In this document: one piece after another, positions 1 to 64,000 of the stretch
Numbering within the stretch: the first letter of the stretch is position 1
Layout of the letters: each line of letters starts with the position of its first letter
Assembly: GCF_036971445.1 (NCBI RefSeq)
Contig: NC_091472.1
Coordinates: forward strand, 91,822,001-91,886,000
From: Narcine bancroftii
Taxonomy: Eukaryota
DNA: 64,000 nt
Direction of reading: 5' to 3'
The notes under the pieces: generated by a model
The model's input: only the letters and a program-made list of their open reading frames with translations
The model's database searches: none
Told to the model about the DNA's origin: nothing
Made by a program: the position numbers and the translations under genes

Positions 1-1280
1 AATCCAGAGGAAGCTAGAGACAGCTATGTCAGGGAGTGCAGGCCTTTACAGCCTACAAATAGATGGCTATGATGCTTCATTACCTGATGAACCGAACACC
101 TTCTATGCCTGCTTTGAGAAGAAGAACCAAACAGTCCCTACTAGAATACAAGTAAAGCCTGAGGACCTGTGATATCTGTCTCTGAGGGGGGTGTCAGAAC
201 ATCATTCAAGAGGGTGAACCCTCGCAAGAAACAGGCCCTGATAGCGGACCTGGAAGGGTACTGAAAATTTGCACCAACCAACTAGCTGGAGTGTTCACGA
301 TCATTTTCAATCTCTCATTGCAGCAGTCAGAGGTTCCTGCTTCAAAAGCTCATCAATCATCCTGGTACCCAAGAAAAGTCGTGTGAGCTGCTCTACACAT
401 TATACACCTGTGACTATGTGGTCAGGCACAATTCCAATGCCATCTACAAGATTGCATATAACACCACAGTTGTTGGCAGAATCACAAACAGCAATGAGGA
501 AGCGTCCAGGAGGGAGATCGATCAGTACGTTGAATGGTATAACGACTTCAACCTTGTGTTCAACATCAGAAAAACTAAGGAGATGATTGTAGACTTCAGG
601 AGGAAGTCAGGAGAATACAACCCAGTCCTCATTGAGGGCTCAGTAGTGGAGAGGGTCAAGAACTTCAAATTTCTGGGTGTCCACATCTCCGAGGATCTGT
701 CCTGGATCTCCAAGTTGGTGCAATCACAAAGAAGGTTCGCCAGCGGCTATACTTTGTGAGGTGTCTGAGGAGATTCAATAGGTCACCGAAGACTCTCATA
801 AACTTCTATAAGTGTCCCGTGGAGAACATTCTGGCTGGTTGCATCACCGCCTGGTATGGAGGTGCCAACTGTCAGGACAAGAATAAACTCCAGAAGGTTG
901 TTAACTTGCCCTGCAATATCATAAGCACCAGACTTCACTCCATTGAGGACATCTACATGAGGTGGTGTCTTGAAAAAGCAGCCTTTATCCTTAAAGGCCC
1001 CACCACCACCCAGGCCATGCCCTCTTCACTCTGCTACCATTGGTAAAAAAGTACAGGAACCTAAAGATGAGCAAACAATGGCACAAAGACAGTTTCTTCC
1101 CCACTGTCATCAGGTCCCTGTATAATCACTGCACCAAAGACACTGCCTTACTTTTTGTGCACTATTATTTTTTTTATATAGTAATGTTATAAGATGGTTT
1201 ATAATTTGAAGGTTTGCACCATGACGCTGCTGCAAAACACCGAATTTCATGGCTTGTTCATGACAATAAATTCTGATTCT
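1..1280 (+). mobile_element. Rex/Babar-type non-LTR retrotransposon, decayed ORF2 (RT and C-terminal region) with 3' tail
   Basis: Frameshifted peptides such as 'KTKEMIVDFRRK..VERVKNFKFLGVHISEDLSW' and 'LINFYKCPVENILAGCITAWYG..LQKVV' are typical of Rex1/Babar ORF2. It ends in AATAAA plus (TTCTGA)-like repeats at ~1266-1280. Confidence 0.8.
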
Positions 1281-3716
1281 TATTCTAGTACTTTCTCTGC
1301 ATAATCTTTGGAAATCATGTCAAAGTTGGTGTCATCCAAATGATAGAAAGAATCCCTCTTGAATTGTCTCTTTAAGCTCAATGTATGTTGTTCAGCAACA
1401 ATTCTATTGTCAGGCATGCATATTTCTCTTTTCTTCAAAGGTGATCCAATGCAATAATGGCCATCTCCTAGCTGGCAGATTTTCAGACTAAATCCAAGAT
1501 CTGCTTGTCTTCTCTTGAAGGTTCTTGGCCATCACTGAGGCACTCAGGAAAATCAGTTCTGAATTGCTGTTCCCACAGCTCATCACATTTCACTACTGAT
1601 ATCCTGTTGACACTTGTCGCTAACTGCTCCTGAGCATTATCATTTTTTTTTCCTCCTTATGGTCCATTAAACCAAGTATGGTTTTGACAACACAAGGTCT
1701 GTCTCTCACATTCCGTATTACATCTAGTGGTTCCAGAGCCTTTGGTATAGCCAATCAGCAGCTCAGAGCCAATTTCAGGTAGAAGAACATTTCTCAGATG
1801 AGACCACTGATCGATATCGTTTTGATGTGGGATGTTTCTTTTGTGCACAGGCATAGTTTTTTGAGTGTATATGCATGGGAGATCACAAAAATCACTGGAG
1901 TCCAGCGACCTCTAAGCCTGAAACAATGCTGGTTTCAATGACCTTCCCTTGACCCATAATTCCCAATAGAATATTTGACTTTCTTCCCTGAAGATTGTTT
2001 ATTCATTAGCCCACCTGTGCAAAATGATGCAGTGCTACCTGGGTCAAGAAATGCATAAGTATGCACTGCTGCATTCATTCCCCTTCCTGGCCTTGACTAG
2101 TATTGAGAGTTTGCAGTTATCTTCACCAGCCCCAGTAAGACCACTTGTCTGAACAGAGGCCACAGCACTGTTTTCAGCTGATTCCTTCCTTTCTGCTTGC
2201 TCCTCTTCCATTTCCTTCTTTCTTTGGCAGATATGCAACATTCTGGGATGTTGCAGCTGAGTCGCTTCCTGCAGTTTTTGCTGATGTATCCTTTACACAG
2301 ACAGACAAAATATACTCCATTTTCTTTTAGGCAAGTGATTTTCTCACAATCTGCCCTCTTTTCCAACTGTGGACACATCTCCAAAGCATGTCCACCTCCA
2401 CAGAACAAACAGCTCGTCACAGCAATTGTCACAGTGATGGCAAAGATACTTCCTTTTATTCTTGGATGAGGCTGTGACTTGGACCTCCTTACATCTTTGC
2501 TCACTGTTGGAGTGTCTTTGATATCTCCAGATATTGGCTCTGCTGCAATCTGCACTTGCCATTCAGGAAAATCCTCCATATACTTAAAGGTAGCTCTTTC
2601 ACTGTGTTTTTCCTGGAACTTGCAGGCCACTGCTCACTACATATCCCTCAGCTGGTAGGGCAACTTCCTTATGATGACTAGTGTATTAGCAGGCATGTCA
2701 AGCTCATGCATGTAATTGATATCTTCTATGGCATTACAACATCCTCTTAGAAAGAAGGTATATGCCTGTAGAGCTTTTGGCCATATGTAGGCAACTTCTT
2801 ACAAGTTCCCTTGGCTGTCCTCTTGTGTACTGTTCCAGATAATAACTTAAATCTCCTTCTTGGGCATGGAAGAAAGATTCTGTAGCTGAATTAATAATGC
2901 AGTGATTTCATTTTACCTTTCTATGACTGAGAATACATTTCTCTGTTCACCGTTGCTTGTAGCAGGTAATGTAGCTGGAGATGTCACATGTGCATTTTCA
3001 CCCAGATTTCTGATGCTTGACTGAGGTGTCAAGGAAGCTGTGATGAGAGTTTGGATTTGAGCTGCAGCTCGGTCTGCGGTTGTTATTATTGGTGTTTGTG
3101 GATTGGTAACACTGTGCTTTGGGAGGATGTGTCCATTTGTATGCATGCCTTGTAACAGTGGTACAAAAGGATGTGTCTTAGCATTAAGCGTTTTTTTTCC
3201 GTTGTCCTTTCTCAAAATATGACTCCATATCATCAAATTCTTCAGATAAATTACTTCCAACACCAGATCCCTTTGAGGTTTCTAGTACCTTCACTTTGGC
3301 CATAGTAGCAGCAATATTTGCTTCCAGCTCCAGCTGCTCTTTTTTCCTCCTTAGCTGTTCCTCCCACTCTTCCAAGGCGCATTTATCCTAAAGCAATTTT
3401 TGTCATACAACAAGACCAGCCACTTCAGCCTCAGCCTTTATACATGCAAACATAATACTGGAAACTGGTATTTGATCCAGAAGAACTTTGTTTGCTTCCC
3501 CTGCTTCCAACATTTGACACACTATCACCTGATTGTATTTCATCACTCATGTCAGATGTCGCCATAATATTTGACTCTTTCTTCAGTTTGATTTGCACAT
3601 CTTTTGCATTTTCATCCTCTTCACACTATTTTGTGACACACCTTCAGCAATTTTAAATTCAGTCCATGTCTTCTGTGGCAGTTCTACAGGGTCTTCATTC
3701 CCATCAACCAAAGCCA

Positions 3717-3876
3717 CCTCTTCTTCTATTGCCTGTTTCAGCCTCTCAATGAGAATGCTTTTGACACCACTGATACCTAGGTTCTGCTGCTTCAGTTCTG
3801 ATTTGAGATCTACGACCCGCAAGTCTGTGATATATTGCGCCTCAGTGGCATTGCCAGCAGCAGTGGTATCAGCCGT
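3717..3876 (-). pseudogene. SLTM/SAFB-like N-terminal SAP-domain coding fragment embedded in BEL gag
   Basis: Reads (ACG)[52 protein letters not shown], closely resembling the recalled vertebrate SLTM N-terminus (..[39 protein letters not shown]). The start codon appears mutated ATG>ACG. Confidence 0.7.
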
Positions 3877-4316
3877 TTTATGCTTCTACCTTCAACCATC
3901 CGCTGAGCTTGAGCATTAAGCATGCGCAACACAAGCCCAAAATCAATAGTTCCAAATGGACAAGTGGCAGCAGTCAACAATATCGCTGTGACTCGACCAG
4001 CATGTATATAGGACATTCTGTTCTAAGGTTAGCAGCTTTGGTCCTTTCTGTGGCCGAAGCTCAGACTGATGGAGGTGGATTGCTATCAGCAGCCTGTGCT
4101 CAGCATTTACAACATGGCCACCATATTATTTTCAGTATTGTTCCAAACCGAAGAGGGGAAATATTCTAAATGTTCCAACGTCATCTATTCAATCCAAAAG
4201 TTCAAGATTCAAGGCACCCCTGCAGTTCTGTCGTAGATGCAGCTATTTTCTGTTCACTAAAACATAGCGAATACTATCCATGAAAAGGCCGCTTGGAAGC
4301 TAAGTAGGCTCTTAAC

Positions 4317-4678
4317 TGTGACACATTGGATTAAGTTCATAGTGAAGTCCAGATATGTTTTAAACTGTTTATTAATGAACACAAAAGGACTCGTAATGTG
4401 ACCTGATTGCCGTACGAAACATAATAACGACTGTGGTAATGTCCATGGTAACATGGTAACGATAAACAGAAAATATTAGAGCCCTATTCATCCTCCCCAT
4501 CTCTATCCCGGCATACCAGTCAGCATGACCTAACCACTGCCCAACCGTCTGTGCAACCCCCGGCCATGCACCAATGACTGAAGTGAATAGCACATGCACA
4601 CCGAAACAGAATGCGCGCAGCCTCCTGATGCCAGCAGCCAAACCAACAACAATAAACAACACACCTTTGGCTCTTACA
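4317..4678 (-). repeat. 5' LTR of the BEL/Pao element (~362 bp)
   Basis: On the minus strand it begins TGTAAGAG (4678) and ends TGTCACA (4317), with an internal AATAAA (tttatt at ~4368). It lies directly upstream of the gag region. Confidence 0.6.
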
Positions 4679-4994
4679 AGTGCAGTGGAATATTGAGGAT
4701 CTGATTCACTGTCAGAAGTGGCATTTTCTATAGAAAATTAGATTCTGAGGTACCTGTCCTCTTAACAGGTATAAAAAGGGCATGATACAAAGATGAGTTG
4801 GAGAGTTCTCCATATGTCAAACTTTACCGCTCAACAAACAGCACTAGAAAGCTTCTCTTCATTATAACAGTATTTGTGTGAACTTGCTTTTGCAAATTGG
4901 CTGTCACTTTACTTTCAATGGTCATTTAGAGTGTTGATAAATGCAATAACTTATTTATGTGAGCAAGATTAGGTTGGGTTGGGGAAGAAAATAC

Positions 4995-5710
<716 letters not shown>

Positions 5711-5929
5711 TTATAGTGTAATTTATACATTCTTACAAGAGGTGGGTGACAGAATGAGCAGGGCTCCTTATATATTGTCTTGAGGTTCATAATACAATTC
5801 TGAATAATTCTTCTCCACTTTGAGTGGCAATGGGCTAGAGATTCCCAGGAGTAATTGGTGATTTGCAATTATTTAAGGATGGACTCAAAGCAGCACTGAA
5901 GCAGTGGGAAAAGGTGACCCTGATATAGA

Positions 5930-8900
5930 TGTTAAAGTTAGTATGTTTAGTAGAGAGGACATGCAAGGGATAGTTTGGGAGTGAGAAAGATTGAACTGTA
6001 TGTATTTTAACGCAAGAAACCTGACAGATGAACTCAAGAGTGTGGAGTGGTACATAGGACTGAAATATCATAGCCATAACAGAAACATGGCTGATTAAAG
6101 GGCAGGACTGGCAGCTCAATGTTCCAGGATGCAAATGCTACAGGCATGATAGTGTTACACGTGAAAGAGCAGGGAGAGTTGCATTTTTGATCAGGGAAGA
6201 TATCACGGCAATAGTTAGAGAGGATATTCTTGAGTTATAGTTCAGTGAGGATATATGGATGGAGCTTAGAAATGAGAAGGGGACGTTCATTTTAAAGGGG
6301 TTTTATTCATGATCCAGCTCCCCCCAAAAAAATTTGCAGGAATTATAGATCAGAGATAGCTATAAGAATCATATGATAGTAATAGTTGGTGATTTTAACT
6401 TCCCTCATAATGACTGATATTCCCATAGTGCAATGGGCTTGGATGGGGTGGAATTTCTTGAGCTTCAAGAAAAGCATTCATGAACAATGCATAGAGGTCC
6501 CAAATAGAGATAATGCAAAACTGAACCTCCTAATAGGGAATGAGCAGGGCAAGTGACTGAATAGTAACGGGAGCACATTGGGACCAGACAATACATTTCA
6601 TAGTTTTAAAATAATTATGGGAAAAGCAAGGAAGTTTTGAAGCCATTAGATAGGAATTTTCAGAGGTTGATTGGGAGATGATGTTTACAGATAAAGGTAT
6701 ACATGCCAAGTGTAAATCTTTTAAAAGGGAAAGGAAGAGTTTAATGACAGTGTGTTCCTGTTAGAGAGGGGAAAGGCTGACAATAAAGGGCAACACTAGT
6801 TAATGAAGGATATTGAGGGCCTGGTTAGAAAAAAAAGGTACATGTCAGGTAAAGGAAGTAGAGATCAAGCAAATTCTTCGAGGAGATTAATAAAATTGGA
6901 CTAAACTTGAAAGAGAAATTAAGAGGAAGATATATCTCTGGCAGACAAAGTAAAGATAAAAGTTCAAATTTATTATCAGACTATATACATGACATCACAT
7001 ACAATCCTGAGATTCTGTTTCCTGTAGGACAGGTAGGCTTTCTACTTACTGATAACTGTAAAATGTACTCAAAAAAAGAAAAAACTATAAACAAATTGAC
7101 TGTGAAAATACAGAAGTATTTTTATTTGGTGGTAAAGTCTCAAGAGATATCACAGGTATATCAAGATCAAAAAGGCAAATAGGGAGAGAATAAGTCCCCT
7201 TAAGGGTCAATATAGTCATTGATGCAGAGCCACTGGAGATGGGCAAGGTCTTAAACAAATATTCCTCAACTGTATTTGATATGAAGGTGGTCATAGAAGC
7301 TAAGGAATTATGGCAAATGAATAATGATGTCTTGATAATTTTGTAATATCCAAATTACAAAAGAGATGCGAGCAGCCTTAAAACATATTAAGGTGAATAA
7401 ACCTACAGTGGCACAGACAATTAACTGAAAGATAACTGAGGCATGCAAGAACGGAACGACAGTTGTCATGGGGACTTTAACTTCCACTTATATTAGGAAA
7501 ATCAACTTGGTCGAGGGAGTCTAGAGGATGACTTCATAGAATGTATCCATGATAGGTATCTTGAGCAGCATGTTAAGGAACCAACAAGGGAGAATGCTAT
7601 TTTAGATCTAGTAGTGTGCAATGAGATAGGTAAAATTAACGATCTAGTAGTTAGGGACCCTCTTGAAAAAAGCGATCATAGTATTTGTCATATAGATAGA
7701 GGGTGCAATAATTAGACCTAAAACTAGTGACTTATACTTGAAAAGGGGAAACTACAACAGGACAAGGGAGTAATTGGTCAATGTGGACTGAGAGCACAGG
7801 CTAGTTGGCAGAAAAGTTGAGGAACAGTGGAATACTTTCAAAGAGATTTTTCACAAGTCTCAGCAAAAATAAGGGCAATAAGACAAGGAGAGTCATCCTT
7901 GGTTAACTAAGGAAATTATAAAATTAAAAGCTCATGTGTACAAAGTAGCCAAGAGTAGTGGCTGAAGGATTGGGAAAATGTTAAAAGGCAACAAAGGACA
8001 ACTAAATGGGAAATAAGGAAAGGAAAGAAGGATTATGAAGGTAAATTAGCACAAAATATAAAAACAAATAGCAAAAAATTTATAAATATATAAAACAGAA
8101 GAGGGTGACTATAAGATGAGAAAGGGAGATTGATATTGAGAAATGAGGAAATGGCTGAGGAAATGAACAGATATTTTGTGTCAGTCTTCATGACGAAGGA
8201 CACGTCCAGCGTGCCAAAGAGTGGTGATAGGGATGCGAAAGGAGGTGAAGGCCTCAATTAAAATAATTTACAAAAGAAATAGTGATGAGCAAACTAATGG
8301 GACTGAAAGTGGACAAATCTCCTGGTCCTAATGGGATGCATCCCAGGGTAGTGAGGGAAATGCCGGGAGTAATAGTTGATGCGTTGGTAGTCATTTACCA
8401 AAATTCTCTGGATTCTGGGCAGGTCCTGACAGATTAGAAGACAGCAAATGTCACACAACTTTTTAGAAAGGGATATAGGCAGAAGACGGGTAACTATTGG
8501 CCACTTAGCTTAACGTCTGTAGTCAAGAAAATGCTTGAAGTTGTCATTAAGGATGAAATAGCAAGACATTTAGAACAAAGGGATTCCATCAGGCAGATGA
8601 AGCATGGATTCAGAAAGGGCAGGTCTTGTTTGACAAACTTGCTGGAGTTCTTTGAGGATATAATGGGTGCGGTAGATAGAGGGGAACTGGTTGATGTTGT
8701 ATATTTGGATTTCCAGAAGGCATTTGATAAGGTGCCGGACAAGAGACTTATCAACAAGATACAGATGGAGTCGGGGGAAATATATTGGCATGGATTGATG
8801 ATTGGTTAACTGACAGAAGGCAGAGAGTCGGGATAAATGGGTGTTTTTCTGATTGGAAGACAGTGGTAAGTGGGGTGCCGCAGGGGTTGATGCTGGGCCC

Positions 8901-10680
8901 GCAGCTGTTCACCATTTACATTGATGATTTGGAAGAGGCAACAGAGTGTAGTGTAGCCAAGTTTGCAGATAATACTAAAATTTAGTGGAAAGCAAATTGT
9001 ACTGAGGATGTGGAGAGGCTACTGAAGGATATGGTTAAGGTCTGGCAGATAGAATACAATGTTAATAAATGTGAGGTTGTCCACTTTGGTATGAAAAATA
9101 GAAGAGCAGATGATTATTTAAATGGTGAAAGCTGCAGCATGCTGTAGTGCAGGTACAACAGGTTATTAAGAAGGCAAATGGAATGTTGGCCTTCATTGCT
9201 AGAGGAATTGAATTCAAGAGCAGGGATGTCATGCTGCAATTATACAAAGTACTGGTGAGGCCGCACCTGGAGTCTGTGTACAGTTCTGATCTCCATACTT
9301 GAGGAAGGATATACTGGCCTTGAAAGCAGTCCAGAGAAGATTCACCAGGTTGATCCCGGAGATAAGGGGTTGACCTACGAGGAGAGACTAAATCGTCTGG
9401 AATTATATTCACTCAAATTCAGAAGAATGAGAGGAAATCTTAAAGAAACACAAAATTATGAAAGGGGTAGATAAGACAGAGGCAGGAAAATTGTTTTCAC
9501 TGGTAGACGAGACCAAACTAGGGGACACAGCCTCAAAATCCAGGGGAGTAGATTTAAGATGGAAATTAGGAAAAACTGTTTTTCCCAGAGAGTAGTGAAT
9601 CTGTGGAATTCTCTGCCTGGGGAATTGGTTGAGGTTATTTCATTAAACATATTTAAGGTTCAGTTAGATAGATTTTTACATTAAAAAAGGAATTAAGGGA
9701 TATGGGGAAAAGGCAGGTAGGTGGAGTTGAGTCGATGATCAGATCAGCCATGATCTTATTGAATGCGGAGCAGACTCAGAAGGCCAGATAGTCTACTCTT
9801 GCTCCTATTTCTTGTGTTCCCTTGGACATTGTGGAAAGGGAAGGAAGAAATTATAGGCACTCTACCAGAGATACTTGTATCATTAATTATAGGTGAGGTA
9901 CCTGAAGAATGGCAAATGGTTCTGCCTTTATTTAACAAGTGTTGCAAGGACAAACCAGGCAACTACAGGCTGGTGAGCCTGATATCTTTGGTTGGCAAGT
10001 TACTGGAGGGGATACTGAGGGACAGCATTTGATTGGCAGGAACTGATTAGGGAAAGTCAGCATGGCTTTCTGGGAGGGAAATCATCTCTCATAAAATTGA
10101 TGGAGTTTTTCAAAGTGGTAATCAAGAGGATTAACAAAGCAGAGTTGTGGATATTGCCCACATGAACTTTGGCATGGTCTATGAAATGGTAGTCTGGAAG
10201 GTTTAAATCGCATGGGATCCAGAGTGAGCTAGCCAATTGGATACAAAATTGGCTTGTTGGTGGGAGACAAAGGGTGATAGTGGAGGATTGGGGGCCTGTG
10301 ACTAGTGGTATGCCATAGGGTTCAGTGAGAACCCATTGATAATTGTCATCTATATCAATGATTTAGTTGAAAATGTACATGGCATGTTTAGCAAGCTTAC
10401 AAATGACACTAAAATATCCGGTATTATAGATAGAGAAGCAAGTTGCCGAAGATTGGGCAGCGGAATGGTTGAGAATATAGAGAACTAACATGGGTAGGAT
10501 CTACAGATTCTGGGGAATATAGCATTGGGACCCTGAAAGTGGCATCACAGGGTGTTCAAAAAGGTTTTCGGCGTGTTGGCCTTTATCAATCAGAATATTG
10601 AAATAGAAGATGAGAGATCATGTTGTAGTTAAAAAGACGTTGGTGAAGCCCCATTTGGATTAATGTGTTCAGCTTTGGTC
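5930..10680 (+). mobile_element. Two nested, decayed CR1 LINEs (inner copy ~7410-9820 inserted into an older copy)
   Basis: APE-domain remnants (GDFNFP) and RT motifs 'HGFRKGRSCLTNLLEFFE..VYLDFQKAFDKVP' and 'SGVPQG..FTIYIDDL..KFAD'. The inner copy ends with a CR1 3' tail at ~9820, then the outer ORF2 resumes ('KDKPGNYRLVSL'). Confidence 0.8.
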
Positions 10681-11049
10681 ACAAAAGATGAGATAGGGTA
10701 ACCAACATTTTTGGCCCAAACCATTTGTCAAGTTCTCAGGCCCGAAACACTGTTTATCCTTTATTTCCTATAGATGCTGCATGACTTGCTGAATTTTTCC
10801 AAGTCTTTAATCCATTGCACAGGAGAAATATCACTACTTCAGCAAACTCTTTGACAAGGTCCAGCGTGGAAGAGTAGTTTTCAAGGTTAGATTACATGGG
10901 ATCCAAAGAGAGATGGTCCATTAAATTCAAACTTGATAGTGGCAAGAGTTGGAGGGCAGTAGTAGAGGGCTGCTTTCTGAATGGAGGCTTTTGACCAATG
11001 GTGTGTCTCAGGGGTTAGTGCTGGGTCCACTGCTGTTTGTTGTCTCTAT

Positions 11050-13415
11050 TTTTCAGATTTTAGATTTATGATCAGAGTACATATATGACAGCACATACAA
11101 CCAAGATTCTTTTGCAGCGTGAGGCAGAATTACCATTTATTAGTATTGAAAACCTGTAAATAGCAAATACATGTAAACAAATAAAGAACTGTAAACTGAC
11201 CATACAATACTGAACTTTTTAAAAATCAATGAAGTGCAGAAGTCTTTCTTTGGCTTGGCTTCGCGGATGAAGATTTATGGAGGGGTATGTCCACGTCTGC
11301 TGCAGGCTCGTTGGTGACTGACAAGTCCGATGTGGGACAGGCAGGCACGGTTGCAGTGGTTGCAAGGGAAAATTGGTTGGTTGGGGTTGGGTGTTGGGTT
11401 TTTCGTCCTTTGTCTTTTGTCAGTGAGGTGGGCTCTGCGGTCTTCTTCAAAGAAGGTTGCTGCCCGCCGAACTGTGAGGCGCCAAGATGCATGGTTGGAG
11501 GCGATATCAGCACACTGGCGGTGGTCAATGTGGCAGGCACAAAGAGATTTCTTTAAGCAGTCCCTGTACCTCTTCTTTGGTGCACCTCTGTCTCGGTGAC
11601 CAGTGGAGAGCTCGCCTCATAACACAATCTTGGGAAGGCGATGGACCTCCATTCTGGAGACGTGACCCACCCAGCGCAGTTGGGTCTTCAGCAGCATGGA
11701 TTCGATGCTTGCGGACTCTGCCAGCTCGAGTACTTCGATGTTGGTGATGAAATTACTCCAATGAATGTTGAGGATGGAGTGGAGACAGCGCTGATGGAAG
11801 CATTCTAGAAGCCGTAGGTGATGCCGGTAGAGGACCCATGATTCGGAGCCGAACAGGAGCGTGGGTATGACAACGGCTCTGTACACACTGATTTTTATGT
11901 GTTTCTTCAGGTGGTTGTTTTTCCAGACTCTTTTGTGTAGTCTTCCAAAGGAGCTATTTGCCTTGGCGAGTCTGTTGTCTATCTCATTGTCGATCCTTGG
12001 ATCAGATAAAATGGTGCAGCCGAGGTAGGTAAACTGGTTGACCATTTTGAGTTCTGTGTGCCCGATGGAGATGTGGGGGGAGCTGGTAGTCATGGTAGTG
12101 AGCTGGCTGATGGAGGACCTCAGTTTTCTTCAGGCTGACCTCCAGGCCAAACATTTTGGCAGTTTCCGCTAAACAGGACGTCATGGGCTGGAGAGCTGGC
12201 TCTGAATGGGCAACTAAAGCGGCATCGTCTGCAAAGAGTAGTTCACGGACAAGTTGCTCTTGTGTCTTGGTGTGAGCTTTCAGGCGCCTCACATTGAAGA
12301 GACTGCCATCCCTGTGGTACCGGATGCAAACAGCGTCTTCATTGTTGAGGTCTTTCATGGGTTGTTTCAGCATCATGCTGAAGAAGATAGTAAAGAAGGT
12401 TGGTGCGAGGACGCAGCCTTACTTCACGCCGTTGTCAATGGAGAAGTGTTCGGAGAGCTCATTGCTGTATCTGACCCGACGTTGTTGGCTTTCATGCAGT
12501 TGGATAACCATGTTGAGGAACTTGGGGAGGCACCCAAGGTGCTCTAGTATTTGCCAAAGCCCTTTCCTACTCACGGTGTCGAAGGCTTTGGTGAGGTCAA
12601 CAAAGGTGATGTAGAGTCCTTTGATTTGTTCTCTGCACTTTTCTTGGAGCTCTCTGGGGGCAAAGACCATGTCAGTAGTTCCTCTGTTTGCGCGAAAGCC
12701 ACACTGTGATTCTGGGAGGACATTTTCGGCGACACTAGGTATTAGTCTATTAAGGAGAATCCTAGCGTATATTTTGCCTGCAATGGAGAGCAGCGTGATT
12801 CCCCTGTAATGCACAAGTAAGAGTACTTAAGAGTCTTTAATTGAGTTTGTTGTTGAGGATTCTGATGGTGGAGGGGTAGTAGCTGTTCCTGGACCTGGTG
12901 ATGCGAGTCTTGTGGCACCTATACCTCTTTCCTGATGGCAGCAGTGAGAATAGAACTGGGTGGTCTGGATCTTTGATGATTACTGCTGCTCTCTGAAGGC
13001 AGTGTTCCCTGTAGAGTTTCTTGATAGTGGGGAGGGTTTTGCCTGTGATGTCCTGGGCTGTGTCCACTAACTTTTGGAGGGCTTTATACTCAGGGGTATC
13101 GATGTCCCCATACCAGACTGCGATGCAGCCAGTCAGCACACTTTCCACTTCACATCTGCCAGGATTTCTGGTGTCATATCAAACCTCCGCAAACTCCTGA
13201 GGAAATAGAGGCGCTGATGTGCTTTCTTCACTATGCCATCAGTGTGTTGTGTCCAGGAAAGATCCTCCAAGATAGTGACTCTCATGAACTTAAATTATTT
13301 TGCTCACCCTCTCGACCTCTGACCTCCCCCCCACCCCCCCCCCCCCCCCCAGTGAGGTAAACACTGGCTTTCCCTTCCTACAGTCAACAATCAGCTCCTT
13401 ATTTTAGCTGACATT
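11050..13415 (-). mobile_element. Rex/Babar-type LINE 3' fragment (12810-13415 plus tail 11050-11243), split by an RTE; itself inserted into a CR1 fragment (10830-11050, 13415-13700)
   Basis: ORF 12837-13148 'ESVLTGCIAVWYG..LQKLV..FSLLPSGKRYR..SYYPSTIRILN' is the Rex C-terminus. The 3' UTR continues on the other side of the RTE. Confidence 0.65.
11244..12809 (-). mobile_element. RTE-clade (BovB-like) LINE, 5'-truncated, relatively young
   Basis: RT motifs 'YRGITLLSIAGK..PESQCGFR..FVDLTKAFDTV', 'LLFADD', 'LGCTI..EIDNRLAKA' and 'QLRWVGHVSRM'. The 3' tail is GAAGCCAAGCCAAAGAAAG. Few frameshifts. Confidence 0.88.
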
Positions 13416-13968
13416 GATTGCAAGGTTGTTGTTGGATAATTTATTTGGATGAGAATGTAATTAACATGATCTGTAACTTTACACATAACACTAAAATTTG
13501 TAGTGTAGTGGACTGTGAGGAAGGATATCTATGTTTACATCAGAATCGGTTGAGTTGGTGGGCCAAGGTATGGAAGATGGAATTGAATTCTGACTCTGAA
13601 CATGAGGTGATCAGCTTTGGTAAATCAAACCAAGGGTTATTTAAGTACTTTTCTAATTATAAAAGCACAAATTATGTAAATGGCGAGAGGGCCATGGAAA
13701 ATGGCCAAACCTGATCAGCAAATCATTGACTTGTTTTCTTGCAGATCTCTCTGAATCAAGTTTACAGAATACATTAGGAAAGGGTCAGAGAGCTGAAATA
13801 AAAAGCAGATTATAGGAGTTGGTTCCATTGGGTTTGGTCCTTCATATTATAGCCACATCATTTGCAAAATTCACAGTAGCCAAAGCAGGCTTCAAACACA
13901 ATTTATTTCATCCAAATGCGAACAAAGACCAACTCTAGTGAAAGATCTCTATACCAAAAATCACATAC

Positions 13969-14054
13969 TTCAGAAAGTCAGTCTCCCTCAGGATTCTCTT
14001 GACTTGCGGACTGCTCAGAATCTTGGGAGAATGCAAATCCATGGAAATGGTCTC
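13969..14054 (-). CDS. DZANK1: DZANK1 coding exon 6 (ETISMDLHSPKILSSPQVKRILRETDFLK)
   Basis: 86 nt, acceptor ttcag, donor AA|gtatgt, phase 0 to 2. The conserved 'RIxRETDFLK' motif precedes the zinc ribbon. Confidence 0.88.
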
Positions 14055-14299
14055 CTGAAGAGTACAAAAAAAGTTACAAATTTGAAATACAACTATTGCA
14101 ATTTTAAATTTATTCATTTCTAATGTTAACTTTCAATTTGACCTACACATTAACTGAACTAAAGAATTCAATCAAAAAAAAGTGCAGGAAGTTACCCTTT
14201 GTTAGAGATCAATGATCGCACACTCATGGAAATGACACATAAATACAAAACTAGCAGATTATTCCCAGATGAAGATCTATATAGATTCTAATGCCATTT

Positions 14300-15060
14300 C
14301 AACGGCCTTCCCATTCCCACACTGACCTGTCCATTCTCAGCTTCTCCAATGCAAGGGTGAATCTCAAAACAAATTGGAAGAACATCACTTCTTATTCAGG
14401 TTGGGTAGTCTACAACCAATGATATAAATATTCCAATTGAATTTTCCAATTTTAGGTAACCCTTCCCTCCTGTGTTCTCCTCTCTCTCCCTTTCTAACTC
14501 ACCTCTGGTCCTCACATGTTAGACCCCTTTCCCATACCCTCTTCCCTTTAACCACTCCCCAATACCAATTTTAATTCTCCTTTTCCACTTGGGTCTATTT
14601 ACCTTCAACCTGTACATTTCTCCAACCAAATGCTCTATCCCTCTGGTATCTTCTATTCTTCTCCTCTCCCTTAATGATTTCCATTATCACCTACCTTACA
14701 TACTAGTTTCCAACACTAGTGTAGCCTTTGTGTTCCTGCTCTTCACCCTCCCTTTCTGGGTCCATCTGCCTTCTTTTTCTTGCTTCCTCTTATCAAACCT
14801 CTGTCTCCTAATTTTGTCCCACCCCTACCTGCTTCATCTGTCTATCATCCTTCACCCATCCTCAGTCTACCAATCACCCTCTGGGCCCTGACTTACCCCT
14901 TAACTTCGCTTCAAAGTGGCTATCTTCCCTCTTAATGCTGAAGCAGTGTCACGAGCTGAAATATCAACAATTTATCCCCCACCACCCCACCCCCCACCCC
15001 CCACCCTCAGATGCTGATGGACTTGCTGAGTTCCTCTAATAGTTTATTTTATGCTATACA
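14300..15060 (+). repeat. Penelope-like element remnant (GIY-YIG C-terminus plus pyrimidine-rich UTR)
   Basis: Degenerate 'HFN..HSHTDLS..LEEHHFLFRLGSLQP' followed by a CT-rich tract and 'gacttgctgagttcctc'. Confidence 0.5.
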
Positions 15061-16223
15061 TGTCTGTTCCTTCATCTTAATCAGGATTACTTTGTTTCAT
15101 GTTCCATCATGTGTTTGTCCAATTGCCTCTTCAATGCATCTTCACTCTCTGTCCAAATTACTCCCAATGAGAAAGTCTTCTACAAACCAGTCCATAGGAT
15201 AGAAACTTTTCAAATTTTGTCCAGATTAGTGACTTTATTTATGTGCTCTGGTTTTGAATTCACTCAGTTTCTCTACACTCATTCTATGAAACTACTACTT
15301 TAAACCATTCTTCAGCAGTTTCTTCTAAAGAAAACGACCCCAGCTTATTCACTTTATCTTTATTTGATACACTCCATAAAATTGCAATTAAAGGCAGGTC
15401 AAGAAATTTCCTTGTAGTGAACCTGCAGAGATTTTTTATCACATTCATCATTTGTTTATGATGAACAGGCATATCGCGTATACATTTCCCTCAAGTTCCA
15501 GTCTTATCCAGAAAGTTTCTATAACAAAATGCGTGAAATAGGACATATATACTGTATGTGAACTCCCTATTCCCTCTTCTCTCCTCATGCATGTTTCAAT
15601 GGTGCAAGCTTTCCTCTCTGACCAGTATAAACATTTTTTAAAAACACGATGTCATAGAACTTCTGGGGATCCTTTAATTCTGGAAATCTATCTGGGATTT
15701 CTCCCTATTAACATGGAGATCATAATCTTTCAGCATGAACACTTTTTCTCCAATCAATGAATAAAGGCAACATTAGCATTTTTTATTGTTCATTGACTAT
15801 TCCTATTATCCTCAAAATGTTGGTGATATGCCTTCTCCTTGAAGTATTGCAGCCTGTATGATGAAAGTATGACTAGGTAGGCAACTCTGGGATTACAACC
15901 ATGAATATTTGAACACTGCAGTTGTTGTAGTCAACAATCAATATGTTCTTAAAGAAATATCATGTGAACTACAAATTCTGAATCATTTTAAGGCTGTAAA
16001 TGGTTGATAGGCAAGAGTCAAAAAATAAACTACTTGTATTTTTTCTCTGTGCTCCAGGTAAGAATGCTGTTCAAGGATCCTTAACAGTAGGATGACTTTC
16101 CAAAAGTGAGAGTAGTTAAAGTTCCTTTATCATCATGTATATAAATACACAAAATTTAGTAAAATGCTCGTGCCACTTGTCCAACACCCCTACCAAGAAG
16201 AGGAAAAGAACTAAAAGAGTTAC

Positions 16224-16333
16224 CTGAGATCTGTGTGAATGAGGCTCACGTTCAGAGGCCCAGGTTCCAAGATGACTGTTCAAATATAGTGGGCTCTTAT
16301 ATGATTTGTGATTGCTGCCATCTATCTTCAGTT
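16224..16333 (-). CDS. DZANK1: DZANK1 coding exon 5 (ELKIDGSNHKSYKSPLYLNSHLGTWASEREPHSHRSQ)
   Basis: 110-nt open exon, acceptor gaccag, donor CAG|gtaact. Phase 1 to 0 exactly bridges the flanking exons, and it ends in ..SQ like the recalled homologous exon. Not in the ORF track. Confidence 0.7.
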
Positions 16334-18029
16334 CTGGTCACAACATTATAATAAATATGAGATTACAGCTCTCATCTATAATCGGTATGGATAATTAATT
16401 TGATATTTCCAGAGTTTATCTTTTTAAACAAGAAATGTAATAGTACTTTTCAGGAAAGCTTAAATTATAATTTTTAATGTTAACTATGAAGGTTTATTTT
16501 GAAGTCTATTGCCTGTACGTTAGGATAATTATGGGAAACCTTTGGCGGAAAGCTAGTTCACGCAATATTACTTACCAGTGATTTCAACAGGAATAGGAAT
16601 GTAAAGTCACATTTCACCTGATCCCTTCATTAACAGCAAAGGAGTAGAGCTATATAATAATGACTCAAAGGATAATATAAGGATAGTGAAATATTCCTAG
16701 TAATGCAAGTTAATAGTAAAATGCAGACAGCAAAGTAAGATGTAATGCATAAAACTTAAAGAACCGAAACAGCCCCTTCCATCCAATTAGTTTGCCCGTG
16801 ATTATGTCCCACACTAGTCTCTTCCTACCACCAACAACTTATGAGTTTCAATGCAGCAAAACCTCTCAGGTGGCTTCATTGGAACATTATCACATAAAAG
16901 CCGACATCAAATCACACAAGATATTTGACATGCAAAATTGCTGATGTGTGGCAGGCCAAGAATCTGGGATTACTTCAGGTAACTGGTATTTCAGGTAACT
17001 GATGCATAAATGCCTGGTGGAGCTAATGCATGCTGAAGGATTAGCTCTGACCTGTAGAAGAGCAAGGCCAGTCCTACACAATCGGCCTTTGTAGTATACG
17101 CGAGGGGCCTGCTTCATCATTAGTTAAAGGGGACCTTATTGTTTGTTTCTGGGCATATTGGCTGCAAAATATTTTAGGTCATTAAACTCAATGTGGGCAC
17201 AGAAATGAATATCCTCCAGTCTCTCCATACTGTCTGTCCTTATGCAGAAAGCAGAGGAAAACTAATTTTGAAAATAGTTCACAGATCTTGATTTTGCCCA
17301 ATTGGAAAAGCAAGAGAAAGCAGTTCAAGTTGGGTTAAGGCACCAGGAATTGGCAGGGGGTGGGGGCAGGATTATAAACTGCTGGTTTATACCAAGCTTT
17401 TAAATTAATGTAAATATCCACTTTAATGATGAAACATACCTTAACCAGTATTCTCTGCTTATAGTATCTTAACCAACAGACATTGTCATTCTGGCTTTAA
17501 CGCTGCTAACAAAATTAATGTTTTGTACTTCATCATCCCCATTCCTTGTATCAATTTACTTTCTATATTCTTCAACAAACTCAATCAAGTTCATCAAATG
17601 TCAATTGTATTTAAAAGATCTTTATTGGCTTCTGTTCATAATTTATATTATTCCAAGTGATAATTAAGCTTATTTGGAAGCATCTTCTCTTGCAGTTTAC
17701 TGTGATTATTATTAGTCTAATCTAGGCTCCAGATTTATCTTTCAACCCTTCTCTGGAAAGCATTAGAATTGTTTCGGTCTTTCATACCTGTACCATCAGG
17801 AAGGATCAGAGCAGAAATTCTGCTATCTTTGTCCTTACTTTCTTCAGCAAATTCAGAAGCATCTCACCTGGACCAGATGATTCTTTTTTTTCCCATCCAG
17901 CACTACAAGCCCTCCAAGAACTCACACTTTATCTAATTTTATTCTGTCTAGTTGTTGGAATTTTGCATCTGCGTCCCCACGTGTTTTTGCCTTTACCAGG
18001 ATAAAATACTATGTCATCGGATTTTTTTT

Positions 18030-18780
18030 TATATACAATGCACAGAAGTGCTGGAGAAGCACAGCAAGTCAGGCAGTATTGATCAGAAATAAAGGGTAAT
18101 CAACATTTCTGGTCTGAGTCTTTTGTCAAAGTATGAACAAAAAAGTAGGCAGGTGTCTGAATAAAAAGGAGAGAAGGGGAGGGAGGAAGGGACAGGGGAG
18201 GAGTACAGGTCAACAACTAAGAGGTGGAAAAGCACAATGGTGGAGAAACTCAGCAGGTCAAACAGTGTCCTTTATATAACAAAGATAAAAATACATAACT
18301 GGTGTTTCTGGCTTGAGGTATTTTTATTTTTGCTATATAAAAGATACTGTTTGACCTGCTGAGTTTCTCCAGCACTGTGTTTTTAATTCAACCACATTGT
18401 CTGCAGACTTTCATATTTTACTTGGATCATAGGTGGCTATGGGTTGTAGGGTAGAAGAGGAAAAAATCTGAGAAGTGATGGGGAGTGGGTAGCTCTCTGA
18501 ACGGAGAAGGTAAGAAGGAGGGGAGCTGAAAGAAAGGAGACTGAGATAGGGAGAGAGAAACTCGGGGGAGGGGCTTAAATGGAAACTGGAAAAGTCGATG
18601 TTAATGCTGTCAGGTGGGAGAGTGCCCAGACAGAATATTAGGTGTTTTTCCCCCAATTTGCAGGTAGTCTTGGTTTAGCAGTGCATGAGGCCATAGATAG
18701 ACATGTCAGTTAGTGAATGGGCTGTGGAATTAAAGTGGTTGGCTAACGGGTTGTCCCTGTTATTCCAGCAGACAGAGTGA
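18030..18780 (-). mobile_element. Penelope-like element fragment (GIY-YIG endonuclease C-terminus plus pLTR repeats)
   Basis: 'LHSVC..NPLANHFNSTAHSLTDMSIYGLMHC..LGEKHLIFCLGTLPPDSINIDFSSF' is a PLE endonuclease tail. Inverted pLTR-type copies lie at 18230-18410. Confidence 0.7.
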
Positions 18781-18800
18781 AGGTTCTTTAGATTGCTTAC

Positions 18801-18900
18801 CTTCATTTTTTTGAGTTGCCTCCTCCCAGGCAAGGCTGCTTTCCTTATTGAGAACTGTACCATTTTCCACTGAGGGAGCTGATAACCTCTCAAGAGTTTC
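18801..18900 (-). CDS. DZANK1: DZANK1 coding exon 4 (ETLERLSAPSVENGTVLNKESSLAWEEATQKNE)
   Basis: 100-nt open exon, acceptor atcatag, donor AAG|gtaagc, phase 0 to 1, fitting both neighbours. Low-conservation linker region. Confidence 0.72.
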
Positions 18901-19601
18901 CTATGATAGCAAAGTGATTTGTCAAAAATATGAAATCATGTGGTTATCATAACTCATGGGGTTATCATAAATCATAACTCTGCAGATGGATGAAAAGGTG
19001 AATTTTGAAAGAGCAGTGAGGTTAATAGACTACAACAATAACAAAAACAGCAAATATAGGGATCTCAAAACATTTTCCATTTTCTTTGTTCTGAAGGTGA
19101 CCCCACAAAGCTTCTGACATTGCTTTGCTCAGGTGGCAGCTTCAGCTTTGACAAAGAGTAATGCAAGTAACGAGAAGCTGGAGAGATCTTGCAGGTCAGG
19201 CAGCATCCATGGGTAAAACAGGTCAGTCAGCATTTCCAGATGTAACACAAAAAAGGCCCCTACCCAAAACATTAGCTCTCCATGGATGCTGCCTGATCTG
19301 ATGAGACTCTACAGCCTCTCATATTGGCAAAGACTCTTTGCAGATGGCTTCCTATTTCGTCAACTATGTCCTTCGGAATGGCCAATCAGGAGAGAAGATG
19401 CAGTACATAAGCGTGCTAAAGAAACTCAGCAGGTCACACAATATCCGTAGGAAGTAAAGGGTAACCAATGTTTCAGGCCTGGACCCTTCATCGGGTATCA
19501 GACAAAAACAGGCAGATGCCTGAATATCAAGGTGGGGAAGAAGAAGAGAGGAAGGGGAAAGAGTGGATATTCTCTCTTTATTGCCAGTGCATGTTAGGTC
19601 G

Positions 19602-20052
19602 ACCACCCCTCCCCACTGGTGCTACTGCCTCTACCACCCCTCCCCACTGGTGCTACTGCCTCTACCACCCCTCCCCACTGGTGCTACTGCCTCTACCACC
19701 CCTCCCCACTGGTGCTACTGCCTCTACCACCCCTCCCCACTGGTGCTACTGCCTCTACCACCCCTCCCCACTGGTGCTACTGCCTCTACCACCCCTCCCC
19801 ACTGGTGCTACTGCCTCTACCACCCCTCCCCACTGGTGCTACTGCCTCTACCACCCCTCCCCACTGGTGCTACTGCCTCTACCACCCCTCCCCACTGGTG
19901 CTACTGCCTCTACCACCCCTGCCCACTGGTGCTACTGCCTCTACCACCCCTCCCCACTGGTGCTACTGCCTCTACCACCCCTCCCCACTGGTGCTACTGC
20001 CTCTACCACCCCTCCCCACTGGTGCTACTGCCTCTACCACCCCTCCCCACTG
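19602..20052. repeat. 31-bp minisatellite (CCACCCCTCCCCACTGGTGCTACTGCCTCTA), ~14.5 near-identical copies, followed by degenerate copies to ~20330
   Basis: Directly visible tandem array; only one variant base seen (19921). Confidence 0.95.
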
Positions 20053-21669
20053 ATGCATGTTGTCTCTATTATCCCTCCTCACCAGAGCATGCTGCCTTTA
20101 CCATCCATCCCTAATAGTACATGCCGATACAACCACCCATCTCTACTGCTCCTTTCCCCTCTTCCACCCTTCCCCACTGGTGTATGCCATCTTTACTATC
20201 ACCCCCTGGTGCATGCCATCTCAACCAGCCTTCTCCACTGGTGCATGCCACCTCTACCACCCTTCCGCGCTGGTGCACCCTGCTCTAGCACGCCTCCTTA
20301 TTGGTGCATTGCACCTACCAACTTCTCCAACTTTGACAAGGAAGCGATGTTTACACAAAATAGGCTGGTATTCCAATATAGTACTGGAGAGGGTGCTGCA
20401 CTTCCAAAAGTGTCATCTTCCAATGAAATCTTGCATCAAAGCCCCCTCTACCTTTTTGTGCATAAAAAGATCCCAAGGCATTGGATGACGAGGGTTCTTC
20501 CTGATTTCCTGAGATCTATACTTATCTCTATCCTAAAAGATGATTATCTGGGCATTAAAGAGAGATGCTCAAGTCAAACTAGGAAATTATTGAAATATTA
20601 ATCAAGGATCTATTACAATGAAGTTATTAGAAACTATAATTGACAGTGACTAAACATTCAGAGAAATTTGAGCTGTTTAATAAGAGTCGACACAGAATCT
20701 AAATCCACACCGATCACTTGTTTAAATCCTATTCCATCCCCATTTACAAGAATGGTGAAAACTGTGAGGGAATAAATTCAATAATTAAGTATATCAACGT
20801 CAATTTTGGTTGACAGTTAGCATAAGTGAAGTTTACAAAGTTTTAGTGGTCCATGTATATAATTCTCTGAAAATGCATTAAGTAAGCAGTAAGGCTAATT
20901 AAAAGGTTAATAGCTTTTGATTCTAGAAGGATAGAATGTGTTGGGATCAAGTTTAAATTATACTGTGCAAAATCTAGCTGGTCTAGATCTGGAAAAACAT
21001 GCATTATTTGTGGTCCTCTATCAAGGAAAGGATAAATTGGATATGGAAGAAGGGCAGTACAGATTCATCAGAATATTACCAGAGAGCTAAAGATAAAATT
21101 ATGTAAAGATTTATATTCCCAAGAATAGGAACAATTGGATTGTGGTTTTAGGGTTGAAAGGCATTTATTAGGTAAAACCTTCCCCAAAACAGCTGTTCAA
21201 TCAGAAGATGAATGATAGATTTGTTTTTTTTGTAAGGTAAATCAAGTCTTAGCTTTTACTACATTGATAGCCAGACAAGCTATTTTATTGAAATGGAAAG
21301 GAGATGCATCCCATACTCATATGCAGTGGTTACATGATGTAATGTCCTATTTAAGTTTAGAGAAAAATCAGATATAATAATAAAGATAGAAAGTTTCAAT
21401 TTATAAAGTTATGGGGCCCATTCTTAGAATGCATTTTATAATTGGAAGAGTGAATAAGTATTATATTTTATGGTAATTCAGGTCTATTCTCCAGGGGTCA
21501 CAGTGATTCCACATCATCATTGATCTCTTTTTCTTCTCAAAAAGGTAACCTTCATTAGAGGGAGAGGATTAGATTAGTTTTAAGTTTTTAAAAAAATATT
21601 TATTATTTCAATGATGAAATCAGTCTAATAATGGGTCTGACATGGTGTTATTCATTAAGTTTATTACTA

Positions 21670-21793
21670 GACCGCTGCAATCGTGTCTGCCTGTCCCGCA
21701 TCGGACTTGTCAGCCACAAACGAGCCTGCAGCTGACGTGGACTTTTTACCCCCTCCATAAATCTTCGTCCGCGAAGCCAAGCCAAAGAAAAAA
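21670..21793 (+). mobile_element. RTE LINE extreme 3' fragment
   Basis: Same tail as the 11244 copy: 'ataaatcttcgtccgcgaagccaagccaaagaaaa'. Confidence 0.8.
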
Positions 21794-21854
21794 ATATTAC
21801 TAGATTGAGTTATTATATGTAACTATTAATATCGATTTGCATATTTTATTACTT

Positions 21855-24800
21855 TGTAGCGACCAGACCACAAAGTGGTTGACGAATGCGGCGATCATGT
21901 GGACTTGGCTGGGTGTGACACTGGCCATTGTCCCAGGTGACCTCTGAACAGTAGGTAGCTGGGGAACTCTGACTGGAGCACTGGCCAACTCAAGGCCAGC
22001 GCTCTGATGATGCAGGGCCTTGACGATAATGCCAGGGGTCCATATAAGCAGAGCTGCCAGGTCAATAAATCAGTCTTCGACTTCTCGTGTGTGCATCTTC
22101 CTTCCACACTTGCTGTTGCGCACACACTACATTAGTGACCCCAACAGGTCCAACTGGCAGTTAGACCCAAAGATGATGCATCAAGCAGAGCTAGCGACCA
22201 TCTACGGGGTCTCTCTCAGGCTTCTGATGTTCTGGATGTCGCAGCCACATGTGTGGTTCGAGCAGGCTGAGGCTCAGTTCTAGCTTTGCCACATCACCCT
22301 CGATGACACCCGCTACTTCTATGTCGTGAGTGCCCTCAATCAGAACACAGTGGCAAGGATCGTAGATTTCCTATGGCAGCCTCCAGAGCAAGGCAAATAC
22401 ATGGCACTCAAAGATCTGTTAACCCACACTCAGACTTTCACGGTGTAAGCACACCACCCAGATGCTGTATATGGCCAGATTGGGGGACATGGCCCCATCC
22501 GCCCTAATGAGCAAGATGCGGATGTTAATCGACGGCCACAAACCTTGCCTGCTCTTCGACCAGATCTTTCTGGAGCTGCTACCCATGGATATACAGCTCT
22601 TGCTCAAGGACGAAGACTTCAACGACCCTTGGAAGGTCACTGCCCAGGTAGACATGCTCTGGAGAGCGAAGGACACCAGTGCTGTCATAGACATTATCAG
22701 CAAGCACCACAAACAACATCTAGCGAGATCAAGGCCAGCAGAGAGGCAAGGGAACACCCTGGGACAGCTATGCTACTACCATCTGTGATGGGGTGTGGAG
22801 GCCCATTGATGCCACCAACCCTGCAGGTTTTTGGGAAACGCTGTGAAACCATCATTGACGGCTGCATCGGTTGGTCCATGTGATAGCCTCCTCCATGTCT
22901 GGGACTCACGGTTGGGCAGATGTTTCCTGGACAACACGACACCAAGATAAGCATCTTACTCCCTGCAGGCCTCGACACCAGCAGCAGCAAGCAGGCCCAA
23001 CTGGAGGGCAGCCACCAGTTCCTGCATTCGAACTTTCGGGACCCACACTATCCCCCTTCGTTTTGGCAACAGCTGCTTTAAATGGACATTTACCCCTGCG
23101 GCAGTGGTGCAACTGCTCCTGGGGCCTGATTTTCTTTGAGCCCACTGCTTGCTGGTTGACCTAAAGGGATGCCGCTTGGTGCATACCAGAACCTTTCAAA
23201 CTCTGCCTCTGGGGGCAATGAATTTTCCTGCATCCTGGCAGAGTTCCCCTCAATAGTGGTGACCAGTTCAACGTGGCCAAGCCAAAGTACAGGGTAAAAC
23301 ACCACATACTGATCCAGGGGCCCCACTCCACGCCAGGGTATCCTGACTCCCTCCCATAAAGCTCAGCCTGGTGAAGGAAGAGTTTAAAAAGGTGGAGGAG
23401 CTGAGGATTGTGCAGTACTCCGACAGTCCCTGGGCCACTTCCCTCTGCATGGTGCCCAAATCAGCAGGGGGTTGGAGACCATGCTGTGACTACCGTTGCC
23501 TCAACGAGGCCATCACATCTGACAGATATCCCATGCCCCATATCCAAGAGTTTGCCGCCAACCTGCACGGAGCACGTTCCCCAATGTGGACCTCATCAGG
23601 GGTACCACCAAATCCCAGTTCACCCCCAGGGTGTCCCCAAGACTGCAATCATAACCCCTTTTAGTTTGTTTGAATTTCTCTGCATGCCCTTCAGTCTACA
23701 AAAAAGTGCAGCACAAACTTTTCAGCATCTGATAGACGCAGTGAGTCAGGACCTCCCATTTGCGTTCATCTATTTGGATAAGATCCTCATTGCCAGCCGC
23801 AGCTGCAAAGACCACGCCACCCACCTGAGTCAACTGTTCATCCGTCTGAGTGATTTCGGGCTGACCATCAACTTTGCCAAGTGCCAGTTCAGTCTGGACA
23901 CCATCGACTTCCTGGGGCACAGGATTAACAGGCACAGGGCCACACCCTCCCCCGAGAAAGTTGAGGCAGTCCAGCACTTCGCTAAGCCACTGCAGGAATT
24001 CGCTGGTATGATAAACTTTTACCAAAGGTTCATATCGGCAGCAGCTCGCATCATGCTGGTCATCAGTGCAAAGCAAGGCAAAAGACATTGCTTGGGATGA
24101 GGAATCCTCCAGGGCATTCCAGAATGCTAAAGATGCACTAGCCAACTCCACCCTCCTAGTCCACCCCAGATCAGAGGCACCTACTGCTCTGTCAATGCCT
24201 CCAGCACAGCAGTAGGGGGCATGCTAGAACAACTTATCGAGGGCTAGTGGCAACCCCTGATCTTTTTCAGCAGGTACCTCCGCCCCCCCCCCCACCCCAG
24301 AACTCAAATACAGCGCTTTCGACTGAGAGTTGTTAGCGCTATACCTGGCAGTAAGACATTTCTGTTACTTTTTGGAAGGCTGGCAATTCAGGGTGTTCAC
24401 TGACCACATGCCACTGACTTTTGCCTCCCATAAGGTATCAGACCAGTGATCACCCCGATAAAAGAGACACTTGTCCTATGTGTGAGTTTATTACAGACAT
24501 TCAAAATATCTCAGGGAAAAACAATGTGGTAGCTGATGCTGTGGCATGCCCCACGATTGAGTAGATACCCCTGTCCCAAGGGATCGATTACATGGCCCTC
24601 GCCAAAGCACAGCAGCAGGACCTTCAGATCCCCACTTATAGGACAGCTGTCTCTGGTCTCAGGATGAAGGATGTCCCAGTCAGCCCAGTTAACCTGACAC
24701 TGCTGTGCGACATTTCTACCAGCAGCCCCACCCCATCGTCTCTGCTGCATGGAGGTGCCAGGTTTTTGAGGACATCCGCAAGCTAGCACACCCCGCAATC

Positions 24801-26063
24801 AGCGCCATGGTTAAAACGATGGCCAAAAGGTGTGTCTGGCATGGCCTCTGTAAACAGGTCAGCCAGTGGGCCAAGACCTGCACAAACTGTCAGTCCTCCA
24901 AAGTGCAGAATCACCAAGAGCACCCACACAGACTTTTGAGCCAGCACAGCGCAGGTTCAGCCATGTGCACATTGACTTAGTGGGGCCATTACTGGTTTCC
25001 TGTGGGGCGGGATACCTCTTGACCATGGTGGATCACTCCATGAGGTGACCAAAGGTGGCCCCGCTGGCTGATACCACCACAGAAACCTGTGCCAGGGCAC
25101 TTGTTGACACTTGGGAGTCCGGATTCAGGGTCTCAGAGTACCTCATCTCAGACGGGGGGGTACAATTCACCTCCGGAACCTGGGCAGCGCTGGCTAACTT
25201 TCTGTGGATGCAGCTCCACCATACCACCGTGTATCACCTGCAGGCCAATGGGCACCTGAAGTCCGCCTTGATGGCCCAGCTCAAGGGTCCAAACTGGATG
25301 GACAAACTGCCTTGGGTCCTGTTGGGAATCCGTACTATACCAAAGGAGGACATCAAAGCATCAATGATGGAGATGGTCTACAGTGTGCCTTTAATCATCC
25401 CCGGCAAATTCCTGGTCCCTGTTAAATGCCCAGAAGACCCTGCAGTGATATCGAGAGCCTGTTGTGAAAGCTGGATTCCTTGGTCCCGTGGCAACTCCAT
25501 CAAAAACCCAAGCATATCATCCCGAAGGACCCATAGATTTTCTAGTACATGTTCATGAAGAGGGGCGCACAAAGACCACCATTACAACGATCCTACGAGG
25601 AGCTCTACAGGGTCATTAGAGACAATGGTTCAACCTTCATCCACAACATCGGTGGTAAGAAGGAGACCTTTACCATTGACAGCCTGAAACTGGCAATATC
25701 TGGGCTGTAACGAGCCAGTCTTCACTCTGATCCTGCAAAGCAGGGGCAGGCCACTGAAGGCTATAGAAAATGGCCCAGTCACTGGTTTTTTGAAGGGGGG
25801 GGAGGTGTCGTGCACGGAGACGCGGACTGGCCCACAATATGGTTGATGAACGCGGTGACCGTGTGGACCTGGGGGTGACACAGGCCACCGTCCCAGGTGA
25901 CCTCCAAACAGTGGGAAGATTGGGAACTCTGACTGATGCAGGGCCCTGACGTCATTGCCAGGGGCCCCTATGAGCAGAACTGCCAGGTCAATAAATCAGT
26001 CTTCGACTTAAACTCCTCGTATGTGTGTCTTCCTTCCACACTCGCCGTCATGCACACGCTACA
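21855..26063 (+). mobile_element. Gypsy/Ty3 LTR retrotransposon, full-length but decayed (LTRs 21855-22131 and 25806-26063)
   Basis: TG..CA LTRs of clearly related sequence. PBS-like 'tagtgacccc' (tRNA-Trp-like) at ~22133; PPT 'gaagggggggg' before 25806. Gag 'FWMSQPHVWFEQAEAQF', RT 'SPWATSLCMVPK..WRPCCDYRCLN' and 'YLDK', integrase 'HVHIDLVGPL..LISDGGVQFTS'. Confidence 0.88.
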
Positions 26064-26493
26064 AACTACTCATTCTTTTTTCTCTCCCTTTGGTATGTAT
26101 TTGCTTGCATACAATTGATTCATTATGTAATCGTCATTTATTATGAATGCTTATTATGTTAAACTCAATAAAAATATATTAAAGAAAAAGAAAAGGTAAA
26201 TCAAGCAGAATTACAAATTGGTCATAATTCAATAGTAAATTAAGCTGAAAGGGCTGAATGGCCTTTTGCTGTTCCAATGTCCATATATTACGACTGCTAG
26301 ATTCTACAGTAAAACAGGCATATTGATCTTGACATTGCATGAATTGTGGGACTAATGACAAGGTAGAGCTAGAAGAAAGGTATATCACAAAGATCCTATT
26401 TTTTTTTAAATTTAAATTGTGGAAGAAAATCCAATTCTAAATCAGCATTTTGTGAATAAAATGCATATTGTTTACTCAACTATATATCCTTAC

Positions 26494-26623
26494 CTGTCGG
26501 GAAAGTTCCTTTTTATAATCTTGGAAGAAATTCTCTTCATTATCCTCCAATACCCCCACTGCACTGGGCTGCATGTACTCCACAAGAAACACCTTAGTCA
26601 CCACACTACTCTCCCGGCCATCC
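26494..26623 (-). CDS. DZANK1: DZANK1 coding exon 3 (DGRESSVVTKVFLVEYMQP..DNEENFFQDYKKELSRQ)
   Basis: 130 nt, acceptor tttacag, donor CAG|gtaagg, phase 2 to 0. Conserved 'DGRES.VVTKVF.VEY' and 'DN.ENF' motifs. Confidence 0.92.
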
Positions 26624-27139
26624 CTGTAAAGTTTGGAGTTGACACAAAAAAAAACTGTTGTTTGAAATTTCATACAGCAGAGCATACATTAATATATTTT
26701 GTAGGAAGAAAGAGGTAATTTAAACTAGTTTTAAAATCAATGCAAGAATTGTGGGAAAGGTAGAGAATATAGATTTGCTCCTGAAAGCAGGTCATGGCTA
26801 AACTCGGATTTAATGGATGAGTTCAAATGTCCTAGCATGGATAGGGAGAAATCAGTTCTCAATAATTAGAGGACAAAGATTAAGAATAATTCTAAAGAAT
26901 CAGAGAATTTTTTTTTCACTCAGTTAAATATTATGATCTGGAATGCACTGCTTAAAAGGGTGCTGGTGTCTGATTTGATTATAAGAATTGTTAAAAGGAT
27001 TTGGTGTCTTCTAAAAAGAGTTCAGAAGTTCTTGAGAGAATCAAGAGAGTCTGCCATATGGGCCAAATGGCTACTTCTGATCCTAACAATTCCAGGGTTT
27101 ATTTTCATGATCTAAGGACAGACCAGAGGGCTCATCTAC

Positions 27140-29604
27140 TGAGGCTATATGGGTGGAACTGAGGAACGGGAAAGGTAAGACTACACTCATGGGGTTGTAT
27201 TATCGACCACCCAATAGTCAACGAAAATTGGAGGAGCAAACCTGTGGAGAGATAGCAGATAGCTGTAATAGTGGAGATATTAACTTTCCACATCTTGACC
27301 GGGACTCCCATACTATAAAAATGCTGGATGGCTTGGTGTTTGTCAAACATGTTCTAAATCAAAATATAGAGGTACCAACTAGAGAGAGTGCAATACTGGA
27401 TCTCCTATTAGGGAACAAGTCAGGACAGGTGGCAGAATTATGTGTAGGGGAACATTTTGGGTCCAGTGATCATAATGTCATTAGTTTCAAGTTAATTATG
27501 GAGGAGGATAGGTCTGAGCCTCAGAATGAGATTCTAAATTGGAGAAAGGCTAATTTTGAGGAAATAAGAAAGGATCTAGAATGTGGGGATTAGGATAAGT
27601 TGTTTTCAGGCAAGGATGTGCGAGGTAAGTGGAGGACCTTCAAAGGTGAAATTCTGAGAGTACAGAGCTTGTATGTTCCTGTCAGGATTAAAGGCAAAGT
27701 CAGCAGGCATAGGGAACCTTGGTTTGAAGGATATTGGGGATCTGGTTTGGAAGAAGAGAAAGGTGTCTAGCAGGTATTGGCATCATGGAACAAATAAGGT
27801 ATTTGAGGAGTACAAGAAATGCAAGAAAAACCTCAGGAAAGAAATCAGGAAGGTAAAAAGAAATCATGAGGTTGTTTTGGCAGACAATTTGAAGGAAAAT
27901 CCTAATAGTTTCTACAAGTATATTAAGAGCAAAAGGATAATAAGGGACAAAATTGGCCCCCTTGAAGATCAGAGTGGTTGGCTATGGAGCCAAAAGAGAT
28001 GGGAAGGTCTTAATTTTTTTTTCCATCAGTATTCAGTCAGGAAACTGGCACAGAGTTGAAGGATGTTTGGAAAACAAGCAGTGAGGTCATGGAACCTATA
28101 CAGATTAAAGAGGAGGAGGTACTTACTGACTTAAAGCAAACAAAGGTGGATAAATCCAGAAGGTCTGACAAGATATGTCCACGGACCTTAAGGAAGGCAA
28201 GTGTAGAAATTGCAGGGGCTCTGGCAGAAATATTTAAAATGTCCTTAGCAACTGGTGTGGTGTCAGAGGATTGGATGGTAGTTCATATTGTTCCGTTGTT
28301 TAAAAAAGGCTCCAAAAATAACCCTGGAAATTATAGGTCAGAGAGCCTGAAGTCAGCAGTAGGCAAATTACTGGAAGATGTTCTAAGAGATTGGATATAC
28401 AAGTATTTGGATAGCCAGGGACTGATTAGGATCGTCAATATGGTTTTGTGTTTGGTAGATCATCTTTAACCAATCTTGTGAAGATTTTCAAGAAGGTTTA
28501 TTACCAGGAAAATTAATGAAGGAAAGGTAGTAGGTGTTGTCTACATGGACTTTAGTAAGGCCAAGGTCCAACATGGAAGGGTAGCGGTAGTCAGGAAGGT
28601 TCAGATGTTCGGTATTTATGGTGAAGTAGTAAACTGGATCAGTGCTGGGACCATTGTTGTTTGTCATCTATATCAGTGATCTGGATGATAATGTGGTAAA
28701 TTGGATCAGCAAGTTTGCAGATGACACTAAGATTGGAGGTGTTGTGGACAGTGAATAAGGTTTTCAAACTTTTCAGAGGGATCTGGACCAGCTGGAAAAA
28801 CGGGCTGATATTGGCAGATAGAATTTAATGCAGACAGTGTGAGGGGTTTCATTTTGGAAGGACAAACCAAGAAAGGACACACACAGTAAATGGTAGGGCA
28901 CAGAGGAGTGCAGGAGAGCAGAGGGATCTAAGAATACAGATATACAATTCCCTGAAAGTGATGTCACAGGTGGATAGGGTTGTAAAGAGAGCTTTTGGCA
29001 TATTGGCCTTCTTAAATTAAAGTACTGAGTACAGGAGTTGGGATGTTATGGTAAAGTTGTACAGAACATTGGTAAAGCCAAATTTGGAGTGCTGTGTGCA
29101 GTTTTGGTCCCCTAACTACAGGAATGATATCAATAAGATTTACTTCAGGAACTGAGTTCTAGGGAAAGGTTAAAAAGGTTAGGACTTTATTCCCTGGAGC
29201 GTAGAGTAATGAGGGGAGATTTGATTGAGGCATTTAAAATTATAAGGGGGGAAATTGATGGAGTAAATGTAGGTAGGTTTTTTCCCCCCCACTGAGGGTA
29301 GATACAAACCAGAGGACAAGGGTTAAGGGTTAAAGGGGAAAATTTAGGGGGAAAACATGAAAGGGAACTTCTTCACATACAGAATTGTAGGAGTGTGGAA
29401 TGAGCTGCCAGCTGAAGTAGTGAATGTGGGCTCAATCTTAACATTTAAGAAGAATTTGGACAGATATACAGTATATGAATGGGAGAGGTATGAAGGGCTA
29501 TGGATTGGGTGCACAGATCAGTGGGACTAGGCAGAAAAATGGTTCGGCTCAGATTAGAAGGGCTGAAGGGATCTATTTTTATGCTGTAGTGTTCTATGGT
29601 TCTA
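27140..29604 (+). mobile_element. CR1 LINE, most of ORF2, decayed
   Basis: APE 'GLYYRPP..GDINFP..ILDLLL..SDHN' and RT 'PLFKKG..PGNYR..YMDFSK..KFADDTK'. CR1 tail 'gttctatggttcta'. Confidence 0.88.
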
Positions 29605-29664
29605 ACTAATTCATTTTCCAATTAAGTTAAATATCTTTTGATGACATATATCTGGGAGGTATAC

Positions 29665-29809
29665 CTAGAGACAGCCAAAGCTTTAACAGTCCCTTTGCCT
29701 GCAGGCAGTGTGAATGGTTTCCTGTACTTGAAGGTAGAACTGCTTGGTTTCTTCAAGGGTTGAGGTTTGCTGCCATTTATGGTGTAGTATACATCCACAT
29801 CATGAGTGT
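29665..29809 (-). CDS. DZANK1: DZANK1 coding exon 2 (DTHDVDVYYTINGSKPQP..TFKYRKPFTLPAGKGTVKALAVSR; Fn3-associated-like domain)
   Basis: 145 nt, acceptor ttttacag, donor AG|gtatac, phase 1 to 2. Conserved 'YYT.xGSKP' and 'TFKY..P.TLP.GK..VKA.AV'. Confidence 0.93.
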
Positions 29810-30489
29810 CTGTAAAATATAGTAAGCACAATAACATGGGAGAGAAGTTTGTTAAAAGAATAAATAACACAATACACAAAAGTCCTGGAGAAACTCGGCT
29901 GATCATGTAGCATCTATAGAAAGTAAAAGGTAACTAATGTTTCATGCCTGAACCCTTCATCAGGAATTATATCTCTGTTTAACTACAAAAGATTTCAGGC
30001 CTCATTTAAGTAGAAAGCTGAATTGTTTTCCTGGAATAAAGAAGATTGTAATGAAAGTAAGTCAGAAATCTAATAGAGTGAATCAAGAACAAGAAAGTTT
30101 ATGAATACATTAAAGGGAAGCTTCTTTTCAATTTGTTGCTCCTCTCCAACTCTTGACCTGCAAGGTTAAAGATGCAATCAAAAACCAAACTGTTCCCCGA
30201 TCTCACGGATTCTGTTCTGTTTAGGAGGTTGGGTTCCTGTAAGATATTGGCAGGTAATATTTCAAATATAAATACTTGCACATATATAAAAGTTCTGCAA
30301 GCAATAAAATGTTGCAGTATTGTAAATTGTATTTCTTATGACAATACAGAAGCCTATTCAGCCTACCAAATCCATGCTGGTTTCTGGGGAGCTATCCCAT
30401 TAGGTCCCATATTTCTTTTCCTATTTTCCCTTATGCCTGTAACTCATTCTCTCACACAAACTCATCAAGTCCCTTTAATTCATTTTGCT

Positions 30490-30690
30490 GTAATTCCACA
30501 CTGTGTCTAATTTACAGTAGCCAGTTAATTTAGCAGATAAATTTGGTATATGGGAGGAAATTAGCGCCACCTGAGGAAATCATGATGTCATGGGGAGAAT
30601 GTTCAATTTCTGTACACAGCACCTGGACATAGATTTAGGAGCTATGAGTCAACATTGCTAACTGGTGTTACCATGCAGAAATGGAATGGA
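30490..30690 (-). repeat. V-SINE (HE1-like) remnant
   Basis: 'gggaggaaa....gcacctgaggaaa..ggggagaatgt.caa' is the reverse of the V-SINE central domain. A similar copy lies at 57440-57660. Confidence 0.5.
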
Positions 30691-30704
30691 GCATAGAATT
30701 CACA

Positions 30705-30950
30705 TGTACAGAATTAGAATCAAAATCAGAATTTATTGTCATGAACAAATCTCAAAATTTATTGTTTTGTGGCAACATCACAATTAAACATTTATATAAA
30801 CCACCTTTCAAAAATAAATACAAATAACACATGAAAAGTCAAAGTAAAGCAGTGTCTTTTGTTCATTGATCATTCAGGATTCTGATGGCAGCAGGGAAGA
30901 AATTGTCCTTGGGCCACTGAGTGCTTATCTTCAGGCTCCTGTACCTGGAC
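30705..30950 (-). mobile_element. Rex/Babar 3' end fragment
   Basis: Reverse complement of the tail at 1050-1280 (agaatcagaatttattgtcatgaacaa). Confidence 0.7.
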
Positions 30951-32219
30951 GAGGTAAAATTCTGAACTATTGGATGCCACTCTTATTTACACATTTTAAA
31001 ATAGTTTATTAGCCCTTTTTAAAATGTTAAACAGTAGTATAGTAAGTTTTCTAGTGAACCCGGTGAATTTGTAGGGAATGGGAAATAAGCAAGCCCTCCA
31101 GACCCTGATTCTACCTGCAAAACTACCCACTATTTTGATAAAGGGCTCTAGCCTGAAACGTCGGTAATGTATTTTATCTTTGCTCTATAAAAGGCCTGCT
31201 GAGTTTCTCCAGGATTGTGTTTTTTTATTTCCACTTACACGACTACTGGTGTCCAAGACCCTAGCAATAGCTTCGACAGTCCATTTGGCCCACGTTCCAG
31301 ACCTTAACTCTGATTGCAGTCAGTTTCCCTAACTGTGACCACATATCTGTTTGCACTTGGGACTTTGGGCTCATGTTCCAGACTAATGCCAGACCAACAG
31401 GGTTTCTGAACAAGATGCTAGATTATTAGAGGTTATCAAAGTAAAATCCCACCAACTATGAAATAATTGGAATATCAATATTTTTTTAAATATCATCAAT
31501 AAATATGCCAGAGAGAACACCTCCTCTCTATCTTAAATTTGTACATAGGTTTTATTATGTAGTGAGAGGGCAGATAGGGTTTCAGTTATGTATCGGAGTT
31601 GAAAGGCTGTATTTCTGACACACCAATGTACTGACAGCGAATATTCAGTGCTTAGAGCCTAGTGTAGTACTACTACTGAGCCATAGATGATATCTTCTTT
31701 TAACCATATAACCATTTACGGAGCAGAAACAGGCCATGTTGGCAACCATACCTATGTTTATATTCTTTGTGCACTTACTAAACATCAACGATGGATCAAG
31801 CATAAGGGAGCAAGATTTAAATCACAATGCCATGCCAACTTGCTAGGACAATGCAATTGTCACCTACTATTGCCACCAACTGCAGTAGGTATTCAGAAAT
31901 GGAAATGAGACAAAACAATTTCCATCTACACAGTGCTTTCATCTACTAAAATGTTCAAAGGGACTTTGTGGAAACATGATCAAAGTTAGCACTGAGCCAA
32001 AGAAGAGGACTCAAGGAACAGTGACTGAAAAAAAGCAGGCCAAATGGGCAGGATTTCAGGTTTTTAATGAAAAGAAAGAAGACTGGAAAAGGGGGAAGGT
32101 TCAGGCAAAATGTTCAGCATTTATGATTGCCAAAATAGCAATGCAGAAGAGACCAACATTAGAAGAACACAGAGATCTCAGAGGTTGTGGGATTGGAAAA
32201 GGATTTGGAGATCGACTCA

Positions 32220-32438
<219 letters not shown>

Positions 32439-32669
32439 TCAAGGAGAGACACTATCTACAGAGATAGCTGGGTAAAAGTCACAGGCACCACCACTATTAT
32501 TTCCAGCGGTTTTCACAGCTTGGGGAGAGAACAAATACAGAAAAAAACTGCGGATCACAGAGATAACTAACTTCAAAATCCAAATACTTCAAGAAATTAG
32601 CAATTAACACAAAAATAATAAACAATTGCATTAAAATATAACTAGTATCGGTACTTATGAATAAAAAAA

Positions 32670-33485
32670 GTACTGCCGGAGTTGCTGGTGCGGACCGGGA
32701 GAGCGGAGAGCACAGAGACAACACTGCTCTGAAGGGTTCAATCACCCGGTCCTCATGTTGTCAGCTCCGCACAAGCTTTAAATACTCTCCGAACGGACCT
32801 GATACAGTTTTGTAAGTAAAATCCTCCAACTGTGAGGTCTGTGCCCAAAATAGGAGTGCCTGTGTTCGGCGGCAGCCACAAGGGGTTGCAGACTCCAGAA
32901 AAGTAGCAACCTGGGACAGGGCACCAGAAAGCGGGAAAGCACCACGTACCCTCTCCTCCGTTGAGAAGAAGCATGGAAGATGACTCTACAAGCCCAGGGG
33001 TGAACACGGCAGCAGAGCAGCGAAGGGCTCAGCAGCTGCATACAGGGAATGTGACCACAGCCATAGACCACCGAGGGGCTCAGAGGCAGAGGGACTCACA
33101 CAGGGTACAGGCGACTTATAGTCGGGGAAACTGCACAGGCAGCGGACTGCTAGACACTGGCTCATGGGAACCACGTATCAGAATCAGAATTCGAGAGGGT
33201 GCTGAGGGCAAGAAGGGCTCCCAAAGGGCCTCGGAGACTGAAGGCTTCCTGAACATGTCGGAGATTTGAAACTAGAGCTTGGATGCAGATGAATCGATGG
33301 AAGGCTGCAAGAGCGGTGGAGGCGAACCCACCAAGTGTCTCTGAAGGGACACTCTTTTGGTTCTCTTTCTCCTATTGTAAGGGGTGTCAGGCAATGAAAA
33401 TAGCAACTCCTAGTTTGCCTTACGACAAACAAAAGTTGAAGTATATCATGCATATTAAATGATAATAAAAGGAACCTTGAACCTT
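32670..33485 (+). repeat. Unclassified interspersed repeat (probably non-autonomous, LINE-tailed); related copy at ~60800-61240 on the minus strand
   Basis: Shared block 'gcaagaagggctcccaaagggcctcggagactgaaggcttcctga' between the copies; AATAAAA plus (GAACCTT)n tail. Confidence 0.55.
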
Positions 33486-33899
33486 AATCATTAACCAATA
33501 ATTAAACATAACCTACATTTACAGATATTACTTAAATTAAGACTAATAATTATTCATTATTAATTCCAGCGATTATTAATATCAATGAATGTTAATACTA
33601 CGATAACAATGATTTTAAAAATCAATAATTATAGTTAACTCCAACGATAACTAGTAAATCCTCGGCACAATATTCTTTATAATTCACTGGTCCGTATAAG
33701 TGTTGATCAATAACCACAATTACTCTAATTATCACAATGCTTGTTAATAGCTGGAATTCTTGCCAATAACGTGAAAGACACTCATAAGCTTTATAATTAT
33801 TAATTCCGGCTAGAAGATCGGTAAACAACCCCGGGGGAGCCCAAAAGCACATATTAATTCAAATTATCCTCTGCACGCTGAATTCTACTAACTTCTTGA

Positions 33900-34250
33900 T
33901 ACTCTCGAGTGAGAAGACGCCACACCAGCCCCAGTTGCCCCCAGCGCCGCACCCACGGCCGTCACCTCCAACCAATTTGCAGCTCCCCAGACCCTCTGCT
34001 TTGCTGCCAACAGCAACCACGCAACGCGTCTCTCACTCCTCTGATTGGCTGGCTATCGGTAACTACCCAATCCAATCCAAAGGATCGTTACAGACACAAC
34101 AACGGCGGCATGGAAACCACGCTTGCGCACTTCGAGTTTGAGCTGGGCTAAAGCCTGTTTGCTGATTGACAGAGGAAGAAAAGTCAGGGATCGAATGTGT
34201 GGGTGGGTGAATGAGAGAGAAATAGACACGGAGGATCGAAGTCAGAGCTC
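33900..34250 (-). promoter_or_regulatory. DZANK1: Putative DZANK1 promoter and non-coding first exon (donor near 33965)
   Basis: Local CpG enrichment, CCAAT/ATTGG boxes (34044, 34067, 34072), X-box-like motifs (34051-34063, 34104-34117) and GAG|gtgacg donor on the minus strand, 1.5 kb upstream of the first coding exon. Confidence 0.6.
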
Positions 34251-34958
34251 TAGTCTATCTATATTTTCTAGAAACTTTGTTCTTCAGTAATTTAAACATG
34301 CATCTATTCTTCAAGCCAGTTTCGTGAGCAGATAACTAACAACATTCCTGTTGAGCATCCTTGAGCAATCTCTCCAGAAAAGGTTAATGGTACATTCATT
34401 TCGTGCATCTTCGACAGTTTGTTTTCATTGATCCAGAAACATAATTTGCTTCCTAACATTCAATCTGCTTCATAGTTAATAAATTACTTTGTCAGAAATG
34501 GTCTGAGCTGAAACAATTTGCTTTCCACGGATGTTGCCTTATATGAATATTTCCAGCATTTTCCATTTTTATTTCAGATTTCCAGCATCTTCAACAAAAC
34601 CAAAATAAAAACAAATTGCTGCAGTCATCTAACAGGTTTGACAGCATCTGTGCAGAGAAATGGAGAGTTAACATTTCAATTTGAGAATTTCCATCATGTG
34701 TAGATGGTGAAAAGACATGGGGTGTCAACAGGTGAGTCACTGCCTTCAGACAGCTCGCTTCTGACCTGCTGAAGTAGTCAGTGTTCATATGACTAATTCC
34801 ATAGAATTTCTGATTAATGATGGCCTTCCAAGATAATGATTAAAAAGTACACATCAATGATCATTTTACTGAATGTTAAAGAGCAGATGGCAAGACTTTT
34901 GGAGCTGGTCATTGTCTTGAGCCACTATGACTACTTTACACTTATAACATCCCAAAAC

Positions 34959-36593
34959 TGTTATAAGTGAAGGTTCATGTGGGTCCCACAGGTTAAGAAC
35001 CAGACCAAGATCAAGGTGCAAAGCACGTTTATTCTCAAGAAATGCAGAGGAAACAACAGAATCTAAACACTAAATTAACTTAAACACACAGTTCACAAGG
35101 GGATAGATATACACTGCAGGTAATGAGGGAAAACAGACAGAACTTAGGAAATGAAACAAATACACATACAATGAACAATCAGATCAAGGTAACACTCTGT
35201 GCCCCCACCGCTTGACTTGTATGGACACAGCTGTAACTGGCCTTGGGACTCAACCCAACCCAATACAAAAGGTGATACTCATGGGCCACGAGGAATCAAG
35301 AGAGAGTGCAAAGGAAAGCATGGTCCTTTATAATCCTGCAGCAGTTATTGGGAGGCCAATCACTCGGGGGAAGGCTGGGCACTGTTGGCTGCTGTGAACA
35401 ATGGCTTGAAGCCAAGTGTAATCCAAGCCAAGTCAGCAGGGGTCAGCCCAGGTGCTTCACCTGGACCAATTAGGTGAAGGTCAAGGGCTAAGTCCAGACA
35501 GGCTGCCTAGAGTCAAGTACCTGGTAATTTGAACAGGCTTGAGGTGAGTCTGGGCAAGCCCAAAGGACCCCAAATCCCAGTAGCAATAGAAATTCACCAA
35601 GACAAATGGTTACTTAAACAAAAGTTGCTTTTAATTTTCTTTAAACATAAAAACAGGATCAAACTTTAACATTACTATTAACTTAACTTAACCCCCTCTT
35701 AATTCTAAGTACATGTGTATCTAATGTGTACATGTTCAGAAACGTTCTTTGCTTTAATAGTCTAATCATTCATTTCTCACTTCTCCAAGTTCACCTGTAT
35801 CAGGTAATTCTTATACTGTGCACAGAAGTTAACATTTATGAATTTTCACCAGGCTCTGGTGCTTAAAGTTAAATAGTTATTGCTCAGGAAGATTCTTGTT
35901 GGTTTCAGAGATATTTGTTGCTCATTGGAGACACACAAACCGATTTCCTCTGATCAGTCACTAGTGTCTTGCCAATGAAACTTGCCCCTTCATGGGTTTT
36001 CCAAATGATAACCTCTTCTTCTAGGTCACCACAGAGTTACTCTTGTTTCCCTTATTTCAGGAGAAACTCTCTAGCCAGCCATTTCCTCTTGTAAGGACCA
36101 CAAGAGTTTTCAACAGGCTGAACCCATCTTCAAAATGGGGGTTTCAACAAGCTTGCCATGTTGCACTCTCTCTCTCTCTCTCACACAGAGAAGAATCCGG
36201 TTTCCTTTTCTCTCTCGGATTGTAAAAACCAGAACCCCTCCCAAGGCTCCAAATCCAATCCTTGAAAGATCTTTATCATCACTTGAGCAACTTAGTTCCA
36301 TTTCTACCTACTTCTGAAGTTCCTTCCAAAGCAGTTCCATGGTCTCTTGAAAACCCACTGGTGCCTACATGTCTAGCTTCAGCAAAGCTCTTGCATTTTA
36401 AATGAGATGTGAAGTGTAAGTATCTGTTTGTGAAGTGACCTACACACTAAATCACACACAATATCTTTTAAAAACATATAGATATATAAAAGAAAATATA
36501 ACCCATAACATTGGCCTTGATTGGCATGCGATGTCTCCTCCAACTAGGAGCCCAACAGTGCCCCCATGTGGCGGCCATGATTTCTTCATTACA
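34959..36593 (-). repeat. 3' LTR of the class III ERV (interrupted at ~35553-36510)
   Basis: Minus strand begins TGTAATG after PPT 'aaaggggtgtt' and ends ..TATAACA. CCAAT, TATAAA (~35327) and AATAAA (~35028) occur in LTR order. Confidence 0.65.
35553..36510 (-). repeat. Probable unrelated solo LTR inserted in the ERV 3' LTR
   Basis: Abrupt compositional change. The minus strand begins TGTTATGGG (36510) with ATTAAA near the other end. Left boundary approximate. Confidence 0.45.
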
Positions 36594-36649
36594 AACACCC
36601 CTTTGGAAGACACAGTGTCCACCCATCATAACATACAATAAATAAAACT

Positions 36650-37345
36650 AACAGGGCAATGTCGTGGCTCATATAATTTGGAAGGCACAGCACAAAATTA
36701 TTATAGTGACGATAACCAAGATGAAGGCAATCCCCCAGTGTATGACAGTTGCCCAGACACCCCTTTTTGAGCCAAATGGCCAGCAGTTTCCCCATGAGGT
36801 GGTGATGCTGGAGGAACTGGTCCTTTGATTTTTTAAATTTTGGCCACTGAGTCCCAAATGTGGTCAGCCAGATGGGTGATGTTGGTGGATTCGTCAGGGA
36901 TGTAGGTGCAGCACTCCTTACCAATGACGGCACAGGTACCACCATTTCCCGTCAGCAGGTAGTCCAGGGCCACCATACGAACCACCATCAGCTCTGCCGC
37001 CATCTGGGTCAAAGTATCTTGCATGTGGTGTAGTGCCACTGTTGTCTTATTGGCTGGTAACTCAAGAAGGCTGCTAATTTGGGTCCCTTCGGTAGAGAGC
37101 AGGGTGGTACCATACCAGAGGAAAGTCCAGAACCTTTCTGCCGGTGTGATGGCCCTCTTATTGTGGTCTTCACCAAATGCTGGGTGCTCCCCCAGGTCAT
37201 CGAGGAGTGGATGTAGGGCACCCTGAATGCAGGGAAGCAGCAGCCACACCAGCAGGCAGGGAACCGAGACTAGGTACAGTGGCCGCAGATCTAGTGGGTG
37301 CTGTTGTTGATCATCAGAGCGAGCAGTAGGGATAGGTGTAGGACA
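36650..37345 (-). pseudogene. env: env remnant (SU C-terminus plus gamma-type TM) of the class III ERV
   Basis: 'NSTH*ICGH..FPACWCGCCFPA', basic cleavage site 'HNKR|AI', ISD 'RMVALDYLL', CX6CC 'CAVIGKECC' and a hydrophobic anchor 'WGIAFILVIVTIIILCC', with frameshifts. Confidence 0.85.
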
Positions 37346-39096
37346 TGCATGATCCTGTGGGATGGAGAAGAAGGGGGGGGGGGGCGGTGGAGAGGAAAAA
37401 CTCATTAAGCACTTTTAAGCTGCAGCACCTGGGTAGCCCTCCTTGGACCCAGGTGTGAGATGAGTGGGGCAAAGGTGCTGTAAGCACCTTTTAAGCTGCA
37501 GGGGGATTGACCCATTAAATTGCCACGCACTTACTGAAAGTGACAAATTGAAGTCCAAATGGCGAACGGGAACGATCTTCAGATGCTGGCTAAGCAACTC
37601 TGCTGCACTGCAGTACAGCAGGCAACTGTTGTGACCACCACTGTCAGGCGAATGCGAAGTCAGAGGAGCAACAGGATGTAAGCACTGCGCATTTCAGTAG
37701 ATGGCTGCATGAGAATGCAGAAGATAGGCTGTCTGCAATAGGCAGACGGAGACACAGGCTGCTGCGTTTTATAAACTTCCTTCGCCTCCTGTTGCAAATC
37801 AGTGAGGAGAAAATTAGATAGAGTACAGGGGTCAGTACTGTGGGGGAAGATAAGAGTCCAAATTTGACAATTTTGAGTGGCAAACTCATTTCCGAATGTA
37901 AAAGACCACCTTCAACATCCTATGTGACCTCCTTAAGCCAGATTTGAGGTGTCAGGTTACAAACTTCGGAAGACCTCTGGAACCTCGTATCCGACTTGCC
38001 ATTGCCCTGTGGTGGCCCAACGTGAATATTGCACCATCAGTGTTTTTAGTGTTGGTTTATCCAGTGTGGATGGTCGTGACAGAGATGATTTGTGCCCTGA
38101 GATGGACCTTTATGAAGCGTTACATTCAGCTACTGAATGGTACATGCCTGCAGGAGACTATAAATGGGTTTGCCAAGAAAGAATATCCAATGTGCAGTGG
38201 GGCTATCGACGGCACACATATTCCCATCATGGCCCCAAAAGATTATGAATCATTGTACTACAATCGTAAGGGGTGGCGCTCTATAATTCTTCAAGCTGTC
38301 GTGGACCACAAAGGAGAGTAAGGGAGTTATGCATTCTCTAATATTGTCTGCCTGTGGAAGCAGGTACCCATAGGTTATAATTCATTGCATTGCGATGTTT
38401 TCTTGAAGGTTCACATACATGCTTGTGAGGTGGCCTGGCCGCACTCACGATGCTCGGATGTTAGCCAACTCACCCCTTTACAGGAAGGCAGAGGATGCAT
38501 GTGGATATCTGTTCCCCTGAGAGGTACGTAACTGCACCACAAAGGGCAGATTGTGTGCGGGGCTGAAAAAAATGCATTGGTCGACCAAGACACACGTGCA
38601 CAGATAGCAGACTGGATGTTAAATGTATGCATGCATTAAATAATGTGTGAGCTAAAGGTGATACTCACACATCTATTTTGGACTGATTACAGATATCCAT
38701 TCAATTTGACAATGTGGAGATTCCACCACATCTGGTCGGGGACCCTGCTTACCCCCTCAGGAATTAACCTATGAAGGGATTCACACAGCATCATGCTCTC
38801 AACCCACAGAAACGGAGGTATAACCTTTGTCTGAATTCAGCACGGATAGTGGTTGAGAATGCCTTTGATTGGCTCAAGGGGTGATGGCAGCATTTGAGCA
38901 AGTGGTTGGACATCAGTACATCATTCATGTCGTCGGACACTTTCATTGCCTGCTGTGAACTGCATAACTTTTGTGAGATTAACAAGGATAACTATCTGCC
39001 TAAGTGGAACAGCAGTCCGGAGTAGGAGCTCCCTCAGCCAAAGAGAAATCCTTTGCGTGGTTCGACAGCGCGTGTCGCCCATGCCATCCGTGATAC

Positions 39097-39592
39097 TGTA
39101 GGAGTTTAGAAACAGTTATTATTTTAATGGTAGGAGTTCTGAAACAGTTATAGAAGGTAGAAAGAAAAAAAGCAAGGAAAAAGCTAAAATGTTCTTTGTG
39201 TAAAATGGCACATGAAAAAGCAGAACAAAGTAAACAAGATAACAGAGGAATTTAAGCAGCCATAGAAATATGCACGTGCACACAAAAAGCTTGTTTAATA
39301 GGGGGTGGGGAAAGGAGGTGTGAGCACGGGATAAGAGAAAGTTGGAGTCAGTCAAGAGTCAGACGAATAGGGAAAAGTGCCAAACCAATCCAAGAAGGAC
39401 AAACATAAGACAAATGTAAGGGGAGGTGAAATGAAAATTGTATAAAAACAAAGAGGCTTCCCGCCCTTGGGGTACTTTCCCGAGGTAAGGGGAAGAGTAC
39501 CCAACCTTGCAATGTTGTAAATATACATAAATGTTCTTTGTTCTCAACTTTTGTTTCGAGCATATTTTGTGAACGCGAAGGCACTTCTCACA
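39097..39592 (+). repeat. 5' LTR of class I ERV
   Basis: TGTAGG...CTCACA; CCAAT at ~39385, TATAAAA at 39441. About 10 substitutions and 2 single-base indels relative to the 3' LTR by eye. Confidence 0.95.
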
Positions 39593-39595
39593 ACT

Positions 39596-39613
39596 TGGGG
39601 ACTCGTCCAGGAT
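39596..39613 (+). promoter_or_regulatory. Primer binding site, tRNA-Pro
   Basis: TGGGGACTCGTCCAGGAT versus the canonical Pro PBS TGGGGGCTCGTCCGGGAT (2 G>A changes), 3 nt after the LTR. Confidence 0.9.
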
Positions 39614-39816
39614 CACATTCCTTCCACTGACTGGTGCTTGTCTGAAGAGGGGTCGGTGCATCCCGGCTGATTTAGCCGGACTCCTGGTCGCCGAGTGTCC
39701 GGCCGTGGACGTAGCGAGTGATATCCGAGAAGAGACGTTGAGAACAAAGGATGGGACAGCCATGCGAGTGACATGCTGGGAAGGCTCGACAGCCGGGTAA
39801 GACTGATTTATCCACC

Positions 39817-41570
39817 ATGGGTGGGGGAGGGAGCAAAAAGAAAGGTCCGAGTACAGAACCGATTGAGAGAATTCCCCCGGGAAGCCCATTGGGGAGGCAA
39901 CTGATGAATTGGGGTGCGGGAAGGACCCGCGGGAAAAATAAAAAGAAAATGATTCGGTATTGTTGTCATGAGTGGCCCAAGAATCCAATTAAAGGGTCTT
40001 TAGTATTTTGGCCAATATACGGTTTGGATGAGGATTGGGTATGTCAGGCACTGAATACGTGGCTTTATGAAAATAGACCCGATGACTCCGAGAGCAGGGA
40101 TTACGCTGCCTGTTGGTTATTTGTAGAATCGAACCAAATGGTGATGACTACAAGGGATCCGGCAAAACCTAAGGAACCGGAGCCTTCGGCTCCTCTTCCT
40201 GAAAAATGGGACCCCTTACAGGCATTACCTCCTCCATATCCCGAGCTGGCTCCTCCGCTGCCCCCTCTTCCTCCCCGCCCACTTTATCCTCCCCTCCCAA
40301 TGTCGTCCACTTCACCCCTCCCCCCCACACCTTGTTAATGAAAATGAACAGAAGAATGTAGTTAGGACCAGATCACAGGCTAAGCGTCCTCCACCACCCC
40401 TTACTCCCCAGGTTGGTGACCCAGATTGTATTGGATTGTCGGAGGAACAGTGTGAAACCCTCTGTGAGGAGGAAGCCGGGGAGTTTGATTTGAGTCCTAG
40501 ACGACAGAAGGGGGACCCCGCCCTACCAGGGGGTCGGGGATCGGACCCGCACCAGGCGTGAATGTGTCCCCTTCGTGAAGTGCCCCTGGGAGGTCCAGGA
40601 GGTGCGATGGGATTTGTTAACGTCCCTCTAACAAGTAAGGAAGTGAGGAATTTTAAACAAGAAATGAAGTCCTTGATAGAGGACCCCCAGGCTTGTGCAG
40701 AACAATTGGATCAGTTTTTGGGGCCAAATATTTACACCTGGGATGAATTGATGTCCATATTTAAGGCTTTGTTTACTCTGGACGAGAGAGGAATGATTAG
40801 ACAGGCGGGAATTAGAGTATGGGATTGGGAACATCAAGGAGGTCCGGGGGCTGTGGCGGGGGAGGATAAGTTCCCCTTGGTTAATCCAAATTGGGATAAA
40901 GGAACTACTGAGGGTCGAACTTGGATGGAGGAGTATAGGGTTAATTTAATAAAGGGAATGAGGGAATCGGTACCCAAGGGACAAAATTTTAAAAAGGCAT
41001 TTGAGGTTCCTCAAGGCCCAGAGGAGACCCCCTCAGCCTTCTTGGCTAGATTGCGGGTGGCAATACAATAATACGGGGGGGCTGGATATAGAATCACCGG
41101 CCGATGAGCAGTTAGTTTTGACAGGATTTGTAATGAATTCAGCCCTGGACATAAGAGAGAAACTCCAAAAGACTGAGAATTTGCATGAACAGGGATTGTC
41201 ACAACTTCTACAAATAGCCTAGAGAGCCTATGTTCAAAGAAGTGAGGATAAGCAAAAAGGGAAGGCAAAGATTTTGATGCAGGCAGTGAAGCAAGTCATA
41301 GATGGACAGCAGGGAGGTCAAAGACGCCGGACCAACGGTCCGGGCAGATGGATGGGAATGAGTGAAAGAGGAGGGCCAGGATTTGAAGGATGGGATGAAC
41401 CCCAAGGTCCCCGTCCACGAGCGGGGGCCCCAAGAGGTGGTTCCAATAGAGGATGGCAAACAGGGCCCAAAGTTTGTTACTATTGTAAAAGAGAGGGACA
41501 CTTTAAGAGGGAATGTCCCCAGAGGATTAGGGGCACGTGGTCCTATGTTTTGATGGAAGAGGAAGATTAG
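39817..41570 (+). pseudogene. gag: ERV gag (MA-late domain-CA-NC), disrupted
   Basis: MG start (myristoylation), PSAP and PPPY late motifs, CA 'QGPEETPSAFLARL' and a single CCHC knuckle 'CYYCKREGHFKREC'. Frameshifts and stops at ~40338, 40560, 41071 and 41220. Confidence 0.92.
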
Positions 41571-44500
41571 GGAAGTCAAGGTTCTCTCGTAAGGAGTGCC
41601 GTGGGGCTGCTTGGAGAACCATTAGTAAACTTAAGCATAGGACCCCACGAAGAGGACGTGATTTTTATGGTAGATTCGGGAGCAGCTCGTTCTAGTATTC
41701 TAGCCAAACCCAAAGGAACGGTGCCTAATGGGAAAGTAGTTATTTCAGGGGTTGGGGGATCGGATTTTGAGGTTCCAGAATTAAAAGGCCTCAGAATACA
41801 GATGGGAAGAAAAGTGATAGAAGGAGATATTTTACTAGTTCCCCAAGCAGGAGTCTGCCTGCTGGGACGGGATTTGCAAGATCTATTGGGTATTGGGACC
41901 CGGCCTCAAGGAAAGGGAATTGGAGTTCAGTTCTACATGTTGACACAAGAAGATCGCGAGCTGATTGACCCCAAGGTATGGGCGAGAAAAGGAAACGGGG
42001 GGGGGGCTTGATGTACCTCCTCTTCAGGTCACGTTGAAAGACCCCACTCAGATAGTTAGACGAAAACAATACCTAATCCCAATGGAGGGAAGGAAGGGAC
42101 TGCAACCCGTGATTGATCAACTATTATTGGATGGGTTACTCGAACCCTGTATGTCCCCCTTTAACACCCCAATACTGCCAGTATGAAAACCAGACGGTAC
42201 TTATCGGCTGGTACAAGACCTACGAGAATTAAATAAGGTGATTTTGGCCCGATACCCCGTTGTGCCTAATCCTTATACAATTATGGGAAGAATAAATCCG
42301 AATAGTGAATGGTTCAGTGTGATAGACCTGAAAGATGCCTTTTGTGCTTATCCTCTGGATGAGGGCAATAGGGACATGTTTGCATTTGAATGGGAGAACC
42401 CGTATACTGGGCGAAAGAACCAGTATCGCTAGACAGTTCTTCCACAAGGCTTCACAGAGTCCCCTAACTTGTTTGGCCAGGTATTAGAACAAGGGCTGGA
42501 TGAAGCTCCAAAAAGACCAGACTGTCAATTAATACAGTATGTAGATGACTTATTAATCACGGGAGAAGGACAAGAGACTATTAAACAGTATACAGTAGAT
42601 ATGTTAAATTTCTTAGGAAACAAAGGATTGCGGGTTAGTGAGATGAAGTTACAATTCATACAGCCAGAAGTAAAATACTTGGGTCACTTAATTAGTCAGG
42701 GAAGCAGACGTATCAGTCCGGAAAGAGTACGCGGAATTCTGCAGGTCCCTCCTCCCAAGGACGCTTGTGAACTTAGGAAGTTTCTGGGCTTGGTGGGATA
42801 TTGCCGAATTTGGATAGAAAATTATTCTAGTTTGGTAAAATTTTTGTATGATAAGTTAGCTGGCCTAGATAATTCTCTTGCTGTCTGGACAGAGGAAGAA
42901 ATGGAGGAATTTAAGAGGATAAAGAGTTGTCTTGCCAAGGCTCCAGTGTAGGCATTACCTGATTTGAATAAACCATTTGACTTATTTACTAATGCAAAGG
43001 ATGGGGCAGCTACGGGTGTATTGACCCAGGAGCGAATGGGGCTCTGGCAACCAGTGGCGTTTTTGTCCAAGGTATTGGACCTAGTTTGCCACTGATGGCC
43101 GGAGTGTGTCCAGGCTATTGCTGCCACCGCTGTCCTGGTAGAAGAGAGTCGTAAGATTACCTTTGGTGCACCAATGACTGTCCATACCCCGCACACCGTC
43201 TGAACTATTCTGTTACAGCGTGCGGGGAAGTGGTTGACTGATTCGAGAATTCTAAAATATGAGGCAATTTTGATGGACCGAGATGACTTGACGCTGGTTA
43301 CTAATCGGGACCAGAATCCAGCAGCCTTCTTAGTCTCTCCACTAATTGAGGCAACTTCTGACCAGTTAGAACATGAATGTCTGGAAGTAATAGATTTGCA
43401 GACTAAGATCCGGAGCGATCTAGGGGATGAGTCTCTATGTGAGGGAGAGAGATGGTTTATAGATGGTTCTTCTCGTTGTATAGACAGAACCCGTTACAGT
43501 GGATATGGCATAATGAATGGCAAGGATGGTTCTGTTATCGAAGCTGGTCGCCTCACTGGTCTCTGGTTGGCTCAGACATGTGAATTATATGCGCTGTATC
43601 GAGCCCTCCAGGGGCTACAGGGGAAAGTAGGAACAATTTACACTGATTCTAAATATGCTTTTGGAGTTGTACACACCTTTGGAAAAATTTGGAAGGAATG
43701 AGGGTTGATTTCAGGAAAGGGCCAAAAATTAGTCCATGAAAATTTAATAATCAAATGTTTGGATGCTTTAATGCTGCCTAAGGAGGTGGCTGTGGTCCAT
43801 GTCCGTGGACATCAGATAGGGGAAAGCCCCGAAGCCCGAGGTAACAGACAGGCAGATGAGGTCGTAAAGGAGGCATCCATGGGAGAGACTATACAAATAT
43901 ACGTGTTGTTACACGTACCCCGGGAGTTACAGAAAAATCCTATTTTTACCGAGGCAGAGCAGAGGCAGATGGAGACACAGGGGATGTATAAAACCCGAGA
44001 TGGACTGTGGTGGACAACAGGTGGGTTACAAGTATTAAGTCTGGCAGTAGCAAGACAGGTTATAACTGGACTCCATCTGCAATCGCACTGGGGAACACAG
44101 GCATTGGTTGATGCCTTTAGTAGCCGATACTATTGCTTTGGTATTTATACCCTCGCTAAGCAAAGTGTTCAGGGGTGCCCCCTCTGTCAATGGGTAAATA
44201 AAGCCTCCATGCGTAAGTCCATGAGTGGAGGTCGTGGCCTGACTGTGCGCCCCTTCCAGCACATGCAGGTTGATTTCACTGAATTACTCAGGTCCGGTAA
44301 TTATAAGTACCTGTTAGTAATGATGGACCACTTTACCCGTTGGGTTGAGGCCTTTCCTACTTCAAATGAACGAGCCGGAACAGTGGTTCGATTAATTTTA
44401 GAGCAGATAATTCCACGATACGGAATTATCGAGACCATTGACTCGGATAGAGGACCGCACTTTACGTCTCGTGTGCTGCAGGAGGTCTGTAGATTTTTGG

Positions 44501-45126
44501 GCATAGATTGGCAATTACATACCCCATGGCATCCTCAGAGCTCAGGACAAGTAGAAAGTATGAATCAGACGCTTAAACTTCAGCTCACCCGCCTGTGTGC
44601 TGAGACAGGTCCCTCCTGGCTTAAATGTTTACCCCTAGCTTTGATTCGTATTCGCACCGCTCCCTGTCGTGATGTTGCCGTCTCCCCGTATAAGATGATG
44701 TTCGGCCTTCCTTATCTTGGCTCCCATACAGACGTCCCAATCCCGCAGGCAAATGAACAATTTATATCTAAGTATCTGCAGGAATTTTCCACCACGTTGG
44801 CTGATCTGAGAAGAAGAGGGATTCTAGCACAGACGCCGCCTTTGGAATTGCCCATACATACCATTCAACCCGGTGACTGGGTATTGATAAAGAGTTGGAA
44901 AGATGTTAAATTGATGACAACCTGGGATGGTCATTTTTGTGTCCTTCTTGTTATAGACAGTGCAGTTCGCACTCGATAAAAGGGTTGGACGCATGTTCAG
45001 CGAGTAAAGCGGTATCGTTTGCCCCCCGAGACTCACGAGGACCCACAGGACTCCGAATGGTGGTCCGAGTTACACCCCGATAGAGTTAAATTGACTTCGC
45101 GAAAGAAGGATCCAAGAAAATGTTAA
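41571..45126 (+). pseudogene. pol: ERV pro-pol (PR, RT, RNase H, IN), disrupted
   Basis: In frame after the gag TAG (TAG GGA AGT CAA GGT, gamma-type readthrough context). PR 'VDSGA', RT 'LPQG'/'YVDD', RNase H 'FIDGSS..TDSKY', IN 'HHCC' and 'VDF..DSDRG..VE'. About 8 stops or frameshifts. Confidence 0.93.
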
Positions 45127-46058
45127 AAATGTGTCTTTTACTCTCTATTGTGGGGATGGGTTGTTTCATTGCTGCTGTTAGACCAACCGATGTTACAAGC
45201 TGTGTGAAAGATAATTGTAAGAGGACTACCTTACCCCTCTGTTCCCAGCTGGGTTGTGAAAAGTCCTACTGGATACGGGGCAGCACTGAGGGAGGTGAAA
45301 AGGGAGGTGGAATGAGACAGGAGAGGATCTTTGAGGCTTGGTCGAATGTGCCAGTCCAATGCGCAGCAAATTCTACCTTTAAGCTTTGCTCCTTCGGGGG
45401 CAGGACGCTCATGGCTCTTTGGTGTCGTGGGGGCGGTGGGTCTCGTGGCTGTCCACCCCGGGGCCGGATATGTATGTTTCCTGGCTTCGGCAATCCAGGG
45501 GACCCCTTAGTTCGAACGGCAACATACCTGGAACTGGAAACGACCATGGCTCCAACTACCACCTTCCCAGATGGAGTCCGTAGGAGCCTGTATGAGAGGG
45601 CCAGGAAACAGGCGAATAGACACAGACTTGGGGATAACTTATGGGTTGATTTACATCAGCTTACAGTTCAGGAGCTTGGGGTCCGCAACTGTTGGATTTG
45701 TAGTGGTCCAACCCGGGACGGCACATGGCCATGGAGGGGAGAGCCGTTAGATGATCGAACCCTCCTCGCTTCTAACCTGTCTGCTGGTACTTCCAACCGG
45801 TCCCGTGAGTCTTGGAAATTGGAGAATCACCCCCGGGGTTTTAAGTGCTTGATGAAGGACCATGGCAGCCACCCAAAGGGCGACTCGGCTTGCCACAGGT
45901 GGAAGAATGTTACCAGCAGTGCTTGGGGTCCGACCCCATTCACTCCTTTCTTATCGCCTTCTAATAGGTCTGATACTGCATGTGTGCCCTTGTCTCCTAG
46001 TACTTCTTGCCTTAATACTGATCCCTTGCATCCTTCCTTGCCTCCAGTGTTTGGTTAG
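45120..46058 (+). CDS. env: ERV env SU-only ORF (312 aa); internal deletion removes most of TM
   Basis: Hydrophobic N-terminal signal-like peptide and 'NCWIC' CXXC motif; no furin-TM/ISD/CX6CC block. The TM anchor and tail survive out of frame at ~45990-46125 (LLVLLALILIPCILPCLQCLVRRAV). Confidence 0.8.
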   Translation: MLKMCLLLSIVGMGCFIAAVRPTDVTSCVKDNCKRTTLPLCSQLGCEKSYWIRGSTEGGEKGGGMRQERIFEAWSNVPVQCAANSTFKLCSFGGRTLMALWCRGGGGSRGCPPRGRICMFPGFGNPGDPLVRTATYLELETTMAPTTTFPDGVRRSLYERARKQANRHRLGDNLWVDLHQLTVQELGVRNCWICSGPTRDGTWPWRGEPLDDRTLLASNLSAGTSNRSRESWKLENHPRGFKCLMKDHGSHPKGDSACHRWKNVTSSAWGPTPFTPFLSPSNRSDTACVPLSPSTSCLNTDPLHPSLPPVFG

Positions 46059-46194
46059 ACGAGCCGTTCGACAAATCAGTCCCATTATGGTTCTGCAACA
46101 ACAGAAGCGGCAGAGAACCTTCTGAAACTATGGGAAAAAGATACTTCTATTATTTAGACAAGTTTGAAAGCGTAGCTCTTTTTAAGGGGTGGAT

Positions 46195-46690
46195 TGTAGG
46201 AGTTTAGAAACAGTTATTATTTTAATGGTAGAAGTTCTGAAACAGTTATAGAAGGTAGAAAGAAAAAAAGCAAGGAAAAAGCTAAAATGTTCTTTGTGTA
46301 AAATGGCGCATGAAAAAGCAGAACAAAGTAAACAAGATAACAGAGGAATTTAAGCAGACATAGAAATATGCACGTGCACACAAAAAGCTTGTTTAATAGG
46401 GGGTGGGGAAAAGGAGGTGTGAGCACGGGATAAGAGAAAGTTGGAGTCAGTTAAGAGTCAGACGAATAGGGAAAAGTGCCAAACCAATCCAAGAAGGACA
46501 AACATAAGACAAACGTAAGGGGAGGTGAAGTGAAAATTGTATAAAAACAAAGAGGCTTCCCGCCCTCGGGGTACTTTCCCGAGGTAAGGGGAGAGTACCC
46601 AACCTTGCAATGTTGTAAATATAAATAAATGTTCTTTGTTCTCAACTTTTGTCTCGAGCATATTTTGTGAACGCTAAGGCACTTCTCACA
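46195..46690 (+). repeat. 3' LTR of class I ERV
   Basis: Follows PPT 'aaggggtggat'; intact AATAAA at 46624-46629. Confidence 0.95.
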
Positions 46691-47699
46691 ATACCATTGC
46701 GTCAACTATGTAAACATTGCACATTGCAAACTGTGAGATGATGTCAAAGTTCAGCTTTATTGGATTAAATAGCAAGATGTGTAGAGCAAAGTTATCAAGC
46801 AGAAAAATTAAACATAGCTCAATAAAGAGTTGTCCAGGCGCAGACATGTAGTGTAAAGTTTTAAAACTAACAGTGCAAATGTACAATCATAGTGGCCTGG
46901 CTGTGGCTATTCACTGTGCATTAATGCCACGTGCATTTTACATCTGATGTAAACATTTGCTGATTAAATGCCTTAACTTCTGTACTTGTGCCTCGATAAT
47001 GTTACAAATCTAATAATAATGTTGCATCTGACACCAGCGCATATCAGACATTTAACAAGACAAACATGTGAACCATTTCCTGGCACTCATGCTCAATGCA
47101 GAGAATCGGTAAAAAGTAATACACAATAAGTCAAACATAATACAAAACACAGCGTTTGGTCCATTATCTGACCCATGCATTATCTCAATCCGCCCCCCCC
47201 CCAACCCCAGAGCAATAGCTTATAAACCTCAATACACTTATGTGTTGCAGCAATGAGACACAGCATAAGAACACATTTGTTTTGCCCACACCACTGTGTG
47301 CCTGTGTCCCCACGTAAACATATTACATGCTAATAATATGCAACACTGCGCATTAAGAAGTATGATGCACAGGAATTTGAAATGCAAAAATCTCATTTAC
47401 TGACCGCAACGGCACTGCTGAGAGGATGAGGGGAGGGGTAAAGGATGTAGACAATTTCCCCTTGGGACTGTTTGGCAACCAGTGGGAATGACCTGCTGTG
47501 GGGTGGCCTGCAGGTAATGGGTGAATTGCAGTTGAGACTGCATCAGGACAAGGGGGGAGGTGGCTGCTGGGAGGGTGATGTGGGGGGGGGGAAAGGGTGG
47601 GGGGGAATGTGAAGGGGCTGCTACTGAGATCTGAACATATATACACTGGAGGATTTCATTAAGCACAGAATTTCACACATGACACAGGGGAGGGCTGGA

Positions 47700-50310
47700 T
47701 TTTGGATAACTCTGGGACTGGGCCCTAGGTCTGTGGGAAGGACATGACCTGCTCGTGGAGCAGCTGACCCTTCTGGTCCAGGCTTGGCTCGGTCTGTGAT
47801 ATACCATTTCCACTTAACTATAGATGGCCATTGGACACGGCCTTTTTGTGGGTGGAATTGGAGGATTTAACCTACCGCATACGGGTAGGTGAGGGTGGAG
47901 AATGACAGGGTCAGCGCTGGTTAGGTGTTCAGTAGCAAGGAGCGCCAGGTAGCAGGCAAGTAGCTGGTGCTCAAATGGGCTATACCGAGCAGCAGCTTCA
48001 GGCAGAGACTTTGTCCAGAAGCCCAGTGGAGCTTTTGCCAGAGGCTCCATTCAACTCTTGTCTCTCTCACTGAAACCTGCATCTCAAAAGGAAGACCTGC
48101 ATGTCTGGGAGCAAGGGGTAATGCTTGTTCATCAGCTTGCTTTGCTGTGTCAAAAGCAGCCTGTTGTTCAGGTCCCCATGGGAAGGAGGCCTTTTTACGG
48201 GATATCTTATATAGTGGACTAAGGATCATGGTAAGGTGGGGCATATGCTGTCTCCAATAACCCAGCAGATCCACAAAATTCTGGGTGCCTGTTTTACTAG
48301 TGGGGACAGCAAAATTTAAAATCTTGTTTCTGGCTGACTCTTGTGTTCTGAGTGCCATTGAATGCACAGGAAATGGACTTCACAGATGGGCCCCTGAAAT
48401 TTGTGCATATTAATAGTCCATCCCCTATCTCACAGGGAATTCATTGGTATTTGAATGATCTCAGATGGTCCATAAAGAAGGACTCATCAATGTAATGGAC
48501 AATTGACACCTCAATTGGGGGGGGGGGGGGGTCGATTGACTGTAGTTCTTCAGTGATTAGGCTATGACAGATGGTGGGGCTGTGTTGGTAACCCTGAGGG
48601 AGTCTGCAGAAAGTGTGTTGTGTATTCCATGTGAATGCAAATTGGTCCTGAGCCTTTGGATGTAGGTGGATGGAGAAGAAAGCTGCTAAATCACTACTGC
48701 ATACCAGGGCTTATCTGGGCGGGCTGTCACATCCTCTACTAAGGTGATAATGTCTTGGACAGCAATAGCTATTTTATTCAATTGCCTGAAATCAACAGTC
48801 ATCTTCCAGGGGCCATCTTTTCTCTGGACTGCCCAGATAAGGCTATTGAAGGGAGAGGCTGTGGGTTTGATGACACTCAACTGCAGGGCTTCTGTGATAT
48901 CCCTGTCCCCCCCTCGGTACCTGGTAATGCCATGTATAGGCTATTTTGGAAGGGGGGGGGTGTATGACTATGGGCTCTTACTTAGCTGCCCCCATCACCA
49001 CTATTGCCTTTGCAACCCCGAAGGTGAATTGGCCCAAATTGATGCCTTGAATACATTCAGGCGAAGATGTGATGAGGACTGTGGTGGGTCTGCAGGATTT
49101 GTTTCCAATGGAATAGCCAGGATGGTGACTTCTTTCACGGGCAGGAGGGAGTCTCCCAGCCCCTCTATCTGCATAGGGGACCCCCTCCATTCCGCTGGGT
49201 TGCCCAGGATGATGGTGTGCTGTATGCCCACGTCAATGAGCACCATCCAGTGCTGTACATTGCCCTTTCCCCAAAGTACTGCTACGGGAATGTACGGCCT
49301 CAGGTCCCCTGGGTGGGAGAGGGCAGCAGAGTAAATGTGCTGGGGACCCTGGCCTCCATCCTATGGGAGAGGGTTGGGTGTCTGTCATGCACCATGGATA
49401 GGCTGATTATGCATGGCAAGCAGGAACATCTCCTGAAGCTGCTGCTGTTTAATCTCAGCTTTAATGGCTGGGGAGATGGGGTCAGGTGGGGCAGAGGATG
49501 TGACACCCTGGGCTGGCTGTGTGACACGATGGTTGGGGGCAATCCCAGTATCGGGCTTGCTTGCAGGGAGACCGCCAGTCTTCCCCTGGCCAAACTTTCC
49601 CCTACACAGCTCCTTCCAGCACGCATATAGGGCAGGTGTGGGGACTCCATCAATGCTTGTAGGTGAAGTATAACCTCTTATGTGGCACAGGGGGGCTCGG
49701 GTCCCAGGTCCTGGCTTCTGCCTTACAGATTAGGGCGGCTGCCTCCCGTGGTATATACTCCAACCCTTCAAGAAGGGTGATAGCATCCCGAACTGTCTTC
49801 CCGGTAGTGGACCCCATGACAGGTAGGACAACTGACTTAACTTTGGGGGTTCTGGTGGTTACAAGGTGCCCCGCGAGTGTGGCTGTCACCCTCGTGTTTT
49901 CGATAAAGTTCTGGTCAATGGCCCCCTCGTAAATCCCATTGATCAGGGTCCACTCTCTGATGACCCTTGTACCCTCCTCTAATGTGGTCCAGTTTGGCCT
50001 CCTGTGGAAGTTCCACTCCAGGCAGGTGGGATACCCAACCTGTATGGCTGCAACCATGCATTCCCAGATGGATGATCCGTTCTAGATCTACTTCGGTGGC
50101 GCTCAGAAGGCATTGTTGACCGTCTGAGAGTTGGAGAGGTTCCCCAGGGCGCCGTCTTCCTGTTGGAAGAGGGCAATGTTGGAACCCCTCTCATCCCACA
50201 GTCTGAGCAGCCATGCAGCACGGTGCTCGCCTGGCCACTGGTGGTGTCAGTCTGCCAGCTGAGCGAGCTCCTTTGGGGAGAAATCCTGAGTTTTGGTAAT
50301 TTCCAAGTGG
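47700..50310 (-). pseudogene. ERV-L-like gag-pro-pol remnant (integrase missing)
   Basis: gag 'FSPKEL..WLLRLWDERG..WTTLEEG..TVRDA', protease 'DLRPYIPVAVLWGKGN..LIDVG..GNP', RT 'SPFNSLIWAVQRKDGPWKMTVDFRQLN', 'LPQGYQHSP', 'HYID', and tether 'PLGFWTKSLPEAAARYSPFEHQLLACY..KWYITDRAKPGPEG'. All parallel recalled HERV-L/MuERV-L sequences. Confidence 0.82.
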
Positions 50311-52159
50311 CCCCTGGCTACCTCTGAATAGGAGCCCAGCAGCGCCACCATGTGGCGGCCACAACCTCTCCATTAAAAAGACAAAATAGGAAACTGATAC
50401 AAGGGAACTTACCAGGATCAGCTGGTTAAGCAATCAGCTGGAGGACAGATCAGAATTCTATCATATCCCTGAAGTGACCTAGTGATAGTGGAATCCAAGG
50501 CATTGTAGGCAGCTTAGATAATAGACTAAAGAGATTGTGCTACAGCCACTTGTGTGGCTTCTATCTCAAAAGGATGCTGTGGCTTCCATAAAGGATGCTG
50601 TGGCTTCTGTACAATAATTGGGTCTACAAGTTGGGAAAGGTTTACTCTGGGCTCTCCCTCATGTCGTATGCAAGGTTGTAGTTTGAACCCAAGTTCTTAG
50701 ACATCTTATGCCAGCTTTTGAAAGGCTGGGCAATGTCCTAAGCATCTCCATGCACAGATTCTTCAGCCTTCTGATTCCTTTGGGGTAATACTTACCTTGA
50801 GCTTTTATCATCTGGGAAGCTGCTGCACTGTATTGCTTTTTGCTCAGTCTTAGCTGCAGTACACCTCCACAATTCACAACACTAAGTTGCCCTCTTTTTG
50901 CAAATTGTCTTCTTTTCTACTTCTCTGCAACTTGCAGTTCTGCTGTCTGGGTACGTGCAGTTATTGTGCAAATGAAAAAGAAAAGCAAAATGGTGCAATG
51001 ATAGTGTGGGAAAAGTTGGTGAGAAGGGCATGATGTAACTGTCTTGGTGAAGGCATTCTAGGATTAGGAGTAGGTGGGATATAGGCAGAGCATTTTAAAG
51101 TCACCACTGAGCCAATGATTGTAAACAAACCTTGGACAATTTTATTTTCGGACCAGGCACAGGACTGAACATAAGGCAGGAGAGAGAGGATCATGCTCTG
51201 CTGTGAAGCGCTGAAGTAGCACTGGGAAAACTGAGAGCTATATGGGAAGCGCTGAAGGAATGCTGGGAGAAATGACAGCTGTCAGAAGTGCAAGAGCCAT
51301 GAACTGGAAGCCGGTGGGGTGAGCTGCGGAGAGCGCGCCTGCTGTTGTCAACCTCTCTCCACCAATTGGGAGAGCTGAAGGCATGCACTAGGGCAGTTAG
51401 AATCCAGCGCGACGAATTTTGAACAGGTTAGTTGATTGGTCATACACATAATGCATAATCAAGTCAACAAATCATATAACTTCCTGTATTGGTTGGATTC
51501 TGTGGTGACCCCCTTACATGTAATCAGTTTCGGCAGGTGTGAAGGATTATACATACTTAAGATGTTTGACAAAAAACAAACTGCAGGTTGAACAGCATCT
51601 GTGGAGGGGGATGGGTGCAGGGTTGTGGGAGAAGGAGTATTGATATTTCTGATTGAGACCCTGCATCAGGACTAAAATGGCATAAAAATGCATTTGGATC
51701 CTCCACATCTCCTGATGTATGCTCAAAAACCCCACATTAATGCATAATGGTCAGCTGTAGCTGCCAGGTGAGCATGCACACACAGACCAACCGTCTGACT
51801 GACTTACATTTTAGTAAATTTTTACGTTAACATTTTTAGTCCCATTTCTCCACACACACACACACACACACACAGCTATATATTTAAATATTCTGTTTTA
51901 ATTCTTCTAACATCTCAGTTCTCAATCTTTTCAACCATAGAAATCTCCAGTGATTCAATAAAATTTTATTACACAACAGATATGGCAGTCCAAATAATTG
52001 TCAGCCAAGATATTATATAAATTTAAAATTATATGCCAGCTTTTTTATTCCTCTTGGATGACTTCAAATGGTTAGTTCTGCCTCAATGTCCATTATAGTT
52101 TGGTTGATAAGGCTCACTCAAGCCATCCCTTATGGATATATATTCCCATCACAAAGCAG

Positions 52160-52745
52160 AACCTTAAGCACATTCAAGTTTTTTTATTATCTCACTGTTC
52201 ATGTATAACCTGACAAAACTGCATTACTCTGGACCTTGGCACACATTTATACACAATACAGAGTATATAATCAAGCAAATCAAGTTTATTGTCAACTGAT
52301 TGCACAAGTACAGCATTTCTCTGGACCATGCTGCACACTCATACACAATATATAATAATCACGCACACAAGATAGATAGATATAATTTTAAATAAATAGA
52401 TATTGGGATGATTTACTTAGTTACAGGATACAGTTTATCAATCTCACAGCCTGTGGGGAAGATGTCATCTCCCAGCTTGAAAGTCCTGATTTTGATGCTC
52501 CTGTACTTCCTTCTTGATGACAGTGGGTCAGAGATACTGGATGCTAGACTGAAAGAGTCTTTTTTATACTTAAGTAAAACTCTCAGCAAATGTCATCAAT
52601 AGAGGAAAGAAGGGCCCTAGTAATCTTCTTGGCCGTTTTGATTATCTTTTGTGTGGAGTTCCAATCTGATGCTTTGCAGTTACCATACCACATAATGGTG
52701 AAGCCAGACAGGACACTCTCAAATGTGCTTCTGTAAAATATAGGC
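52160..52745 (-). mobile_element. Rex/Babar-type 3' fragments
   Basis: Reverse tail 'tttattgtc' and reverse C-terminal 'FQSSISDPLSSRRKYRSI' similar to other Rex copies. Confidence 0.5.
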
Positions 52746-53399
52746 CAATATTCTCCTGCTGTACAGAGAGTACTGGACTTTTGAGGATGCTATATTTCAG
52801 AAAAGAGCACTATTTCATAGAGTAGGAGATTTATTGACAGTGTCCTGAGCAATATTTATTTCTCAACCAACATTATTATCGTACCACTATTTGAAGACTA
52901 CTGCATGAAAGATGGGGAATAAGTTTCTAATACATTACAATGCCACAGAATAATTTTTTTGCTGTAAAATGCTGTAGGACAATATTGAGGCAGACATTTA
53001 GAGAATTTTTACAAAACACATTATAACATGAAATAAAAATTCCAAGAAGACCCATCATCTACGGTTAACTTAAAATAATTAAAAGATAGTATCGAACTTT
53101 AAGAAAAAAAAATTTGTTGTCGAAAAACAGGTGGCAGCTTAGAAGGTTGGACAGAAGATTAAAAACAAAGATGAATAAGGATGGAAAACTACGATAAAGT
53201 TAGAAATATAAATGGGAGTCTTGAGATGCAAAGCGATGTGGGAGTCCATGTATTTTGGCTAAGAAAAGACAAGTTGGCAAGTAATTGATTATTGTGAGAG
53301 AAATTGACCAAATGGAGAGAGGAAATCCTTAGCCTACCATCGATCAAAATGACCAAGTAGCATTTAGGAGAAGCAGGAACAGCTGGACACCCATTGCAA

Positions 53400-54040
53400 A
53401 CCCCGGCGAAAGGACACCCTCTCAAACCACTCACCCCGTCCCAGCCCTGCCTATGGGGCCCACATTTTCCTCATCAACTTCCGCAGTGGAAGCAAATCAT
53501 TCTCTATCCCAAGAGACTGGAGCCTTTCACACAAACCTGGAGTGTGGGGATCTGCTCGACCACATCTCTACTGGACCGGAACACTAACCAGGTTCGGAGC
53601 AGCGGTCGGTGACAAACACATCCTGCGCAGAGCGCGGCGAAGGACCGGCTCAAAGTCCAAGCGGCTGTTCTCGCAGAATGCCAGAGAATAATGGTCTTAA
53701 TGGGGCTCAACAGAAGAGGGATGCAGCCGCGACCGAGCTCCCTCCTCTTCTATTTGTCTTTACTGTGTATCGCGTCTTAGCGCTTACAATAAAGGTCAAA
53801 AGCAGGGGCAGGCGAGCATCTGGTTTATCGTCCAGTGAGAAATGGCTGCGCCGCAGAGGAGGAAAGCCCCCGCCTTGCAGTGAACAAAATGAGTTCATTC
53901 GGCAAGCGGGCTCAGGTATCAACGTGGAAGGGTAATTGGAGTGTGTACGGCTATCTAGTGAAGTCTTAGGGGCGGTGTTGGCTTCTGCCTCCAGAGTCGG
54001 AGCTGCCTTCATCTATTTATTATGCCCAAAACGTGAAACC
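53400..54040 (+). promoter_or_regulatory. POLR3F: CpG-rich promoter and 5' UTR of POLR3F
   Basis: CpG-enriched with GC-box-like sites (ccccgcc ~53868, ggggcgg ~53969), directly upstream of the ATG. Confidence 0.65.
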
Positions 54041-54096
54041 ATGGAAGATGTGAAAGTTAAACAAGAAGCTCCTGATCCTGTAACATTGGAAACCAG
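54041..54096 (+). CDS. POLR3F: POLR3F (RNA polymerase III subunit RPC6/RPC39) exon 1 (MEDVKVKQEAPDPVTLET)
   Basis: Kozak accATGG, donor AG|gtaaaa; resembles the recalled MAEVKVK..DPVEIENR. Confidence 0.92.
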
Positions 54097-54852
54097 GTAA
54101 AAGAGTTTTTTTTTGTCCAAGCGATTAAGCTGCTGCAGAAACTGATGTTTTCAGGTGAACCCAATCTTGTAGTGATCTCATTTCTGTGTGGGAGTGACAA
54201 AGGGATAGGTGAATTGGTATTAAATTAACATATACCAACAAGTATCATCCTGAGAGGCAAATCTGCATACACCTGCCTTTATTCCAAAAGTGGTTCAGTA
54301 AAATGGAAACAAAGTTGAGTGAAAGTTAATTAATCTAGCTTGCTTGGCATTTTGCTGCTCAAATGGCTGATTTTTCAGTCTGCTGCACCTTGTTGTTTTG
54401 AATCCTTCAAAACACTTTCTGCTTTTATGTAATATCTTTTTTCTTAAAAAGCGAATTTAAATTCCCAGCGGGTTTCAAGAGAGTGTGGGAATAAAGCCCC
54501 AGTGAGTTTCAAGGAGCACTGGGTTCTGACCCTGATGTATCTAAAGGAGCACAAGAACCATTGGGATTTCTGAATAGTGCAAGAGTGGATTATCAGAGTT
54601 TGACTATTTGTGTTTTGGTTTCTAGATTTGCCCTCTTGGTTTATGGATGTGTAATTTTTATGCATATGTATCTTTTCCCTTTTGCCTTGTACTGTAAATT
54701 GTGCTTCCATCATATGAATTTGTGATGGTTCAAGATAGCCTAGTTTTGAGATTTCTGGAGCAGAGCTAATATAGACATGCCTTGCAACTTCAGTGAGACT
54801 GAAGAATTATTCCTTCTGTTTGATCAGGTTTTTAAATTCTCTTCTCCCTCAG

Positions 54853-54970
54853 GATTTTGGAATTGTGCCAGCAGTTCCCACAGGGAATCACGGACCAAGT
54901 TATTCAGAATGACATGCCACAGGTTGAGCCGCAGAAGAGAGCAATGGTCATCAACAGGCTTCTCTCTATC
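54853..54970 (+). CDS. POLR3F: POLR3F exon 2 (ILELCQQFPQGITDQVIQNDMPQVEPQKRAMVINRLLSI)
   Basis: 118 nt, ctcag acceptor, gtaggt donor; near-identical to the recalled RPC6 winged-helix. Confidence 0.96.
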
Positions 54971-56226
54971 GTAGGTTACCTGATGTTCATAATAAGTGGA
55001 CTTGCATTTATATCATGCCCTTTGTGATTTCAAACTTCTCAAGGCACTTTTGCAGCTAATGGAGTGGTTTTTTTTAAAAAAGTAGAATCGCAGTAGCCAA
55101 TTTGTACATAGCATAGCAACTGCAATGGTGCAATAACCAAGTGTCAGCTAAGAATTAAAGTTGTTCAGTATTTCCTCCCCCTACTTTTCTCTGCATGGAG
55201 TTGGGTGATATTTGACACCCACTTGCCTTAGCATTTGCTTGGTATTGCACTGGGGTCTTGGGCTAGATTATGGGCTTTAGTCTCTGGAGTGAAACCTAGA
55301 ATTATGGTGTTAGAATTTTTGCCTGCCATTGTTTTTCGAAGTTTATCTTGACTATCTCCTATTTCTCATTTACGTTCACTCCCTTGATATAATTACAGAA
55401 GCATCACATTGATTTTTACGTCTATAGAGCTGATACTCTGGTTTACTCCATTATTAATTATCAGTGCAAGAGTTCTAGTCTGGTTTTTTTTTGACTATTG
55501 TTACCCCCAGCTAAATTTTGGGAAGACTGGTGCCATTATCACTTTAATATCACTTTTCCTTGAGGCTTTGCCAGATTATTCTTAAATTTGATGTTCGATA
55601 TGAACATGAGAGCAACCTCCAGTAAGGCTGCTTCCATGGTAATGACCCCTGGCTTTGCTTGCTCACTTTCAATAACTTTAACCACCACATGTGATTTTTT
55701 TTTTTAAAAATGTAAGCTTTCCTCTTTATTTCCAAGTATTTCAACATCCTTGCCCTTCCCTCTCTCTAACTTCCACCAGTCTTGCAGTTAGAGATGAGGT
55801 TCTTCAATTCTGTCTGTTGGACATACCTAATTTTAATCATTGCACTATTTAGTGTTTAGGAATTCACTCTGAAAAGATATTTGTCTAAAATCTACCTTGT
55901 ACATCTTTATATAACAACTCTTTGTAGTCACTGAGTCAAATCTTGTTTGCTAAAGCACCTTGGAATGCTCTATTGCATTATAGTCTTTATAAATGCATGC
56001 TCTTTATAAAGGCCTGTGGCCTTCTGAATTAAGTGTTGTATTACTTGAGGGCAATACTTTTCTAATCAATTGTGTGCTTGCACTCCCCAGTATCTGAAGT
56101 CCTAATCTGACTGATATCCTTAGGTGATGATGGTGAGGAATCCAGAAATTGCACTGGTGTAAGTTTGAAATTTTGATTAGTTTCAGGCAGGAAAAGTTAA
56201 AAATTATTATTCTTGAATCATTTCAG

Positions 56227-56294
56227 GGCCAGCTAGATTTGCTGAGGGGCACTGCTGGTCTCCTTTACCGCATAAAGGATTCCCAAACTGCAAG
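56227..56294 (+). CDS. POLR3F: POLR3F exon 3 (GQLDLLRGTAGLLYRIKDSQTA)
   Basis: 68 nt, tttcag acceptor, AG|gtaagc donor. Confidence 0.96.
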
Positions 56295-56489
56295 GTAAGC
56301 AATTTTGGTGGCCTCTTCTATTTGATCTCTGATATAGCTGGGGAAAGAGCCAGCTTTGTATCATTCACATTTAGAATTTGTTCACTGTGGACCATGCATG
56401 TTTGCAGGAGAAGACAATTCTGACTTTTGCTCTGGTGTTCAGCCACATTATGGCAAATGTGTCTCTTAGTTCAATTTTATTGTCTTAAA

Positions 56490-56960
56490 GGTGGATGCAA
56501 ATGAGATTTACCAGGATGTTGTCTGGCTTGGAGAAATGGTCTTATGAGGCAAAGTTAGCAGAGCTGGGTCTTTTCTCTTTGGAGCAAAGAAGAATGAAGG
56601 ATGTCTTAATAGAGGTCAACAAGATTATGAGAGGCATAGATAGGATGTACAGCCAGCACCATTTTATCAGGGTGACAGTAGCAAATACCAGAGGACTTTT
56701 TTTTAAGCTAAGGGAAGAAAGGTTTAGGGGAGATATTAGCTGTAAGGTGTTTTTTTACCCACAGAGTAGTGGGTACCTGGAATGTATTGCCATAGCTAAT
56801 GATGGAGGGACATTAAAAGACACTTGTGCATATGGATGCAGGAAAAATAGAGAGTTATGGGTGTGAGATAATGAAGGTTTAGATGGTTGAGTAGGTTTAT
56901 ATAGGTTGGCACAACATCAGCCTCTACTGTTCTGTAATGTTCTATGAGTTTTGTTCTATT
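56490..56960 (+). mobile_element. CR1 LINE 3' fragment
   Basis: 'QMRFTRMLSGL..YEAKLAELGLFSLEQRRM..KIMRGID' plus a CR1 tail. Confidence 0.8.
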
Positions 56961-57439
56961 TATTCATTTTTCAAGATCTGGACAAGACTGGTATTTTTTG
57001 CCCTTCCCTAATTGCCCTGAAAAATAGTGGGTTCCTTGCAAGCAAGGTTATTCAAGTCATACATGTGGTGGGTTTCATGAATGGCATACAGCATAAGGAT
57101 GGCACAATTCCTTAATTAATGAACAAGATGGGCTTTTATAACCATACTGTATGTTTTTTTTAATGATTACTGTTATTAACACTTGCACTAGAACTAAACT
57201 CCAGATTATTAACTGGTTAGTGTCCGCAGCTGCTATGACAGAATTTTGAACTTTTGTCTCCTGGATTGTTAATGCAGGCATCTGCATTACTACTCCAGTA
57301 ACTTAACTACTGTATTGTTGTCATACCCTGTATGAGGAGTAGGTGAGACATTTGTTTTTCATTTTGTCCTTGCTTCCTTATATGAAGTAGACTGAAGCAT
57401 TACTTCATATAATTGGTTAAAAAGGGAAAGTTAAGATGG

Positions 57440-57660
57440 TTAAAACATACAGCACTGTAACAGGCCAATTCACCCTACAAGTCCGTGCTGCCAAATTTAC
57501 AGCCCATTAACCTACACCCCGGTATGTTTTAAATGGTGAGAGGAAACTTGAGCCCCCAGAGAAAACCCACAGGGAGAATGTACAAACTCCTTACAGACGA
57601 CACGGGATTCAAACCCAGGTCCGGTCCCAATAGCTGGCACTGTAAAGGTGTAGCTCAATT
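57440..57660 (-). repeat. V-SINE (HE1-like) remnant
   Basis: 'gaggaaac..gagcccc..gagaaaacccac.agggagaatgtacaaactccttacagac' plus a tRNA B-box-like 'gggattcaaaccc'. Confidence 0.55.
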
Positions 57661-58404
57661 GGCAGGAATATCATTTTGAGAAGTGCTGGTCCCTTTTAAT
57701 GTAAAGTAAGTGATGTAATGAGGGACTGTTTGATTGTTACTCTGGAAGCATGAATCTTTTGAATAAGCTATGTTCTTATTTTCCACCAAAATATTTGTCT
57801 TTTCTTCTGGAAACTAAAGAACGCAGCGCAATTGCAAATCTTGAATTCTGAGGAAATGCTTTCAGCACTTTTATTGTGGAGTTGTACAGCTGGGAACCAT
57901 ATAGTTTGTCCAACTGAATCTGTGCTGACTTACTAGCATCCCATTTTACTCTTCCCACATTCCTCTCCAGAAATGCTTTTCTGATAGGCATTTCTTCTCT
58001 CTGGTATCTAGTCCCCGATTTCTCCCTGCAGGTCCTTTCTTGCCTCTCTCTACTGCTTTTCACAGGGATTATCTGGGTGATCCTGATTCCTGTTCAAATG
58101 TAGTTTTGTCACCCCCTTGCTGTGTTCACATTAAGGAATACTACAAAATCTCAAACTGTTTGTCCCTTTCCAGCCTGTCGTATTTATAGTTTTATAACCC
58201 AAGGATGGAGATAAGTGATTTTCAATTCAGACTTGTTTTCTTCTCAAACAAATAAATTAAAAACACAGATCAAATCCAATGTTGGTCCTGAAATCATGGC
58301 ACAGAAAATTAATACAATAATCTGAGGATTATTGACTCTTTATTTTGGAAAACTTTTAACCTTTACTCATAAATGTAAATTATAATTTTTAATTTTTGAA
58401 TTAG

Positions 58405-58472
58405 CAAGATGAAAGGATCTGACAATCAGGAGAAGCTGGTTTATCAAATCATTGAAGATGCTGGAAATAAAG
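58405..58472 (+). CDS. POLR3F: POLR3F exon 4 (KMKGSDNQEKLVYQIIEDAGNK)
   Basis: 68 nt, ttag acceptor, G|gtacag donor; matches the recalled human sequence. The gene continues beyond the window. Confidence 0.96.
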
Positions 58473-58504
58473 GTACAGTAAAATCTTCAAACTTTTTTTC
58501 AAAA

Positions 58505-59680
58505 AGGGTTTAGCAAAAGGCAGGAAACTATAAGCCAGTTATCTTAACATCTGTAATTGGAAAATGCTCACAGCAATCATTAAGAAATAGCAGGACTTCT
58601 GGATAAAAATACATCCATCAGGCAGATGTGGCATAGATTCAGGAAGAGCAGGTTCTGTTTAACAAACTTATTGGACTACTTTAAGGATGCCACAAACACA
58701 GTGGATGGAAGGGAACAAGTGGATGTTGTGTATTTGGATTTTGAGAAGGCATTTGATATGGTGCTACAGGAAAGCTAATCCGTAAGATAAGGATGCATAG
58801 AGTTGGGGGTAAAGGACTAATTAACTGTCAGAAGAAAGATTTGGAGGAGGAAATGTGTGTAGTGTATCTAAGTTGGTTGTTGATGTGGAATTGAGTGGAA
58901 AAGCCAACTTTCCAGAGGATGTGGAGAGTCTGCAGAAAGATAAGTTAGTAGGCAAGGGTTCAGCAGATAGAATATCATGTTGGTAAATGCAAGATCATCT
59001 ACTTTGCAAGAAATATTGAAGATCATATTATTACTTAAATGATGAAACATTTCAACATGCTGTTGTGCAGAAGGTCTTGGGAGTGCTTGTGCATGAATTT
59101 CAAAAGGTTTGCAGGTGCAATGGGTATTCAAGAAGACAAATAGAATGTTGTCCTTCATTGTGAGAGGGATTGAATTTAGGAGCAGGGGCATTCTGTTGCA
59201 ACTTTACAGGGTACTGATGAGGCTGCACCTGGAGTACTCGGTGCAGTTGTGGACTACTCATGAGAAAGGATACACTGGCTTTGCAGGTGGTGCATGAAAA
59301 ATAATATACTAGTTTTGGAGGCGGTGCAGAGGTTCACCAGGTTGATTCCAGAGATGAAGGCATTTTATGAGAGAGTGACCTGGGACTGTACTTGCTGTTA
59401 TTTAGAAGAATGAGAGGGGGATCTTATAGAAACCTAAAATTATGAAAAGAATGGATAAGATAGAGGCCATAAAGTTGTTTTCACTGGGAAGACTAGAATT
59501 TGGGCCATCAAGATTCAGGGGAATAGGTTTTGGACAGAGATGATGATGAGGAACTGCTTTTCCCAAAGAGAGGTGAATCTGAAAATCTCTGCCAAGGGAA
59601 GCAGTGGATGCTGCTTTATTCAATATGTGTAAAACGCAGATGGATCTTTCCAAAGTAGGGGAATTGAGGATTATGGGAAA
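58505..59680 (+). mobile_element. CR1 LINE fragment, decayed
   Basis: 'GNYKPV', 'VYLDFEKAFD' and 'LYRVLMRLHLEYSVQLW' remnants. Confidence 0.75.
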
Positions 59681-59987
59681 TCGACTGTCAGCCTTTTGGG
59701 TTGAAACCTGAAATGTTGATTGTCCAGTTTCCTTTATATTTTCCAAGGATGAATGCTGTCTGACTTGCTGATTTCCTCTGGCAGTCTGCTCTTTTACACT
59801 GTTGAGAGAGATTAACTCAGGTTTGTAAGACATTTCAAAACAGTCCCATTTACATTCCTATCCCCTCCATGTCCTTGGGTATGATGGCTTTAAAAAAGAA
59901 TGGAGGGAATCATTTAAAATATTACCTGAGAGAGCCTGGGTGGATAAGAAAAAGAGACGAAGGAACAGTGGGTGTGGGCAGATGGGT

Positions 59988-60290
59988 CGGTAGTTTTCAA
60001 ACTGCCCCCTCCTTAACTTGCATTCCACCTTAAGCAATCCCTATGCCATAAGTGCTCTGTGATTGGTAAGGGATTGTGGAATGTGAGTGGGAAGGGAAGG
60101 TTGAGAACCATTGCTCTAGACCCAATTGTTATTGAAATAATTTGGTTGAGAAAAATTGTCATTGGCCCATTTCCTTTGGAGTTGTGAAACTGTGCACGTA
60201 ACCAGTCAATTAGGGATGAGATGGTGGTTTTCAAACCTTTTTCTTTTCACTCACATACCGCATTGAGTGACTTGACCTGTGTAATGAGTT
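59988..60290. mobile_element. hAT-Charlie-like MITE remnants
   Basis: TIR-like 'cggtagttttcaaac' ... 'aggttgagaaccattg' followed by CTCTAGA (Charlie target preference). A second TIR-like start lies at ~60222. Confidence 0.5.
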
Positions 60291-61244
60291 GTAAGTAGTA
60301 AGAAGTTGGAACTTGCCCAGTAGTCTTTTGTTCCTTGGTTAACTATTATAGTGCAATGATTAGGTGGCAGACACTTCAATGACAGTGTAGAGTGAGAGTT
60401 TTTCAATTGGTTAGGGTACTGGTCATCTAGGTGCTTTGCAGGATGTTGTTGAGTAATAACGGAGTGGATTCTAAAAAACATCCTGACATCTGCTTTGGAT
60501 GTCTTTGGGGAGTTGGTGAAACTGATCTGCTGTGGTACTGCTGCTGAATATTGGAGACAATGTATTAATATCTCCACTGACTCCAGGGAATCTTTGGGAC
60601 ATGAAAATTCACAAAGTGAAAAATGAAAATTAGCTTGTCTTAGGCAGAATAGTTCGGTACTGATCTGCCCGGTCCATTATTCACATCTGACCCATCTGTG
60701 GAAGAGTCGATGGTTACCATGTTGGACCTCAGAATCAACAACACTGGGATTTATTAAACATGAGATTGAGGTTCAAAAGCTGTGATGTTGCAGCTATATT
60801 CAAAATTGCTTTATTGTCATGTAATAGTATAGAACATGTAATATTTTACTAAATTGCCTTCTGCCTGCTGTAAGGCAGACAAAGAGTTGCCATATGTGTC
60901 ACCTGGCACCCCTCTCAGAACAATAGAGAGTCCCTTCAGAATCACTTGAGTGTCTGTCCAGCAATCCCACAGCCTTTGCAGGCACACAGTCTCCTGTTCA
61001 ATCCATTGGCAAACCGAACTCCAGATCCAAACCTCCAACACGATCAGAAAGCCTTCAGTATCCGAGGCTCTTCGGGAACCCTTCTTGCCATCATTATCCT
61101 CTGGAATCATGGCTCTGATACCTGGTTCCCATTAGCCAGTCACCTGGTCACAAGTTGCCTGTAGCTGTGTGGGTCCCTCAGCTGCTGAGCCCCTTGATGG
61201 TGTGCTGCTGTGATCACCATCCTGTAGGGTCGTCTCCTCTGCTT

Positions 61245-62120
61245 TTTTTTGGTATATTTTATTTATTCAGAATAAGACATACAATCAAATAAAGGATACA
61301 AATATACATAATTTTCTCCCTTAATTCCCTCCCCTCCCCTACCCATCTAACCCCCACCCCCCACACCCCCCCCCCCCCCACTGGCAATAACTACCCCACC
61401 TGATACAGTGTTTACGCTACCAAGATCAAGAGATGATTTTGAGACTTGCAGTTCAGAATGCCAGACGTAATCAGGGCCCTTTGATTGTTCAGAATAATGT
61501 ATTTTTAATGCTGATTTAAGTCAGGATATTATTAAACATCGTAAAAAATTTAATTCAGCTAAAGCTGTTTTGTGGAAGAAAGGGTGTAAGTTTGCTTTTC
61601 ATTATCCTGCAGTGTTGAAGTTTTTTTTTGGTAATTATCAGTCTCAATTTTTTGATAATGACCATGAGGCTCTTGTTTTTACTAATTCTCTACCTGTTAA
61701 TAAAGAAGGGTCAAGACCAGTCTTTTCAACAACCTGTGGTAGTTTCTGGAGGGGGGAGCAAGAAAAAAGAGATGGAGACGCAACAACTGATTGATGATGA
61801 TCAAGTTAACCGTGCGTTAGAAGTGGCTTACCATACTTGATTTGAATGCTTCTCTTTCTCAATGTGGTTGGGGGGGGGGCATGGGCGTGGGGAGCGTGCT
61901 TTCCCTGTTTATGGTGCCTTGTACCGCTCCGCTGATCCCCTGAAGTCTGCAACCTCTCATAACCACTGCTGAACACAAGCCCTGCCATCTTGGACACAGA
62001 CCTGTGGCTGCAGTATTTTAATTTAAACACAGTTGGCTCCTCTATCAGGCCATTTAATGAAGGCGTTGGCATTAGGACTGGGAGATTGAACTTTTTGGAG
62101 CTTTGTGTCTGCTTTCTGTT
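61245..62120. mobile_element. Rearranged L1-clade fragments (ORF1 C-terminus on + at ~61420-61800; 3' and 5' ends on -)
   Basis: 'RKKFNSAKAVLWKKGCKFAFHYPAVLK' resembles L1 ORF1p CTD. Reverse poly(A)/AATAAA at ~61245-61265 and reverse 'caagatggc' at ~61985. Confidence 0.45.
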
Positions 62121-62129
62121 CTCCTGGGA

Positions 62130-62630
62130 GAGCTGCCACTACATAAGACTTTAGTTAGACCACACTTGTTGAATTCTGGTTGGTTCACTACAAGAAGGAT
62201 ATGGATGCTATAGGGAGGTGCAGAGGAGATTTACAAAGTTGCTGCCTGGATTGGAGAGCATGCCTTTTAAGGATAGATTGAGTGAACTTGGTCTTTTTCC
62301 TTAGATGAGGCGTGACCTGATAGAGGTGTATTAGATGATGTAATGAGAGGTATTGATCATGTGGATGGCCAGAGGTTTTTTTGAAGGGCTGAAATGGCTT
62401 ACATGAGGGAGTATAATTTTAAGATTCTTGGGAGCAAGTACAGGGGGTATATAAGGAAAGTTTTTTCACACAGACTGGCTGCTGGTAATAAGATTTTGTA
62501 AAAGAATAATTGATGGGTACATGTAACTGAGACAAATGGAGGGTTATGCAGTTGGGAAATTGTAGGCAGTTGTTAGAATTAGGACAGTACAACACTGTGG
62601 GCCAGATTTCTATTTTTGTGTTCTATGTAC
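62130..62630 (+). mobile_element. CR1 LINE 3' fragment
   Basis: 'YKTLVRPHL', 'QRRFTKLLPGL' and 'DLIEVY' remnants. Confidence 0.7.
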
Positions 62631-63599
62631 TGGAATGGAAGTAATTCATCCTGGACCCTGAAGAACTGTCAAAATAGGAAGAGCATTCACACCACACATC
62701 AACCCAAGCTTGAGTGTTATACAAGTGTTGGCACTTGCATGTGAATTGTTTCATTGATACTGGCTCTGAACATGTCAGCAATTCTCCTCCTTCTGATCTT
62801 TTATGGAGGGAAAGTCTGATTAAAGCAGTTGAATTTGATGGGTGCAAAGCACGGCACTGAGGAGGAGATTAAGTTACAACAATCACAACCATTTGTTGTA
62901 CAAGATCTGATTTCGGTTGGAATAGGATTTTGCCTTTGCAATCCAGTTCCCATTGATTTCAATATTGCCAAGTATGTCACACCTGGTCATATTGCATTGA
63001 TGACAAAGCAAAACCCTTTCACCTTGCCTGGAATTCAGTTTATATTTTCCATGTCTAGTTTAAGGTGTATCAAAGTCTGGACCTGAAATAAGCATGGGGG
63101 TAAGTCATAGATGAATGGTAATAGCTTTTTAGTACTTTCAATGAACTGTTCCATCACTGGACATAATACAGCTTGCGATATGCAGGTATTGGCTAGAATG
63201 GATTGCTCATGCTTTAAGTGGAAATGACAGATCTGAGAAATTTTGTTAGTCAGACTGTAGTGTTGTTGTTATTGTGAAGTTTGGTTCAATGTGTGGTTAA
63301 TTCTACAAGCCATTTTAAATCCTAGAAACCAGGATATTGTCAGAAGTTCTGCTGTGTCCATTTTGCAATGTCATGAGGAATGAATTGAATTAATTGGAGT
63401 CAGACCTTGTAGTTGAAGACGAGATAAATCATGTACTTGGCACTTTCTGCCTCAGGACAATTGTGCTCTGCAGTTATTGAGGATATTCATTGAGTTGAGT
63501 TGCTGTGTTATTTAAATATCCACCACCTTTCCCAGGACTTCTAAACAGCAATCTGATTTAATTGATTGCTCCAGTTTAAGTATGCTGTTTCTATTGTGT

Positions 63600-64000
63600 T
63601 AGTGTTGAGGATTCTTCAGCAGTGTGGATTCGATCCACGCTGCTGAAGATCCAACTGCGCTGGGTAGGTCACGTCTCCAGAATGGAGGACCATCGCCTTC
63701 CAAAGATCGTGTTATATGGCGAGCTCTCCACTGGCCACCGAGACAGAGGTGCACCAAAGAAGAGGTACAAGGACTGCCTAAAGAAATCTCTTGGTGCCTG
63801 CCACATTGACCACTGCCAGTGGGCTGATATCGCCTCAAACCATGCATCTTGGCGCCTCACAGTTCGGCCGGCACCAACCTCCTTTGAAGAAGACCGCAGA
63901 GCCCACCTCACTGACAAAAGACAAAGGAGGAGAAACCCAACACTCAACCCCAACCAACCAATTTTCCCTTTCAACCGCTGCAACCGTGTCTGCCTGTCCC
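63600..64000 (+). mobile_element. RTE LINE 3' fragment (runs off window)
   Basis: Highly similar to the reverse of 11330-11770 ('QLRWVGHVSRMEDHRLPKIVLYGEL'). Confidence 0.88.

Follow-up and report, generated by a model that had tools for sequence, protein, structure and literature searches.

Apparent capture of a SAP domain from spliced host SLTM RNA at the start of Gag in a BEL/Pao retrotransposon family of rays

How did the SAP domain of a host chromatin protein come to stand ahead of a retrotransposon Gag, and did it do anything there? These questions are raised by a decayed element in the window, the 64,000-nucleotide stretch of Narcine bancroftii DNA analysed here. The reading that we prefer, and consider probable, is that one template-switch capture by a BEL/Pao element placed a piece of spliced SLTM ahead of gag, with the SAP domain likely acting as a tether to double-stranded DNA.

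The window element and its SLTM-derived segment

The window copy is a full-length but decayed BEL/Pao LTR retrotransposon on the minus strand, and it extends left past the window edge into an adjoining stretch (L120) that holds the remainder of pol and the 3′ LTR. Together with L120 it aligns to residues 170-2056 of P0080, a 2,066-aa Gag-Pol protein with DUF1759, Peptidase_A17, RT, integrase and DUF5641, and through this alignment the BEL/Pao order (Gag with DUF1759, Peptidase_A17, RT, integrase, DUF5641) can be followed along the element. The 5′ LTR begins with TG and the 3′ LTR finishes with CA, next to a short target site duplication (TSD), the end of the 5′ LTR being decayed here; the LTR pair differs at 73 of 434 aligned bases (17%). 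The original prediction had bounded the 5′ LTR at 4317, which needs correction, as the LTR runs from 4678 to about 4263. The features of the element are as follows.

4679..4683, minus strand: 5-bp TSD GCACT, with its twin after the 3′ LTR in L120, left of the window
4263..4678, minus strand: 5′ LTR, compared with the 3′ LTR in L120
3922..4262, minus strand: element leader from the LTR to the captured piece, common to family copies
3877..3921, minus strand: SLTM-derived proximal 5′ UTR, firm over the last 16-20 nt and probable to -45
3874..3876, minus strand: position of the host-derived start codon, ACG here and ATG in 17 of 19 close copies
3733..3873, minus strand: coding part of SLTM exon 1 (Ala-rich leader and SAP; Pfam match at 3724-3828)
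3717..3732, minus strand: first 16 nt of SLTM exon 2, fused straight to exon 1, with the 3′ capture breakpoint at 3717
3563..3716, minus strand: Gag N-terminal linker, in which NAKDVQ..LE aligns to P0080 residues 53-67; frameshift near 3625
1289..3562, minus strand: gag, protease and the first part of pol of the BEL/Pao element, all decayed (P0080 residues 170-1032); the RT, the integrase region and the 3′ LTR are in L120
1..1280, plus strand: nested LINE-like fragment splitting pol

The LINE-like 3′ fragment at 1-1280 gives a Pfam match to ALKBH8_N. Elsewhere in the window, 39097-46691 holds a young endogenous-retrovirus-like element with terminal repeats 96-99% identical, a 425-aa frame that matches RNase H, integrase and an MLV-type integrase C-terminus, and downstream of it a 322-aa frame without a Pfam match. 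A minisatellite of about 16 near-identical 31-bp units lies at 19506-20309, and direct repeats about 3.9 kb apart (21909-22131 and 25869-26063; 79-89% identity) are possibly the ends of another LTR element.

The SAP domain (Pfam PF02037, E 5.6e-9, window 3724-3828, minus strand) scores 35.8 bits in the window copy against a cut-off of 23.9, and its PDB matches are the SAP domains of MKL1 and Tho1; two other copies, L048 (23.7 bits) and the diverged L069 (18.3 bits), fall below the cut-off. The domain lies within a minus-strand stop-free frame (3885-3586) and is preceded by TAAA-ACG (ACG at 3874-3876) and an Ala-rich leader. The prediction of a complete SAP motif behind that leader, with ACG as a decayed ATG, is borne out by the Pfam match and by the ATG found in nearly all of the close copies (a group described below) in which the start could be located. 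Among the scored copies none is the single intact, conserved and expressed copy that would define a domesticated host gene: the window copy has ACG, stops and frameshifts, and the longest ORFs among 39 copies do not exceed 542 aa.

The host SLTM gene lies at about 46.57-46.63 Mb of G000:C29, where 19 tblastn pieces cover the SLTM protein P0003; a protein search of G000 also gave one match ending at KQ (L052), which is SLTM exon 1. When window positions 3862-3717 were compared with spliced SLTM exon 1 plus the first 16 nt of exon 2, 126 of 146 bases (86%) were identical, and the 1,016-nt GT..AG intron 1 was missing from the element. The intron that the original prediction had placed between KQ and AIEEE does sit there in the host gene, and a contig from a run labelled as RNA joins host SLTM at the same exon 1/exon 2 splice. 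The donor was SLTM, as had been proposed, and SAFB was rejected, since the SAP core of the window copy matches SLTM at 91 of 102 positions, compared with 63 and 68 of 102 for two SAFB-like genes. UTR identity to host SLTM, the other nucleotide-level check suggested beforehand, is clear in the 16-20 nt just before the ATG and dies away by about -45. The RNA-labelled contig of host SLTM has a further 226 nt ahead of the ATG, so what the element took was internal to the transcript, although close to its 5′ end; the predicted capture of an mRNA 5′ end thus holds for the region of the transcript but not for the cap end. Transfer in the opposite direction, from element to host, was rejected on the grounds that the fish protein fragments P0037 and P0040 exit the SLTM frame at the same KQ and that P0080 is a relative of the element without SAP.

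Capture from spliced RNA is very likely. The host piece has an intron-less exon-exon junction, element sequence on both sides and no poly(A) or TSD around it, as in LTR-mediated capture; the only TSD flanks the whole element, which speaks against the passive retrocopy that a separate TSD or poly(A) was to have revealed. A processed pseudogene would show the mRNA 3′ end, poly(A) and its own TSD, and the element contains no more than about 210 nt from near the 5′ end. Capture by template switching is documented for LTR elements, with one case in a BEL element among those described in the available text of PMC5131818. By such a route SLTM mRNA would have been co-packaged in the particle, the reverse transcriptase would have switched onto it and back (a double template switch), and the host SLTM ATG would have been turned into the gag start. 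It is very improbable that no RNA was captured and that the element instead holds a genomic SLTM piece with a DNA-level intron deletion, or a LINE-made retrocopy trimmed within the element. LINEs are plentiful in the genome, and the window copy itself has one inserted in it; DNA-level intron loss stays compatible with the sequence by itself because exon 1 and intron 1 share the same final 6-7 bases, a microhomology at the intron ends. However, the intron loss is exact at the GT..AG splice, the captured piece has no poly(A), TSD or mRNA 3′ part, and it is in sense, in frame and located at the start of the Gag N-terminus. Later splicing in the RNA cycle of the element would yield the same junction and would still be RNA-based.

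Copies, lineages and relatives of the family

The first-look searches returned 293, 350, 449 and 333 candidates, rough counts of which only 40-150 were scored each time. The alignment set comprised 109 unique loci, 77 of them with a well-aligned SAP region. The intron is absent in all 77: between 14 and 24 bases span the exon junction (exactly 20 in 69 copies), against roughly 1,036 expected with the intron in place. In 49 copies identity to the host drops at one shared base, after 16 nt of exon 2. Because every one of the 77 copies lacks the intron and 49 share the 3′ breakpoint, we conclude from the alignments that all SAP copies stem from one capture. The original prediction had left a choice between a family-wide fusion and a one-off retrocopy; the number of candidates per search and the in-frame intervals in most close copies settle it in favour of the former, and the one-off retrocopy was rejected, as many copies share the SAP segment without the intron.

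Contigs from runs of organisms C and D, and one contig from organism B, span the SAP-gag junction. In the SLTM intron 1 region organisms C and D differ from G000 by roughly 6-10%, and organism B is nearly identical. As judged by these contigs, the capture is older than the splits of organisms C and D from G000, because the C and D contigs already cross the junction. Mean divergence between paired LTRs is 16-20% across the four main groups, measured on short alignments and with a few probably not true pairs. All copies examined are old and decayed, and the family is now dead. A search for the family in RNA data listed no RNA source; family-like contigs in one run that we guess to be RNA are putative transcripts. 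Six nearby copies at 124-129 Mb of G000:C15 (L082, L090, L091, L094, L115 and L118), which include both SAP and SAP-deleted forms, make up a tight clade that suggests recent segmental duplication or conversion.

The fusion to Gag is best seen across copies. Counts of a single frame from ATG to Gag (8:5:6) were uninformative and short intervals were used instead: in a group of 31 close copies, eight intervals lead from the ATG across SAP to the Gag core, and the length of each is divisible by 3 in 22-28 of the 26-31 copies measured. One copy (L040) runs in one frame from the ATG into Gag with a single stop. The window copy, whose ATG is lost, has a stop-free frame to 3586 yet departs from the Gag frame near 3625, so the in-frame run toward gag that had been described holds for the family and fails in the copy in which it was noticed. 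In many copies the linker that follows SAP can be aligned to residues 53-67 of P0080, which has no SAP, and the ray family appears to lack about residues 68-165 of that protein. Because the linker aligns in this way, SAP is, by alignment, placed ahead of a native, shortened Gag N-terminus.

Three lineages followed the capture. These groups were gathered by different queries and their copies are not independent, so the integrase contrasts given here are indicative only. In the close group SAP is 82-92% identical to the host and often accompanied by pol, with integrase in 16 of 27 10-kb loci. In the diverged groups SAP is 63-71% identical to the host and only gag and protease are present, with integrase in 1 of 30. 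In the deletion group an in-frame loss of 147 nt has removed SAP and joined the leader, which still follows the host UTR and ATG, to KPLQ; integrase occurs in 2 of 18, the junction is common to about 12 of 14 copies, and the distance from ATG to Gag is a multiple of 3 in 10 of 13. Among 39 copies chosen by their gag body regardless of SAP, 7 carry SAP, about 18 show the SAP deletion, and in the remainder the 5′ part is absent from the fetched stretch.

Trees leave SAP-less and SAP copies unseparated. We rejected the SAP-less copies as pre-capture ancestors, since the host UTR, ATG and leader are present in them and 30 nt common to the other lineages are missing; no pre-capture element DNA was found in G000, where the SAP-less copies are later deletions. 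We also rejected the diverged lineages as independent BEL families, since they have the same capture breakpoint and a Gag linker shortened in the same way. Protein trees root them outside the close group and P0080/P0013, a placement that we read as long-branch attraction, and it is possible that recombination moved the 5′ end to them. Gag-protease-only BEL derivatives (L069-L080 and L171-L190) are abundant, and many stop at the same residue after protease; going by their sequences, they are a non-autonomous lineage whose protease was still evolving under constraint. Both kinds of derivative, those that kept SAP with gag and protease only and those that deleted it in frame, would probably have been mobilised in trans by the complete form.

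The Logan proteins P0016 and P0080 and the fish-annotated P0013, P0015 and P0017 have the same Gag-Pol domains as the ray family. P0080 has an N-terminus of its own without SAP, whereas the ray family has SAP in front; P0013 and P0015 begin inside gag, and their N-termini are not displayed. P0013, P0016 and P0080, fish-annotated or unnamed, are unusually near the ray family and are candidates for horizontal transfer. Close copies are 62-73% identical to P0080 despite their decay and adjoin the grouper protein P0013 on short branches in protein trees. Because of this identity and these short branches, the protein comparison suggests that the element passed horizontally between bony fish and rays not long before the capture took place.

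Constraint on the SAP domain and its possible role

Within groups the SAP 0-fold/4-fold ratio is 0.92-1.11, which corresponds to neutral decay. A dN/dS estimate had been proposed as a check: the net SAP ratios between close and diverged copies (0.73 and 0.64) are below 1, but their bootstrap intervals span 1 (26-34 of 100 replicates at least 1) and they are not significant. The protease control gave lower net ratios, 0.32 and 0.42, and other gag regions were noisy. The NG86 value for SAP, 0.37, is biased low, and transition bias inflates its significance (neutral within-group value 0.59).

Comparison with a SAP profile, built from 39 SAP repeats of unrelated proteins, gave a clearer pattern. 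In 41 diverged copies (63-71% identity to the host), all 8 of the most informative SAP positions are kept, versus 7 of the 13 others (Fisher p 0.046), and retention correlates with information content (rho 0.65, p 0.0014; rho 0.19 in the close-copy control). The observed profile score of the diverged copies is attained by 2-6 of 1000 neutral simulations, although the simulations undershoot slightly in the close group (52 and 48 versus 56.5) and undershot badly in an earlier version. About a fifth of SAP sites changed on the stem of the diverged lineages with all 8 core positions kept, and several core residues are constant despite codon changes. A Lys-Ser/Thr pair, mapped by spacing to K53/S54 of SAFB2, is found in 24 of 29 copies of the close group and in 19 of 36 of the diverged ones. 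Support for the chromatin/SAR-binding module envisaged by the original prediction is partial: the diverged sub-lineages kept the SAP core, but the codon test falls short of significance and SAP was deleted in frame in one sub-lineage.

The SAP domain of SAFB2 binds double-stranded DNA with a slight AT preference and micromolar affinity, K53 and S54 being decisive for binding, according to the available text of PMC9958909. A role of the captured SAP as a DNA tether is proposed because the SAFB2 domain binds double-stranded DNA; SAP-Gag would have bound AT-rich chromatin or the cDNA of the element itself, aiding nuclear retention or integration. Counting against a tether, the SAP-deleted sub-lineage multiplied well, as the gag-body sample above indicates. 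On balance, a working DNA-binding role for the captured SAP seems to us rather probable.

The passenger explanation, in which the capture was valued for a strong host start codon and leader and SAP was tolerated as a folded tag and lost by chance, is less likely, though it keeps real weight because SAP could be deleted. It agrees with a deletion lineage that drops 147 nt in frame and retains the host UTR, ATG and Ala-rich leader, and with the lack of significance in the SAP codon test. What it explains less well is that diverged lineages retain all 8 core positions and, for the most part, the Lys on the DNA face, although selection for a mere folded tag would likewise preserve the SAP core. 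The deletion copies, moreover, mostly lack integrase (2 of 18 with it, against 16 of 27 in the close group), so they probably depended on the complete form.

A further explanation, counter-defence, is improbable: SAP-Gag would have acted as a decoy that competed with or bound host SAFB/SLTM proteins and so weakened repression of the element. The idea draws on the identity of the donor, as SLTM belongs to a set of repressor genes; the available text of PMC10901741 describes suppression of L1 by SAFB1, SAFB2 and SLTM, and of LTR/ERV elements in mice and flies, and a minor dimer form of the SAFB2 SAP is described (PMC9958909). However, repression by the SAFB family is described there as RNA-based, and neither the RRM nor the ER region is part of the captured piece. 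A decoy would be expected to stay host-like, whereas the longest-evolving lineages drifted to 63-71% identity, and the donor may have been picked by chance, given how abundant SLTM mRNA is. That the donor comes from a retrotransposon-repressing family nevertheless makes counter-defence a question that can be tested with short natural peptides.

We put forward only tentatively the broader scenario in which an autonomous vertebrate element co-opted the SAP of a host repressor on its Gag under selection, as tether or decoy, and was thereby aided in a burst soon after its entry into rays, probably by horizontal transfer.

Comparison with known systems

Chromatin-binding accessory modules are found in other retroelements, among them MLV p12, foamy virus Gag, the chromodomain of chromoviruses and PHD fingers in some Gag or ORF1 proteins. 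Those modules are old or native to the element, whereas the ray SAP is a datable host capture with a putative function. Accessory domains of retroelements are usually too old for their donors to be traced; in this family the origin of one can be followed at single-base level, with donor gene, splice junction, breakpoint and frame all legible, and so can its later history, in which some lineages retained the domain and another lost it in frame. Its meaning is bounded by the family being dead and by a SAP function that we infer.

Animal LTR-mediated retroposition, in which a piece of host mRNA lies in sense within an LTR element, has no intron, poly(A) or TSD and can be amplified, was described by Tan et al. 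2016 (PMC5131818), and their cases resemble ours in the intron-less sense host piece, one of them in a BEL element. In their Drosophila cases, as given in the available text, the retrocopy takes the place of parts of the ORFs, yielding a product that behaves as a non-autonomous element. The animal LTR captures described in the available text mostly cripple the element, whereas the ray capture left gag-pol complete and founded a large family: it is an in-frame gag fusion with RT and integrase kept, hundreds of candidates and domain-level constraint. Maize Bs1 is likewise an LTR element with transduced host gene fragments as a chimeric ORF (PMC7264820, PMC5131818); it is a plant element with pieces of three genes, whereas the ray family is a vertebrate BEL/Pao that keeps pol and has a single domain from a chromatin protein at the N-terminus of Gag.

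No SAP-Gag fusion in BEL/Pao was found in the literature searched, which lay outside Repbase, Dfam, most subscription journals and supplements (the tables of PMC5131818 could hold an in-frame case), nor in protein collections among the 12 matches of one search, the 25 of 59 examined from another, or a third, which is weak evidence of absence. SAP as an accessory transposon module is known from Zisupton DNA transposons and the Penelope-like element Chlamys-1 (PMC8557442), which are other element classes with SAP in other positions (inside RT in Chlamys) and whose donor gene is unstated in that passage. We conclude that, set beside these sources as available, capture of mRNA by LTR elements is already known (Bs1; Tan et al. 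2016) and the SAP-Gag fusion in BEL/Pao is a new variant of it, unlike Zisupton and Chlamys-1 in that its donor, splice junction and breakpoints are legible in the DNA.
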